A stretch of DNA of 61,375 nucleotides, filler included, from Bacteriovoracaceae bacterium (GCA_018649885.1; 3 parts of 3 records of this genome joined end to end with filler, not necessarily neighbours in it); one strand, 5' to 3'; counted from the first letter of the whole stretch, positions 1 through 61,375 are shown. Made by a program: numbers and translations. The notes: a model not told the origin generated them from the letters alone.

Positions 1-7
1 AAAATGA

Positions 8-32
8 AACCCTGAACTCCAAATTCAGGGTT
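8..32. repeat. Short palindrome/hairpin AACCCTGAA-N7-TTCAGGGTT (terminator or REP-like)
   Basis: Perfect 9-bp inverted repeat visible at the window start; upstream context is missing. Confidence 0.35.
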
Positions 33-378
33 GAGCCTAGAGCACTGAAACGTCGAACAAGAGGGACATTTAGCCTTTTGCTAATTCCAAGAAATAGGTA
101 TAAATCCTCAAACCAAGTGGCTTAAAGCAGTAGCATTCGTGCGTGATACTTTTCTCGACACATGGCAAATTAAAAAAATCGCACGGTTTTTAAACAAAAA
201 GAGGCTAACACTAAGTATGGCTTCAAAGTTTTTTAACTTTCTTATCAATGCGATCAATGGACTTGATAAAGTCCTTTCGAGCAAGTTTTGCGTATTTATT
301 GCATTTGTTCATATATGGCACCTTAATCAGAACTAAACCTCAACAGAATTTATTGGTACTGAGTTAAAGCTGGACCAA

Positions 379-405
379 TCAAGAACAACTAATATGTATC
401 CGATA
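379..405 (+). promoter_or_regulatory. Putative sigma28/FliA promoter (TCAAG-N16-CCGATA)
   Basis: TCAAG at 379-383, 16-nt spacer, CCGATA at 400-405, 27 nt before the GTG at 433. Confidence 0.55.
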
Positions 406-432
406 AATCGATTGTATTTCAGTGAGGTTTGA

Positions 433-3078
433 GTGAACGCAAAGATTGCAAAAAAATGGCCACCCATTGGTGGAACTCTTTTGATTATTGTGAGTTTAAC
501 AGTTGTATATTTCAACGGATCTGTGCGAACCAATGATGATGGAAGTGTGAGTTTTCCAGATGGATCAATTTTTACTCCTATAGGGAATTTAAATAACGGT
601 CAAGATTGCAATGTTGAGTCTGAATATAGTGAAGAATGTCAATCGGGTGTTTGTGCCAAAACTGTTCCGAAGGGAGCCTTTCATCCCAGACACGTTGGTA
701 GTGCCAGACTTGTATGTATGGACCGAGATAAAGATTGTGCTAAACCAAATTCACCAGGAATATTGATTGGTGAAGGGTTTGTTAATACGCAAGATAGAAG
801 AAAATACTATTGTATTGGCGATAGAACACTTGGGTTGGCCAACGGTAATGCCTGTGGAGATGAGTTTACTCCTGGAGGACATGGCTGCCAATCTGGAAGA
901 TGTGAAGTCGGTCCTTGGGGAGAAAAATACTGCGTAGAGGGAGCTTCGGGGGTTTCAGAGTGTCCCCTTCCAAGAGTCTACTTATCTCAAGAGACTGCGG
1001 GAATTACCACCGGACAACATTACTTTTTTGATGGGGGCGAATGGATATGCAAACAAAATAGTGAAGGTGTTGTAAGGCTGGCCCCTCATTGCAAACATCC
1101 CAATGTTCAAAATTGTGCAGGAGTGGCAAATGGGCAGCTTTGCGAAAGTGGAAGGGATTGCTCTTCAGGACATTGTTATAAAGGTCCTGGAGTTGACGGT
1201 GAAAAATTTTGCCTCGATGGGCCACACAATTGCCCAAGGCCAGGCAGTCGATACGCTACTGCAAGCGAAAGAGGAACAGCTCAAGATCCTGGATCTGAGT
1301 ACAATCGAATTCGCGCACGAATGGGACAAACAGGGATAAGCTTCAATCAAACATATGATTATATGGGTAAGACTTGGAAATGCCAAAGTAGTGTAGGTCT
1401 GGTTGAGGTAGGGAAATTAGACCATAAGGGGTATGGTGCCAACGCTCAAGTTTGCGGAAATAATCCTATTGGAGGTGGTCCGGGATATAGTGCTCATGTG
1501 ACTGAGGCAAGTGCCGACCATGTTGTCAGGACTCTTAGTGAATTACAACAAGCATTGAGTTGTTCACACTGTACAATATTTATTCCAGGAGACGTAAAAT
1601 TAAATTTTTTAGAATTAGCAGCCCCCTTAGTTATTGCTAATGATGGGGTTACCTTGGCCAGCGATAGAGGCACGGGTCCAGGTGCACTTCTTTACTTTGA
1701 TAAAGATCAAATGGATAAGAGTCCGGGGGTCCAAAACCTTTTAATAAGAATTACTGGTGAAAATGTAAGAATCACAGGGCTTAGGATCAAAGGTACAAAT
1801 CACCATGTTTTCTCTCACATGCATCAAAGATCCTTTGAATATGGATTAAAAGTTCTTTCTAAAAATGTTGAAGTTGACAATAACGAGCTTTCTAACTTTA
1901 GTGGGTACTCAGTCTACCTTGAAGGACCTGGTACAGCTGGGGGACGTGTTCATCATAATAATATCCACCATAATTTAAGACTTGGTATCGGTTATGGGGT
2001 CATGGTTGGAGGAAACGCCGATCCTGAAGCAGGGGTTGCCTATATTTATGCCAACACCACTTCGTGGGGAAGGCACTTTTCTGCAGGTACCGGCTCAGAT
2101 AATACTTTTTACTGGGCCGATTGCAATATTGCTGATGGTTTTTGGGAAGGCTACCCATTTGATTTGCACTACGGTGGAGATCAGGCATGGATGTCAGCTA
2201 GAAATAATTCAGTTTACGCATATTCAGGCCTTGGAGGTTTTCATCTTGATGGGTTTTTACATGAAAGTCCAGGTTCATTGATCGCTAGGAATTATTTTGG
2301 GGCCTACGGAAATAGTTATTCATGCTCTGAATTATCACTTAGACAAGTAAACCAACCAGGATGTGGTGTCTCTCAGGTTCTAAGAGAAAAAGGACATGGA
2401 CGATACACTTCATCAGGACCCATAACTTTTATAGAGTTTATTGGAATAACTAATAAAGACAACCTCTACATGAAGCATAACTCTTGTAGTAATGGATCAA
2501 GTTGTGAATACGATTGGGAATGTGGTGGTTTTGATTGTGATCAAAACCAATGTAATTGTGAGGTGAAATCAGTTTCGCCACCTTTTGACTGGCCTTCAGA
2601 TTCAACAACTCAAAGTCTAGGAACTAAAATAATAGAACAACCTGAAAAAGGTAACCAACTTTGGTTAGGAGGTGGAAATCGCTATCAAAATGTTGTTGTT
2701 GGACAAAGTTTTATGACGACTTCAGCGGGAGCATTAAAGGCCATCGAAGTTGAGCTAAGATCAGTTGATGGTAGCAGTGATGATCAAGTCATTTTGGAGC
2801 TTGCTGATAGCCGTTGGAATGTCCTAGAAAGTGCCACACACAAAGGCTTTCATAGTGGCCTGCAACGCTTAAGGTTTGAATTTACAGGTCGCAATGAGCT
2901 TTTGGAAAATAGTGAATACCGCTTTATTGTCCGGTTAAATAACTCACAAAACCATTATGTGATTCAAGGAACAGGGGATGTTTATGATGGTGGTAGTGTA
3001 TACAGTATGTACCAGTCGAAAAGCTCAAACTTCGTCATTAAAAAATTTGATCTTACTTTTAAAATAGAGCTCGATTAG
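433..3078 (+). CDS. Membrane-anchored/secreted protein: Cys-rich repeats + right-handed parallel beta-helix + C-terminal beta-sandwich
   Basis: 881-aa ORF with an N-terminal hydrophobic helix, repeated C-x5-C-x-S-G-x-C motifs, NPIGGGPGY motif, beta-helix repeats (VEVDNNELSNF, VHHNNIHHN) and a C-terminal GQSF-type domain. Confidence 0.75.
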   Translation: MNAKIAKKWPPIGGTLLIIVSLTVVYFNGSVRTNDDGSVSFPDGSIFTPIGNLNNGQDCNVESEYSEECQSGVCAKTVPKGAFHPRHVGSARLVCMDRDKDCAKPNSPGILIGEGFVNTQDRRKYYCIGDRTLGLANGNACGDEFTPGGHGCQSGRCEVGPWGEKYCVEGASGVSECPLPRVYLSQETAGITTGQHYFFDGGEWICKQNSEGVVRLAPHCKHPNVQNCAGVANGQLCESGRDCSSGHCYKGPGVDGEKFCLDGPHNCPRPGSRYATASERGTAQDPGSEYNRIRARMGQTGISFNQTYDYMGKTWKCQSSVGLVEVGKLDHKGYGANAQVCGNNPIGGGPGYSAHVTEASADHVVRTLSELQQALSCSHCTIFIPGDVKLNFLELAAPLVIANDGVTLASDRGTGPGALLYFDKDQMDKSPGVQNLLIRITGENVRITGLRIKGTNHHVFSHMHQRSFEYGLKVLSKNVEVDNNELSNFSGYSVYLEGPGTAGGRVHHNNIHHNLRLGIGYGVMVGGNADPEAGVAYIYANTTSWGRHFSAGTGSDNTFYWADCNIADGFWEGYPFDLHYGGDQAWMSARNNSVYAYSGLGGFHLDGFLHESPGSLIARNYFGAYGNSYSCSELSLRQVNQPGCGVSQVLREKGHGRYTSSGPITFIEFIGITNKDNLYMKHNSCSNGSSCEYDWECGGFDCDQNQCNCEVKSVSPPFDWPSDSTTQSLGTKIIEQPEKGNQLWLGGGNRYQNVVVGQSFMTTSAGALKAIEVELRSVDGSSDDQVILELADSRWNVLESATHKGFHSGLQRLRFEFTGRNELLENSEYRFIVRLNNSQNHYVIQGTGDVYDGGSVYSMYQSKSSNFVIKKFDLTFKIELD

Positions 3079-3092
3079 CATCTAGGAGGGGG

Positions 3093-3128
3093 ATACTTTT
3101 TATGACACTATTGGTGGTAAAAAGTATC
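3093..3128. terminator. Inverted repeat GATACTTTTTA/TAAAAAGTATC after the 433..3078 gene
   Basis: 11-bp inverted repeat 15 nt after the stop codon. Confidence 0.35.
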
Positions 3129-3338
3129 ACGCACTTAATGCACACTTAATGCATAAATAGTTTTTTTTTAGAAAGATTAACAATGGCTTATCTGCCAACA
3201 AGGCTTGGCTAGTTAAGCTGAAAACCTCTTTATTTTTCCTCAAAAATCACAATAAACCTCTTAGATATTAAGTAGATAACATTTTTTTTCTGTTTGCAAT
3301 GCTTACTCTTGTAAAATAAAGGAGAGGAAGGAAATTTT

Positions 3339-6300
3339 ATGAGGATGACCGCTTTACTAAATTTAGTTTTACTAAATACAATGCTATTTTTCAGTTCATG
3401 CATTTTTAAGAGTAGTTTCTTAAATTTTTCAGGTGATAGTACATCCTCTAGCAGCTCTTCTGTTCTCTCTGGTGCTATCACTCCTTTTGCAGGCCTCATT
3501 GCAAGTAAACCCCACCCTCTAAATCCTTTTAACTCGGCATGGGCCGCAACTTGCAGTGGCCCTGTTGAGGCCAAGTTATTTTTACTCGATTCAAATGGAA
3601 AAATCACAGGTGACGCTATTGCCACTTCAGCTATTGGATCAAGCACAACTTATAGTTTTGATTTTTCTTCTCTTGGAGTTACGGTAGGTTCAAAAGTTAC
3701 TCATGTGGTGGAAGTTACTGGCTGTACTGAAGTTTTATCTCTTCCGGTGACAGGGACGGGTTCAAATAATATTACCTACGCTACTACATTAATGAGCTTT
3801 GGCGGCGGGACAATCAACTTAAAAAATGTCAGTACCTCTTCACTAAAAACATTTGTCGATAAGCTATCTGGTGCTTCATCTACAGCTGTATACAACAGTA
3901 TAAATGCCAGTGGAACGTTGAGGGCTGAGTATATGGCAGTAACTGGCCAGGCCCATACCAAGGTTCTCAATTCTCCACCTAAACTAAATACGGTAACAAT
4001 TCCTACAACTATTATGGAAGGAACACTCGCAGCATTTACTGGAGGTGCTTACCATTTTTCGGGTGGGTACGATCTCAAATACAGATGGGTTTTAGATGGA
4101 TCTACAGTTGCTAACACAGCGACTTGGAATTGGACTCCACTAAAAAATCAGCAAGGAAGTCACACGGTACAGCTTTTTTTAGGACAAAATGATGGTGGAG
4201 GAGATGTTGATATTGCAAAAGATCATTTAATTAAATCATACGCAGTCACTGTTTCTGATGCATTCCCTGTAACTGCTCCTACCCTTACATTGACTTCTCC
4301 TGCTTCCTCGCCCGTAACAGTTAATGGCCTAACACTAAATATTGCGACGGGAGCTTCTAAAGTAAACTGTGACACGCTAACAAGTTTGGCCATCACAGAA
4401 AATGATTCAAATACTCCAAGCGCAGGTGCCTTTACTATTACTTGCACAACTAACGTTAACCAAGCACTTGCCCATACACTTACTAATACTGGTGATGGTA
4501 CCAAGACTCTTAGATTGTGGGCAAAAGACTCTGCAGGAAATATTACTTCCACTCCGAGTACTCTTGCAATATTTAAAGATACAACTAATCCTGCTTCGTC
4601 ATTGACCAGTCCTACAGGTCCACTTATGGGGACAGGGACAGAGTCAGTAGCTCTCGCAGGAACTGATACCAGCGGTAGTGGAGTTAGCCAAATTGCCTTT
4701 CACTACGCAAGTGATGGGACAAGCTTTTCTCTTGTCTCAAATGCTATCTCTACCAATTCCATAAGCTACAACTGGACCGTGCCAAGTGATAATGTTGCGA
4801 CGGCCAAAGTAAAAGTGATCGTAACAGATGCTGCAGGAAATACAGATGAAACTATTTCCGCAGCTTTTACAATTGATTCCACTGGGCCTGGTGCTCCTTC
4901 TTCAACTATGGTCAATGCTGCCTACATCGCTGGAACTGGCACAAGCTTTACCATTGCAAGTTGTACTGATCGAACCCAAATATTTGTCAAAGAATCAGCT
5001 GGTGCTCCACTAATTACAGATTCAGGATGGCAAACGTGTGCTACATCTGCTGGTGCCATAACCCATACTCTTAGCTCTGAAGCCTCGTATACCTTAAGGC
5101 TTTGGGCCAGAGATGCTGTTGGACTTCGACCGATCACAGTGTAATCAAAGATAACACCAATCCTGCAGTTACGGTTACTGCACCTGCGACTGGTGGATAT
5201 CAAGGCGGTCAAGGCAACATAACAATAACCTGGTCAGCAACAGATACCAATATCGCCGCCACTCCTATTACGCTTGAATATTCCCCTGATGGAGGGTCCA
5301 GCTGGAACTCCATCGCTACAGGTGAGGTCAATGACGGCACTTACACTTGGAACTCTCCTGGCTTTGATGGAGCAGACTATAGAATCAGAGTGACTGCAAT
5401 AGACTTAGCTGGAAACAGTACTGCCACTGGCCAAAGTTCAAGTTGGACGATGGATTCGACAGATCCTGCAGCTACTTCTGCTTCGTTTATTCTCAATGGA
5501 GGATCAGCAACAACTATAACCAATTTTATCAATGCCGCTTTCAATGCAACAGATAATCTTTCAACAGCGGCCCAATTTTGTCTTCAAGAAACCTCTACGA
5601 CTACTCCTTCCACAGGGGATAGTTGTTGGACCGACTTTGCTTCTATTGGCGTTACGGCTTCAAATAGCGTTGCCGTCACTACCAATAACCATCAACTCCC
5701 TTTTGCTAACGGTGTCTACAACGTCTATCTATTTATAAAAGATGGTGTGGGAAATATTTCTGATCTCACAAATGCTGGTGCGGGGACAGACGGACAAGAT
5801 AAAGATGACATCACTTTTACTCCCGGAAACGCTCCTGTGGTACAAGATATTCTTGTCGCCAACTCAGATGCCCCCTCAAATCCTCCCACCTCAGGTGATA
5901 AAACGGTAACCTCGAGTTCTGATTTATTTATAAAGTGGAAGGCCACCGATGTTGAGGATGTGGATTCGACACTTACAATAAACCTTTACTATTCAACCAA
6001 CGATACAACTTGGACTTCCATTTCAGCTGGATTAATAAATGGGCAAAACGGTGCCTGCCTAGTTAATAATGGGGGAACGACAGCAGATGATACGGCCACA
6101 GGTTGTTACAAATGGAGCTCTGGCTCACCCACCTCAAATTTCTATAGAGTAAAAGTAGAAGTTGTGGATTCAGCTTCAGGTCAGACATATACAACTTCAG
6201 ATACTATCAATATATCATTTCTTAGAACAATTGCCGGAAAGACTGATGATGGTCTTAATGCGAGTGCTACATCAGCAACTATCTTAACAAGATCACCAAC

Positions 6301-8365
6301 CGACCAGATTGCGGATACTCACTCCATGGTGGTAAAAAGTGATGGAACTATTTTCCTTCGAGATATCAATAAGGGAATATTAAAAATTGATCCCACGACA
6401 GGTCTTTTAACAATATATATCCCCTATACCGGAGCCTATTCTGGTGAAGGTGGCGCGCCAACTAGTGCCACCCTTGCTTATATCGATGGTATTGTTATGG
6501 ACTACAGTGACAATCTCTACATTCGTTCAGCCGATCGAATTTTAAAGGTCGATTTTACGGCCAACACTATCACTACTTGGATTGGTGGGGGATCTGATCA
6601 CTCCGATACAGTAGCGAACCCAACCGATGTAGTGATTTGGAAAACCTATAATTATAATTTGAACGTAGCAGATTGGGGACCTCTATTTTTTACTCCCAAT
6701 GGTGACTTTTACTTTCAATCTGATGAGTTTAGATACGCCATATTTGATGGTGCTGATGGAGATCCCAATAAAAAATCTAGGGTTAGAAAATATGTTGCAA
6801 GTAGTGGGCAAGTAACCTCAATTGACCCTACCGGCATAGGAACTTTAGCCTACCCCGCGCAAGATATTTCACTTTGCCGAATTTTTAATTTTGGGGTTAG
6901 ATTTAACCCCGCAGATTCCTCATTGACCCATGCTATGGTGATGGTCAATGGTAGGAGCAATTATGGGGGAACGCCTACGGGGTGTACCGCATTACAGGCT
7001 CCTACAGATATGGTCTCTATGAACCCATCTACATTTGTGAGTTTAGGACAAGCTGGGGCGGTGGCCTTGCCCTATGCTAATAATTGGGTAGCCAATGGTG
7101 CAAGAATGGTTCAAGGAATGAATGGAGAGCTCTATGCCATTAGTCAAGCAGCCGCAGAAATTAAGAAGTATAATACTTCAACAAATAGTTTTGATGTCAT
7201 AATTGGTGCAGGAACAAGGGGCACATGTGCCGATGGGACAGCGGCTACAAGTTGCAGAATTTCTCCATGGGATTTATTTGTTTCTACCACGGGAACAATA
7301 TATTTACTGGATAACGGTGTTGTTAGAACTATCGATGCCAGTGGCAACATCCAAACACTTTATTTACAGTCCTTAAGCTACGGAGACGGAGGACTTGCAA
7401 CAAACGCAAGATTCAATCAGGTGAAAAATTTGAAAATGTGGAGAGACGGAGCAACTGATAAAATTGTCCTGTTCGATATGGCTGAGAAGAGAGTCAGAGA
7501 ATTTCCTGTTGACGGAAATGTCAGTACAATTGTAGGTGATGGCTCAGATGAAAGCATTAGTATTGGCGGATCTATTACTGGCACTATGTCAGTCGGAACT
7601 TATCCCCACATTGGTCTTGATAGCTCCGGCAATATCTATAGCTATAGGCCAGGGCTCTTTGTCTATACAGCAAATCGCTCGACAGGACTTTGGGAGCATT
7701 GGCTGGGAAACTATTCAGGGACACTTTACACTGTTGCAGATGGACTTAGTGATATAGCGCTCTCTAACACTTACCCACCAAATTTTATTGGGTACAATGG
7801 CACAGAATTTTTAGTAGCTAAACACCGTTATGATGGTACTTATAAGGACTCATTTTTGAAAACCTATAACGTCGCCACAGCAGTTCAATCACATGTTGCT
7901 GGTGTTGCAGGTATAATGCAATCAGCGAATTTATTCGACTGTTCAAATGGCAGTGCCCTATCAACTTGCCCTTTTATTGGCACAAGTCCTTATAATTTAT
8001 TCACCTGGCCATGGGATAGTAATAACAATAGATATATCGGGGGGATTTTGGCCACAAAAGAAGTTTTCTCTGTAGCTGCTGGTGGAAATAAAACCGTAAT
8101 TTTTACGGCCACTCAAAATGTTTCTGCTCTGGCCTATGACCCTAATGACAATGATATTTATTACTGCAGCGAAGATACAGGATTTATTTACAAGTACGAT
8201 GTGGACACCACCACAGAAACCCAGCTGGCATGGCCCATATTAGCTATGGCTTGCTATAGAAACACCATGGTCTTTAATGTGAATGGAGATGGCGGCAACG
8301 GGTCCCTTATATTTGGATATTTTCAAAATAATCTTTTTGCCGTCGGGGAATACCTCAACCCATAG
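3339..8365 (+). pseudogene. Giant Ig-like/NHL-repeat surface lipoprotein split by a frameshift near 5123 (ORFs 3339..5144 and 5102..8365)
   Basis: Lipobox-like FFSSC; Big/Ig repeats (WAKDSAGN, VTDAAGN, AIDLAGN); NHL/teneurin-like GDGGLATNARFN. The repeat WARDAVG continues as TSTDHSVIKDNTNP in the other frame. Confidence 0.75.
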
Positions 8366-8584
8366 AATTAAAAGGTGATTAGTTGCATGATACAAAAATT
8401 AGAAAATCATTTAAACCTTCAATTGGAGCCCCGATAGAGCTGAGAGTCCTTATTAGTTCATGGTCCCCAGAGGTTATTTACCACAAAGTTTATGATAAGA
8501 CTTGACCGCCAAATAGCTGAGTTTTCGTCGGGTGATTTTTCGCCAGGGTATTGTTTTGGCAAAAAATATTTCGAGCTCTCTTAT

Positions 8585-9451
8585 TCAAGTTACTTTGGGG
8601 ATGAGCGAATTGAAGAAAGTAGTGGACCAGACTTGAACTTCTTCACTATTTTTTAGAAAAGGGATGACGTCTTTTTTTGCTTGTTCCCAGTTGGTTTTTT
8701 CAAATTTTTGTTTTAAAAGATCTTGTAAATCTTTAGTGGTGAGTTCTTTTGAGCTGGACCAGTGGCCACTGTCACATAATTTGCCTTTAAGGTAGGCCAT
8801 ATCAGGTTTGATTCCTTTATTTGTATACCAAATGAAGTCGTAGTAGTCCCTGCCTTTGACTCTTCCACTGGGATAAGAACGGCAGAGAAGTGCATGAAGT
8901 TTTCCTCCAAAGAGAGATGGAAGAGTTAGCATTTTGTAGCTAAATGGAATGGGTTGGGTAAGAAATAAAGTCTCACTATTCCCTGCAGGAGTTGGAGGAT
9001 TAATGTCAATCTCCAATTTAATTTTTAGCAACTCATTTTTATTAGTTCCTGAGGCCGGATTATTAAGGCCCTCAATTTGTAACAGATACTCCAATGTATT
9101 GGCCTTGAGAAAAGCAGAGTCTATTGTTGTTTCTACAGACTTATGTCTTTTTTCTGAAGATAGGCCAAGACCGAAAGAGGAAAATTCGTCTTCGATTCCT
9201 TTGAGGTACTGAGTGATGTTAAAAGAGTTCTTATTTTGTAAAAGAGTGAAGTCCATGTCTTCGGAAAAGCGACCAAGGCCATGAGCAATACGAAGGGCCG
9301 TCCCTCCATAAAAGGCAGCTTTGTCAAAAAACTTTTGCCTTGATAGGCCTAGAAGAGCAATTTCTTGCATTATTTCTTTCAAGGCATTTTTGTAGTCCTC
9401 GGAAGTTTTACAAGTATAGCGCTCTAACATATCTTTGATTGCCTGATGCAT
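8585..9451 (-). CDS. abiEii: AbiEii/AbiGii-family nucleotidyltransferase toxin (type IV TA)
   Basis: FYGGTALRIAHGLGRFSEDMDF motif; KLHALLCR and KGRDYYD motifs. Confidence 0.92.
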   Translation of the reverse strand: MHQAIKDMLERYTCKTSEDYKNALKEIMQEIALLGLSRQKFFDKAAFYGGTALRIAHGLGRFSEDMDFTLLQNKNSFNITQYLKGIEDEFSSFGLGLSSEKRHKSVETTIDSAFLKANTLEYLLQIEGLNNPASGTNKNELLKIKLEIDINPPTPAGNSETLFLTQPIPFSYKMLTLPSLFGGKLHALLCRSYPSGRVKGRDYYDFIWYTNKGIKPDMAYLKGKLCDSGHWSSSKELTTKDLQDLLKQKFEKTNWEQAKKDVIPFLKNSEEVQVWSTTFFNSLIPKVT

Positions 9452-9461
9452 ATCTTAACCC

Positions 9462-10088
9462 TCAGGTTGCTTTTTTGATTTCAATAATAGCATCCACGGT
9501 TACTTGAACACTTTCTCGTTTGTACCATCTAGTAAGTTCTAAAAGCCTTGTGGAGTCAAGGTTTTGAATTTCGTTTTCATAAATGCGTAGCTCCTCCAAA
9601 AGATATGCCTTCGCTTCTTTTAAAGATTTATTTTTTTGAAAATAGACAATATCACAAATGGCCTTTTCCGGTGATGCCATAAAATAGTTTCCAAGTTCAG
9701 TTTGATGGTAGTTCAGACCGGGTGGATAAAGTTTTTTTGAAATATATTTATAAGTGAATGCCCCAACAGGGGTTTTAAAAATTTTGTCTCTTTTAAAACA
9801 AAGGCAGGTGATAGTTTCCACCCGCTCTGGAATGAGACCATGATGGGCCAGAGCATACTCAAATGAAATTGCGGAAGGGCCATAAATCATTCCTGATAGA
9901 ACTTCCCTGGAGTAATTTCTTTGATAATCTTTGCCAAGTAGATAAAGACCTTGCTTTATATGGATGATCTCTCCATTGTCGGTTAGTCCCTTAACTTTGT
10001 GTTGGGGACTAGCATAATCCCTATATAGATCTAGAAGATATTCTATTGTTAGATAGGGAATAGGGCTTGCGTGTAGATCTTTCTCCAT
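9462..10088 (-). CDS. abiEi: AbiEi-family antitoxin / transcriptional regulator
   Basis: IIHIKQGLY, YGPSAISFEYALAHHGLIPE and ASPEKAICD motifs; directly upstream of the AbiEii toxin (10-nt gap). Confidence 0.88.
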   Translation of the reverse strand: MEKDLHASPIPYLTIEYLLDLYRDYASPQHKVKGLTDNGEIIHIKQGLYLLGKDYQRNYSREVLSGMIYGPSAISFEYALAHHGLIPERVETITCLCFKRDKIFKTPVGAFTYKYISKKLYPPGLNYHQTELGNYFMASPEKAICDIVYFQKNKSLKEAKAYLLEELRIYENEIQNLDSTRLLELTRWYKRESVQVTVDAIIEIKKAT

Positions 10089-10091
10089 TAA

Positions 10092-10130
10092 TACTCCAGT
10101 AAATGTAACTATAACACATTTACTGGAGTA
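10092..10130. promoter_or_regulatory. 15-bp perfect inverted repeat, probable AbiEi operator
   Basis: TACTCCAGTAAATGT (10092-10106), 9-nt spacer, ACATTTACTGGAGTA (10116-10130), overlapping the abiEi RBS; partial third copy CATTTACTGGA at 10168-10178. Confidence 0.75.
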
Positions 10131-10239
10131 AAATAAAAATAAATATCTAGTTAATTAATTTTGTATTCATTTACTGGATAGAACTTCACGTGATTTCAAT
10201 ATGTTATAGATATACCTAATTCTAATCCGTACTTTCGGG

Positions 10240-10283
10240 AGAGACGTGCCTGAGTGGTCTAAAGAAGCGGTCTGCAAAACCGT
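10240..10283 (+). pseudogene. 5' half of tRNA-Cys(GCA); T-arm and 3' acceptor strand missing
   Basis: AGAGACG-TG-CCTGAGTGGTCTAAAG D-arm-like region; anticodon stem GCGGT/ACCGT with loop CTGCAAA (GCA at 10274-10276); no GTTCGA follows. Confidence 0.65.
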
Positions 10284-10287
10284 ATGG

Positions 10288-10334
10288 CATGTATGTGCCC
10301 GGTATAAAACGTAACCCATGTCCCAGGACATTCA
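10288..10334 (+). mobile_element. Relic IS481-like terminal sequence
   Basis: TATGTGCCCGG and CATGTCCCAGGACATTCA tandem sub-repeats ending in TTCA, the same organisation as the end at 29970-30019. Confidence 0.45.
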
Positions 10335-10346
10335 GAGTTCAATGCT

Positions 10347-10493
10347 GTGGCAAAAAGAAAAAAAAGGTCATTAAGATTATTGATTTTTATTCTTATAGCA
10401 ACAGCTTGCTTTTTTGGAGCCCTATTTTTAGAGAGCAACAACTCACCTACCGATGGAATCTCTCATCCTAACTGGATGAAAGAATTGTTTTAA
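10347..10493 (+). CDS. Small single-pass membrane protein (48 aa, not in the ORF track)
   Basis: Manual translation MAKRKKRSLRLLIFILIATACFFGALFLESNNSPTDGISHPNWMKELF: basic N-terminus followed by a TM helix. Confidence 0.45.
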   Translation: MAKRKKRSLRLLIFILIATACFFGALFLESNNSPTDGISHPNWMKELF

Positions 10494-10657
10494 ATAAAAT
10501 GCCAGCATATTGAGGCATGCTCTCGCAAATAAAATACCTGAAATCACAGAAAATTTGATCCCTTTTAGAATTGCCCAGACAATGTAACTAGCGATCTAAT
10601 GCATTCTTCAATCGACAAGGGGGAATCCACAAGATCTACATTTTGAAAGGCAAGGAT

Positions 10658-11183
10658 ATGTTCTTAAAAGGGAAGGCCCTCACTTTGGGCCTGGTCATTT
10701 TATTTCCATTACAAGTTCAGGCCAAGAGCTTTGCAACTAAATTTTGTGAATTTGAGCTTCCGCCTGGTTGGGAATGTGCCCTTGAGGGCTCAGAATGGGT
10801 TTGCCAAAGCTCTAATAAGGATAGGAAGAGAGAGGCGATCATAATACTTGCGGCCAAGACTAGGAGAGAACTTAGGCGTTGCAGTGACATTTTCTGTAAC
10901 CAAAGATAGGTACTCCGATTATCAAAGTGTTTTTGAGGCCGTGGTTAGGACACTAAAAGTATTTGCTCAAAAGCAAAAATCAAATGGGCGAGTTAAATTT
11001 ATTGAAAATAATGATGACCAGCTTGGTACGTATATTCCTGACGGAGAAGAGTTTGGTACTAGCGGGCAACAACTCGGAAGTAGAGATAGGGGAGACTCTG
11101 ATAGCGAAAATCTAATTTTGATAGCACTAGTTGCTGCACTTGCAGGGTTTATAATCTGGAAGAAAAGAAAAGGCGGGAAATAG
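10658..11183 (+). pseudogene. Conserved secreted protein with C-terminal TM anchor, broken by a frameshift/deletion near 10864
   Basis: Signal peptide and FCEFELPPGWECALEGSEWVCQ in one frame; ENLGVAVTFSV through the TM and KKRKGGK in another frame. Confidence 0.7.
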
Positions 11184-11241
11184 AGGAAGTGGCCTTGATC
11201 ATTTAAATTAGTTTCATTTCTTCTCCTTTAGAACAACAAAG

Positions 11242-11261
11242 TGGACCCTCACAGGGGTCCA
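11242..11261. terminator. Hairpin TGGACCC/GGGTCCA followed by TTTT
   Basis: GC stem about 60 nt after the 11183 stop, short T-run. Confidence 0.45.
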
Positions 11262-11495
11262 TTTTGAGAACACATACTGATGGGGAAATTCTTCATCAAA
11301 TTCTCAGCCTTATTTCATACTCAATTAATAATTAAATAAATTTACTTAGCATGGCAAAATGCAAACCTTCGTTGGCGTATTTAAGTGTTTGATTTTATTA
11401 AGAATCCTTTACTCTCAATAAATCTAGTTACTTGTTGGAGGTGAAACCAGAAGAAATAAAATTGGTTTAAAATATAGGTTTAACATCGGAGCTAA

Positions 11496-14400
11496 ATGGG
11501 AAACTTTACTTTTTCTTCAGCTCATTTATTTTTACTCGCTACTCTATTAGTTGGCTGCAATGGAGGAGGCGGTGGCGGAGGAGGAGGAGGTGGATCTTCC
11601 GGTCGAACAGGTGCAGGCGGACCAGCTTCAGCGCCAGCACCAACAACTGCTGATACAACAAATCCTAGTCCCGCTACATCTGTTTCTCTAAAAGATTCAA
11701 TATGTACATTTCAATGGACTGCCCCTAGTGATGCAGATATCAATCGATATGAGGTGGCCGTTAGCACAGATCAAACTGCGACGAGCATTGTAGCAGGTTA
11801 TACTTTTTCAAAGGCTCCTGTGGCATTTAATGGTATCGGCACCACTGCGCAGTGGAGTCCAAACCTCTTACTTAGCCTCTCCACAGATTACTATTTTTTA
11901 ATAAAAGCGGTTGATCACTCTGGTAATAAATCGACACTTGCTACAACCAGTACTCATTTTTGGGTAACAACAACAGACCCTGCAACAGTAACTTGTGTTG
12001 GGCCATCTCTTATTAAACCAATAGATCAAACTGAAACAGGTGATGAAGATGTAAACCTCAACTTTACTCTTAATTCTGCAACTGTCACGGCCACTAATGA
12101 TACGGTTAAGTATGCTATTGTTACCGCCCCCGCAACAGGCACACTTACTAACTGCATGGACCTGGCAGGGTCAACTGGAGCAGGTGATGTGACATGTACC
12201 TACCTAGGCCCACTCAATGTCTATGGAGTTGCTGCTGCGAGCTTCACCTACCGAGTGTACACTGACCAAACAATACTAATGAGTGATGGGGACACCACTG
12301 TTACAATCAACCTAGATCCAATAAACGATGCACCAGTACTGATAGCTCCGACTAACAGACTCTATCCATTCACCGGGACAAATGACCCCATTAAACATGA
12401 TAATAATAATTACTTTGAAACCCTTATTTCCGACGTCGATGGGGACGCTTTTACTTCTAGTTGTACATATAAGACCATTGGATTGCACGCAGCTGATCCC
12501 AATGCCCAAGCGGCTGCCTTAGATTGTAACAATTTGATGTCTTTTACTTCTGTTAGTGGACAAATTTCCATAAAAAATGGTTTTAGTGGCGATATGAATT
12601 TAGCAGATAACACTGAGCTAAGTGTAGGCGATGTTGATTTAACCATCGCTATATGGGTTAAACCTACTAACCTGACAAATGGTACTGGAATTCTCGGGAA
12701 ATGGTCTGGTGCAAATGACGAGTATTCTATTTTGTATACAGGAAGCCGCTTCCAGTTTTCAGTTCAAAATAGTGCCTCTACTCAAACAGACGTTATCGCT
12801 AATAATTTTGGGGCCCCCAATAATGGTAGTTGGCATCTCATTATCGCTGAACACAATGCTAGCACTGACACTATTTCAATAAAAGTAAATAATGGTGCAA
12901 CAAACTCTTTGGCCCATGCAGACGGTATTAGAGATGGAACCAATGCTTTTGCAGTGGGAACTTTCATTCAAGGTGACAATGGTAAGGCGCTCTCTGGTGA
13001 TTATAGCACCCTAGCATTTTGGAAAAGAGTATTAACATCAGATGAAATGACGGCCATTTATAATAGCGGATTTGGCCTCAAATATGGTCAGTACGGAACT
13101 AATTTAAAAACAAATCTTGAGGCCGTTTACCAGTTTGATATTCCAGGCAATCTTGGACATAACAAACATGGAGTATTCAATCTTAATGTGGGCGCCAATA
13201 TAAAATCAAACCAAAGGAATGCAAGAATTATAGATAAGGCCAATTTCTTTGATGGTGTCTTAAGATGGAGGCCCATTTTCACCCAAATGGGAACCTATGA
13301 ATTCACTGTCACGGCAGATGATGGAACGATAACTGATTCAACAACATTTTATACTTCGATCCAACCCAGTTATGGTAAGGCCAATATGGTTGGCTCTTTT
13401 GACTCTCATTACACAGAAGGAAGTACAGGGATTCTTGTAGGCCTTCCAGTTGCACCTAGACTTGATGGCACAGCTAATGATGACAAAGATACTTGGCTTT
13501 CTCTGGGTGGTTCTAACGGTGATATTAGTGGATTTAATATTGCGACTCCTTGGCTGGGAAATGGCCTATACAATACACCTTATTCTCTAAATTTTTCGGG
13601 AGTAAGCGATGAAATGGATTTGGGGACACCGTTTAGTGGAATGAACCGCATAGGATTTTCAATGTGGATTAGGCCATCCGATGCATCACTTACCGATAAA
13701 ATAATTCTTGGCAATGGAGGCGAAACTGGAAATGGATTTGTATTGAAACAAAGCTCAGTTAGCTCGGGAAAACTTGCTTTTATTATGGGTAATCGAAACT
13801 ATCAAGCAATCGTTAATTCGCTTGACCCATATGTATATTATCGTCTTGGAGAGGGCGTAGGGCCAACGGCCATTAATTCTGCTGCCGGTGCCTCAACTTG
13901 TGGTGGCGCCTGTAATCTTACATATAATGGAAGTATTTTAGGAGGAGCTGGCGGTATTGAAGGGGATGCGAACACCTCAGCAAATTTTGACGGAGATGAT
14001 GATCTGAATGCTGGAAATATTCTTAACCTTGGAGCATATACAAAATCAGTTTGGGTAAAGCTGAATGGAGGAGTTCAAAATAACGTTATTTCGGGAGTTG
14101 ATGCAAATGGGCATGTATTGTGGATACCAGCTGCAGGAGGTGGGAGAGTAAAAGCGGGACACAATGGAGCTTGGTCAACACTTGCTTCACCAGGCCCGCT
14201 TCCAAACGGGGTTTGGCATCATATTGCTGTTAGCTATGATTCAGCTGTTGCAGGCGGGACACTAAAGTTATTTTTAAATGGTAAAAAAGTAGATATGATA
14301 TCTGGTTATGCTGCTCCAACAAGCTCTGGCACGTATATTGGTGCTTATAATGGAGGCAACTTCTTTACAGGTGATATTGATGAAGTCGCAATTTTTAACA

Positions 14401-15509
14401 GGGCGCTTTCTGAACAAGATATAAAGAAGTTAGGTTATATATGTTATTCAGAAGAAAAACTCATGAATGGAGAATGGGCAAATGTAGCAGGTTTTTATGA
14501 TGGTACAGATTCTGTTTTAATGATTAATGGAAAAATTCAATGCGCAGTTGATAATAGTGGGGCCCTTGCAAACGGTGTCACAAATTTATTCTTAGGAGGT
14601 AGCTCCGCAGGTACAAAGTCATTTCAAGGGGAAATTTCAGAATTTCAATTCTTTGCCAGAAGTGATGCCACAAATGCTATTGACACTACTGGCATTCAGG
14701 AAATATTCAATTATACGGCAGATAAATATCGGTCCACAACTTTGGAGGGGCTTGTCACTAAAGATATGATTTATCTATTTGACCCCGCTAACAATATTGG
14801 CAAAACCAAGTTTTCAGGGATAGCAGCTGCAGATTGCTCAAATCTGGACAGATTAGCAAGAGACACTACAAAAAATAGTAACGATGGCGTTTTATTTGGC
14901 CTTGACACATGTAATACCTTTGGGTGGCAAGGTGTGGGAACGCCCGCTAGTCCCTACAGACTATCGCTTGATGGCATTGGTGATTATGTAAAAATTCCGA
15001 ATGATCAGATAGCAGATGGGCTCAATGCATTTTCTTTTTCGGTGTGGCTAAAACCAGTAAATGTGCCATTTGGAAGTTTTGAGGGAATTTTCTCCAGAGG
15101 GAACGGCTCGCAAAGAACACCTTGGATCTATGGTTGGCAAGGGCAAAGGTATGCAACAATGAATATTGAAACAGTTTCAGGTGGAGCAAATGACATATCT
15201 ATCAATAGCGACAATCTCACAGCTGGAAATTGGCAGCACTTAGTCTTTACCTGGGATGGCACTTTTGCTTTCAGTTATCTCAATGGAGTAAAGTCCATAA
15301 ATAACGATACCAGCACGGGCAATACAATTGCTGTTTCAGGATGGGATGCCTTTCTTGGATACATTAATGGATTAGATTATTTTGAAGGAGATATGGGACC
15401 TATGATTATGTACCGAACTAATCTAAATGATGCAGAAGTTAGACAGAATTGTTTGGCCCAAGAGGGACGATTTACGGCGGTCCCACAAAGTATATGTGCT
15501 GCTCCTTAG
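11496..15509 (+). CDS. Large lipoprotein with FN3/Ig/cadherin-like and about four LamG (ConA-like) domains
   Basis: LLVGC lipobox, poly-Gly linker, NDAPV, WHHIAVSYD, FTGDIDEVAIFNRAL and WQHLVFTWDG motifs. Confidence 0.85.
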   Translation: MGNFTFSSAHLFLLATLLVGCNGGGGGGGGGGGSSGRTGAGGPASAPAPTTADTTNPSPATSVSLKDSICTFQWTAPSDADINRYEVAVSTDQTATSIVAGYTFSKAPVAFNGIGTTAQWSPNLLLSLSTDYYFLIKAVDHSGNKSTLATTSTHFWVTTTDPATVTCVGPSLIKPIDQTETGDEDVNLNFTLNSATVTATNDTVKYAIVTAPATGTLTNCMDLAGSTGAGDVTCTYLGPLNVYGVAAASFTYRVYTDQTILMSDGDTTVTINLDPINDAPVLIAPTNRLYPFTGTNDPIKHDNNNYFETLISDVDGDAFTSSCTYKTIGLHAADPNAQAAALDCNNLMSFTSVSGQISIKNGFSGDMNLADNTELSVGDVDLTIAIWVKPTNLTNGTGILGKWSGANDEYSILYTGSRFQFSVQNSASTQTDVIANNFGAPNNGSWHLIIAEHNASTDTISIKVNNGATNSLAHADGIRDGTNAFAVGTFIQGDNGKALSGDYSTLAFWKRVLTSDEMTAIYNSGFGLKYGQYGTNLKTNLEAVYQFDIPGNLGHNKHGVFNLNVGANIKSNQRNARIIDKANFFDGVLRWRPIFTQMGTYEFTVTADDGTITDSTTFYTSIQPSYGKANMVGSFDSHYTEGSTGILVGLPVAPRLDGTANDDKDTWLSLGGSNGDISGFNIATPWLGNGLYNTPYSLNFSGVSDEMDLGTPFSGMNRIGFSMWIRPSDASLTDKIILGNGGETGNGFVLKQSSVSSGKLAFIMGNRNYQAIVNSLDPYVYYRLGEGVGPTAINSAAGASTCGGACNLTYNGSILGGAGGIEGDANTSANFDGDDDLNAGNILNLGAYTKSVWVKLNGGVQNNVISGVDANGHVLWIPAAGGGRVKAGHNGAWSTLASPGPLPNGVWHHIAVSYDSAVAGGTLKLFLNGKKVDMISGYAAPTSSGTYIGAYNGGNFFTGDIDEVAIFNRALSEQDIKKLGYICYSEEKLMNGEWANVAGFYDGTDSVLMINGKIQCAVDNSGALANGVTNLFLGGSSAGTKSFQGEISEFQFFARSDATNAIDTTGIQEIFNYTADKYRSTTLEGLVTKDMIYLFDPANNIGKTKFSGIAAADCSNLDRLARDTTKNSNDGVLFGLDTCNTFGWQGVGTPASPYRLSLDGIGDYVKIPNDQIADGLNAFSFSVWLKPVNVPFGSFEGIFSRGNGSQRTPWIYGWQGQRYATMNIETVSGGANDISINSDNLTAGNWQHLVFTWDGTFAFSYLNGVKSINNDTSTGNTIAVSGWDAFLGYINGLDYFEGDMGPMIMYRTNLNDAEVRQNCLAQEGRFTAVPQSICAAP

Positions 15510-15613
15510 AGTTGGATTATTTTTCCATAGAGGACTACAGATAGGGGATAGTCATTACAGGTGCAAATATTAAATAAAGCATTAATTACTGAAATACAAA
15601 ATAGCGTCATTGA

Positions 15614-16906
15614 TTATTCAGTAAAAGCATTTCCTCCTTGGCCGTGAGTGGTCTGTGTAGAAAAACTTACATCTTTTATATGAAAAGTAGTAATTTCTTT
15701 TTCTCTAATCATTGCTTTTGGAGCAACCCTTTGAATTTCAATGTTTAGATCTTCAATGTGCTGGACAGCTTTTCCCATTTCAGAGTCTAGTCTACTGGCC
15801 TCAGAGAGTTGACATTTATTTCCTTTGATAATTGTGCTCATAAATTGTTTTGCTTCGAGGTTTTGTTTGCCAAATTTTTCTTTGGCCAGCGTGTATGTAT
15901 ATTGATGCTCTCTCATGACCGACATCAGTAACCTATCTACCAGACCATCTTGAGCTGTATCAAGGTGATCAATTTTGCCTAAAACTTGCTCCCAAGCGCT
16001 TAAGTAAATTTATATTTCTAATGAAGAACGGTATTTTGTTTGATATTGAAATTCGCCGTCGCTGGGAATACTTTTTGCATCTATATTATAGAGAGATCCA
16101 AAATCATTATAAAAAAATGTACCTGTGCGCAAAAGCATATTGGCAAGCTGATGGTAAGGATATGAATTGGCACGTCCTAATATGATTTTTTCGTCACTGC
16201 TCGAAACCTCTTCAAGTATGTGAGAGTAAAAAATATCATGTGAGGTGATATGATTATTAGAAGAGCAGTAGCCTTTAACAGACTGATTAAAATCTTCTTC
16301 CTTCATTACTAAACGTTTTCCCTCCCTTTGATTGTCTAAAGCAGTAAACTTAAAAACCTGTTTATGAAGTCTTTCTTCGGACTCGTAATCACCATAGAAC
16401 TGACTTTCCATGAAATCAGAGGATGTGTCTTCGACATTACTAAATTGTAGATGTGGTAAAAAATTATCCTTGTTATAGGCGTTAGGTCTAATGAAACTAA
16501 AATCGGCCAATTTTGAGTATCCTTGAGCATACATATGTATCTCTTTTGATATGACTTTTAAATCCGCCAAGTAATCAATTAGTTTTGATTCGTCTGTTGT
16601 TAAGAGTTGAGACGTTGCTGGTTTCAGAAAGAGTGCAGCTGATTTATATACAGCTGTTTGTTTTTCAGGAAGGCACCCTTTTTTTGTTACCACTCCTTAT
16701 TGATTAACAACTGCGATCTCACCACTATCCGAATATAAAAACTGTTCTTCATCTCCCTTTGGAAGTTTGATTAAATATTATTTCTTGCTTTCTGATATAA
16801 AATTAGTATAAATATCGCCAGTTTTTGGATCCTCCCAATTACCGGCAAAAACAACATTTGCTACGAGGGAGAGTGTGACTAATAACGATAGGTTAGATCT
16901 GCTCAT
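15614..16906 (-). pseudogene. Secreted hypothetical protein (431 codons) with three in-frame TAA stops
   Basis: ATG at 16906 with GGAGG RBS and signal peptide MSRSNLSLLVTLSLVANVVFA; one frame continues through TAA at 16780-16778, 16699-16697 and 16012-16010 to the stop at 15614. Confidence 0.7.
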
Positions 16907-17047
16907 TTTTCCTCCAATTCTCTTTTTGTTTCTCTATTTTAAGATAAGTTGTGAAAAAAAATGGAGAGAAATAGTTAGCGACTTCTCCTTATATCTTTAA
17001 TTCTAAATAAAATTCGTTTGTAGGGATTACTTTGGTCTAATTTAAAT

Positions 17048-18244
17048 TTAGCGCTGTTCCATTAAGTCAATTACCACCGGCTTAAGCTCTTCAGGAAGCA
17101 AGTAGGGCTCACGCTCTAGGGCAGTAATGGCCATATTGGTAACGTAAGGGGTGGCCATAGAAGTTCCACTCATAGACATTAGGCTTCCATCACACGCCAA
17201 AGATTCAATGTTGACTCCTGGAGCAAAAATATCCACTTGATGTCCGTAGTTACTAAAGAAGGCCATTTCACCATAGTCATTTACGGCGCCTACAATGATG
17301 GCATTTGGTGCTTGAACTTTGGGGAGGTCCTCCATTGAGAGTTCAATATCTTTACTATCATTGCCGGCAGCGATCACAAAAAGAGTTTCATAACTGCGTT
17401 CGATCATTTCTTGATAAAGCTCTCGATTTCCCTCAAGTAAAAGAGCTGCCATTTTACCAATTTGAATACTGGCATTTTTCTCATCGAGAAACCCTTCCAA
17501 CTGAAAGCCCACACTTAGGCTTAATCCTACAAATGTAGACATAAAATCTCCACCAAAGGACATATTTAATATTTGAATTTTCTTTTCCCGTAAATAGCTT
17601 TCAACTCGATTTAACCTCTGCCTTGTTTCTTTTAATTTTTTATCAAGTAACGGAAGAAGTCTGGGGTCTAGATCAATTTCTCTAAACTTTGTATTCATGG
17701 CCATTTCAATTTGTTTTTCTTCAGAGAGCTCAGTAATTGTGGAGTTGAATTTTTCTGATTCAAAACTAATAGGATAAAGTGCCGCCTGAGTATTTTTCAA
17801 AGCAATTCCCGCCACATGGTTTCCGTGGGAGAGATTTTCGAACTTCTGAATAGATTTTTTTTCTTCTTTATCAATGGTGTCCAAAAATGCTTGAGATTTT
17901 GCTGCTAAATCAAAATAACTCACCATCGTTATTGCCTCAAACGCAGAATATTTCAGCTTTAAATAAAATACAAAATTTTTGTTTTGAGATAAGTCAGGTA
18001 GCTCAGGCAATTGTTGACCTACATTTTCAATAGGATTGTATCCAACATGGTCATCAACAAACCCATTTTGATCATCATCAATTCCATTGTTTGGAATTTC
18101 AAATTTATTGACGACAACGTGATGTTCAAGAAAATTCCCGCGGTAGAAGATAGGCATATCCATCACACCAACTCGAACTCTAGAAAAGGCATTATTAATT
18201 AGTATTAGACACAAAAAGAGTATGCATAAAATTAAATTCTTCAT
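17048..18244 (-). CDS. Secreted S8 (subtilisin-like) serine peptidase
   Basis: VGVMD, SHGNHVAGI, AAGN and SGTSMATP motifs; NGIDDDQNGFVDD insert; signal peptide. Confidence 0.93.
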   Translation of the reverse strand: MKNLILCILFLCLILINNAFSRVRVGVMDMPIFYRGNFLEHHVVVNKFEIPNNGIDDDQNGFVDDHVGYNPIENVGQQLPELPDLSQNKNFVFYLKLKYSAFEAITMVSYFDLAAKSQAFLDTIDKEEKKSIQKFENLSHGNHVAGIALKNTQAALYPISFESEKFNSTITELSEEKQIEMAMNTKFREIDLDPRLLPLLDKKLKETRQRLNRVESYLREKKIQILNMSFGGDFMSTFVGLSLSVGFQLEGFLDEKNASIQIGKMAALLLEGNRELYQEMIERSYETLFVIAAGNDSKDIELSMEDLPKVQAPNAIIVGAVNDYGEMAFFSNYGHQVDIFAPGVNIESLACDGSLMSMSGTSMATPYVTNMAITALEREPYLLPEELKPVVIDLMEQR

Positions 18245-18423
18245 ATTAGGACATTGAAATAGGAAATTGCCATTGTCATCAGCTTAGAAAAAAATTCTCC
18301 TATCAATGAGTATGCAACCAGTTGAAATTTGGATATTGAGAGTATTTGTTAGAAATCTCATTCCCGCTATTTACAGGGATTGTCTTGCGGTGCGTGAGCC
18401 TTGTTGAACGAAAACAACTCCCA

Positions 18424-18478
18424 TTTACTTTACTTTGCTTTACTTTACTTTACTTTACTTTACTTCACTTTACTTTAC
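18424..18478 (+). repeat. (TTTAC)11 pentanucleotide microsatellite, two imperfect units
   Basis: Directly visible; ends 50 nt upstream of the kinase ATG at 18529. Confidence 0.9.
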
Positions 18479-18528
18479 TGAATGTTAGGCTGAAAATTTG
18501 ACTATAAAGGATCTTTAATTAGGGTGAA

Positions 18529-20990
18529 ATGACTAAGTTAATATTTGTACTATTCATGTTAATTTCAATCAATGTCCGGGCGGATAATAAAGGTAATAAG
18601 CTCCAGTTTAATAAGCAGGAGACGGAGTGGCTTAGGAAAAATCCGGTTGTTGATTTTACGGGGGATCCGAATTGGCTTCCGTTTGAGGCCTTTAATAAAA
18701 ATGGTCAGTATGTTGGAATTGTAGCAGATCATTTAAAGATTATTGAGAAAATTTCTGGTCTAAAGTTAAATAAAATTGTCACTAAAAGCTGGACCGAGTC
18801 GACTCGTAGGGCGAAAAATAAAACGGTCTCGATTCTTTCTGAAACTGATGACTCTGCCCTCAAGTCCCATCTCAATTTCACTGATTCTTATATTACCAAT
18901 CCTATTGTTATTGCCATGAGGCTTGATAATAATTACACTGAAAATATAGATAAGATTAAGGACAAGAAAGTAGCGCTGATTAAGGATTATGGTTACGCCA
19001 CCAAAATTCGGAAGAAATATTCTTATATTAAATTTGTGACTGTGGATGATATTAATGATGGTTTGGCCTCCGTCTCTACGGGGAAGGTGGATGCTCTTTT
19101 ATGTACTCTGGCCTTGTGTAGTTACACCATTGCTCAAATGGGAATTAGTAATGTTAAGATTACTGGGGAGACTGAGTTTGATACAAAACTGGCCTTCGGG
19201 ATTCAGAAGGATCTTCCAGAGCTGCTTTCTATTTTTAATAAATCAATTAAACATATTACTAATAAGCAACAGCAAAATATTTTACAGAAATGGATCAGTC
19301 CAAATCAGGAGGCGGTAACGGATTATACTTTGGTCTACCAGATATTTTCTGGGGCGGTACTTTTTATCCTCTTAGTTTTGCTTTGGAACCGACAGCTCTC
19401 GAAAGAAGTTGTCGCCCGTAAGAAGGTTGAAGAGGTCCTTGAGGAAAAGCAGATACAATTAGAAGGTCTTTTGAAGGGGCAAAGGGAAACAATACAATTG
19501 TTGTTTAACAATTCTCCCTTTGGCTTCGTCTTTTGTGACATGAATGGACTGATGATAGACATTAATAGTGAGTTCACCCGAATTACTAGTTACGATATTG
19601 ATGAGCTAAAAAAAATACTTATTGGAATTTAACCCCTGAAAAATATATGGATGATGAGGCTGAGCAGCTTCGGTTATTGGAAGAAACCGGCGCCTATGGT
19701 CCCTATCGGAAGGAGTACATTAAAAAAGATGGCACTACCGTTCCAGTCGAATTGAATGGTTTTATTATTGAAAACTATAATGGGGTGAAGGGAATCTTTT
19801 CCCTGGTTGAGGATATTTCGGAAAAAATCGCCACCGATCAAAAGATTGAGGTGCAAAGGAAAAAGCTTGTTCACTCTGCAAAACTGGCCTCTATTGGGGA
19901 GATGGCAGCAGGGGTTGGACATGAAATTAACAACCCTCTGGCCATTGCTATGGGAAATATTACTTTGATAAAACGTTTTTTGAAGTCGAAGGGAATTGTT
20001 AATGGAAATATGGATAGATACCTGGATAGTATTTCTTACGCTAATGAAAGAATTCGAAAGATTGTTGATGGCCTAAAGCTTTACTCCAGATTGGATTCTT
20101 CAATTTATAAAAAGGCCTCTATGAATGAGGCCATTCTTGAAACCTTTAAGCTGACCTCAGAAATTTATGAGAAGGATGGAATATTTATTAATTTTGATAA
20201 GGAAACTGAAGATTTGTTTATCAAAGGATCTTTGGGTGAGCTACAGCAGATACTGGTTAACTTATTAAGTAATGCCAAGGATGCTACCAAGGGTAAGAGT
20301 AATCGTGAAATTTTGATTGAGTTGGTTAAAAAAGGGGACTATGCCCAGCTTAGTATTAGTGATAATGGAAAAGGCATCCCAGATAATGTTAAGGAGCATA
20401 TCTTTGATCCTTTTTTTACGACAAAGGAACCAGGGAAAGGAACAGGTCTTGGACTTGGTCTGGTTTATGAACTGATTAAAAAAATGGATGGTGATATTTC
20501 AATAGAGTCTACGCCCGGTGAAGGAAGTACTTTTAAAATCTCTCTGCCTATTTTTACAGGCATTGAGGAAGTGGAAGAAGCTGTCCAGGAGAAGGTTAAG
20601 CCCCTGGTTAATATTAAAGGAAAGGCCCTGGTTGTAGATGATGAGGCAGATATTAGATTTTTACTTAAAGAGTTTTTAACCAATGCAGGGCTTGAGGTTG
20701 ATGTAGCCGATGATGGAGATTCCGGATTAGAGAAAACAAAGCTTAAGGAATATGACCTGATCTACACGGACATGAAAATGCCTAAAATGAATGGTGAAGA
20801 ATTCATCAATAAGGCCAAATTAATTCAACCGGAAAAAACTCGCTTTATTATTGTTACAGGCGGAGTAACAAAAGATTATACCAAAGAGGTTGGCGTCGAT
20901 CTCCATTCCCTGGCCGATGCTAATATCACTAAGCCTTTCTCAATAGAATCAATCGAAGTAACTCTGCGAAATTTTTTATCACACAGGTAA
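18529..20990 (+). pseudogene. BvgS/EvgS-like hybrid sensor kinase (PBPb-TM-PAS-HisKA-HATPase-REC) frameshifted at an A8 run (19608-19615)
   Basis: DPNWLPFE periplasmic domain; PAS split across frames (+1 nt gives LKKNTYWNLTPEKYMDD); GHEINNPL H-box; PFFTTK and GTGLGL; REC with VVDDE and DMKMP. Confidence 0.85.
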
Positions 20991-21109
20991 ATCGTTTTGA
21001 ATTTAAAAGAGAATGGCTCCTTTTCTCTTTTATCGTAAAGTGACTAATTTTTGGTCAGTAAAAAGTTCCCGTTTGCACACATAACCTCCTGTTATTATAT
21101 GTCAGAATA

Positions 21110-21125
21110 TGGCACTGGCCATGCA
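21110..21125 (+). promoter_or_regulatory. Putative sigma54 -24/-12 promoter
   Basis: TGGCAC-TGGCC-ATGCA with GG (21111-12)-N10-GC (21123-24), about 30 nt before the ATG at 21156. Confidence 0.5.
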
Positions 21126-21155
21126 CTTTACTCTATTATGATAAAAGGAATCAAA

Positions 21156-21974
21156 ATGTACAAAACCATTGCAAGCATCATTTTTGTGTCGCTTATTTGC
21201 GCTAGCTCCTTTGCTGCTAAAAAGTCTGATAAATTTAGCTTGCCACTTAATTTAGATTTCTCAACTTCCCTTTACAATGATGAAGACACAACAAGATATT
21301 ACACAGGCGAATTAGAAATTACTCCAACATATAACTTCTATCGTGAACATCTTATTGGATTTGATTTTTCGGCCTATAGAGAAACTTCAAAATTCGAAAA
21401 GAACAAAATTGGAAGTGAAACACTATTTTATTCGAAAGGATTTAAATCCTTTTCTAATGAAAACAAACTCACTAAATCTTTAAAGTATGGGTTAAAAGTA
21501 TCAGCAACTCTTCCCTTTGGTAGAGACAGCTATAATATTGGCTCTGAATACACAACTCTATCGGCATCGCCAAGATTGATGCTCGATTTCACAGAGTATG
21601 GAGCAAAAGGATTGGCCTTAAGATATTACCCGTCAATTTCAAAAAGTATTCACCAATATGAAACCTCAAGTACAGGAACGTCGAATACATCATATGCAAT
21701 TTCAAATAGCTTTATCATCTCATATAACTTTTTAGAAAAGTTGAGCTTTTCTGCTAGCTACACTCACATTATGCCGTGGTCTTACAATTCAAAAAAAGAC
21801 ACAAGCTACCATATCTCACAACAGCTATCACTTTCTCTAACAAATCAAATTGATATTTATGTCGGACATAGTAATTCACAAAGTATGACTGGTCCTGACG
21901 GACAAACATTAGATATAAATGCCATTGATAATAGTACAAGTATGATTAACAGCGGGATTTCATTTACGTTTTAA
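21156..21974 (+). CDS. Putative outer-membrane beta-barrel protein
   Basis: AAGGA RBS before ATG 21156, signal peptide, alternating aromatic strands, C-terminal GISFTF. Confidence 0.6.
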   Translation: MYKTIASIIFVSLICASSFAAKKSDKFSLPLNLDFSTSLYNDEDTTRYYTGELEITPTYNFYREHLIGFDFSAYRETSKFEKNKIGSETLFYSKGFKSFSNENKLTKSLKYGLKVSATLPFGRDSYNIGSEYTTLSASPRLMLDFTEYGAKGLALRYYPSISKSIHQYETSSTGTSNTSYAISNSFIISYNFLEKLSFSASYTHIMPWSYNSKKDTSYHISQQLSLSLTNQIDIYVGHSNSQSMTGPDGQTLDINAIDNSTSMINSGISFTF

Positions 21975-21989
21975 TTTGGGAGCTTAAAA

Positions 21990-24900
21990 ATGATTGCAAA
22001 CAAAAAGACCACTTTTCTAACACTTGCTTTGAGTATGGTTTTCTTATTTTCTTGTACAAAGAAAAGAGAAGATGAATTTGCACAAGGGGTTGACACTAAT
22101 CTTTTTCAAGTTTCGAGTTATCATGGTAAATATTTTGAGCTAGACACTCAAGATGAATTATATCCAGGAGATGCTTTGGTAGAGGAAATCCAAGATAGTC
22201 AAACTGAAGATATAATGAATTTACTTCCCAGAGTGAAATATACTACAAATGCAAAACTTTTGACTGAAATTCCATTTTTTGGAAAACCATTTCACCAATA
22301 CACTATTAAATATGAAATCCTAGAAGCTGCTCAAGTTTTGAGAGTCTTAAAAGTTGCAGAGAAAAAATATATACATGGGCCTGAATTAACTTATGCAGAG
22401 GAAATCCCTGGTACTAATTTACTTCAAGTACCACTTCTTGGTTATGATATTTCATTGAAAAAATTAGAACATATAAAAAACGAATCAAACGAAGATACCA
22501 ATAGACTAACATCATCAAGCGCCAATTCACTTGTTAGCGCCACACACTTCGAAGCAAACTTCAACGCCCCAATCTTGTTTGATGCCGTATCAAAAACAAA
22601 TATTTATCCAGCCGATTTTTTTGATTTTGATTCTGAGTGGTTTTACTCTTCAACGATTGTAACTACCAATGAAAAAAGTAAATCTGACATAGGCATGGGA
22701 CTAGAGTATGACTTTGTTGATTTTAACGAGGCTACAAGAATAGTACTAATCAAACGACCCCATAGTATTAAGGCCAAAAATTTAAATGCTGATGAGAGAA
22801 TTAAAACAGATACTGATAATGAACAAGAGATCAACTTAAATACTGTTATGAAAATTAAAGTTGACTGGTTAGACTTTGCCAACCCCCAAAATGATGCTGG
22901 TGGAAATGGACTTGTTGAGGAAGTGGTTGAAGAAGGTGATTCTAAGAGCGTACATTGGAAAAAAACAAAATTCATGAGAATAGATTTTAACGAAATTAGA
23001 GCATTGGAAGTCTCAGGACACCAAAAAGAGCTTAGGAAACTTGAAGTCACTCCTGATTTTATTAGTTTTAATCTATACATACCCGCTAAGAAAATAGAAA
23101 TGAAATTTTCATTTCTAAAAGCACATAAGGCCGTGACTGGTAAAAATTACTTTGTAAAAGATAGAACTGTCTTTGGATATTTTAAATCGATTCAATCTAT
23201 TATTAATAACCAAGAATTTGAACATCAAGAAGATTTTGAGAAAAAAACATTTATAAATAGATTTTATCCGAAAGATGGAAAAATCATTTATCATTTTACA
23301 AAAAATTCATCAAAAGAATTAAGACCTGCCATGATCGAAGTGGCCAAGGCCTGGAATCAAGCTTTTAAAGATGCCGAAACGGGAATTACCTTTGAAATTG
23401 ATGAAAGCTTTGATGTTAATCTCGGCGACATAAGATATAATGCCTTAAATATTTTAGATGGCATTAGTGACAACGGACACTTAGGTTTTGGCCCCTCTAT
23501 CGCCGACCCTATGAGTGGTGAAATTATTTCGGCCTCTGCGAATATGCTGGTAAATCCAATTCGTTCAATGATTATGAGAGACTTAAGAAATTACATTTTA
23601 TCAGAGTTAGGTAAATTAGATTCAAAGTACCTCATTTTACCTTCAGTTGATTTAGGAGGCCCACTTTCTCCTAAAAAGATTGTTTATCTAAAATCTCAAA
23701 AGATGATTACCGAAGAAGAAATCGCAGATTATCATCGCTTAATAGAAAGGTTTCAAGGAACCGAAAATATCAAATCAAATTTTTCCTTAGGAAGCCCTTT
23801 TGTACAAAAAGCATTGGCACAAATTCAATCGTCACATATGGAGGGCGTCACAGATTTTACTGAGATGAGACTTGATAGTGAGTTTAAAACAAGTAGCTAT
23901 ATCTCGAAGCTAAATTCTGCATTAAACCATAATTCCTATTGGAAAAAGTTCGCTCTATCTGGATTCAAGGATCATAGACGTAAAAATTTAAGTGTTACAA
24001 TGGGAAGATTACATGCTCAGGCCAAAGAAAAGTGTCCTATGCTAGCTGAATATATTGAAGAGTTGAAAGAAAGTAAACTTAGTTATAATGACAAAGATCT
24101 TTCAGTAAAAGAAAGTTGTGCCAATAAGTTACTTCCTCATGTAATGAAAGTAATTGCAGTTCATGAAATCGGCCACAACCTAGGCCTGAGACATAACTTT
24201 GAAGGCTCACAAGATACTCAGAATTTTTATCCAGCAAAAAATAGTGATACACCACAAGTGTTAACGGCCTCAACAATGGACTACTTGCCTGATTGGTCAG
24301 CAGGTTTAATCAAACCAGGTAAGTACGATATCGCGGCCATTGCATGGGCATATGCAGACAAAGTCGTTGTATCGGATACTGACTTTGTTGACATAGATCC
24401 TGAGAAATCGATTCAAGAAAACTTTATTGGTAAAGAGGTGAGACCGAAGAAATTTAAATTTTGTACAGATGAAGATGAAACTAGCTTTAATCTAAATCCT
24501 CTTTGCAACAAATTTGATATCGGGGGAACACCCCTTGAATTTGTAGAAAATCATATTTATCGATTTAATGCAGCTTACGCGTTAGGTTTTAATAGAAATG
24601 GAAAAATTTCATCTCCTGATTTTGAATGGGAGAATGCTAGGGTAGTAAGCTCATTAATCGCAATGAGAAGAGTTTATGATATTTATAGACACAAACTCAA
24701 TGAACTTACGGGTCTAGAAAATGATAAATACCTTGTTAAGTACGATGAAGAAAAATTTGAAGAATTATTACAAAGGATGAAAACAGATCCTAGGTACAAA
24801 GATTTCTACGATAGCTATAGACCAGCAGTCGAGAGAATTTTTGAATTTCTTGTATCACAAGCTTTTCAACCAGATAAATATTGTATCTTCAATAATGGCG

Positions 24901-26087
24901 AGAAAGGCCAAGCGGTGCCTTTTATGCACTTCCAGTCTACTTTATTTTTAGACAAAGGAGTTACCGCAACAGCATGTAGTGATTATATTGAATTTAGCAA
25001 AAAGCACTTTGGTACTTTTGTAACTTCTACTGGGGTTCCTGTTTCTACAATCAAGGGTATCCTTGGTGGTGAATTGGAATATTATGACCTAGGTAATGGC
25101 AACGAAGGGCTAATCGTTCCCAATGAAGTTTTAGGTGCAGGCTCAATAAGAGCTGCTGCCATGGGGTTTCTTGGCCATAGAGATCCAAATCTTATTCGAC
25201 AAAATCAAATCGGTCAATTCGTTCCAAATATGTTAGATGAACCAAAGTTCAGAAGAATTGTCGAAGATAAGTTAAGAGAAAGATTGCTTATAGGTCAGCC
25301 TGTTTCTGAGCTGAAATTGGAAGAAGGAGTCATTAAGGAGACTCATTTAATAAAATTTAAAGAGGAAATGGCATTGCTAGCAGGTATGTTTGATTTATTT
25401 AAACAAGGAATTAGCGTGCCTGATAACTATAGGGTTACTCAAAATAGATTGACTCCATACACAAATACGACTCCTATCGAAAACCCTGAATTGTATAAGG
25501 TCTCCGAAGTAAAATACAATATCGGGTCTGATTTCTATGGGGCAAGTTCTGAATTGCAAGGACAGTCTTTCCAAGTTGAGACAACAAGTTATATAAAAAG
25601 AATTCTTCAAATTGAATCGATGGAAACACTTGAATTTAATCAAAGTATTTCTGAAGGTCATATTGGCGCCCTTGTCAGCGCCTTGGGATTTGACACATTA
25701 ACTAAGGATGAATTCAAAGCGATGAGCCAAGTTAAATTTTTAGAATGGTCAGAAAAACTACTCAGCGACCTGGAAACATTTTCTCCAGAAATTAAAGGCG
25801 CTGTAGATTTAGCATTTGGTGAGACCATCTATTATGTTTCACAAATAAGAGAAAATATGGAAGGAAGTATTGCTCAAGGCATGGAACCTGCAGAAGAGCT
25901 TGGGTTTATTGGCACTGTCTTTGAACAAAATGGGCTTTCATTACCAAGCGTACCGGTTAATGACATCACAATTTTGACTACAGAGATAAATGAAGCAATA
26001 GTCGAAAGCAACAAAAGTTACTATGAGTTTCGTGATAATGCATTAGAGCTCGAAGCACAAAAAGATTTGTTGATCCAAATATTTTAG
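21990..26087 (+). CDS. Large zinc-dependent metzincin lipoprotein (EcxA/DUF4953-like)
   Basis: LFSC lipobox; WNQAF, GDIRYN and GFGPS..DPMSGEII motifs; HEIGHNLGLRHN; Met-turn STMDY. Confidence 0.88.
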   Translation: MIANKKTTFLTLALSMVFLFSCTKKREDEFAQGVDTNLFQVSSYHGKYFELDTQDELYPGDALVEEIQDSQTEDIMNLLPRVKYTTNAKLLTEIPFFGKPFHQYTIKYEILEAAQVLRVLKVAEKKYIHGPELTYAEEIPGTNLLQVPLLGYDISLKKLEHIKNESNEDTNRLTSSSANSLVSATHFEANFNAPILFDAVSKTNIYPADFFDFDSEWFYSSTIVTTNEKSKSDIGMGLEYDFVDFNEATRIVLIKRPHSIKAKNLNADERIKTDTDNEQEINLNTVMKIKVDWLDFANPQNDAGGNGLVEEVVEEGDSKSVHWKKTKFMRIDFNEIRALEVSGHQKELRKLEVTPDFISFNLYIPAKKIEMKFSFLKAHKAVTGKNYFVKDRTVFGYFKSIQSIINNQEFEHQEDFEKKTFINRFYPKDGKIIYHFTKNSSKELRPAMIEVAKAWNQAFKDAETGITFEIDESFDVNLGDIRYNALNILDGISDNGHLGFGPSIADPMSGEIISASANMLVNPIRSMIMRDLRNYILSELGKLDSKYLILPSVDLGGPLSPKKIVYLKSQKMITEEEIADYHRLIERFQGTENIKSNFSLGSPFVQKALAQIQSSHMEGVTDFTEMRLDSEFKTSSYISKLNSALNHNSYWKKFALSGFKDHRRKNLSVTMGRLHAQAKEKCPMLAEYIEELKESKLSYNDKDLSVKESCANKLLPHVMKVIAVHEIGHNLGLRHNFEGSQDTQNFYPAKNSDTPQVLTASTMDYLPDWSAGLIKPGKYDIAAIAWAYADKVVVSDTDFVDIDPEKSIQENFIGKEVRPKKFKFCTDEDETSFNLNPLCNKFDIGGTPLEFVENHIYRFNAAYALGFNRNGKISSPDFEWENARVVSSLIAMRRVYDIYRHKLNELTGLENDKYLVKYDEEKFEELLQRMKTDPRYKDFYDSYRPAVERIFEFLVSQAFQPDKYCIFNNGEKGQAVPFMHFQSTLFLDKGVTATACSDYIEFSKKHFGTFVTSTGVPVSTIKGILGGELEYYDLGNGNEGLIVPNEVLGAGSIRAAAMGFLGHRDPNLIRQNQIGQFVPNMLDEPKFRRIVEDKLRERLLIGQPVSELKLEEGVIKETHLIKFKEEMALLAGMFDLFKQGISVPDNYRVTQNRLTPYTNTTPIENPELYKVSEVKYNIGSDFYGASSELQGQSFQVETTSYIKRILQIESMETLEFNQSISEGHIGALVSALGFDTLTKDEFKAMSQVKFLEWSEKLLSDLETFSPEIKGAVDLAFGETIYYVSQIRENMEGSIAQGMEPAEELGFIGTVFEQNGLSLPSVPVNDITILTTEINEAIVESNKSYYEFRDNALELEAQKDLLIQIF

Positions 26088-26244
26088 TTAATGTTCGATT
26101 AAATTACGATCTGGCCAATGCTGAGGTTATCGCCTTTAAAATCTAAGATTGGGTGATGCTTATTGGGAGAAATCTTTTCGACGTCATAATATTTTAATCC
26201 GGCAAGGGGTCCCTTAAATATATTTTCTAAGATGCCCTTTTTGT

Positions 26245-27183
26245 ATGGGGGTCTTCCCGCATCCCTTGGGAGGCATGGTGTTCACTTTAAAAAAATTGAT
26301 AATTGTCATTTTGCTCACAGGATACTGGCAAGTTGGATACGCTACTTCTGGTAAAAGGCCTCCCAATTTCGATGGCAAGAGGTTAACTCCTAAGGCCTAT
26401 GATAGTCCTTTTCCCAAGGATCCTGGAACCTGGTGTGACAATGGACGCATCAGAATTAGGGCCTCTAAAAGTGGGATTATCTGGTTCGATATTTTTCATC
26501 CGCAAGATCGACGTTGGTATCTTGCGAAAAATAACCTCAATTTAGTGACACGAGTACCGGGGAAAAAATGGCAAAATACAGAATTAGAAAAGCTCATCCC
26601 TACAGTCAAAATCATCGAAGAAACTAAGGACAAATTGATTGTTCGGTATCATTATTCATTTTCAAGTGGGGCCAAAATTTATACTGATATGTTCCTGGCC
26701 GCAGCTGAGGCGAAGGTTCGATTTATTGTCCATCAAGATAAAGCTTCTGCCCCGATTAATGGTTTTCAGTGGCATATTACTTTCGGACAAGCAGAGGCAG
26801 TAAGTCTTCTTGAGTTTGATGATAAAAAAATTGAGGCAACTAAACTTCCCCGCCCCTTTCCAGGTGGCCGGCTTAAAATTCAACATATGCAGTGGTTTAA
26901 AGATATTAAGAAACTTGACTTCCATTTTAGTGGAGTAGAAACAAAGAAACGTGATCCCGCCAACCCTTGGTGGATGTCACGGGTACTGGGACTTAAACAA
27001 CACGTCTCTTGGAAGATGAAATTGCGCTCGCAAGATAGGTTTGCCTTTGAGGCACGGGATCAACCGTGGCAACCCCACTGGAAAGTACCCAAAACAATAC
27101 CGTGGATTGAAGGTTTGTGGCTGGTCCGCCGTGGCCTTTTTCCTGAAGGTGATGAGATAAGCTTTTCCATTAGTAGAATTTAG
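26245..27183 (+). CDS. Secreted hypothetical protein (beta-rich, Trp-rich)
   Basis: 312-aa ORF with signal peptide; true start probably ATG 26275 after GGAGG. Confidence 0.7.
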   Translation: MGVFPHPLGGMVFTLKKLIIVILLTGYWQVGYATSGKRPPNFDGKRLTPKAYDSPFPKDPGTWCDNGRIRIRASKSGIIWFDIFHPQDRRWYLAKNNLNLVTRVPGKKWQNTELEKLIPTVKIIEETKDKLIVRYHYSFSSGAKIYTDMFLAAAEAKVRFIVHQDKASAPINGFQWHITFGQAEAVSLLEFDDKKIEATKLPRPFPGGRLKIQHMQWFKDIKKLDFHFSGVETKKRDPANPWWMSRVLGLKQHVSWKMKLRSQDRFAFEARDQPWQPHWKVPKTIPWIEGLWLVRRGLFPEGDEISFSISRI

Positions 27184-27335
27184 AAAAGGTGCCAGGTGCG
27201 TTGGTAAATAGAAACAATTTAGTTAATAGTTATTGTCCTTGAGCTCATTTACTTAAATGCCAATAATTTAAGGAGCTAGCGTGGGCCAAGATTCCAGCAG
27301 TAAGCCAGGTTTTGGGGTCTATTCTAATTTTATTG

Positions 27336-27362
27336 TATAGTTAAGAGATTAAAATTCCGATA
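27336..27362 (+). promoter_or_regulatory. Putative sigma28/FliA promoter (TATAG-N16-CCGATA)
   Basis: TATAG at 27336-40, 16-nt spacer, CCGATA at 27357-62. Confidence 0.5.
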
Positions 27363-27378
27363 AATTTGTAGCTTCAAC

Positions 27379-28254
27379 TTGGGTGAGATGATGAGAAAAT
27401 TTATTGTATTGATAGGTTTATGTTTAATTCCCAATGTGGTTTTTGCGGTGATTTCTTGTGCGCTCCATTTTCATCGTGCATGCTCGGCGGAAGATATGGC
27501 AGCATTCAAAATCATTGTTGAGGAGCAAGCTGCAGCTGAGAGAGAGAGAAAAAGAGCAGAAGCAGCTGAAGCAGCAACAGCGGAAGAAGCTGAAACAGCA
27601 GCGGCAGCTGAGGCAGAAGCGGCAATACAAGCCGGCCCGGCCAAAGTGGGATGTGATAAGAATACTGTTACACAGCTTTATACTACCAAATCAAATGAGT
27701 GTTGTTTTGTAGGCCTTTTCCCACAAAGTAGTGGTAACTGTCTTGTCAAAGTAGGGTGTGAAGAAAAACCCCAGGGATCAGGCTTTAAAGGTTCATGTGG
27801 TTCAGTTAGGTCAAATTATGAGGTAAGTCGTTCTTCGGGTTGGCAAAGTTTTGCGACTTGCCACGGTAATATTAATTCATCTAAATTGTATCAGCCAATT
27901 GTTGGAAGCTGTAAAACTGCTGTAAAGTCTAGTAATCCATTTTCTAGTGCACCATTCTGGGGATGGAGTGGTGTTACTCAAGATTGCGACTTCGATAAAG
28001 ATTCAGAGATTAATGCTGGGAGCTCTGTGATGGGAACTGTTTACTGCTCAACCACATCAGAACTTGGGGCCAGCACTAACCCCAATTATAGTATTGGGGC
28101 CTTTCCTGTAGACCATCAGAGCTTTCACGGGCTAAATCTATCCAATGCTGTGGGAGTTGTTGGTCTTGAGAGTCGAGGCACTAGCTCTGGAGTGAGTTCT
28201 AGAGGAGAAACTGCCACCACCGGCGAGGTTGGTGGGACCTTAGGTAGCGAATAA
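27379..28254 (+). CDS. Secreted Cys-rich hypothetical protein with Ala/Glu helical linker
   Basis: Signal peptide, AEAAEAATAEEAETAAAAEAEAA linker, multiple Cys. Confidence 0.7.
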   Translation: MGEMMRKFIVLIGLCLIPNVVFAVISCALHFHRACSAEDMAAFKIIVEEQAAAERERKRAEAAEAATAEEAETAAAAEAEAAIQAGPAKVGCDKNTVTQLYTTKSNECCFVGLFPQSSGNCLVKVGCEEKPQGSGFKGSCGSVRSNYEVSRSSGWQSFATCHGNINSSKLYQPIVGSCKTAVKSSNPFSSAPFWGWSGVTQDCDFDKDSEINAGSSVMGTVYCSTTSELGASTNPNYSIGAFPVDHQSFHGLNLSNAVGVVGLESRGTSSGVSSRGETATTGEVGGTLGSE

Positions 28255-28528
28255 AATGTAGCACACTATTTTTTACTTTCTTTGTATCTTTTCTCTCCTT
28301 TTCTTAAATAAAATCATTCAGAAACCATTGTTTTTGTGGTTATTTTACATGTCAAAAAAATAGACACCTCTAAATGTTTAAATTCACGAGCGTCCTAGAA
28401 AACTCAAATTACTTTCCAAAATTTCTCCCATTTATAAAATTGTAAGTCCAATACAATTATTAAAACTATATGTCCTCACATTTTAACAATGACGAGTTTC
28501 ACAGAAAACTTTAAACAAGGAAACGATT

Positions 28529-28789
28529 ATGAAAATTTTTACTTTTGCGATTCTTTTTGGGTTAATAACAAGTGCCTTTGCAGACGAAAAAAATGGTGTT
28601 TGCACAGTTCATATAGGAACGGAAGGCATCTTGTTGGTAGCTAGAAATTCTGAAAAACACCAAGTTACTGATGACAATACTTTGGGAAGTCTTTTAAATG
28701 AACACTGTTTGAATGAGAAAGGTATTCTAGAGCCGATTCTATATCATTATACAGATATCGATTATTATTTCATGGATACTAAAAGATAG
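28529..28789 (+). CDS. Small secreted hypothetical protein
   Basis: AAGGA RBS, signal peptide ending AFA, two Cys. Confidence 0.65.
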   Translation: MKIFTFAILFGLITSAFADEKNGVCTVHIGTEGILLVARNSEKHQVTDDNTLGSLLNEHCLNEKGILEPILYHYTDIDYYFMDTKR

Positions 28790-28810
28790 AAATGCAACTT
28801 AGAGAAAATA

Positions 28811-29605
28811 ATGAAAGTATTAAATAGAAACCTAATTAGTAATTTGATTTTACCCATATTTTTAAGCGTCTTGAGTTGCACGAGCTTTGCAGGTGATTTG
28901 TCAGAGCACATAAAACAAACTTCTGAGCCTGATGGAATAAGGTGTGAAATAAAATTTTTCAGGGAAGTAGGGTATATAAGACTGAGTCCTAAGTCAGTAA
29001 TACTCGACTTTTCATTCTCTAAATACCCTTACTCAACAGCTCTTAAGAATAGGTATGAATACGCTAAAAAAGGTTCATATGAGTTTATGGCCTATACAAG
29101 TGAAGGCAGTCATTTTGAACTTAAAGCACCCACGCTTGAGGTTATTGACCCTAAAGATTTGATTGCAGAAAGTGAAGAAGACAAATTTTTTGAAGATGGT
29201 CCACAAGAAAACTCATTTGTGTTTAACCTTAAGCTTTCTAGAAATGATATCAATAATATGCTTTTGGTTCTCGACCCAGAGCATATAGAGAAGCATAAAG
29301 AACGTAATTGGGTAGATTTTGATGTCGAAGATAAGTTATATGACTTTACAAATATTTTGTTTCCAATTCGATATGGTGTAGAAGTGACAAGTTCAGAGTT
29401 ACGGATAGCGAATATTCATGAAGAGAACAGAACTCATGGTGCTTTAATTATAAGTTGCGAAAGGATGCTGAAGGATAGGATTCATTATGCAATAGAAAAT
29501 TCTTCAGGTGGAGTAGAAGGGATAAGTAATATTTCAATTAATCCAGCTTATGAAGCTTTAGGAAAGAATAAGCCTGCAGCTGCTCGAATGGAAACGTCCG
29601 AGTAA
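28811..29605 (+). CDS. Secreted hypothetical protein
   Basis: 264-aa ORF with signal peptide, 21 nt after the previous gene. Confidence 0.65.
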   Translation: MKVLNRNLISNLILPIFLSVLSCTSFAGDLSEHIKQTSEPDGIRCEIKFFREVGYIRLSPKSVILDFSFSKYPYSTALKNRYEYAKKGSYEFMAYTSEGSHFELKAPTLEVIDPKDLIAESEEDKFFEDGPQENSFVFNLKLSRNDINNMLLVLDPEHIEKHKERNWVDFDVEDKLYDFTNILFPIRYGVEVTSSELRIANIHEENRTHGALIISCERMLKDRIHYAIENSSGGVEGISNISINPAYEALGKNKPAAARMETSE

Positions 29606-29641
29606 GAGCGAAAGTATCTATTATATTAAGGTGCCAGGTAC

Positions 29642-29780
29642 GAATGCTGCTAACTTAAGAACCATCATCTAGGCTACCTTGCCCTTTGAAAGGCCCTGGT
29701 GGCCACTTCTTCGAGAATATCCCCATTCTTGTTTTTTTGCATTTTTCCGGTCCGTTGTTAGTAAACAATATCGACTGTTT
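29642..29780 (-). mobile_element. IS4-family element end (transposase C-terminus + terminal IR), truncated by the contig end
   Basis: Minus strand reads NSRYCLLTTDRKNAKKQEW...* then CTTAAGTTAGCAGCATTC; identical copy at 40826-40964. Confidence 0.65.
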
Positions 29781-29880
29781 NNNNNNNNNNNNNNNNNNNN
29801 NNNNNNNNNNNNNNNNNNNNNNNNTTAATTAATTAANNNNNNNNNNNNNNNNNNNNNNNNNNNNNNNNNNNNNNNNNNNN
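29781..29880. other. Artificial contig linker (N + TTAATTAATTAA)
   Basis: 100-nt N block with a six-frame stop linker at 29825-29836. Confidence 0.98.
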
Positions 29881-30019
29881 ATGAATTAGGATTTATTGAC
29901 GATATAGAATATAAATTCACATCGGGAGAAAGCCCCTTTAACTTCCGAGTAGTTAAGAAAAACACATAGTGTAAAGTATGTGTCGCTAATAAATAGTAAA
30001 GTATGTCTCGGAAAGTTCA
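29881..30019 (+). mobile_element. IS481-like element 3' end (transposase C-terminus + right end)
   Basis: ELGFIDDIEYKFTSGESPF...* (stop 29967-69) resembles IS481 C-termini; tandem GTAAAGTATGT-x-TCG repeats ending GTTCA. Confidence 0.55.
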
Positions 30020-30170
30020 AAAGTCACCAGTGTATTGAAGGATATATGAAAATTACGGGTTTTTGTTTGGGAGGGCAAGGGCAACTGCCAAGGGCAATTT
30101 AAAGAAAAAGGGGGGGGAAAGCCTGGGCGTCTTTGATACCCAGGGCTAAGCTATTTATTCATTACAATAA

Positions 30171-30506
30171 CTACGGTCTTGGAAATGGACCTCTTGGTCC
30201 TCTTGGACCTCTAGGTCTTGGGTCATATCTTCTACGGCTGACTCTACGACAGCCTCTAACTTTTTTCTCTTTAATCAGTTTAGTTGTTCCCAAACATGGG
30301 TTAGTAACTAAACACTTTCTCTTATACACTTTGCACCGGTAAGTACCATTTCTTCTAGACTGTTTTTTTACACCTTTACTCTTCCACCGCTTACAAGTCT
30401 TGTGAGCATCATGAAATAGACACCTTTGTCCAGGCCGCTTGTGTGACTTTGCATTGGCAACACCAGCAAACATCATCAAACTGATGACAATTAATAAAAG
30501 TTTCAT
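30171..30506 (-). CDS. Secreted highly cationic 6-Cys miniprotein with a (GPR)n Pro/Arg tail
   Basis: GGGAG RBS, signal peptide ending ANA, tail PRPRGPRGPRGPFPRP. Confidence 0.75.
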   Translation of the reverse strand: MKLLLIVISLMMFAGVANAKSHKRPGQRCLFHDAHKTCKRWKSKGVKKQSRRNGTYRCKVYKRKCLVTNPCLGTTKLIKEKKVRGCRRVSRRRYDPRPRGPRGPRGPFPRP

Positions 30507-30691
30507 TTGATCTCCCTTTTTAGATATGCATTGTCATACCGAGCAAAAGGGTGCAAGTCAAAGGTGCAATTTGTCCCCACAAACTTTACTATAATGTAAG
30601 ATTCCTATGTTTTGAAACAGGGATTTTTTTCATAAGACTAGGTAATCATTATAAGGAGAAAGCTAGATTGATGTCAGAGACGTGGGTCTCA

Positions 30692-33409
30692 TTACGTATG
30701 GTCTTTTTTATTTTTGCGGTCAACTTCAGTTCCGTACAGATGTTCGTCTACTTTTTCAATTGTAGTGAGACCATTTAAAACCATTTGAAGCCCAAACTCA
30801 TAAAGGGATCTAAACTCACCTGTATTCTCAACTGCATCGACGAGGTCAATATAATTAGTAGAAGATAGTATGGCATTTTCAATGGTATTGCATTTCTCCC
30901 AATACTCATAGACTGGAATTCTTCCAATATATCCATCTTCAGAACATTTATCACAGCCCTTGTTTCTTGCAATACTCTTAACTTCTTCACCCGACTTCAT
31001 AATTCCTGCAAGTGTATCTTTTTCAACTTGATGTGGCTCACCCTCTTCCTTGCAAATAGGACATAGTGCAGGAATAAGTCTTTGGGCCATGACACCAATT
31101 AATCCTGAGGCAAGCACAGATGAGCTGACGCCAAGTTCTCTTAACCTTGGAACAATATCCATCGAGCTATTGGTGTGAAGTGTGGCGAATACAAGATGCC
31201 CTGTAAGGGCGGCTTCAAAAACAAGCTTCGCCGACTCGTCATCCCTCACTTCGCCAACCATGATAATATCGGGGTCTTGTCTTAATACATGCTTTAAGAT
31301 TTTTCCACAAGTTAAGCCGATTTTATTTTTCACCTCAATTTGAGTAATACCGGGAATAACAACTTCAACAGGATCTTCAATTGTAATGATATTTTTATTT
31401 ATGGAGTTACTTTCGTGAAGTAGAGAATAAAGAGTTGTAGTTTTCCCAGATCCTGTAGGCCCTGTGATTAAGAAAAGCCCTTGCTTATGCCTAAGTACAT
31501 TTTTTAGAAATTTAATGACCTTCTTATCGGGTGCCAAAATTTTAAGTGGAAAAAATGGAGTCCTACTTCCAATTAATCTCATCACACACTTTTCCCCCAG
31601 TTTTGAAGGAACCATTGAAACTCTTGTCTCGTAGTCTAAATCATCGAGAACAATTTTCAACTGACCGTCTTGAGGAAAGCGCTTCTCTGTTATATCCATT
31701 TCTCCCACAACTTTTATTCTACTAATGAGCTTTTTTCCACTTTCATAGTCAATTCTTCTTTGAAGCTCACTTAAGTTGCCATCAACTCTAATTCTGATGG
31801 CATAGCTATCTAAAAATGGATCAATATGTATGTCAGAGGCCCTCATTTCGTAGGCCTTAAAGACTAAGTCCTCCAAATATTTAACTGGATCTATATTTTG
31901 AATGTTATTTTGCTCAACAAGGCTAACAGGGCCCGATGATTTTTTTTGGTGCTTCATCACATATTGATGAACCCGTTCAAATTCATCTTCATCAATAATC
32001 ACAAGAGTAATTCTATATTGAGGGAGATAGCGATTGAGAACCTCGAAGACTTTCTCTTTTTTAGGGTTAACAAGACCTACGACCAAGTCGTCACCTGTGA
32101 TTTTAATTGGCATTATTTTGAGTGAAGTAATCACCGACAGTGGAAGCAATTCTTTGTCGATTATTTCTTTATTAAATACAATTCCATCATATAGTTTTAG
32201 TTGTATCTCTCGATTTAATTCTTGCAGTCTTTTAGCAAGTAATTCCGCTAGCGAAATAGAAAAAGCAGGGAATTGAAATAATTTAGCAAATACTTCTTTG
32301 CTGATAGTTAGTAAGGTAACAGGCGTCTGTGCAACTACTGTCAGCAGGTGATCTGTTTCGCTAATGAGTGATATTTCACCAACAATTTTTCCTTGCCCCA
32401 GAGTTGCAGCTAATGCCTTTCCCCCACTTTGAAAATCTTTAAGAATATTTACTTTTCCTGTTTTAATCAACATCAGCTCAGGACTCTTTCGACCAGGCCT
32501 AGTTATAACCTCCCCTGCTTTAATATTCTTTGTGCCAATATAGGGAAGAATCTGAGAAATTACATTGGGAGGAATTGAGGCGAAGGGATGCATCGCCTGC
32601 AAAAACTCTTCAGTAGTGTAAGGCGTGTCAGGAATTTCATCACGCTCTTCCTGGAGCTCATCTTGCTCCATATTGATAGAGTCCACCGAATTAAAATACT
32701 TTAAAACCCGAGGTAAATTACCGTTAAAATCACTTTCATTTATCACGTGAATAATGACTTCTATGCCATTTAAATATGAACCCATTGCTTCAAAAAAATC
32801 AGCTCTCTTGGGATTTCTCATTGCTACATGAAAAAGATTGCCGACTGTTTTAAGCGGAAGAACTTTATATTTTTCTATAAAAGTAATAGGCATTATATCT
32901 ACTACTTTTTGTGAAAGATCTAGGTCTTCCTCCTTAAAATAATCGATATAATTGTGCTCCAAACTAAAATCAATATGCATTTTTGCTAAAACATCCACCA
33001 TTTTCTTACCAACAAGAGGGAACTTTTCGATGGTCTGATAAAATACCTCTTGGTCAATAACATAGAGAGTAGTATTTTCTAGGGCAAAACAAGAGGTGGA
33101 GTGAACAGACTTAGTAAGCGCTGACAATTCAGAGAAATGATCTCCAAGGCCAAAGACTTTAATTCTCACAATATTGTGCAAGCTTTTTTTATAGCTTACG
33201 ATTTCAACTGATCCGCTTTCAACAAAGTAAATATAAGAACTTGCTTCATTTTCAATGAATACAGGATCACCTTCTTTATAGTTTTTAACCACTGGGTTTT
33301 CTGCGATAAAACTAATTGCCTCATCAGAGGCCTCAGAAAGAAAGAGACCTTTTTTCAAAAGTTGATGAACACTGGTCATATCCAATTCACTTTTCTTAGC
33401 AGTCGACAT
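30692..33409 (-). CDS. PilB/GspE-family secretion/pilus ATPase with two N-terminal cNMP-binding + GspE_N modules
   Basis: ASDIHID, RIRVDG, GPTGSGKTT, TIEDPVE, LRQDPDIIMVGEVRD, TGHLVFATLHTN and CPIC..CDKC motifs; two CAP-like domains in the N-terminal ~490 aa. Confidence 0.92.
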   Translation of the reverse strand: MSTAKKSELDMTSVHQLLKKGLFLSEASDEAISFIAENPVVKNYKEGDPVFIENEASSYIYFVESGSVEIVSYKKSLHNIVRIKVFGLGDHFSELSALTKSVHSTSCFALENTTLYVIDQEVFYQTIEKFPLVGKKMVDVLAKMHIDFSLEHNYIDYFKEEDLDLSQKVVDIMPITFIEKYKVLPLKTVGNLFHVAMRNPKRADFFEAMGSYLNGIEVIIHVINESDFNGNLPRVLKYFNSVDSINMEQDELQEERDEIPDTPYTTEEFLQAMHPFASIPPNVISQILPYIGTKNIKAGEVITRPGRKSPELMLIKTGKVNILKDFQSGGKALAATLGQGKIVGEISLISETDHLLTVVAQTPVTLLTISKEVFAKLFQFPAFSISLAELLAKRLQELNREIQLKLYDGIVFNKEIIDKELLPLSVITSLKIMPIKITGDDLVVGLVNPKKEKVFEVLNRYLPQYRITLVIIDEDEFERVHQYVMKHQKKSSGPVSLVEQNNIQNIDPVKYLEDLVFKAYEMRASDIHIDPFLDSYAIRIRVDGNLSELQRRIDYESGKKLISRIKVVGEMDITEKRFPQDGQLKIVLDDLDYETRVSMVPSKLGEKCVMRLIGSRTPFFPLKILAPDKKVIKFLKNVLRHKQGLFLITGPTGSGKTTTLYSLLHESNSINKNIITIEDPVEVVIPGITQIEVKNKIGLTCGKILKHVLRQDPDIIMVGEVRDDESAKLVFEAALTGHLVFATLHTNSSMDIVPRLRELGVSSSVLASGLIGVMAQRLIPALCPICKEEGEPHQVEKDTLAGIMKSGEEVKSIARNKGCDKCSEDGYIGRIPVYEYWEKCNTIENAILSSTNYIDLVDAVENTGEFRSLYEFGLQMVLNGLTTIEKVDEHLYGTEVDRKNKKDHT

Positions 33410-33480
33410 GAAAATTTCCTAAGTTTCGAGCACTTATACTACTCGGAGAAAAAGAAAAACGAAGTTAGAGCTATTTGGTA

Positions 33481-34839
33481 TTAACGTCCAATAACAGACA
33501 AGAGTGCTTGGAGAGGTTTTTGGTAATTTCCTACGTCAAAACGTTTTTGATACAACTGTGCAAAATCACTTGTTCCCTCACCACTTTCAAAGCGAGTAAT
33601 GAGAAAGTCGGCCACATCATGGGCCAAGATAAAAAGACAACTTAATACTGGAGTATTTGAAGCTGTTAATTTCCGTGGAAAACCATCACCTTCAGGAGTT
33701 TCATGATGGTCTAAAATCATAGTTCTAGCATCTTCTGGGAAATTAGAAATTTTAGTTAAAAGATCCCCAGATTTTTTCATATGCTCTTTCACATCTTTTT
33801 TCAAAGATGGACTTAGACTGGTATAAAGAGATCCTGAAAGTATTTTAACCCTCGCTGCCCCTTCATCTTTAATATAAATGTCGTGCAATAAAGCGGCATA
33901 AACCATTTTTTGCTGACCCTCTTCAGTCGCCCAGTTTAATTGTTGCATCATAGAGCAACCTAAAAAAGAAGTTAGAATGCTGTGTGAATATAAGTAGTCT
34001 TTTTTAAATACTAAAGACGAAATCATTTTCTGGACATTTTTTTTCTTAGATACACTACCTACGATATTGCCAACCGAGGCCTTAACAATATTTGTTAGAT
34101 GAGGATCGACGCCGATATTATTTAATATTTCCTGGCTCTCTTCAAGGGCCTTCACCTGTAAATTGGCCATGGCCTCAGGCGACGAGTCGACTACTTCAAA
34201 AGATTCAAATATTTTCTGGCTTTCATGTTTGATATAACTCAAATAATCTTCAGTGGTCAGAAAGAAATATTCGACGCCTTTATCTTGGAATTTTTTGAGG
34301 CCATCAATATCTAATAAATCCCCTTTTTTAAATCTTTTTACTAATTTGCCCTCTGACAATCGAACATATAGATCAACATCTTCTCTAGGGTTTTCTATAA
34401 ATTTCGATATTCGTATTTTAGAGTAATTTTGATCATTTTTATTTGAGTCATCGCCATGACCGAGCATGGTTTGAACCGCGTCCATTAGGCTCTTTCCATT
34501 AATATTTTTCTTTAGAATAAATGAATTTGATGGGTTGTCTAAGCGCATGGTTGAAAGGGCCTCAAGCTCTTCCGGTCTATAAGCGGAGATTAACAAAAAA
34601 GGAACAAGGAGCTTTCTCTTTTTCACCTCTGCATATAATTCATCACCACTGCCTGGCTCCATTTGATAACCTGAGCAAATTAACTCAAACTCACCACTGT
34701 ATTTATCAAGGGCCTTTATCGCCTCTTTGCCATTTTTGACTTCTATAATAGGATTTTCAAGCTGAGATTCTACACACAGATGAATAAGACTTCTAAGGTC
34801 AACACTTTCATGGGCAATGAGTATCGGTTTTAATGCCAT
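33481..34839 (-). CDS. Pseudo-receiver + HD-GYP-like phosphohydrolase
   Basis: REC fold lacking the phospho-Asp (LICSGYQM); YSHS, LLHDI, EH and HHETPEGDGFP motifs. Confidence 0.8.
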   Translation of the reverse strand: MALKPILIAHESVDLRSLIHLCVESQLENPIIEVKNGKEAIKALDKYSGEFELICSGYQMEPGSGDELYAEVKKRKLLVPFLLISAYRPEELEALSTMRLDNPSNSFILKKNINGKSLMDAVQTMLGHGDDSNKNDQNYSKIRISKFIENPREDVDLYVRLSEGKLVKRFKKGDLLDIDGLKKFQDKGVEYFFLTTEDYLSYIKHESQKIFESFEVVDSSPEAMANLQVKALEESQEILNNIGVDPHLTNIVKASVGNIVGSVSKKKNVQKMISSLVFKKDYLYSHSILTSFLGCSMMQQLNWATEEGQQKMVYAALLHDIYIKDEGAARVKILSGSLYTSLSPSLKKDVKEHMKKSGDLLTKISNFPEDARTMILDHHETPEGDGFPRKLTASNTPVLSCLFILAHDVADFLITRFESGEGTSDFAQLYQKRFDVGNYQKPLQALLSVIGR

Positions 34840-34849
34840 TTATTCCTCT

Positions 34850-36667
34850 TCAGTGCTTCTTCTCGATTAACTTGAGTTTTTCTTTGATAATTTTGCCCTT
34901 ACGTTTCCAAGTAAGCTCTATTTCATCGCCCGGTCTGTAGTATTTCAGGGCAAAGGCCAAATCATATAAACTTGCAATTTCAATTTCACCAAGACCTATA
35001 ATGATATCTCCTGGTAGAACCTTGGCCTTTTCTGCAGGGGAGCCCTTAGAAATCCTGACACATTTAACGCCTTTAATTTCATCTCCACCGCCAAACTTAG
35101 GTACACAACCCAAGTGCGATCCATAGCCTCTGGCACGTCCCGCGTCCCCGCTATCTTTCGAGTCTGGATCAAAAATAAGAGATTTAGAATCTTCAAAATA
35201 AGAAACAATTTTCTCACTTAAAAAAGCGACCTTTCTCAAGCTAGAGATATCGAGTTTATCAAAGTCATCACTTGCCCGGTGATAATCTTCATGGGCCCCT
35301 GTGGTAAAAAAGAGTGCTGGGTATCCATTTTGAATAAAAGAGGCATGATCACTTGATCCAACCGAAGAGTTTTGAAGTGAAAGAGGTAGTAAACTCCCCC
35401 CAACTTTCGATGATTTTATCACTGAAATAATTTTATCAATGTGAGTTTGCCATTCAAAAGCACTTCCAATACCCATGACAGAGAGCTTATCTTGAAATCG
35501 TCCCACCATATCAAAATTTAACATCCCCAAGATCCCACCATAAGCGTCTTTGTATCTTGGGTAACTACTTACAAAGTGAGCACTTCCAAGAAGTCCCATT
35601 TCTTCCGCATGGAAAAATGCAATAATGACAGATCTTTTGCTTTTTTTCAGGCTCAATCTTTTTGCTAGCTCTAGAACAACAGCAGTTCCCGAAGCATTGT
35701 CATCAGCTCCATTATGTATTTTCTTAATATGAGGATTGTCCATACTAGTGTGACCACCAAACCCCAAATGATCCATATGTGCTCCCAAAACTAACACATC
35801 TTTTAAGGAAGAATCAGAGCCTGGAATAAAACCCACAATATTGGCCACTCTTCCCGTTTGTTTTTTAAGGTGAATAGACAGGTTCACCAGTAGATCTTTA
35901 ATTACAAATGAATCAGGTTTTTGAGAGCTTGAGAGACCCTTTTGTAAACTAAGAGTGGTGATCCCTTTAGGAAGCAAGCTACCTACCCAGCTATTTTTTA
36001 CAAGGCCTGTTAAAATATTAAAGCTCTCTCCCCCTCCTTCACTTTCGTTGAAAAAAGGAGCAGCCTCTCTTTTCAGATCTTTAATACTCATGGGGTTTTG
36101 AACCATAAGAACTGCACTTGCTCCAAGTCTTGCTGCATTTTTTATTTTATAAAAAATTGATCTATATTTTATATACTTTGGATTTCTAAAAAGTGATTTT
36201 AAATTTCCAATACCAGGGTCACCTGTTAACAAGATGACCACTTTCCCTTTTACATCAAGGCCTTTGTAATCATCGTATTCAAAAGACTTGTCTTTCAAAG
36301 AGATACCAAAGCCTGCAAAAACTATCTGCTGAGATTTAAGCTCACCTGAATTTGAAAAGGCCAGTGGTTCAAAGGGCGCAACAGCTCCACTTGCAACGCG
36401 AAGTTCATTGGATCCAAATTTTTTCATTTTAGTAAAAATAGTGAATTCTTGACGGTGAGATGATCCAAAGGGGGCAATCTTTAACTCTTTTAACTTCTTC
36501 TCAAGATAATTTGAAGCCAGCTTTCCACCAGCTGACCCTGCTTTTCTCCCCTCCATTTTATCATGAGATAATTCTTTTAAAGTTGTGCTTAGAAAATCCT
36601 GGGCAAAAAGGGGAAAAGAAAAAACTAAAACCATCAAAATTTTAACAAGACTTTTAAAACTATGCAT
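34850..36667 (-). CDS. M28 aminopeptidase with PA and PDZ domains
   Basis: GAHMDHLG, GADDNASG, AEEMGLLGS, NFDMVG, SDH and YH motifs; C-terminal GSPAEKA..PGDII. Confidence 0.92.
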   Translation of the reverse strand: MHSFKSLVKILMVLVFSFPLFAQDFLSTTLKELSHDKMEGRKAGSAGGKLASNYLEKKLKELKIAPFGSSHRQEFTIFTKMKKFGSNELRVASGAVAPFEPLAFSNSGELKSQQIVFAGFGISLKDKSFEYDDYKGLDVKGKVVILLTGDPGIGNLKSLFRNPKYIKYRSIFYKIKNAARLGASAVLMVQNPMSIKDLKREAAPFFNESEGGGESFNILTGLVKNSWVGSLLPKGITTLSLQKGLSSSQKPDSFVIKDLLVNLSIHLKKQTGRVANIVGFIPGSDSSLKDVLVLGAHMDHLGFGGHTSMDNPHIKKIHNGADDNASGTAVVLELAKRLSLKKSKRSVIIAFFHAEEMGLLGSAHFVSSYPRYKDAYGGILGMLNFDMVGRFQDKLSVMGIGSAFEWQTHIDKIISVIKSSKVGGSLLPLSLQNSSVGSSDHASFIQNGYPALFFTTGAHEDYHRASDDFDKLDISSLRKVAFLSEKIVSYFEDSKSLIFDPDSKDSGDAGRARGYGSHLGCVPKFGGGDEIKGVKCVRISKGSPAEKAKVLPGDIIIGLGEIEIASLYDLAFALKYYRPGDEIELTWKRKGKIIKEKLKLIEKKH

Positions 36668-36690
36668 TCTATCCTCACAAAAGAGACAGG

Positions 36691-37170
36691 TTGAAAATTA
36701 TGATTAGAGAAGAGTTGCTCCACCCCATCATTGTTCACTTTCCCTTGGCCTTTTTGGCCACGGCTCCACTATTTAAAGTGGGTGAAGTTTACTGTCTGTT
36801 CAGCAAAAATACCATAGGTAACACTATATCTAACTTCTATAAGCTCTTTTTAGGGCTGGGGTTTCTTGGACTTGTGTTAAGTCTTTTCCTTGGAGACACA
36901 GCAGCGGAAATTACCAAGAATCAAATATGTGATCTTACTCTGCTATACCAGCATGAAGAGGCCGCTCACAATGCTCTCTACCTTTATATAAGTGCTGGAA
37001 TCTTTGAGTTACTGCAGGCCAAGTTCAGACCCAAATGGATGGCGAGCTGCAGTTTGGTGCTACTTTTTGTGGCCACATATTTTCTTTTGGACACAGCTCA
37101 CCTAGGAGGAGAGCTGGTTTATGAACATGGCGCTGCCGTCATGCTCGAAAAGGCCTCCAGTTGTCATTAA
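36691..37170 (+). CDS. DUF2231-like membrane protein
   Basis: LHPIIVHFPLA and HLGGELVYEHG motifs; about four TM helices. Confidence 0.8.
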   Translation: MKIMIREELLHPIIVHFPLAFLATAPLFKVGEVYCLFSKNTIGNTISNFYKLFLGLGFLGLVLSLFLGDTAAEITKNQICDLTLLYQHEEAAHNALYLYISAGIFELLQAKFRPKWMASCSLVLLFVATYFLLDTAHLGGELVYEHGAAVMLEKASSCH

Positions 37171-37192
37171 CACAGCAGGCCTTCTCCTAACT

Positions 37193-38014
37193 CTAGGAAG
37201 TTTTAGTCTCTACCTGGCCTTTCTCGTAATTAAATTGACTACCCATTGTACTATGGGGAATTGAATACATAATCATCAATACAACTGCCGCCGCTACCAT
37301 TGCAGCAGGCCTTCTCGTTTTGATATTCACTGCACTTGCAAGGACCCAAGCAACAACAGAAATAAGAAGTTTATTGTCAGTCAAATCCCAGTCATAGGGA
37401 AAACCTGCCCAGAAAACACCGAAGGCATATTTTTGCACTATAGGTCCGAGAATCATCCCGCCCACAAGTAAACACCCTGTGGTCATCAGGCCAATCATAA
37501 AAAAGCTTCTGGTTTTTTTCAAGGCCTCTAAGGCCGCAAGAACTGATAAGAGCATTGATAAAAACATAAAAAAGATATGGGGAGCCAAAACAAATGTAGG
37601 GACGTTCCCCTTGTAACGAATAACAATTGGCTTTGTTCTACTAGCAAACCCAAATTTTTCACCACTGGCCTGTCCCTCAATATAATAAATCAACTTACCT
37701 GCTGGCGGTTGATTGGGAAGAGTCGCATGCAGTCTGGCAGCTTGTTTTTCAAAGGGAATTTCAGACCATGAGTCATTAGTTGGAAATCTTTTATAAAACA
37801 ACTTGGCGCTCATATTTTCTTTTAAAAGTGGGATCTCTACAGGAGCACCAACACTTCCGCCCTGACTTCTAGGGAATTTAATTTTGACGCTTTTGCCGCC
37901 AAGTTCAAATTGATATTTTTTTGGGTATGTAGGTCCTGTGGATCTTTGATAAATGACTGCAATTAAAGTGATCATAATCGCCACGGGAAGAGTTATCTTA
38001 AAATTGTTTTTCAA
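37193..38014 (-). CDS. Conserved membrane hypothetical protein
   Basis: YQRSTGPTYP, QPPAGKL, GPIVQKYAFG..W.GFP and DLTDNK motifs; several TM helices. Confidence 0.75.
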   Translation of the reverse strand: MKNNFKITLPVAIMITLIAVIYQRSTGPTYPKKYQFELGGKSVKIKFPRSQGGSVGAPVEIPLLKENMSAKLFYKRFPTNDSWSEIPFEKQAARLHATLPNQPPAGKLIYYIEGQASGEKFGFASRTKPIVIRYKGNVPTFVLAPHIFFMFLSMLLSVLAALEALKKTRSFFMIGLMTTGCLLVGGMILGPIVQKYAFGVFWAGFPYDWDLTDNKLLISVVAWVLASAVNIKTRRPAAMVAAAVVLMIMYSIPHSTMGSQFNYEKGQVETKTS

Positions 38015-38087
38015 TTTCTCACCTATACCTTTTTATAGACTAGTGTTATAAGCGCCTAAAACTATCAAAAAATTAGGGAAAGTAATA

Positions 38088-38933
38088 ATGGAAAAACTGT
38101 CTTTCATCACCAAATATTTTGTACTGCTAAATTTAATACTTCTAAGCACTAGTGCTTTAGGTGCTGAGCAGAAATCAGAAGCCCAATTTACTGCTCCCAA
38201 AGACCTCGATTTAGAGTTTTTAATCTTGTCGCAACAGCTAAAAGATAGAAAAGAGCACAAACCCATAGGTCTTTACACAAAATTTGATACGTCACTACTA
38301 TATTCAGTAACTGAGAGTGATCAAGTGAGATTGTTTCAATCTAGTATCTATGAATATTATGGTGACAAAGATGACGGCGAAAATAAGTTATACCCAGAGC
38401 TTGCAGAGGCCATGTACCGTAGAAAGAAAATTCTAAACCAAAAAGACCAATTTATAGACCTCGATCTCGAACTCAAAACCTATTACGTTATGGATGATGA
38501 TCTAAGAGAAAGATGGGGTTATAATGGATCGTTTATTCCTCAACTTGTGGCCCAGAAAAATATTCTGCCTTGGCTTCATGTAAAATCAAAAATTCGCTAC
38601 CACCTCAATTATATAACGAGTGGAGAGCCCACTACTACTCGCAGTGAAATAAGGTACTACCTATCTCCTACTATAATTTTCAGTCGCCAATTTATGTTTA
38701 ACACAGAGCTCACTTATAAGCACAAAATTAAAAACCGTAAAACGGCTTACACAAATAAATTCTATGACTACCTTGAACTTCGCCCATCTATGCTTTATTT
38801 GGTATCGAGAAACTTAATGACAGAGATTTATGGCGAAACAATGCTAATGAGAAGCCATGACGGTGTCACTATCTCTGAAACGGCTGGAGAAGAGTTTGTT
38901 ATAGGAGCTGCCCTATACTTATCAGTCTTTTAG
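38088..38933 (+). CDS. Putative outer-membrane beta-barrel protein
   Basis: Signal peptide, amphipathic strands, C-terminal LYLSVF. Confidence 0.6.
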   Translation: MEKLSFITKYFVLLNLILLSTSALGAEQKSEAQFTAPKDLDLEFLILSQQLKDRKEHKPIGLYTKFDTSLLYSVTESDQVRLFQSSIYEYYGDKDDGENKLYPELAEAMYRRKKILNQKDQFIDLDLELKTYYVMDDDLRERWGYNGSFIPQLVAQKNILPWLHVKSKIRYHLNYITSGEPTTTRSEIRYYLSPTIIFSRQFMFNTELTYKHKIKNRKTAYTNKFYDYLELRPSMLYLVSRNLMTEIYGETMLMRSHDGVTISETAGEEFVIGAALYLSVF

Positions 38934-40364
38934 TTTAAAAAGAGTTTGTGGATTTAGACTCTCTCCATATCTTATTTTATAAGTGAGAATTTTTTTCCAA
39001 CTTTTTTTAATTTTACCTGTAATAGTTTTTCTTTCTTTTTCCACGTAGATTTTGACTCTAAATACCTCAGGTCTTAACCAGATTTTCAAAACAACCACTT
39101 TCATTTTGTGCTCTTTCATTTCTTCAATTTCAAATCCATCCAAGTTGACCACATCTGTATTAAAAACCATTGGTTTTATATCAAAAATGATCTCTATTTT
39201 CTTAGTAGGTTTTTTTATGATTTTTGAAACATAAGGAAAGCCTGCATGGAACTCGTGATTTGACTCTTCGGTGTTAAAGTCTTTACTCTCACCTAGAGTT
39301 ACTCCCCAACCAAGAGAGGAGTTTTTCATTTTATTGGTGAACATCCCTCCTTCTTCTTCGGCCCTTTTTATCATCCTTTCAGTTAATTTTAGAGAGTCAA
39401 ACTTGCCATCAACAATATCGTCAACATCAGAAGTCGTTCTTTTACAATCCCTATGAATGCTCACTCCCAGAGATTTAATGCAAGATGTATTAGTGGCAAA
39501 ACCTCCAAGACGGATATCATCATGTGTTGCCCTAAACACTCCGTAAACCTCACCTGAAGTTCCGATCAGAGGAGCTCCCAAGTAAGTTCCACTATCAAAA
39601 GACATATCGCACTGGTGAAAATAAATATTTGATGAAAACGGAGTATCGTATTGGGGAACTAAATTAGATCTGTCTCCAGCCACGCAATGAGAGCTCTTTA
39701 AACCTATTTCAATTTTATTATCACTTGATTCAATGGCCACCAACTTGGAGGCATATATAAATAGAGAGGAATCATATGCAACACCTGATTCGTTAACTTT
39801 GAGTCCCGGGTACTCAACCTCACCTTCCATTTCAATAATAGCGTAATCAAATAACACATTTACACTATCATCTCCTAATCTTTGATCTTTTTTATCCACA
39901 AGCTTGGTGGAGGTTCTATAAGTGTGTCCAAGAACACTTTTCCCATCCTCAGCAACATCAGGAAAAAATATATAGAACACATCAAGGCCGTCTTTATAAT
40001 CAGGAGGAATACATTTCGAATTGGTAAGAATCTTAGATTTCCCTATTAATGATCCAGAACATAACGCCCTAATATCTCCCTCAGCACTAGTTAAAACCAA
40101 CGAAACAGCTGCTGGATTCCAATCAACTAATAACTCATTTTCCTCTATGGAAAATAAAACCTCAAAGGGAAGATCTGGATTGTCGGCCCCATTTTGGTGC
40201 TCGCCCTTGGAGCTTTGAGGGGCAGGCTCAGCACCTTGAGATTTAACTTCAGCGGCACCTGTGGATCCATTTGGTCCTCCACCTTCATCATCACTTTCAT
40301 CTGAACAACTTGAAATAAATAGGCAAATTAAAATCATAAGAAAAAGTTTTGTTAGACTATTCAT
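38922..40364 (-). CDS. Lipoprotein with a degenerate trypsin-like (S1) domain
   Basis: ISSC lipobox; LCSGSLIG, ILTNSKCI, DYAIIE and GTYLGAPL..GEVYGV motifs. Confidence 0.7.
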   Translation of the reverse strand: MNSLTKLFLMILICLFISSCSDESDDEGGGPNGSTGAAEVKSQGAEPAPQSSKGEHQNGADNPDLPFEVLFSIEENELLVDWNPAAVSLVLTSAEGDIRALCSGSLIGKSKILTNSKCIPPDYKDGLDVFYIFFPDVAEDGKSVLGHTYRTSTKLVDKKDQRLGDDSVNVLFDYAIIEMEGEVEYPGLKVNESGVAYDSSLFIYASKLVAIESSDNKIEIGLKSSHCVAGDRSNLVPQYDTPFSSNIYFHQCDMSFDSGTYLGAPLIGTSGEVYGVFRATHDDIRLGGFATNTSCIKSLGVSIHRDCKRTTSDVDDIVDGKFDSLKLTERMIKRAEEEGGMFTNKMKNSSLGWGVTLGESKDFNTEESNHEFHAGFPYVSKIIKKPTKKIEIIFDIKPMVFNTDVVNLDGFEIEEMKEHKMKVVVLKIWLRPEVFRVKIYVEKERKTITGKIKKSWKKILTYKIRYGESLNPQTLFKLKD

Positions 40365-40642
40365 AAACCCTCACAAAGCTTCTCTCAAACTCATCTCGGG
40401 ATATATCTTATAACCAAAGCTAGTTTTAAAAAAGGAGGATTGTACAAATTATCCAATAAATTTTGTTTTCTAGGGCATTTGGTCTTAGGGAAGAACGATA
40501 GTGTCAAAATGCCATAATTTTAAGGGGACTTGGCCTATAAATTAGAAATAATATCGCCTAAATATCCAGTATTACATTGAGCTTTTCTGAGCTTATGAGA
40601 ATTTTTTTTACTAAGTTATAATTATCAACTACGTAAGATTTA

Positions 40643-40825
40643 GTGGAGCCTATTATGTTCATGAATAAAAAGAGCAGACAATCAGGGATGTCAATGATCG
40701 AAGTGATGATGATGACAGCTATGATGGCAGCTCTCGCCGTTGGCGGAATGAAAATGATGAACTCTCAGCTCAATAACACTAAAAAAATTCAAGAAAAATT
40801 TGAAAGACAAAGTACTGCCAACACC
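40643..40825 (+). pseudogene. Prepilin/pseudopilin N-terminal fragment interrupted by an IS4 element
   Basis: QSG|MSMIEVMM type IV prepilin motif with Glu+5 and a hydrophobic helix; the frame runs into the IS terminus at 40826. Confidence 0.75.
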
Positions 40826-40965
40826 GAATGCTGCTAACTTAAGAACCATCATCTAGGCTACCTTGCCCTTTGAAAGGCCCTGGTGGCCACTTCTTCGAGA
40901 ATATCCCCATTCTTGTTTTTTTGCATTTTTCCGGTCCGTTGTTAGTAAACAATATCGACTGTTTC
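40826..40965 (-). mobile_element. IS4-family element end, second identical copy
   Basis: Identical to 29642-29780. Confidence 0.65.
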
Positions 40966-41065
40966 NNNNNNNNNNNNNNNNNNNNNNNNNNNNNNNNNNN
41001 NNNNNNNNNTTAATTAATTAANNNNNNNNNNNNNNNNNNNNNNNNNNNNNNNNNNNNNNNNNNNN
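40966..41065. other. Artificial contig linker
   Basis: 100-nt N block with TTAATTAATTAA at 41010-41021. Confidence 0.98.
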
Positions 41066-41275
41066 CAGCAATGTTTTTTAGATCATCAAATGACATGTTA
41101 AAATATTGGCAGAAAAATTACGATTGGCCAAATAATATAAATGACATAGGGCCGCACCGGCAAAAAGATAGAAGGGCCCGACAACTTATTGGGCAGTTAC
41201 GAGAGGTAAGTGACTGAAGAGGACCCCGAGCCCCCTGAGAATCAAGTGAGGTATGTTGGAGAGTATTATTTTTAT

Positions 41276-42683
41276 TTATTCAAGAAGGGCAGGATTATCA
41301 TCACCACTGTCATCAATATCAATCCCGTCAATATCATCAACAGAGGATTGATCCACACTGGTAGGTGAGCTATCATCACAAGACTGCTCATCTTCAAATA
41401 ATATATCATTAACCTCATCACTTCTCAGATATTTATCTAAAAAGCTAATTTGAGAACGTAATTGTATATTTGATTTAAGTCTACTTCCGCATAAGCTTTC
41501 CACACCTTCGGTATTAATTAATTGAAATAAATAATCAAAATTATTGGCAGCATAGGCCTCTATACTTTGGTCGCCCCCTCCGATATTTCCAAAAGTTGCC
41601 ATTGTAAAAGCTGTTACTGGCATACTGAGTGCTCTTGCTGCCCAACCACCGAGTAGCTTAGCACCCCCAACAACAACTTTGCCTGCTGTTTGTGCTAGTG
41701 GCCTTGAAGCGGTCCTACTGGCCAGTTGTCCTACCCTGGCTGCACAAGTACTAAGTCTAGGCAGTAGAGCTTTTGATGTTGAGCCCACTATAGATTTAAC
41801 AATACTTTTATTCATAATAGTTTCTAGTACGGTGCTATTTGCAAGAGTAGTTCGCAGAAGCCATTCATAAGATAACTTCGATCCAACGGATATCTCATGG
41901 CCTGCAATTATACGCTTCGCAAAACCAGGAGAATTAAGAGCTTGGGCCTTAAAATTTGCTGCAAAGGATTCTACAATTTTTACAATATCTTTTAATTTAA
42001 ATTTGTAACCAGAACTTGCTAAGGTTGAACGAATTTGGCGAGCAATATGATTCTTTGACTCCTTCACAAACTCAGCAGTTTTTTCAACAACTAATTTGGC
42101 AAAGTCTTCCTCTGAAATTATTTGTCTAAAAATTTTAGGTCTATATATAAGATCTCGTGACATACTGCTTAGACCTTTGCTTTTGGCCAGTTTGATAAGC
42201 GCCTCGTCTACGCTACCAGCTACATGAGTAAAATTTGCGGTCAGTCCCCCAGCAATCCTTTTCATCACTAAATCTTTATGCCGATAAATTACAAGAGCGC
42301 CACCGAATGCACTGGCCGTAGTTGCTAAATTTTGTGAAATTGATGGATTTAAGGCAGCTGTTCCTGCTTTTGACATTTTAGCAATTGCAGATTTACTTAA
42401 GCTTTGTAGTGCATCTCCGTAAACTTTTCTTCTCATCAATGATATATCATCGTATAGCGCTTTTACTCCTGCTAGTGCTGGATAGGCCAAAGAGGTTGAA
42501 AGTTCATCTGGAGAATTTTCTGCGCCTGGAAAAGAAGTTTTTAACCACTGTGCAACTCTTTTTAAACTCCGGCATGAGGCTTCTTCGCCAACATTTAAAA
42601 CCAGCTCCTCATCAACTTCTGTGCTCGCAAAGCTTGTCTCACAAATTAAGAGAATAATGAGTAAATAAGTGATATTTTTCATT
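41276..42683 (-). CDS. Secreted hypothetical protein with Gly/Ala-rich hydrophobic segments and an acidic tail
   Basis: MKNITYLLII...SFA signal peptide; GCCGATAA just upstream; D-rich C-terminus. Confidence 0.7.
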
Positions 42684-42949
42684 ACTAACTTTATCGGCAA
42701 CTTGCTAATAATATACTATTAATTTTGTCTTCGAATTAAAGAAATAAGTTAATACAATAAAATTTCTTTAGCTCTCTTCTTAAGCTCAGCTGCTTCCCGA
42801 AATAAAACCAATACTCCAGTTGTTGGGCCAATAAAAATTATCCATAGCCTTGTAATTACAACTGGTTAGCAATTTAAAATCCCTATACACCCCTTGTAAT
42901 CTTTTCAATTCACCCCTGGCAGAGGCCCCCAGAAGTTAAAATAAATTAT

Positions 42950-45900
42950 ATGAAACAACTTTGTAAATTTCTCAAACTCTCTTTAGTGTGCGCGGTTTTC
43001 ACCGGCTGCTTTAGCCAAAAACCAGATACCATGAGTGTATCCATGCCTATTAGTGAATTTGAGAAGGCCCAAAGGGTTGAATGCCAAAAGCTTCGATTAT
43101 CTGGCCAGGTTCTAAGACATGACAATATTTTAACATTTTTTAAATGTACTGGTGATAAAGATAACTTTTCACACTTGTACAAGGCGATTGAAGATACTGG
43201 TGCAGATACGTGGAACCATTTATTTTCCAAGTTTGATGATTTAATTTTAAGTGATATTGATACAAAAAATAAATATCTTGGCTACTTTCGTGAGCTTGAC
43301 CGTCAAGGCGGTTTGGATGATCTTGCCACCATACTAAACTCTATGCATGAAAAAAACTTTTGGGATGCATTTCTTAAAATTGCTCATGGAGCAGATACCC
43401 ATGCGGCGGACTCCAAGGTTAGTAAAGAGGAGTTATTATTTTTGATAGAGTCTCTTGATAAACCTAAAATGGTGACAAGTGATTTAATAAGAGTCGTGAA
43501 CTCTTTAATGACCGCAGCTAAAAAACCAATGCCAGAGATTGGGCCTGCCATGAGAAGGCTTAGTAAGATTGACCGCTTTCAGGAGGTACGTCTTAAGCTT
43601 ATAAATGAAATGGTCACAAATTTTAAAGAAGATGATTCTCTGGCAGTAGAGAGAATCCTTATTCCCTCTATTTTAAAATCAGTAATAGATGTTGAAAATG
43701 GAAGTCAGCTTCCCTTTATTTTTGCTTGGTTAAATACCAAACAAGGTAGTGAATCAGTTAATGATGACGCTTTTAATTTTGATTATTTTAAAAAATTGAC
43801 AGAATTTCCCATCTTTACTTATCCATTGTGGTCTTTTGAAAAAGAGCATGGAAAATATCAAATCCTTCACGATATAGAAGTTTTTAATAAGTTGATAGGA
43901 ACTGAGGGTGATCCAATAATTTTTGGATGTAGAGGCTCAGCTCTTGAGTTTGATTTTTCACCAAAGTTTTCTCAATTCCTAGGTGTTCTTGCCACAAGTG
44001 AGAAGAGTGTTGTTCGCAATTATCTTGAAGGTCTGCCAGGAGAGCTTGATGCGGTAGATGCAGGATGTAGTATCAAAAATGATCTACTGACTGGAGAGTA
44101 TCAATTTGATCTACAAAATAGCGTGGATAAGCTAAAAACTCTCTTTGATGACGAGCAAACCTTTACAGTCGCCCAATTCTTACAAAATGAAGCAATCAAA
44201 AGTGGTGACGGAAATTACTTTCTTAGGAAGGGAAAGAGTAAAATGACTTCAATGCTTTTGGAGTTTGTGGATCTATCATTTTTTGGGACTCCAAACCTAA
44301 TGGCACCAACTTTCAGTATCATTAGAAATCTTCCGATTGATTTGTTCTTCCCTATGGGAAGGCTGATGGACTATTTCTTAAGTAATCCTGATAATTTAAA
44401 AGAGGTTAGAATATACGGGAAAATCTGGGAAGGCCTTGAACCTGAAATGCAGTTATATCTACTTAATATAATCGACCAGCATTTTGCTGCCGATGTAAAT
44501 TACGAAGCACTTTTCCAGTTTTATCAGTCAGTATTTCAAGAACTTCCTGAAATATTGCCGGCGATAGCGAAGTCTCTTACTGGAGACACTGAAAAAACTG
44601 AGAAGACATACAATTCACTCTATAAAATGGCCTTTTTGCATCAAGGTGAAGAGGTACTATCTGACCTGCGAAGATGGTTCTCCAGAGAAAAGGTCTTGCA
44701 AATTGTAAAACTCCTTAGTGGTCAAGCAGTTCCGCTTAAAGGGTTTGTTGAATTTCAAAGTCCTGAAGGAAGTTATGTGATCCTTCAAAGTGAGCTGTCT
44801 GAGCTTGATTCACAAACTAAGAGCTGTTTTGAGAAGTTTAATAAGTTTACAGACTTTTACCAAAAGGTTGTCAACTTCCCAGCAGAATGTGAGGGCGTTT
44901 ATACAGATGGATTTATCCTCGATTTGTACTACTGGCTTTCACTTTGGGAGAAAAATTACCGTGAATCCTTTCCCGGGAAAAGTGTATTTGATAATAAGGG
45001 ATTATTTTCTCCTGAATCACTTACAGATAATTTGATTTTCTTGAAAAATGTTGATTTGAGTATTGAATTTGTAAATGACCAAGGACTTACAAGAAACGGA
45101 ATAGGTCAGCTTGCCATTGATTTAGGACAATATTTTAATTTACACCCTGAATACAAAGAAGACTTATTTAATTTATTTGATATTTCAATTGAAGCGCTAA
45201 ATTCTTTTACCAACGATAGTAAATACTTTGTCGATGGAGAGAAGGCTTTCTTCACATCCCAAGTAAAGTCTTTGGCAGAATCAAATGCTGAAGTAATTAA
45301 GGGACTGATGGGAGAAGTCGGTACTCTTTTTGTTCACTATGGTGAACAAACTAAACTCATTTGGCAGCCCAAGAAAGAAAAAAGATCTTGTAGTGCTACA
45401 TATATCTACAATTATGGTGAGCACAAGGCGTGTCCAGAACTTGAGACAATTAAAAGAAGAACACATATTATAGCCAATACACTACTTCGAAAATTTAAGG
45501 GTAATCCCAGATTGATAGAATCTTTTCTCAATGCCTTTAATCCTGAGAAAGAGTTCATGATTCCTTATGAAGGGAAGAAGAAAAAGCAAAAGAGCTTTAA
45601 AATGACTATTGAAGAGGTCTTTACATGGGTCTTTGATTTAAGCTCTATAAAAACTGAAATGAAATTTCATCATGAAGATACTAAAAAAGATTTTAAGAGT
45701 GAGGTGACCTATCTTCAAATGATTGAAACAAATATTAGAGAAACTGGGTTTATGAATGGAATCTTTGGTTCTATTTGGGCCAATGCTGTATCTCGTACAA
45801 ATAATTACGACAGAACTCTTAAGGCCAAACAAGTGGAAATGGGCCTTTTGAAATTTGCTACCGGAATACTTAGACATATTAAAAGAAGAAATCCTTCGAA

Positions 45901-47374
45901 AAAGAGAAAATATAGAAAACTAAAAGAAGTTTTTGACGAAGAAGGGCTTAAAGGAATGAGCAAGAAAGAGCGAAAGAAATATCGTGAGCTTCAAAGTGAA
46001 ATTGAGAAATATGAGGCACGAAACCTAGAGTACTGGGTGCCTAAAGAATCTAAATGGATGATGAAAAATGTTGTGGAGACTTATGAAGGTCTCAAAATGA
46101 ATAACCACAAATATCCAGACACTAGAACTTTTAATAGAAGTGAAACAGGAACTAGAAGCCATGGTGATTTTATTATTGCCTATATGAGAGCGCTTGTTGA
46201 GTCGTCATCAGATAGGGCACAAAATATTAGTGGTTACAAGCTTCCTCATGATCCTCTAATTGCTCTTGAGCATAACGGGATGTTTTTAAATGAAACAGTA
46301 AAACTCTATGCAAACTCTAATTTTAATAGATGGCTTGGAGATAGAATCTATAAAAATGAGAAAGGGTTTAATCGTTTTCTTAGTTCTCCAGAATTTAGAA
46401 GAGTAAATGATAAATTATTGAAAAGTTTGAATTGGGATGAAGCTTATGCATTTGTAGCTAGACTTGGTCAAAAATATGGAAGTGCAAAAAATATTGAAGG
46501 CAACCCACACAATAGAAATCTATATACATTAATAGATGATGCTGTGGATGGTATTGCTGATCTTGATTATGATAATCTTCGATTGCTTGAAGAAGTAGTA
46601 GGGAATTCATTAGTTCTCACTACCTACTTAGGGCCAGGTCATTTCGGTAAAAATACATACCTGGGCGATCGATATGCTGGAAATACAACTGATAAGGGAC
46701 TATTAATCTTAGAGCGAATTATTTCCTCATGGGATCTCATATCTCCCCATCTTGATCTCTTATCCTTTGATATACGCGATCTTTTACTTCCGCTGCATAA
46801 GATGACGACTTATCTAAGAGAGCAAGTTTTAACTAGTAATAATGGTCCTAGCAAGGGCGATAATATTGTTTATGTTATCAACGAGATGTTTCTTGTTCTA
46901 GATGATCTATTACTGAAAGAAGTTGCAGGTAGTACAGGGATTGATATCCTTCTTTCGAAATTCGAAAAGGACCCAGTCTATTGGATCTCCACAATGCAAA
47001 GGCTAATAGAAACATTTACAAATCTTGAGAAGTCTGGAAAATTCTCTGACGGGAATATGGACAAAACACTTATTGAAATGGGACGCTCACTAAAAAGTCT
47101 TGCTGTGAGCCCTAGCTTTGATCCTCTCTTTTTTAGAGGCTATCTTCTGTATACTCTCAGTGAAACCATTGATGGTGAGCCTAACCCTCACTATCATGAA
47201 ATTGAAAACCTTATCGAGTTTTTCGCCCAGAAAAATGCTGATTCAAAATCAAGAGTTAGGATAGCACTTGAGGAAATCTTCGAAAGATCTCTGGACCGGG
47301 TTTCACTGTGGCTAGAAGACGTCTTGAAACTTCTTAAGCTTAAAACTGTCTCTGACAGTGGATCTGCAGAGTAA
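42950..47374 (+). CDS. Very large helical hypothetical lipoprotein
   Basis: 1474-aa ORF with VFTGC lipobox; no recognisable catalytic motif. Confidence 0.8.
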   Translation: MKQLCKFLKLSLVCAVFTGCFSQKPDTMSVSMPISEFEKAQRVECQKLRLSGQVLRHDNILTFFKCTGDKDNFSHLYKAIEDTGADTWNHLFSKFDDLILSDIDTKNKYLGYFRELDRQGGLDDLATILNSMHEKNFWDAFLKIAHGADTHAADSKVSKEELLFLIESLDKPKMVTSDLIRVVNSLMTAAKKPMPEIGPAMRRLSKIDRFQEVRLKLINEMVTNFKEDDSLAVERILIPSILKSVIDVENGSQLPFIFAWLNTKQGSESVNDDAFNFDYFKKLTEFPIFTYPLWSFEKEHGKYQILHDIEVFNKLIGTEGDPIIFGCRGSALEFDFSPKFSQFLGVLATSEKSVVRNYLEGLPGELDAVDAGCSIKNDLLTGEYQFDLQNSVDKLKTLFDDEQTFTVAQFLQNEAIKSGDGNYFLRKGKSKMTSMLLEFVDLSFFGTPNLMAPTFSIIRNLPIDLFFPMGRLMDYFLSNPDNLKEVRIYGKIWEGLEPEMQLYLLNIIDQHFAADVNYEALFQFYQSVFQELPEILPAIAKSLTGDTEKTEKTYNSLYKMAFLHQGEEVLSDLRRWFSREKVLQIVKLLSGQAVPLKGFVEFQSPEGSYVILQSELSELDSQTKSCFEKFNKFTDFYQKVVNFPAECEGVYTDGFILDLYYWLSLWEKNYRESFPGKSVFDNKGLFSPESLTDNLIFLKNVDLSIEFVNDQGLTRNGIGQLAIDLGQYFNLHPEYKEDLFNLFDISIEALNSFTNDSKYFVDGEKAFFTSQVKSLAESNAEVIKGLMGEVGTLFVHYGEQTKLIWQPKKEKRSCSATYIYNYGEHKACPELETIKRRTHIIANTLLRKFKGNPRLIESFLNAFNPEKEFMIPYEGKKKKQKSFKMTIEEVFTWVFDLSSIKTEMKFHHEDTKKDFKSEVTYLQMIETNIRETGFMNGIFGSIWANAVSRTNNYDRTLKAKQVEMGLLKFATGILRHIKRRNPSKKRKYRKLKEVFDEEGLKGMSKKERKKYRELQSEIEKYEARNLEYWVPKESKWMMKNVVETYEGLKMNNHKYPDTRTFNRSETGTRSHGDFIIAYMRALVESSSDRAQNISGYKLPHDPLIALEHNGMFLNETVKLYANSNFNRWLGDRIYKNEKGFNRFLSSPEFRRVNDKLLKSLNWDEAYAFVARLGQKYGSAKNIEGNPHNRNLYTLIDDAVDGIADLDYDNLRLLEEVVGNSLVLTTYLGPGHFGKNTYLGDRYAGNTTDKGLLILERIISSWDLISPHLDLLSFDIRDLLLPLHKMTTYLREQVLTSNNGPSKGDNIVYVINEMFLVLDDLLLKEVAGSTGIDILLSKFEKDPVYWISTMQRLIETFTNLEKSGKFSDGNMDKTLIEMGRSLKSLAVSPSFDPLFFRGYLLYTLSETIDGEPNPHYHEIENLIEFFAQKNADSKSRVRIALEEIFERSLDRVSLWLEDVLKLLKLKTVSDSGSAE

Positions 47375-47389
47375 GGCAGACAGCTGGAT

Positions 47390-50032
47390 TTATTCTAGCG
47401 ATAGATAAATGAGCTCATCCTTTGCCTTTTTTCTAATTTTTTTGTTTTGGTGATTTTTTTTGTATCTCTCGAGAGTCGCAATGGCCTCTTTTGTCTTACT
47501 TTTTGCCAGCAGTTCAATAATCAAACTTTGACCTCTAGAGCTTTTGAAATTTACATTTGAGTTAACGAGTTTTAGCTCATCACTGCTTAATTTCCTGGTC
47601 ATCAGGATATTGTGGACAGTGAGCCTCAGCTCTTTATGAAAAGAGGTTAGATATTGAATTAAGGTCGAATTGACCTCAAAATTTGATGTGGTTTTGAGCT
47701 GCTTTGAGGCCTGGATTTTCATAGCGTCACCACCAAGTCTTAAAAATTTGATGAGTGAGCTTAGTTTTTGTTCAATGGGGTACTTTTCAAGTATATCTAT
47801 GACAGGTCCACCAAAATTGGCATTGATTTTATTAATGTGACTTGGAATTCCCATCACAACCTTTTTTGTTAATTCTCTACCTTTTAATGTGTTCGTTGAA
47901 AGTTCTCTGAGTTGTTTATGTGGATACAAAGAGTACCTGATAAGAATTTGATTGGCACGGACAGTGGTATTTGAAGACAGTGCTTTAATGACATTAATTC
48001 GGTGCTGATTTTTTCCTTTATTAAAATATCTGGTAAGAAAGTTTGCAGATGATGTGGTTGGGAATTTTTCGAATAACAAGATGGCCTCTTCTTGTTTTGG
48101 CAGCTTAGTGGATTGAATTTGAGCTATCAGCTCTTTTTCCAGTCCTGCTGGCAAATCCCTTGAAATAAGTGTCACAAGCGTACCTGCACGGTGTGAGGCC
48201 CTAGGCTCAGTTAGAAATTTGAGAAGAGGGATATTGGCCCAATTCTGATTTTGAGTTGAGAGCATATCAATGGCACTTTTTCTGATTTTATAATCCTGGT
48301 TTTTTGAAAGTAGGGTTATTGCCTGCGCTGATTTTTCAGTCCCAATCTTACCAAGCAAACTCAGGTGATAACCTGCATTTTCTGAATAGGCCTTCTTCTT
48401 ATTGAAATGAAGGATTTCTTTTTTTATTAGTGGTAGGTATGAGTTTGATAAATTCCTTTCTTTTAAAATATCTCTAGATCTCTTTTTGATGGTGCTCTTT
48501 TCGTCTGTAGATAATTTGATAAGTCCAAGGTTGCTATAGAAACTGTCAACTTGGTCAAAAGAATCAAGGATGTGGGATTTTCGAAATTGACTTTGTTTTT
48601 TTATATCGGTCTGAAGGTAGTTGGCAATGAGATCAGACTTTAGCTCTGTACTTAGTAGTGTCAAATAAGGCAATGCTGTCTGATCAAATTTTAAATGATT
48701 TAAATTGCTCCAATTTTTAATACCAATGCCGGAGGCCCTACTGAACTCATAACTTTGATCACGCTTAAGAATGTAAATAGAGTTAAGTCCTTTGAGAATT
48801 TCTGTTTGGACCTTTTCAGAAATCTTATCCTGGACAAGAGATTGCACAACTGCCTGCCGCCAGCCTTTTAATCTTGCCGCGTATTTTGAAAGGACCTTCT
48901 TTGCAGGATAGGAAATTTGGGTTGACCTATTTGCTACTAGGGCACTTAGGTGAGAATCAGCTTTTTTCTTAGGATAGAATTCCAAGAGCTTTGTTAAAAG
49001 GTGGGAGTTCTTCTTTGAGATGGTATGTGTAGAATTAGTCACAATTGCGGAGACTAATTCGGTAGAGCTATTTTTTTTATGAACCTTGTTAGTATTAAGA
49101 TTCGCTAGCAGTGGATCTTTGTTCACTAGATGGAAAGTGGCGACAGGTCTGAGCTTTTTACTGACGATTTTGCTAATGGAGTGAGTTTTGTAGAGAAGCT
49201 GGCTTGTTATCACTAGGTTATGGAAATCTAAATTTGTTTTAATTTGAAGGGTATATTTCTCACGACCTTGCAATTTATAATACACATAGTGAGAGCGCTC
49301 ATCTTGGTAGAGCTTAATATTTCGAAGTGCTACCTTCCTTTTCTTTAGGCATGGCTGAACGTAGCTATGGTAAACACCACAAGCAATAATGGCGTAGTAC
49401 ATTCTTTTATTGGCCTTGGTAGGCATTATGATTTGACCGCTTTTAATGGGGAAGTAGGCCAGCTTCTTTTGAAGAATTGGTCTTGACCATAGTGGAAGAA
49501 TTTTAAAAAACTTATCAACTTTTTCTTTTTTTGCTGGATCATTAAGGTTTGGACTATTAATTTGAATTTCAAGGCCTTTAATTTTGGTTATCTGTCGCCC
49601 TATGAGAGTATCGAGTTGAACAAATGATTGGATCGATTTATTTTTATTAGTGATTTGAAAAATACTAAAGTTTTTCAGCGACAGGCCATCATAAGTTGCG
49701 AGTAGGGTATAGCTCTTAGTTTTTGATTTGAAAGGAACAAGAAAGTGACCGCCAAGATGAAAGCTATAAAAACCAAGTTGTGCAGGAAATATAAACGAGA
49801 ATTTTCCTCCAGGGCAAAGAGGAGATTTTGAATTTTTGATCAGTGTGAAACCACATCTTTTTAATTCATCAAAAAGTGGCCGGTCTCTTTTATCAAAGGA
49901 GAGTTTTTGAAACTGATGATCCTCGGTCATGATTTCAAATTTTTCTTCAATTTGGCTGACGGCCTTTTGGCTAGAAAAATTTGCGCATCCTGTGAAGATG
50001 ACGATAATCGAGGCAAATAATCCAATTCGCAT
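47390..50032 (-). CDS. HEAT-repeat lipoprotein
   Basis: IFTGC lipobox; C-terminal HEAT-like repeats (IRKSAIDML, HRINVIKAL, IRKKAKDEL). Confidence 0.7.
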   Translation of the reverse strand: MRIGLFASIIVIFTGCANFSSQKAVSQIEEKFEIMTEDHQFQKLSFDKRDRPLFDELKRCGFTLIKNSKSPLCPGGKFSFIFPAQLGFYSFHLGGHFLVPFKSKTKSYTLLATYDGLSLKNFSIFQITNKNKSIQSFVQLDTLIGRQITKIKGLEIQINSPNLNDPAKKEKVDKFFKILPLWSRPILQKKLAYFPIKSGQIIMPTKANKRMYYAIIACGVYHSYVQPCLKKRKVALRNIKLYQDERSHYVYYKLQGREKYTLQIKTNLDFHNLVITSQLLYKTHSISKIVSKKLRPVATFHLVNKDPLLANLNTNKVHKKNSSTELVSAIVTNSTHTISKKNSHLLTKLLEFYPKKKADSHLSALVANRSTQISYPAKKVLSKYAARLKGWRQAVVQSLVQDKISEKVQTEILKGLNSIYILKRDQSYEFSRASGIGIKNWSNLNHLKFDQTALPYLTLLSTELKSDLIANYLQTDIKKQSQFRKSHILDSFDQVDSFYSNLGLIKLSTDEKSTIKKRSRDILKERNLSNSYLPLIKKEILHFNKKKAYSENAGYHLSLLGKIGTEKSAQAITLLSKNQDYKIRKSAIDMLSTQNQNWANIPLLKFLTEPRASHRAGTLVTLISRDLPAGLEKELIAQIQSTKLPKQEEAILLFEKFPTTSSANFLTRYFNKGKNQHRINVIKALSSNTTVRANQILIRYSLYPHKQLRELSTNTLKGRELTKKVVMGIPSHINKINANFGGPVIDILEKYPIEQKLSSLIKFLRLGGDAMKIQASKQLKTTSNFEVNSTLIQYLTSFHKELRLTVHNILMTRKLSSDELKLVNSNVNFKSSRGQSLIIELLAKSKTKEAIATLERYKKNHQNKKIRKKAKDELIYLSLE

Positions 50033-50131
50033 GAATTTACTCCAGTTGGTGTTTTTCTTATTATTTTAATACGCATCCTCGTTTCCCAAAAGCTCAACAT
50101 GGGCTATCATAGTGAAAATTAGGGAATTTCT

Positions 50132-51181
50132 ATGTTTTTTAGGACATTTTTGATTCTATTGCTCCTCTGCGCCCGAGCGTACGGCTCGGGTAATGTCTCT
50201 GTAGTGGGTGAGTTGCTGATTGAAACGGGAAAAAAATTGGGTGGCGTTGAAGTGGGAGGTCTGTCGGGACTCTTTTATGATCCCAAAGATAAGTCTCTTT
50301 ATGCCATCCAAGACGGTCCAAGTCCGGGTCAAACTCGCCCTCATATTTTTGTTTTTTCGACTTTTTGGGACCGCGCTAAGCTTGAAATTAAATTCAAAAA
50401 AACTATTACTCTAGAAAATTTAGCAGCTCCCCATTTGTGGAGTGATTACGATGATCTCGAAAGCATTGTAAAACTTCCTAGCGGTGATTTTATTCTCAGC
50501 TCTGAGGGGAGCAAGCAAAAATCAACAGCAGCACTACTTCGATTTTCTTCCGTTGGAAAATTTAAAGGCCTTGCCTTTGCTCCCTTTGATTTTTTACCCA
50601 AAGAAAATAGGGGAGTGATGCATAATCGCTCGCTTGAATCTCTCAGTGTTAAACCCATGGGCGAGGTTCTATTTACTGCTAATGAGATGCCGCTGGTGCA
50701 GGAGAAAAGTGGTGGCGCAGTGAGAGTGGTTCAGTTTTTGTGGGAAGAAAAAAAGCAGATGAGTTTTAGGGCCACCTATTTTTACCCGCTCGATGCTATC
50801 CCAGGTAATGGAGTGGTTGATATTACCACCATCTACGATTACAAACTGCTAGTCATGGAGCGTGCTTATGACAGTCAAACCGATAGACCCTCTATACGTA
50901 TCTATCAGACACTTCTCAGAAAATACTTAAAAGATGGCAAACTGAGCTCTGTGCTTGTAGGACAAAAACTTCCCAAAAACTTGATATTAAATCTAGATCA
51001 GCTAAAGCCAAAGCTCAGCAAGCGACTTTCCAATCTCGATAATTTCGAAGGGTTAACTTTGGGACCCAACCCTTCATGGCATCGTGGAGAGAGAGGAAAG
51101 ACCATAATCATGGTGAGCGATAATAATTTTAAGAAAACTCAAATAAACGCTTTCGTTGTTGTTTATATAAAAGACCTATAG
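50132..51181 (+). CDS. Esterase-like activity of phytase family protein
   Basis: GGLSGL, DLESI, SSEG, NRSLESL, LDNFEGL and VSDNNF motifs. Confidence 0.85.
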   Translation: MFFRTFLILLLLCARAYGSGNVSVVGELLIETGKKLGGVEVGGLSGLFYDPKDKSLYAIQDGPSPGQTRPHIFVFSTFWDRAKLEIKFKKTITLENLAAPHLWSDYDDLESIVKLPSGDFILSSEGSKQKSTAALLRFSSVGKFKGLAFAPFDFLPKENRGVMHNRSLESLSVKPMGEVLFTANEMPLVQEKSGGAVRVVQFLWEEKKQMSFRATYFYPLDAIPGNGVVDITTIYDYKLLVMERAYDSQTDRPSIRIYQTLLRKYLKDGKLSSVLVGQKLPKNLILNLDQLKPKLSKRLSNLDNFEGLTLGPNPSWHRGERGKTIIMVSDNNFKKTQINAFVVVYIKDL

Positions 51182-51188
51182 GGGGAGT

Positions 51189-51938
51189 GTGAGTACATTA
51201 ACTCTAGTCGTTTTTTTAGTGGGAAGCCTTCTTACTTCTGTACTCTCAGCAGTGACAGGAATGGGAGGAGGGATTCTTCTACTGTCGCTGATGACTTTTT
51301 TCCTGCCCCTTGGAACTCTTATTCCCCTTCACGCCGTCAATCAGCTATCAAGCAATAGTATTAGATGTTTTCTTCTCAGGAAAAATGTACGCGCCTGGAT
51401 TTATCTTCCTGCCCTGGCAGGATCACTGATAGGAGTTGTTTTTAGCTTTCTTTTTTTAAAGAAGGTCGATGGCAGGCAAATTGCTTATTTAATTATTTCA
51501 CTCTTTATTTTCTATTCACTTTTTAAACCAAAGAAACTTCCCTCAATTACACTGAAGAAGAAGGGCTTTTTTATTTTGGGTTTGGTTTGTGGTTTTCTGG
51601 GGCCACTAGTTGGAGCTGTAGGTCCTATGATTGCTCCTTTTTTCCTTCGATCTGATCTTAAAAAAGAAGAAGTGGTAGCAAATAAATCTTGTATTCAACT
51701 GACTATTCATTTTTTAAAAATTCCCACCTACTACTCACTGGGCTTTCCCTTTGGGGAGTATAAGTTTGAAATGCTGGCCTTGGCAGTATTTGCTTTTCTG
51801 GGTACAAAGTTAGGTGTGAAAATCTTGAAACACATCCCCTCTCACATTTTTGGTATTCTTTTTAGGGTTGCGCTTTTTGCTGCAGGAAGTAGACTTTTGT
51901 ATAAGTCAGCTTTATCTCTGGGAATATTTGGGCCATAA
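51189..51938 (+). CDS. TauE/SafE sulfite exporter family membrane protein
   Basis: GMGGGILL and GAVGP motifs; about eight TM helices. Confidence 0.85.
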   Translation: MSTLTLVVFLVGSLLTSVLSAVTGMGGGILLLSLMTFFLPLGTLIPLHAVNQLSSNSIRCFLLRKNVRAWIYLPALAGSLIGVVFSFLFLKKVDGRQIAYLIISLFIFYSLFKPKKLPSITLKKKGFFILGLVCGFLGPLVGAVGPMIAPFFLRSDLKKEEVVANKSCIQLTIHFLKIPTYYSLGFPFGEYKFEMLALAVFAFLGTKLGVKILKHIPSHIFGILFRVALFAAGSRLLYKSALSLGIFGP

Positions 51939-51959
51939 TAATTTTTTTTTGGAGGACGG

Positions 51960-52160
51960 ATGAATTTAGAACAGGCGATTAATTTTTTGAAACAATCTGT
52001 TAAGTTTTGTGCTTTAGACGATATTAAACATCTCGATCCCGATTTGATCGGTGCTGAAAAAAGAGCTGAGTTCACCAAGGCCTTGATAATTACTAGAATT
52101 GCCGTTGATAGCGGGGAGATCAGTGACTCTGATCTCAAGTCAAAGCTTGGGTTGTCCTAA
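51960..52160 (+). CDS. Small conserved hypothetical protein
   Basis: GGAGG RBS, 66 aa, followed by a hairpin. Confidence 0.7.
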   Translation: MNLEQAINFLKQSVKFCALDDIKHLDPDLIGAEKRAEFTKALIITRIAVDSGEISDSDLKSKLGLS

Positions 52161-52181
52161 ATTTATTATGTAAGTTATTCT

Positions 52182-52199
52182 CGGGGCTTGCACGCCCCG
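52182..52199. terminator. Hairpin CGGGGC/GCCCCG
   Basis: GC stem about 20 nt after the 52160 stop; no clear T-run. Confidence 0.4.
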
Positions 52200-52244
52200 G
52201 ATGAAGGTGCTAATAAATGCTTTTAAGCGAGCGGGAATCAAAAA

Positions 52245-52664
52245 TTGAAACGAATTAGTATATCTATTACCTTTGTATTTCTTTTATATTTTCAGGCATT
52301 TAGCGCTTTTGCTATTCCTATGGATGACTTTGATCTCAAAAAAGAGTTTGAGTTTATCTACCAAGATCTCATTGAACAAAAGGGTTTTAACTCTTATGAA
52401 TTCTCTGACTGGCAGGCCGGTTTCCTCAACCGTGAACTTGTTGGAATTGTGCGAAAAATAAAAGCGCGAAACCTATATCTAGGACTTGGACCGGTATTTA
52501 ACCACCGTCTCGATTCAGGAATCATGGGCCAAGTTGGCTATGAATACCCCGTGGCGAGAAAATTGACCATCAAAGGCGAGCTCAATAGCGGCCGCGGCTT
52601 GGCCAATTTAGTCGATGATCTTTGGGCCTCAGAGGCCTATTTAGGCGCCAACTACATATTCTAA
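52245..52664 (+). CDS. Secreted hypothetical protein, possible small beta-barrel
   Basis: Signal peptide; C-terminal YLGANYIF. Confidence 0.6.
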   Translation: MKRISISITFVFLLYFQAFSAFAIPMDDFDLKKEFEFIYQDLIEQKGFNSYEFSDWQAGFLNRELVGIVRKIKARNLYLGLGPVFNHRLDSGIMGQVGYEYPVARKLTIKGELNSGRGLANLVDDLWASEAYLGANYIF

Positions 52665-52732
52665 ATTCCTTTTTAATTTCAACCACTTTTGATAATGTCC
52701 TGGGACCTGATTCATTCAAAGGAACGTAGCAA

Positions 52733-55333
52733 GTGAGCGAAAAAAGCGCCCCCCAAGAAATTAAATTATCTGAATACCGTGCCCCTGATTATCTTATCGA
52801 GAAAGTCTTTTTAACCATTGAAATTGATGACTATAAAACGGTGATTAAATCAAAAATGGGTGTGGTGAAAAACCATACCGGAGAGTCACGGCCGCTTGTT
52901 TTAGACGGTGAAGGCCTGACACTGGAAAGTGTTGCGATTGATGAAGTGATGATCGGAGATCATGAATATAAGCTTGGAGATGAGAGCTTAACTCTTTATC
53001 CAACTGCCCACAATTTTGTAGTAGAAATTGAAAACACCATCAATCCTTCAGCAAATACAGCTTTAGAAGGAATCTATAAGTCAGGCCCCATCATTTGCTC
53101 TCAGTGCGAGCCCCACGGTTTTAGATGGATCACATATTTTATCGATCGCCCTGACAATATGAGTTTATTTATCACTGAAGTGATTGCAAATAAAAAGGAT
53201 TATCCCATCCTTCTCAGCAACGGAAACTTAGTTGAGAAAGGGGATATGGATGACGGAAGACACTACGCCGTTTGGAGTGATCCATTTAAAAAACCCTCCT
53301 ATCTTTTCGCCCTTGTGGCAGCTGATTTGTATTGCAAGCAAGATAGCTACACCACAGGTAGCGATAGAGAAATTGATCTAAGAATCTATGTGGAAAAAGG
53401 AAACGAAGACAAGTGCGATCACGCTATGGAGAGTTTAAAAAAATCCATGAAGTGGGATGAGGATGTCTACGGTCTTGAGTACGATCTCAATATTTATATG
53501 ATCGTCGCCGTTTCCGCCTTTAATATGGGCGCCATGGAAAATAAGGGCCTCAATATTTTTAACACCTCTTGTGTTCTGGCAAACCCCAAGACTGCTTCTG
53601 ATAGGGACTATTACCATATTGAAGGAGTCATTGGTCACGAGTACTTCCACAACTGGACCGGAAATAGGGTGACCTGCCGGGACTGGTTTCAGCTCACTTT
53701 AAAAGAGGGCCTTACTGTTTTTAGAGACCAAGAATTCACCGCCGATATGCACTCAAGACCTGTTAAAAGAATTAGCGATGTGACACGTCTGAAAGAGATT
53801 CAATTTCCAGAAGACGCAGGTCCTAACTCACATCCCATTAGACCTGAGTCCTACATTGAAATAAATAACTTTTATACCCCCACTGTTTACGAAAAGGGAG
53901 CCGAGGTCATTCGTATGATCCACACCCTTTTAGGACCAGAAAAATACCGAGCGGGCATGGATTTATACTTCAAGCGCTTTGATGGCATGGCCGTCACTTG
54001 TGACGACTTTGTCTCCTGCATGGAAAGCGCCAGCGGACGCGATCTTTCCCAGTTCATGAACTGGTACAAATTGGCCGGCACTCCCAATGTCAGGGTGGAA
54101 AAAACTCATGATAGTGAAAAAGAAACTTTGAGTATCAAAATTCATCAAGACCTCTCTCACACCACAGGTCATGCTACGGGTCACCTACATTTTCCCTTCA
54201 GGCTCGCCGTCTTTAATGGTCCTGGTGAAAGCGTGGTGGATGAAATTGTCGAAATCACCAAAGAGCACACAACTATTGAGTACAAGGGAGTTAAAGATCA
54301 GCACTACCTCTCTCTCAACAGGGGCTTTGATACCCCAGTTAATATTGATTACAGCTATGATAGAGACGAGCTGGCCTTTTTAATGGCCCACGACACCGAT
54401 TTTTACAACAGATGGGACTCAGGCCAGGTTTACGCAAAGCTTGTACTAAACGATTTGGTGGCCTCACTTCAAAAGGGTGAGAGTCCAAGTATTGATGAAA
54501 ACTTCTTGAGTGCTTATAAGCATCTTTTAGAGGACCAAAAAATAGATCCGGGCCTTAAGTCTCGCGCTCTTTGTCTGCCTACTGAAAACGCTCTCATTAG
54601 AGACGCGGACTGCCCTGACTTTGAATCCATCAAAAAGGCCCACGACTACCTCCGCCTTGAGCTTGGCACCCAATTTACAAGTCAATTCATCCAAATCTAC
54701 GATGATCTACAAAAAATCGAACGCGGAGGCCTCACCTCTGACGATGTCTATCGGCGAGGCCTAAAAAATGTCTGCCTCAACTTTTTAAATAACATCCCAA
54801 CTGAGAGCTACCGCGAAATGGCCTTCAGACAATTTGAAACGGCCGCCACAATGACCGATTGTGAAAGTGCTCTTTCGGCGCTTTGTAAGCATCCAGGCGA
54901 GCTGCGGGATCAGGCACTGGCGATCTTTGAAACTGATTGGGCGAATGATCCACTTGTTATGAATAAGTGGTTTGCTATTCAGTCTCTTTCTGGGGCCAGT
55001 GATACGATGGACCGAGTAAAAATGCTTTCAGAGCATCCGCGCTTTAATATTAAAATTCCAAATGATGTTTACTCACTGCTGAGAACTTTTAGCTACAACT
55101 CTTATTTCTTTAATATGAAAGGTGGTGAGGGTTATAAGTTTATTGTGGACCATGTTAGGGAGCTGGATAGGATTAATCCTCAGGTTGCTTCGGGAATACT
55201 TCAAGGCTTTGCTATTTTTAAGAAGCTTGATGGGGATCGCTCGAAGATTATGAAAGGGTTGCTGACTGAGCTTGTTGGGGTTAATGGGCTTTCGAAGAAT
55301 GTTTTTGAGAGGGTTTCGAATATTATTCGGTAG
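52733..55333 (+). CDS. pepN: Aminopeptidase N (M1 family)
   Basis: GAMENKGLNIFN, HEYFHNWTGNRVTCRDWFQL and YEKGAEV motifs. Confidence 0.97.
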   Translation: MSEKSAPQEIKLSEYRAPDYLIEKVFLTIEIDDYKTVIKSKMGVVKNHTGESRPLVLDGEGLTLESVAIDEVMIGDHEYKLGDESLTLYPTAHNFVVEIENTINPSANTALEGIYKSGPIICSQCEPHGFRWITYFIDRPDNMSLFITEVIANKKDYPILLSNGNLVEKGDMDDGRHYAVWSDPFKKPSYLFALVAADLYCKQDSYTTGSDREIDLRIYVEKGNEDKCDHAMESLKKSMKWDEDVYGLEYDLNIYMIVAVSAFNMGAMENKGLNIFNTSCVLANPKTASDRDYYHIEGVIGHEYFHNWTGNRVTCRDWFQLTLKEGLTVFRDQEFTADMHSRPVKRISDVTRLKEIQFPEDAGPNSHPIRPESYIEINNFYTPTVYEKGAEVIRMIHTLLGPEKYRAGMDLYFKRFDGMAVTCDDFVSCMESASGRDLSQFMNWYKLAGTPNVRVEKTHDSEKETLSIKIHQDLSHTTGHATGHLHFPFRLAVFNGPGESVVDEIVEITKEHTTIEYKGVKDQHYLSLNRGFDTPVNIDYSYDRDELAFLMAHDTDFYNRWDSGQVYAKLVLNDLVASLQKGESPSIDENFLSAYKHLLEDQKIDPGLKSRALCLPTENALIRDADCPDFESIKKAHDYLRLELGTQFTSQFIQIYDDLQKIERGGLTSDDVYRRGLKNVCLNFLNNIPTESYREMAFRQFETAATMTDCESALSALCKHPGELRDQALAIFETDWANDPLVMNKWFAIQSLSGASDTMDRVKMLSEHPRFNIKIPNDVYSLLRTFSYNSYFFNMKGGEGYKFIVDHVRELDRINPQVASGILQGFAIFKKLDGDRSKIMKGLLTELVGVNGLSKNVFERVSNIIR

Positions 55334-55345
55334 TGGTTTATGAGT

Positions 55346-55366
55346 CCGGGCGATGTCATCGCCCGG
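55346..55366. terminator. Bidirectional terminator hairpin CCGGGCGAT/ATCGCCCGG
   Basis: 9-bp stem between convergent genes. Confidence 0.7.
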
Positions 55367-55373
55367 GGGATTC

Positions 55374-56984
55374 TTACATAAAAAAGCTTAGATTAAAAGC
55401 AATCATGTGTTCCGTGTAATCGTAGTTTTTCTTATCTTTTGAAGTTTTGTTGACGTAGTTGTAGTCAATTTCGGTGGTGAAATGATCTAGCCAAGTTTTA
55501 TTTGCCTTTATCCCTGGATTATAACTTTTCTCCATACCTCTGGTTTTGTCCTGACTCATTGTATCTGTCAAAATGAGTGTAAAGTAGGGACCTACAGTAA
55601 TACCGTAATAAACGTCCTGGACGAAGTAATCAATCCTGGCTCCGTAGTCGTTGGTATTCTGGCTTCGTGAAGAGTAGCGATTAAAATCTCCATACAATGT
55701 GGCTAGCATTAAATGACCGTCCCACCATGGCATGGTGGCGGCTTGGTTTAAAGAGACAGTAGTGGTTTTTGAATCAGAGCTTGTCCGGTAGGAGTTATAA
55801 TCCTTCCTGCTAACCACAAATTGGGTGAAACCAATGTCAAATAGATTAAATTTTTCGCCGATGCTGAAGGTATAGGATCTAGAAAAGAAGAGCTTTTTCT
55901 TTTTAGCCTTATAGTCTTTTGCTAGGTAGTCGTAGGTTCCTGTAAAAATCAAAGATCCTGGTTTTTTGAACAATGTATGTTCATAGCTAGCTTCTAGAAC
56001 TGGAGTAAAACCGTACTGATCGTTTTGGTAGATGTTGCTGTGAGTTCGATCAAAGTAGTGTTGGTAAAAGGCGGAGATTGAAGGGGTGACCACCAAACGT
56101 TTTTTAATAGGCTGTTCCCAGGATGCTGAGGCAGTACTTTTTGAGGACCAAGATGATTTTTGAGTGGCCCTGAGAGTCGTTTGATCGGCTTCCTGTACTA
56201 CGTTGGAGTCATAAGTAGTTGATTGGATGGCACTTAGTGCCCATCTCTGTCTACTAAGCATTCTACCGTTGGCCAGCTTATAGCCTAGCAGGTCGTATTT
56301 TTTCATCACTGCATATTTTTTCTTTCTAATATCAGTTGAGGTCAGGCTTTTTTCATCAATTCCAAGTGCAGTGTTGAGTGCTGGGATGACATATTTTTCT
56401 ACAGCCGCTGCCGGATAAGGTGTTTTCTCTGCTTGAGCTAGGTAGATCTTGGCGATGTTAAAATGAGAAGCCTGGATTAAATCTTTTTTTGCGTAACTGT
56501 ATCTAATGAGCTTTCGATAGAATTTTTTTGCCTTTCCATATTGCTTTTGAGTCTGAGAAACATAGCCCAAATAAAAAAGCGATGTGTCCTGAAGGTGGCG
56601 ATTTCTAATACTTTTTACAAAAGCCATTTTTGCCTTGGAATAATTCTTAGTGGCAAAAAGCGCTTGGCCATATTCGTAGTAAAGATCTTTGGCATCAGAG
56701 CCCGAGCGGATCGCCCTTTTAAAATTTGCCACTGACTTGCCATACTCTTGGAGTTTACTGTGGCATAGACCCTTCATATAAAAAACGGTGGCCCTTAAAT
56801 CCTCATCGCCCATGAGTGCGTTGAGTTTATCCAGAGCGGTTTCGTAGTCACCCATTTTGTATTGAGTATAAACATCAGCTAGCCCAGAGTCTTGAGCAAT
56901 ACTGCCATAAGCCTGTGAGTTAAATAAACCAAGACTTATAAGAAAGCTAAGGCAGAATTTCATTGTTAAAGAATGCACTCTCAT
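55374..56984 (-). CDS. TPR-repeat + C-terminal beta-barrel outer-membrane protein
   Basis: TPR motifs (FYMKGLCH, YYEYGQAL, LFYLGYV); YDSNV motif opening an aromatic-rich barrel. Confidence 0.8.
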   Translation of the reverse strand: MRVHSLTMKFCLSFLISLGLFNSQAYGSIAQDSGLADVYTQYKMGDYETALDKLNALMGDEDLRATVFYMKGLCHSKLQEYGKSVANFKRAIRSGSDAKDLYYEYGQALFATKNYSKAKMAFVKSIRNRHLQDTSLFYLGYVSQTQKQYGKAKKFYRKLIRYSYAKKDLIQASHFNIAKIYLAQAEKTPYPAAAVEKYVIPALNTALGIDEKSLTSTDIRKKKYAVMKKYDLLGYKLANGRMLSRQRWALSAIQSTTYDSNVVQEADQTTLRATQKSSWSSKSTASASWEQPIKKRLVVTPSISAFYQHYFDRTHSNIYQNDQYGFTPVLEASYEHTLFKKPGSLIFTGTYDYLAKDYKAKKKKLFFSRSYTFSIGEKFNLFDIGFTQFVVSRKDYNSYRTSSDSKTTTVSLNQAATMPWWDGHLMLATLYGDFNRYSSRSQNTNDYGARIDYFVQDVYYGITVGPYFTLILTDTMSQDKTRGMEKSYNPGIKANKTWLDHFTTEIDYNYVNKTSKDKKNYDYTEHMIAFNLSFFM

Positions 56985-56989
56985 TTCTC

Positions 56990-58288
56990 CTATTGAAGGG
57001 TAATGTTAAAATTAACGGTTGCTGACGTGTTATTATTGTCTTTATGCGGCGGTTCTGGTACGAAACTTAGACAAGCAAGTGGGTCCTGCGGACACCCCCC
57101 CCCTCCTCCGGTAAGCAATGGTGGTGGGGCAGGCTCAGGCTCAGGCTCAGCCTCCTCACATTTTGGACCATTACATATGGTTTCTATTTCTGGTTTGGTT
57201 TCATCGTCCTTACTTGAAGAATTAGCAGCATTTGGATCTGCAATAACTTGCCCGTCTAATGTAACAACACTACCTTTAGGTGGGACATAGTTGCCATCTT
57301 CTCCCACACCGCCAGTTTCAGGTGGTGGGATGGCAAGTCCGGTGTTGGGGTCAATAGGACTATTTGCAGGAGGAATAATATAACCCACTCTCGGGTGGTA
57401 GTAGCCACCTTCTTTTATTTTGCTTCCCCCCGCTGAACTTCTATATTGAGCCTTGGCAGCGGACACCGTATTTTTTGCTCCTTGAAAGGCAGAACTGCCA
57501 ATACGACTTTTGATCTGGTTGCCAACACTCGAACTCCTGTTCATAAAGGCACTGGCATTGGCACCTCTAGGGATAGGTGATCTAAAGCTTCCCCTGCTCT
57601 GACTAGGTGCTCGCTCAGTAGTCGCATCAAACGTCTTATTTCTTCGAAGAGCAAAAAACTGGGTAGGAGAAATTCTTATGGGATTAAGAGGTTTCTTATA
57701 AGATGAATTGATCGCCGAGTACTGACCTTTTCTAACAGAAACACTTTTTTTCATATTAACTGCGTTATTAATATCTTGCACAGATTTAGCACCGCCTTTT
57801 GGAAGGATCACACTTCTAACTTCACCAGAGTAGGCGAGAACATTACTGAGTCCATTGGCAGGATTAAAGCTAATTTCAAAGTCCGTACCCCGCACACCCA
57901 TGGCCGCATTTTTGGTTCGAATTAAAAGTTTGTTTTTGGCGACAGCGCCTTGCTTCTTATCGACCTTGGCCCGAAGTTGACCGCCAATGAGAGAGATCAA
58001 ACCTTGTTTGCCGGCCTTAGACCCTCTTTGGACAACCATGGAACTTTTTGGTCCGAGAGTGACTTGGGATTTGTCTGAGAGAACAATTTTGACGAAGCTT
58101 TTCTCGCCAGTGGAAATTTTGGTTTTTTCGTTTACCCAATCACCTTTTTTCAAGGAGGTGGTGGCACCCGAAACTGTTGCGTTTACTGTTCCTCTCATCA
58201 TCTGCACCTGCGCCGCTTTTTCTGCAGCCAGTGCTGTGAAGGAAAGTAAAATGCATGCAATGATAACTAATTTGCTCATGGAAAACAT
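56990..58288 (-). CDS. Secreted FecR-domain protein (start possibly 58279)
   Basis: ISTGEKS, LSDKSQVTLGPKS and TKNAAMGVRGTDF motifs; Pro-rich C-terminus. Confidence 0.85.
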   Translation of the reverse strand: MFSMSKLVIIACILLSFTALAAEKAAQVQMMRGTVNATVSGATTSLKKGDWVNEKTKISTGEKSFVKIVLSDKSQVTLGPKSSMVVQRGSKAGKQGLISLIGGQLRAKVDKKQGAVAKNKLLIRTKNAAMGVRGTDFEISFNPANGLSNVLAYSGEVRSVILPKGGAKSVQDINNAVNMKKSVSVRKGQYSAINSSYKKPLNPIRISPTQFFALRRNKTFDATTERAPSQSRGSFRSPIPRGANASAFMNRSSSVGNQIKSRIGSSAFQGAKNTVSAAKAQYRSSAGGSKIKEGGYYHPRVGYIIPPANSPIDPNTGLAIPPPETGGVGEDGNYVPPKGSVVTLDGQVIADPNAANSSSKDDETKPEIETICNGPKCEEAEPEPEPAPPPLLTGGGGGCPQDPLACLSFVPEPPHKDNNNTSATVNFNITLQ

Positions 58289-58476
58289 CCTTATCTACCT
58301 TAAACCGATCTCTTTTATATATAGCGAGTATTTTATGAAACAAAATACTGGTTCGACAAGCTAAATTAATCAAGTTTAAGATTACTAAACCAATTCGGTC
58401 TAAAACTCGCAAATGAGCTTGTGAAAATTTGCTGCCTTAATCCAAAACAGGATTCATGGTTTAATGGACAAAGGTT

Positions 58477-59439
58477 ATGCGATACTTTGCCCAGCTCATG
58501 GATGAGCTCAAAACAATTACTGAAAATGCAACTCCTGGACAAGATCTTCAGGTCCCTAGCCGTTTGCGACAAATAAAAATAAAAAACAAGATGGTCAGGT
58601 ATTTATGCATGGGTATAGCCCACGATCCAAGCGATATACCCATTATATTCCTTCATGGTTACGGCGGCTTTTTTATGGATTGGCCGCGAGTGATGACCCC
58701 ATTATCAAAGCGCCATTTTGTTGTCGCCCTCGATCTGCCGGGATGGGGATTTTCCGAGGCCCATGACGATGGAAGTAAGATTGAAGATGATGCCTGGGTG
58801 GTTTTGGAGTTTATTAAAAAAATGGGGCTGAGTAATGCAATTTTAGTCGGGCTTTCATATGGCAGTGCTGTTGCCTGGAGTGCGGCGAGCATGACTGCCG
58901 ATGTGCGACTTGAAAGGGTCAAAGAGGTATTACTCTTAAATCCTATGCCTCCACATCCCATCAAGCACATGAATTCAAAACTCTATAAAGGCCTCTTTCA
59001 GTTAAACCGTTACAAAACACTAGCGACCATAGGAAATAAATTTTTAACCAAGTCTCACTACAAGGCGATCTGCAAAGAAAACCTAAAGCACGCCAGACTC
59101 TTAGACACTTTCTATCTCCAATTGGGTTACTTGGTGACCAAGCAAAAAAAGGTTGTAGAAAATCTCTACCGCCACTCCAAGGGTGCACAAAATATTGATT
59201 GGGATAGGTGGGAGAGAGAGCTTTCCAAAATCAATTTGCCTACAACAATTATGCAAGGACTCGATGACAGAATTTTTTCAATGGAGTCCGCAAGATACTT
59301 AGGTGGGCTAATCCCAAACTCAAGGCTTTTAGAAGTGGATGACTGCGGTCATGCCATTGTATTTGATAGACCTCAAAAAGTAATCAGAGAGCTGATCAAG
59401 CTAGCTGCCAAAATGAAATCTGAAAAGAAAGCTTCCTAA
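58477..59439 (+). CDS. Alpha/beta hydrolase
   Basis: FLHGYGG, DLPGWGFS, GLSYG, GLDDRI and CGH motifs. Confidence 0.9.
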   Translation: MRYFAQLMDELKTITENATPGQDLQVPSRLRQIKIKNKMVRYLCMGIAHDPSDIPIIFLHGYGGFFMDWPRVMTPLSKRHFVVALDLPGWGFSEAHDDGSKIEDDAWVVLEFIKKMGLSNAILVGLSYGSAVAWSAASMTADVRLERVKEVLLLNPMPPHPIKHMNSKLYKGLFQLNRYKTLATIGNKFLTKSHYKAICKENLKHARLLDTFYLQLGYLVTKQKKVVENLYRHSKGAQNIDWDRWERELSKINLPTTIMQGLDDRIFSMESARYLGGLIPNSRLLEVDDCGHAIVFDRPQKVIRELIKLAAKMKSEKKAS

Positions 59440-59460
59440 CAAGATCTTTGTGAAATGGCC

Positions 59461-61374
59461 TTACGGAATAGTAGCAGTCAAATTGAAAACTTGAGTTCCA
59501 CCATCAGCACCAGTAACAGTCAAAGTCGCTGTATATGGCCCAGAAACAGGTGAGCTTCCATTACCAGTTGCCCCTAAGAAGTCGATGTCCACAGAGCAAG
59601 TTGAACTAGTGCCTAGGTCAGTTGTGTCACATGTATCAGTTCCCTTATTCCAATAAGAAGCGTCGTCAGGAGTGAATGTAACGGTGATGGCACCACTTGT
59701 GGCGTTTCCGTTGTTGACTACCACGTAGGTATTTGTAACATCAATTCCTGTTGTGCCGTAAGCTTCAGGATCACTAGTTCCATCGATATCAAAGTCAGCA
59801 CCGTTTACTGTGACGCTATCGTTATCTGTATTAGTTGATGAAGCACTATCGGCGATTTGGGCCACATCAGTGACTGCACCGCCAGTGTAGCCAGCTGTGT
59901 AATCAAAACATGTCATGCCGCCGGTACATGCTCCGCCTGTATAGGTTGAGCCAACACTTGCACCAGAGTTATCAGTTGTAAGTGAGGGAGTGTATGGTCC
60001 GATACCACCGGAGAATTCGTATCTATAAACATCTGTTGTATTAGTCGAAACAATTTTGTTGGAAATTGCCAGGGCATCGAAGAATTGAGTTGCGCCACTT
60101 GTACAATCTGTAGTCATGCCACCACTTGAAGCTTTGAAGTAAACAGTTTCTTCAGTATCGTTTTGGGTGGCGGTAAATACAGCAGTTCCGTTTGAACCGT
60201 TGGCGGCAACTGCTCCGCCACTTATGGTTCCAGCTCCTGCTACAGTACAACCTCCGTTTGTAAAAGGTGTGAGGGTCACTGTATCAGTGGCAGAGTCAAC
60301 CACATTTCCAAAGGCATCTGATATTTGCACATTTGGCATTGTGGTGAGGTTTGTTGAAGTTAAGTTTTCAGCGTTTTGTTGGACGGTAAAGGCCAGGCTT
60401 GCTCCTGCTGCAGCTGAAACTACTACTGAGGTTGAACAGTCTGTTGTAAATCCACCACTAGCAGCTTTAAGGTAAACAGTTTCTGCTTTTTCATGGTTGA
60501 GAGCAGTAAATGTGGAGGCCCCACTGACTGCAGCTTTTGAGCCACCGTTGAGTGTTCCACCAGAAGCAGAGCTACATCCACTATTTGTAAATGCTGTGAG
60601 AGTAACTGTATCAGTGTTAGTGGTAATATTTCCGTAAGTATCTTGGATATCAACAACTGGTTGAGTCGCAAGGTTTGAGCCCGCAGTTCCTGTACCACTT
60701 GGCTGAGTTGAGTAAGCAAGTTTGTTGGCCGCAGCTGCTGATATGACCACTGAAGTAGAGCAATCAGTTGTAAGTGCTCCTTCAGAAGCCTTGAGATAAA
60801 CTGTTTCAGCAAGTTCGTGGTTAACAGCTGTAAATGTAGCAACTCCGGCAACTGCAGCTTTTGATCCACCGTTAAAGGTTCCGCCTGAAGCAGCTGTACA
60901 TCCAACATTTGTATAAGCTGTTAATGAGACAGTATTGGTTGAGTTTATAACATTGTCGAAAGCATCTCGAATCTCAACAACTGGTTGAGTTGAAAGATTT
61001 GATCCGGCAGTACCTGTTCCCGCAGGCTCTGTCGTAATAACGACTTTTGAAGCGGCAGCAGCGGATACGGCAATTGACCCGGTACATACTGCGGTCATGC
61101 CACCAGCAGTTGCCTTGAGATAAATAGTTTCTGCAGTGTCGTAGTCGGTACCAGCAAAAGTGGCGACCCCAGCTGAAGCAGCCTTTGGATTGGCAGTGGC
61201 ACTGAGAGTTCCACCAGCTGCGGCCGTACATCCAACATTGGTGTAAGCAGCAATGGTGACATTGTCAGTGGCAGTGTCTACAAGGTTGTTATATGTATCT
61301 TCAATATCAAAAATAGGTTGAGTGGCAAGATCAGCACCGGCAGTACCAGTTGTTGAAGGCTGAGTATTTACTGC
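59461..61374 (-). CDS. Giant Ig-like tandem-repeat adhesin, C-terminal part (5' end outside the window)
   Basis: Frame is open past 61098 to the window end; ~109-aa repeats (TQPVV.I.D..N..GC..YLKA..C); terminal ASH/choice-of-anchor-D-like domain. Confidence 0.85.
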   Translation of the reverse strand, partial: AVNTQPSTTGTAGADLATQPIFDIEDTYNNLVDTATDNVTIAAYTNVGCTAAAGGTLSATANPKAASAGVATFAGTDYDTAETIYLKATAGGMTAVCTGSIAVSAAAASKVVITTEPAGTGTAGSNLSTQPVVEIRDAFDNVINSTNTVSLTAYTNVGCTAASGGTFNGGSKAAVAGVATFTAVNHELAETVYLKASEGALTTDCSTSVVISAAAANKLAYSTQPSGTGTAGSNLATQPVVDIQDTYGNITTNTDTVTLTAFTNSGCSSASGGTLNGGSKAAVSGASTFTALNHEKAETVYLKAASGGFTTDCSTSVVVSAAAGASLAFTVQQNAENLTSTNLTTMPNVQISDAFGNVVDSATDTVTLTPFTNGGCTVAGAGTISGGAVAANGSNGTAVFTATQNDTEETVYFKASSGGMTTDCTSGATQFFDALAISNKIVSTNTTDVYRYEFSGGIGPYTPSLTTDNSGASVGSTYTGGACTGGMTCFDYTAGYTGGAVTDVAQIADSASSTNTDNDSVTVNGADFDIDGTSDPEAYGTTGIDVTNTYVVVNNGNATSGAITVTFTPDDASYWNKGTDTCDTTDLGTSSTCSVDIDFLGATGNGSSPVSGPYTATLTVTGADGGTQVFNLTATIP

Positions 61375-61375
61375 C

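Follow-up and report, generated by a model that had tools for sequence, protein, structure and literature searches.

Tandem CNB modules and a rewired first pocket in a predicted Bdellovibrionota subfamily of PilB/GspE-type ATPases

The locus and the encoded protein

The window, i.e., the whole stretch of DNA analysed (61,375 nt, Bacteriovoracaceae bacterium, GCA_018649885.1), consists of three contigs joined by N linkers, so the true neighbourhood of the gene described here is its own contig of 11,085 bp (29881-40965). A minus-strand ORF at 30692-33409 translates to a protein of 905 aa with the domain order CNB1-N1D1-CNB2-N1D2-N2D-ATPase. Its features are as follows.

30692..33409, minus strand: whole gene, tandem-CNB ATPase of the PilB/GspE family, 905 aa
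32957..33379, minus strand: CNB1 (aa 11-151), CAP-type fold, pocket rewired yet strongly conserved
33092..33136, minus strand: cassette 1 (aa 92-106), with S93 at the Gly site, E94 kept, S96, H103 at the Arg site, S104 and S106
32684..32956, minus strand: N1D1, T2SSE_N repeat 1 (aa 152-242), without the conserved Arg of N1D2
32615..32683, minus strand: acidic linker (aa 243-265), low model confidence (pLDDT <50 at 244-262)
32210..32614, minus strand: CNB2 (aa 266-400), CAP-type fold, nearer the single-CNB family, pocket weakly conserved
32339..32383, minus strand: cassette 2 (aa 343-357), G344 and E345 mostly kept, H354 (Arg site) in 28/50
31937..32200, minus strand: N1D2, T2SSE_N repeat 2 (aa 404-491), conserved R460-Y461-L462, putative stator-docking domain
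31550..31894, minus strand: N2D of the motor core (aa 506-620), invariant R596 and R611
30737..31549, minus strand: ATPase domain (aa 621-891), including Asp box and His box
31439-31462, minus strand: Walker A
31250-31276, minus strand: Walker B
31052-31063 and 30944-30955, minus strand: four zinc cysteines

Pfam places cNMP_binding in two stretches of the protein (E 3e-34) and PF05157 in two others, followed by T2SSE at aa 510-887 (354 bits, cut-off 24.9). PF05157 is the family T2SSE_N, presently named MshEN, and the assignment of N1D1 and N1D2 is based on Pfam and profile alignments. When one front module is aligned to the other, identity is 25% (E 3e-17). An AlphaFold model (mean pLDDT 76.9, pTM 0.49) contains the expected domains, and both CNBs are predicted as a CAP-type beta-roll with hinge and C-helix, matching the CAP/PKG fold with Z 18.5 for CNB1 (rmsd 2.2, 140 residues) and Z 19.0 for CNB2 (rmsd 1.9, 142 residues). 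The motor core of the model matches GspE, PilF and PilB in a fold search. The initial annotation had proposed two successive CNB and GspE_N units in front of the ATPase, an idea that depended on the N-terminal domains modelling as CAP folds. They do so, and together with the Pfam matches and the self-alignment this bears the architecture out; all four peptides quoted in support of it are present in the translation.

One contig of metagenome run X3 covers 31497-33606 without a single difference, and this, together with 41 distinct full-length homologues, rules out an assembly artefact. At least half of the sequence words of the gene are present in 9 of the 20 marine metagenome runs listed, four of which were compared with the window.

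Surrounding genes were compared at 25 tandem-CNB loci of 4-20 kb each. At all 25 the motor gene is an orphan: with 17 queries from this genome, none of the 285 neighbour ORFs was recognised as a pilus, T2SS or Tad gene, which extends to the family the earlier observation that platform and secretin genes are not adjacent. None of the 285 has a prepilin-like start, and no neighbour or partner gene is conserved across the loci beyond close relatives. The upstream gene encodes a REC-HD-GYP protein (best PDB match, Bd1817), and an operon with it was rejected because the pairing is not conserved across loci. At one other locus (L105) an HD-GYP-like gene is found in convergent orientation, sharing just a short motif with this upstream gene. 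A promoter scan returned 26 sites against 17.7 expected, none of them informative for the tandem-CNB gene, and no cyclase is found among the Pfam matches on the contig. A Pycsar effector, i.e., a CNB fused to a TIR or TM domain with an adjacent pyrimidine cyclase, was also rejected, as the likeness is one of CNBs alone and the PADLOC matches are confined to CNB2.

Walker A, Asp box, Walker B, His box and the N2D Arg pair are all present. In alignment A5 (50 rows, 47 with the core, pseudo-ATPase and N1D2-less members being omitted), R596, R611, E678, E682, E720, R722, H745 and the cysteines C783/786/819/822 are invariant in 47/47 cores, and H738 is kept in 44/47, so that the intact ATPase motifs first noted in this protein hold for the aligned family as well. 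By domain content and motifs, the protein belongs to the PilB/GspE (PF00437) assembly ATPases. A zinc tetracysteine and an N1D are the marks of extension as opposed to retraction ATPases. The tandem-CNB family has both, the former in 47/47 cores and the latter as two PF05157 matches.

The N1D-N2D-ATPase core, with its Walker, Asp and His boxes, Arg pair and zinc tetracysteine, is shared with Geobacter metallireducens PilB (5TSG/5TSH), Vibrio vulnificus GspE (4PHT) and V. cholerae EpsE (1P9R), and identity to PilB/GspE structures in Foldseek alignments is 36-37%. Unlike these, the tandem protein has two CNB-N1D modules in front, lies outside any pilus or T2SS cluster, falls in its own long-branch clade, and scores below the equivalog cut-offs for type IVa PilB (TIGR02538, 405 bits against 675.65) and T2SS GspE (TIGR02533, 398.9 bits against 630.25). 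On the same models, the clustered PilB of this genome reaches 660.6 and its GspE 629.3.

In V. cholerae MshE and the MshEN-bearing PilB proteins, which are gated by c-di-GMP (PMC5013675), a sensor likewise lies directly before an alpha/beta N1D (MshEN_C). The tandem protein is without the four-helix MshEN_N, and a CAP-fold domain stands in its place, twice. The 24-residue c-di-GMP motif of MshEN_N, as given in the text of PMC5013675, was found in 0/50 members by full and core patterns, although the strict full pattern also missed the four paralogs of this genome. The proposal that a CAP-like domain occupies the usual position of MshEN is supported by these results.

Three GSPII modules are repeated at the N-terminus of PilF from Thermus thermophilus. 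These modules bind c-di-GMP (PMC11656802). PilF (6F8L, 913 aa) is the top PDB sequence match to the tandem protein, with a match covering profile positions 397-891 only, and differs from it in having no CNB.

Distribution and origin of the tandem family

Homologues were collected from protein collections and genome searches, one exact duplicate and two near-copies being dropped. Among the 54 rows left after near-copy removal are 41 distinct full-length proteins in which both CNB1 and the ATPase are present. Judged by their sequences, tandem-CNB motors are a rare subfamily of Bdellovibrionota. Six genomes with homologues in the phylum sample recur in the order of a named Bdellovibrio record, which, with the match of the upstream protein to Bd1817, places this genome in Bdellovibrionota. 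The gene occurs in 4 of 237 genomes of the same family and 9 of 401 genomes of a phylum sample (this genome counted in both), and in 1 of 52 genomes of a Bdellovibrio genus. A CNB1-plus-N1D match was found in 21 of 251 Bdellovibrionales genomes; 26 had matched, five with short standalone or partial CNBs, and two of the remaining 21 were counted without sequence retrieval. The family may extend beyond Bdellovibrionota; the phylum Hydrogenedentota (around record G538) gave 0/81 matches in a search run without a positive control.

So scattered a distribution speaks against a central part in predation, and a core component of the predatory pilus was rejected as a candidate function on that ground. 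The earlier suggestion that the protein might drive a predatory type IV pilus also has against it the separate pilB in the pilus cluster of this genome. A search of openly available full texts listed no paper on CNB-fused PilB/GspE proteins, though fusions of this type could appear in the architecture tables of PMC5013675. In the main text of a myxobacterial pilus survey the term 'cNMP' is absent. Tandem-CNB motors are a real, conserved and apparently undescribed subfamily of the PilB/GspE kind.

The closest architecture is that of single-CNB PilB-like ATPases of about 660-700 aa, which form atlas clusters of 1307, 339 and 169 members (searched with residues 10-245 only) and are commonest in Myxococcota. 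They share the order CNB-N1D-ATPase and have the most similar N1Ds; profiles of the tandem N1Ds give median scores of 46 and 41 bits on them, against 21 and 13 on other PilB/GspE proteins. They differ in having a single module, with a G-E...R cassette of the canonical type. The set used for comparison was obtained with one protein of the phylum as query (273 matches), and comprises the 80 with one N-terminal CNB among the 120 matches listed.

In a careful ATPase tree (44 rows) the tandem and single-CNB groups are joined at 96/89, and in quick trees the same grouping has a support of 88. A contig scan that returned chiefly ordinary PilB/GspE proteins supplied context for the trees. The tandem family forms a single long-branch clade in the ATPase trees, separate from pilus-cluster PilB. 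FastTree places this clade beside an orphan ATPase type of the same genome (contigs C72 and C82), and AU tests of three placements of the tandem ATPase, with PilB, with GspE or with the C72/C82 type, rejected none of them (p 0.12-0.52). In a tree of the front modules, repeat 1 and repeat 2 are each a supported clade, indicating that the duplication predates the radiation of the family, in line with the initial annotation, which had taken the module to be duplicated. The stem of module 1 is long (0.90, against 0.47 and 0.49) and is followed by radiation, as expected of a change of function and subsequent constraint. It is likely, from these sequence comparisons, that the tandem arrangement arose by duplication of the front module within the single-CNB family. 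Given the FastTree placement, the AU tests and a single-CNB set built from one member, this descent is no more than likely.

The CNB pockets and the nature of the ligand

The register of the pockets was set by alignment to solved CNBs. In CNB1, the Gly site is Ser or Ala in 50/51 proteins (Gly in 1/51), while the cassette Glu (E94) is kept in 49/51. Ser96, at what is the Ala position in the register, is present in 49/51, Ser104 in 42/51 and Ser106 in 50/51. The Arg site holds His in 23, Lys in 19, Arg in 6 and other residues in 3 of the 51, so is basic in 48/51. The loop Gly is mostly Asn (Gly in 4/50), and the C-helix Arg is found in at most 1/50, its position being L/M/I in 44/50. Single-CNB motors are canonical at all of these sites, with Gly in 80/80, Glu in 80/80, and Arg, loop Gly and C-helix Arg each in 77/80. 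The cassette Gly is present in 555/561 stretches of unrelated CNBs (mostly from multi-CNB proteins) and in 13/13 CNBs of this genome. A search for the S/A-E-x-S cassette pattern among 609 background CNB stretches gave no match. Standalone CNBs were considered as possible sharers of the rewired cassette and rejected, since the closest ones, which lie beside motAB-like genes, have a canonical cassette.

Across the 41 full-length proteins, cassette 1 has a mean pairwise identity of 0.55, and no other 15-residue window of the N-terminal half is as well conserved. The corresponding values are 0.48 for the ATPase domain, 0.30 for cassette 2 and 0.23-0.25 for the N1Ds. Cassette 2 is near the average of its own domain (0.27). 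In CNB2 the Gly is kept in 32/50, the Glu (E345) in 34/50 and the C-helix Arg in 30/50, and His is found in 28/50. Positions 84 and 103 of CNB1 covary (K/R with H, A with K), a pattern that follows two subclades and so amounts to one event.

The initial annotation had drawn attention to an Arg to His replacement in both cassettes. The window protein does have S93/H103 in CNB1 and G344/H354 in CNB2, so that neither cassette carries the canonical Gly and Arg together, and His is common in the family. As a shared trait the replacement is only partly upheld, as both sites are His in just 12/50 proteins, and His at the Arg site is also seen in 41/558 stretches of unrelated CNBs, many of them in four-CNB proteins. 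The 'GE-x7/8' description of the cassettes also needs correction, since the His lies nine residues after the Glu and the 'GE' of cassette 1 is actually 'SE'. On the alignments, the concerted rewiring of CNB1 tells more than the Arg to His change.

With four canonical pocket residues of CNB1 replaced, the ligand is probably something other than cAMP, as had been surmised. The retained Glu suggests that the ligand contains a ribose, and an anionic group is suggested by the basic residue together with the serines. A nucleotide other than a 3',5'-cNMP is the candidate we prefer from the pocket residues, although with slightly less than even confidence. The wider idea of gating by a cyclic nucleotide such as cCMP or cUMP is not supported in that form. 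PycTIR binds cUMP through a canonical pocket (G86, E87, R97 and C-helix R138; PMC11224242), and since these residues are lost in CNB1 save for the Glu, cCMP and cUMP are unlikely ligands by analogy.

A precedent for a changed cassette is the trypanosome PKA regulatory subunit, in which the CNB cassette Arg is systematically replaced and the ligand is changed, the domain binding nucleosides (PMC10959531). According to that source, the Gly is retained in the trypanosome protein, whose Ala position has acquired a Glu; in the tandem CNB1 it is the Gly that becomes Ser/Ala and the Ala that becomes Ser, while the basic residue stays. Bdellovibrio Bd1971 (cNMP-EAL; PMC6717892) and PycTIR (PMC11224242) are likewise bacterial sensors in which a CNB is joined to an output enzyme; their output domains differ from that of the tandem motor.

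An accessory motor gated by cAMP or cGMP, in which the substitutions merely lower or retune affinity, is considered unlikely. It would agree with the retention of the Glu (49/51), Ser104 (42/51) and a basic residue (48/51), with the six members that have Arg, and with the canonical cassette of the likely parent family, and the remaining Glu, Ser104 and basic residue could allow weak cAMP/cGMP binding. The genome also carries three class III cyclase domains, all on other contigs, and cAMP signalling is documented in Bdellovibrio, where Bd1971 senses cAMP/cGMP (PMC6717892). Against this, a Gly that is near-invariant elsewhere (in unrelated CNBs, those of this genome and the single-CNB motors) is Ser or Ala in nearly all CNB1 domains, and replacements are also seen at the loop Gly and the C-helix Arg; a concerted set of four changes is better explained by a new ligand than by tuning.

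The conservation of the CNB1 cassette could also reflect a protein-binding surface. CNB1 would then take no small ligand, its cassette serving for protein binding or packing, e.g., of CNB1 on CNB2 through their C-helices, and a partner protein would regulate the motor. The loss of several ligand contacts together would be in keeping with this, as would the conservation of L141/A142 and L391/A392 in the C-helices of both repeats, and protein cofactors are described as acting on the PilB N-terminus elsewhere (PMC11656802, PMC8389850). However, the conserved residues, i.e., the small and polar E94, S96, S104 and S106 and a basic one, belong to the pocket and fall on known ligand-contact positions, and the 25 loci yielded no conserved partner gene. 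This explanation seems rather improbable.

A candidate accessory motor

Besides the tandem-CNB motor, the genome encodes four further PilB/GspE-type ATPases. One belongs to a complete pilus cluster on contig C79 (pilB-pilT-pilC-pilA...pilMNOPQ), another to a complete T2SS cluster on contig C45 (gspC-D-E-F-G...L), and contigs C72 and C82 carry one orphan each. PilM, PilQ, GspD and GspF score above NCBIfam cut-offs; the remaining names in these clusters are given by position and sequence. The intact motifs and orphan status of the tandem protein, beside a resident PilB and GspE, make an accessory motor likely.

In homologues, the N1D is thought to dock on PilM or GspL (PMC8389850, PMC11656802). 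N1D2 keeps R460 in 43/50 and Y461 in 44/50 proteins, aligned to an Arg that is conserved in the single-CNB family and absent from N1D1, which points to N1D2 as the predicted docking domain. One subclade (L111, P0091) is without N1D2, indicating that N1D2 is not indispensable.

The explanation we favour, tentatively and with slightly less than even confidence, is that of an orphan accessory motor of the PilB/GspE family, serving a pilus or secretion machine encoded elsewhere and switched via CNB1 by a ligand that is probably not a 3',5'-cyclic nucleotide. The protein would form hexamers and hydrolyse ATP as PilB and GspE do, and would dock on a PilM- or GspL-type stator chiefly through N1D2. 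A ligand in CNB1 would move the C-helix and reposition the N1D that follows, altering docking or ATP turnover. Such a ligand would offer a ribose to the Glu and an anionic group to His/Lys and several Ser, as might a 5'- or 2',3'-nucleotide, a linear dinucleotide or a cyclic dinucleotide. CNB2 would be a second site that has become relaxed, or would serve as a structural partner.

Among second messengers, c-di-GMP is described as controlling pilus motors directly, via MshEN, and cAMP as acting via transcription (PMC11656802, a 2024 PilB review). CNB-fused motors point to further direct input on pilus-type motors, and in the tandem subfamily a rewired pocket has been held under strong constraint. 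It is conceivable, though on balance unlikely, that CNB1 senses a bacterial signal so far unrecognised, or else a known nucleotide new to the CAP fold (e.g., 2',3'-cNMP, 5'-NMP, pGpG/pApG or 3'3'-cGAMP), letting some Bdellovibrionota swap a signal-gated ATPase into a pilus or T2SS. If so, a nanomachine would be under direct two-input control. The pocket would be the second repurposed CNB pocket, after that of trypanosome PKA, and the case would bear on the question of one machine being shared by orphan PilB paralogs. A soluble domain of 150-240 aa makes the ligand question tractable without culture, with the canonical single-CNB relatives as a natural control. The tandem family itself is rare and comes from uncultured genomes, within a wider set of CNB-motor fusions.

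A non-motor subunit that signals or dampens by mixing or competing with the resident PilB/GspE is quite unlikely. In its favour, the gene is always an orphan, its product lies on a long branch and far below the equivalog cut-offs (405 of 676; 399 of 630), a pseudo-ATPase subclade exists, and PilB has a described signalling role in Myxococcus xanthus (PMC11656802). Against it, the catalytic residues are invariant in the 47 cores of A5 (which omits the pseudo-ATPase subclade), and second extension motors encoded by orphan genes, TfpB among them, are known to work (PMC11656802). In that subclade (P0096, L144, L145, L155) Walker A and B are lost, suggesting that motor activity is dispensable in some members of the family.

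Degenerate and shortened members of the tandem family

Four homologues of the tandem-CNB ATPase P0001, namely P0096 and the three loci listed here, form a subclade in which the Walker A motif is degenerate.

L144, 6534-9167
L145, 6686-9313
L155, 6699-9332

In P0096, the Walker B motif and His box are degenerate as well. The CNB1 cassette (phosphate-binding stretch) is conserved in the subclade, whose members are likely pseudo-ATPases. Other members are shorter, at about 830-845 aa (P0091, P0093 and two loci).

L111, 8723-11257
L153, 980-3478

All four appear to lack the second T2SSE_N-type domain, N1D2, and its absence was shown by alignment in three of them (L111, P0091 and P0093). One genome (G740) carries two divergent tandem-CNB paralogs (L142 and L143), one with His and the other with Lys at the Arg site of the CNB1 cassette.

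Other CNB proteins and GspE-type ATPases

An orphan single-CNB PilB-like ATPase, whose cassette is canonical, was found in a Bdellovibrionota genome, and two further orphan GspE-like ATPases, which cluster with each other on a long branch, are encoded in the source genome.

L135, 9566-11560, single-CNB PilB-like ATPase
C72, 6419-8212, GspE-like ATPase
C82, 54837-56672, GspE-like ATPase

Pfam lists suggest an additional ATPase region in GspE/PulE-family proteins of about 1000 aa (P0221-P0261), some of them named from Patescibacteria. Proteins with four CNBs (P0109, P0111, P0113, P0116, P0124 and P0165; about 870-1080 aa) show no other Pfam domain, and His occupies the Arg position in many of their cassettes. 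In Bdellovibrionales, standalone canonical CNB proteins of 150-170 aa (L136-L140) adjoin a motA-like gene at all five loci, accompanied by a motB-like gene at four.

Flanking genes and contig ends

Two same-strand genes flank that of P0001.

33481-34839 (-), REC and HD-GYP-like protein, directly upstream
30171-30506 (-), basic, Cys-containing protein, 111 aa

The best PDB match of the upstream protein is Bd1817 (E 2e-8), and its pairing with the ATPase is not kept at other tandem-family loci. The 111-aa protein starts like a signal peptide and ends in a tail of Pro/Arg/Gly repeats; it gave no match in Pfam or PADLOC.

The window joins three contigs through N linkers, and repeats of about 140 bp lie at the contig ends.

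29628-29780
29881-30021
40816-40965
41066-41206

These are common to many contig ends of the genome, resemble IS or MITE sequences, and account for the assembly breaks. The neighbouring contig encodes a lipoprotein-like protein of 1365 aa that carries a HEXXH-type motif (21990-26087, +), unrelated to the tandem-CNB ATPase.
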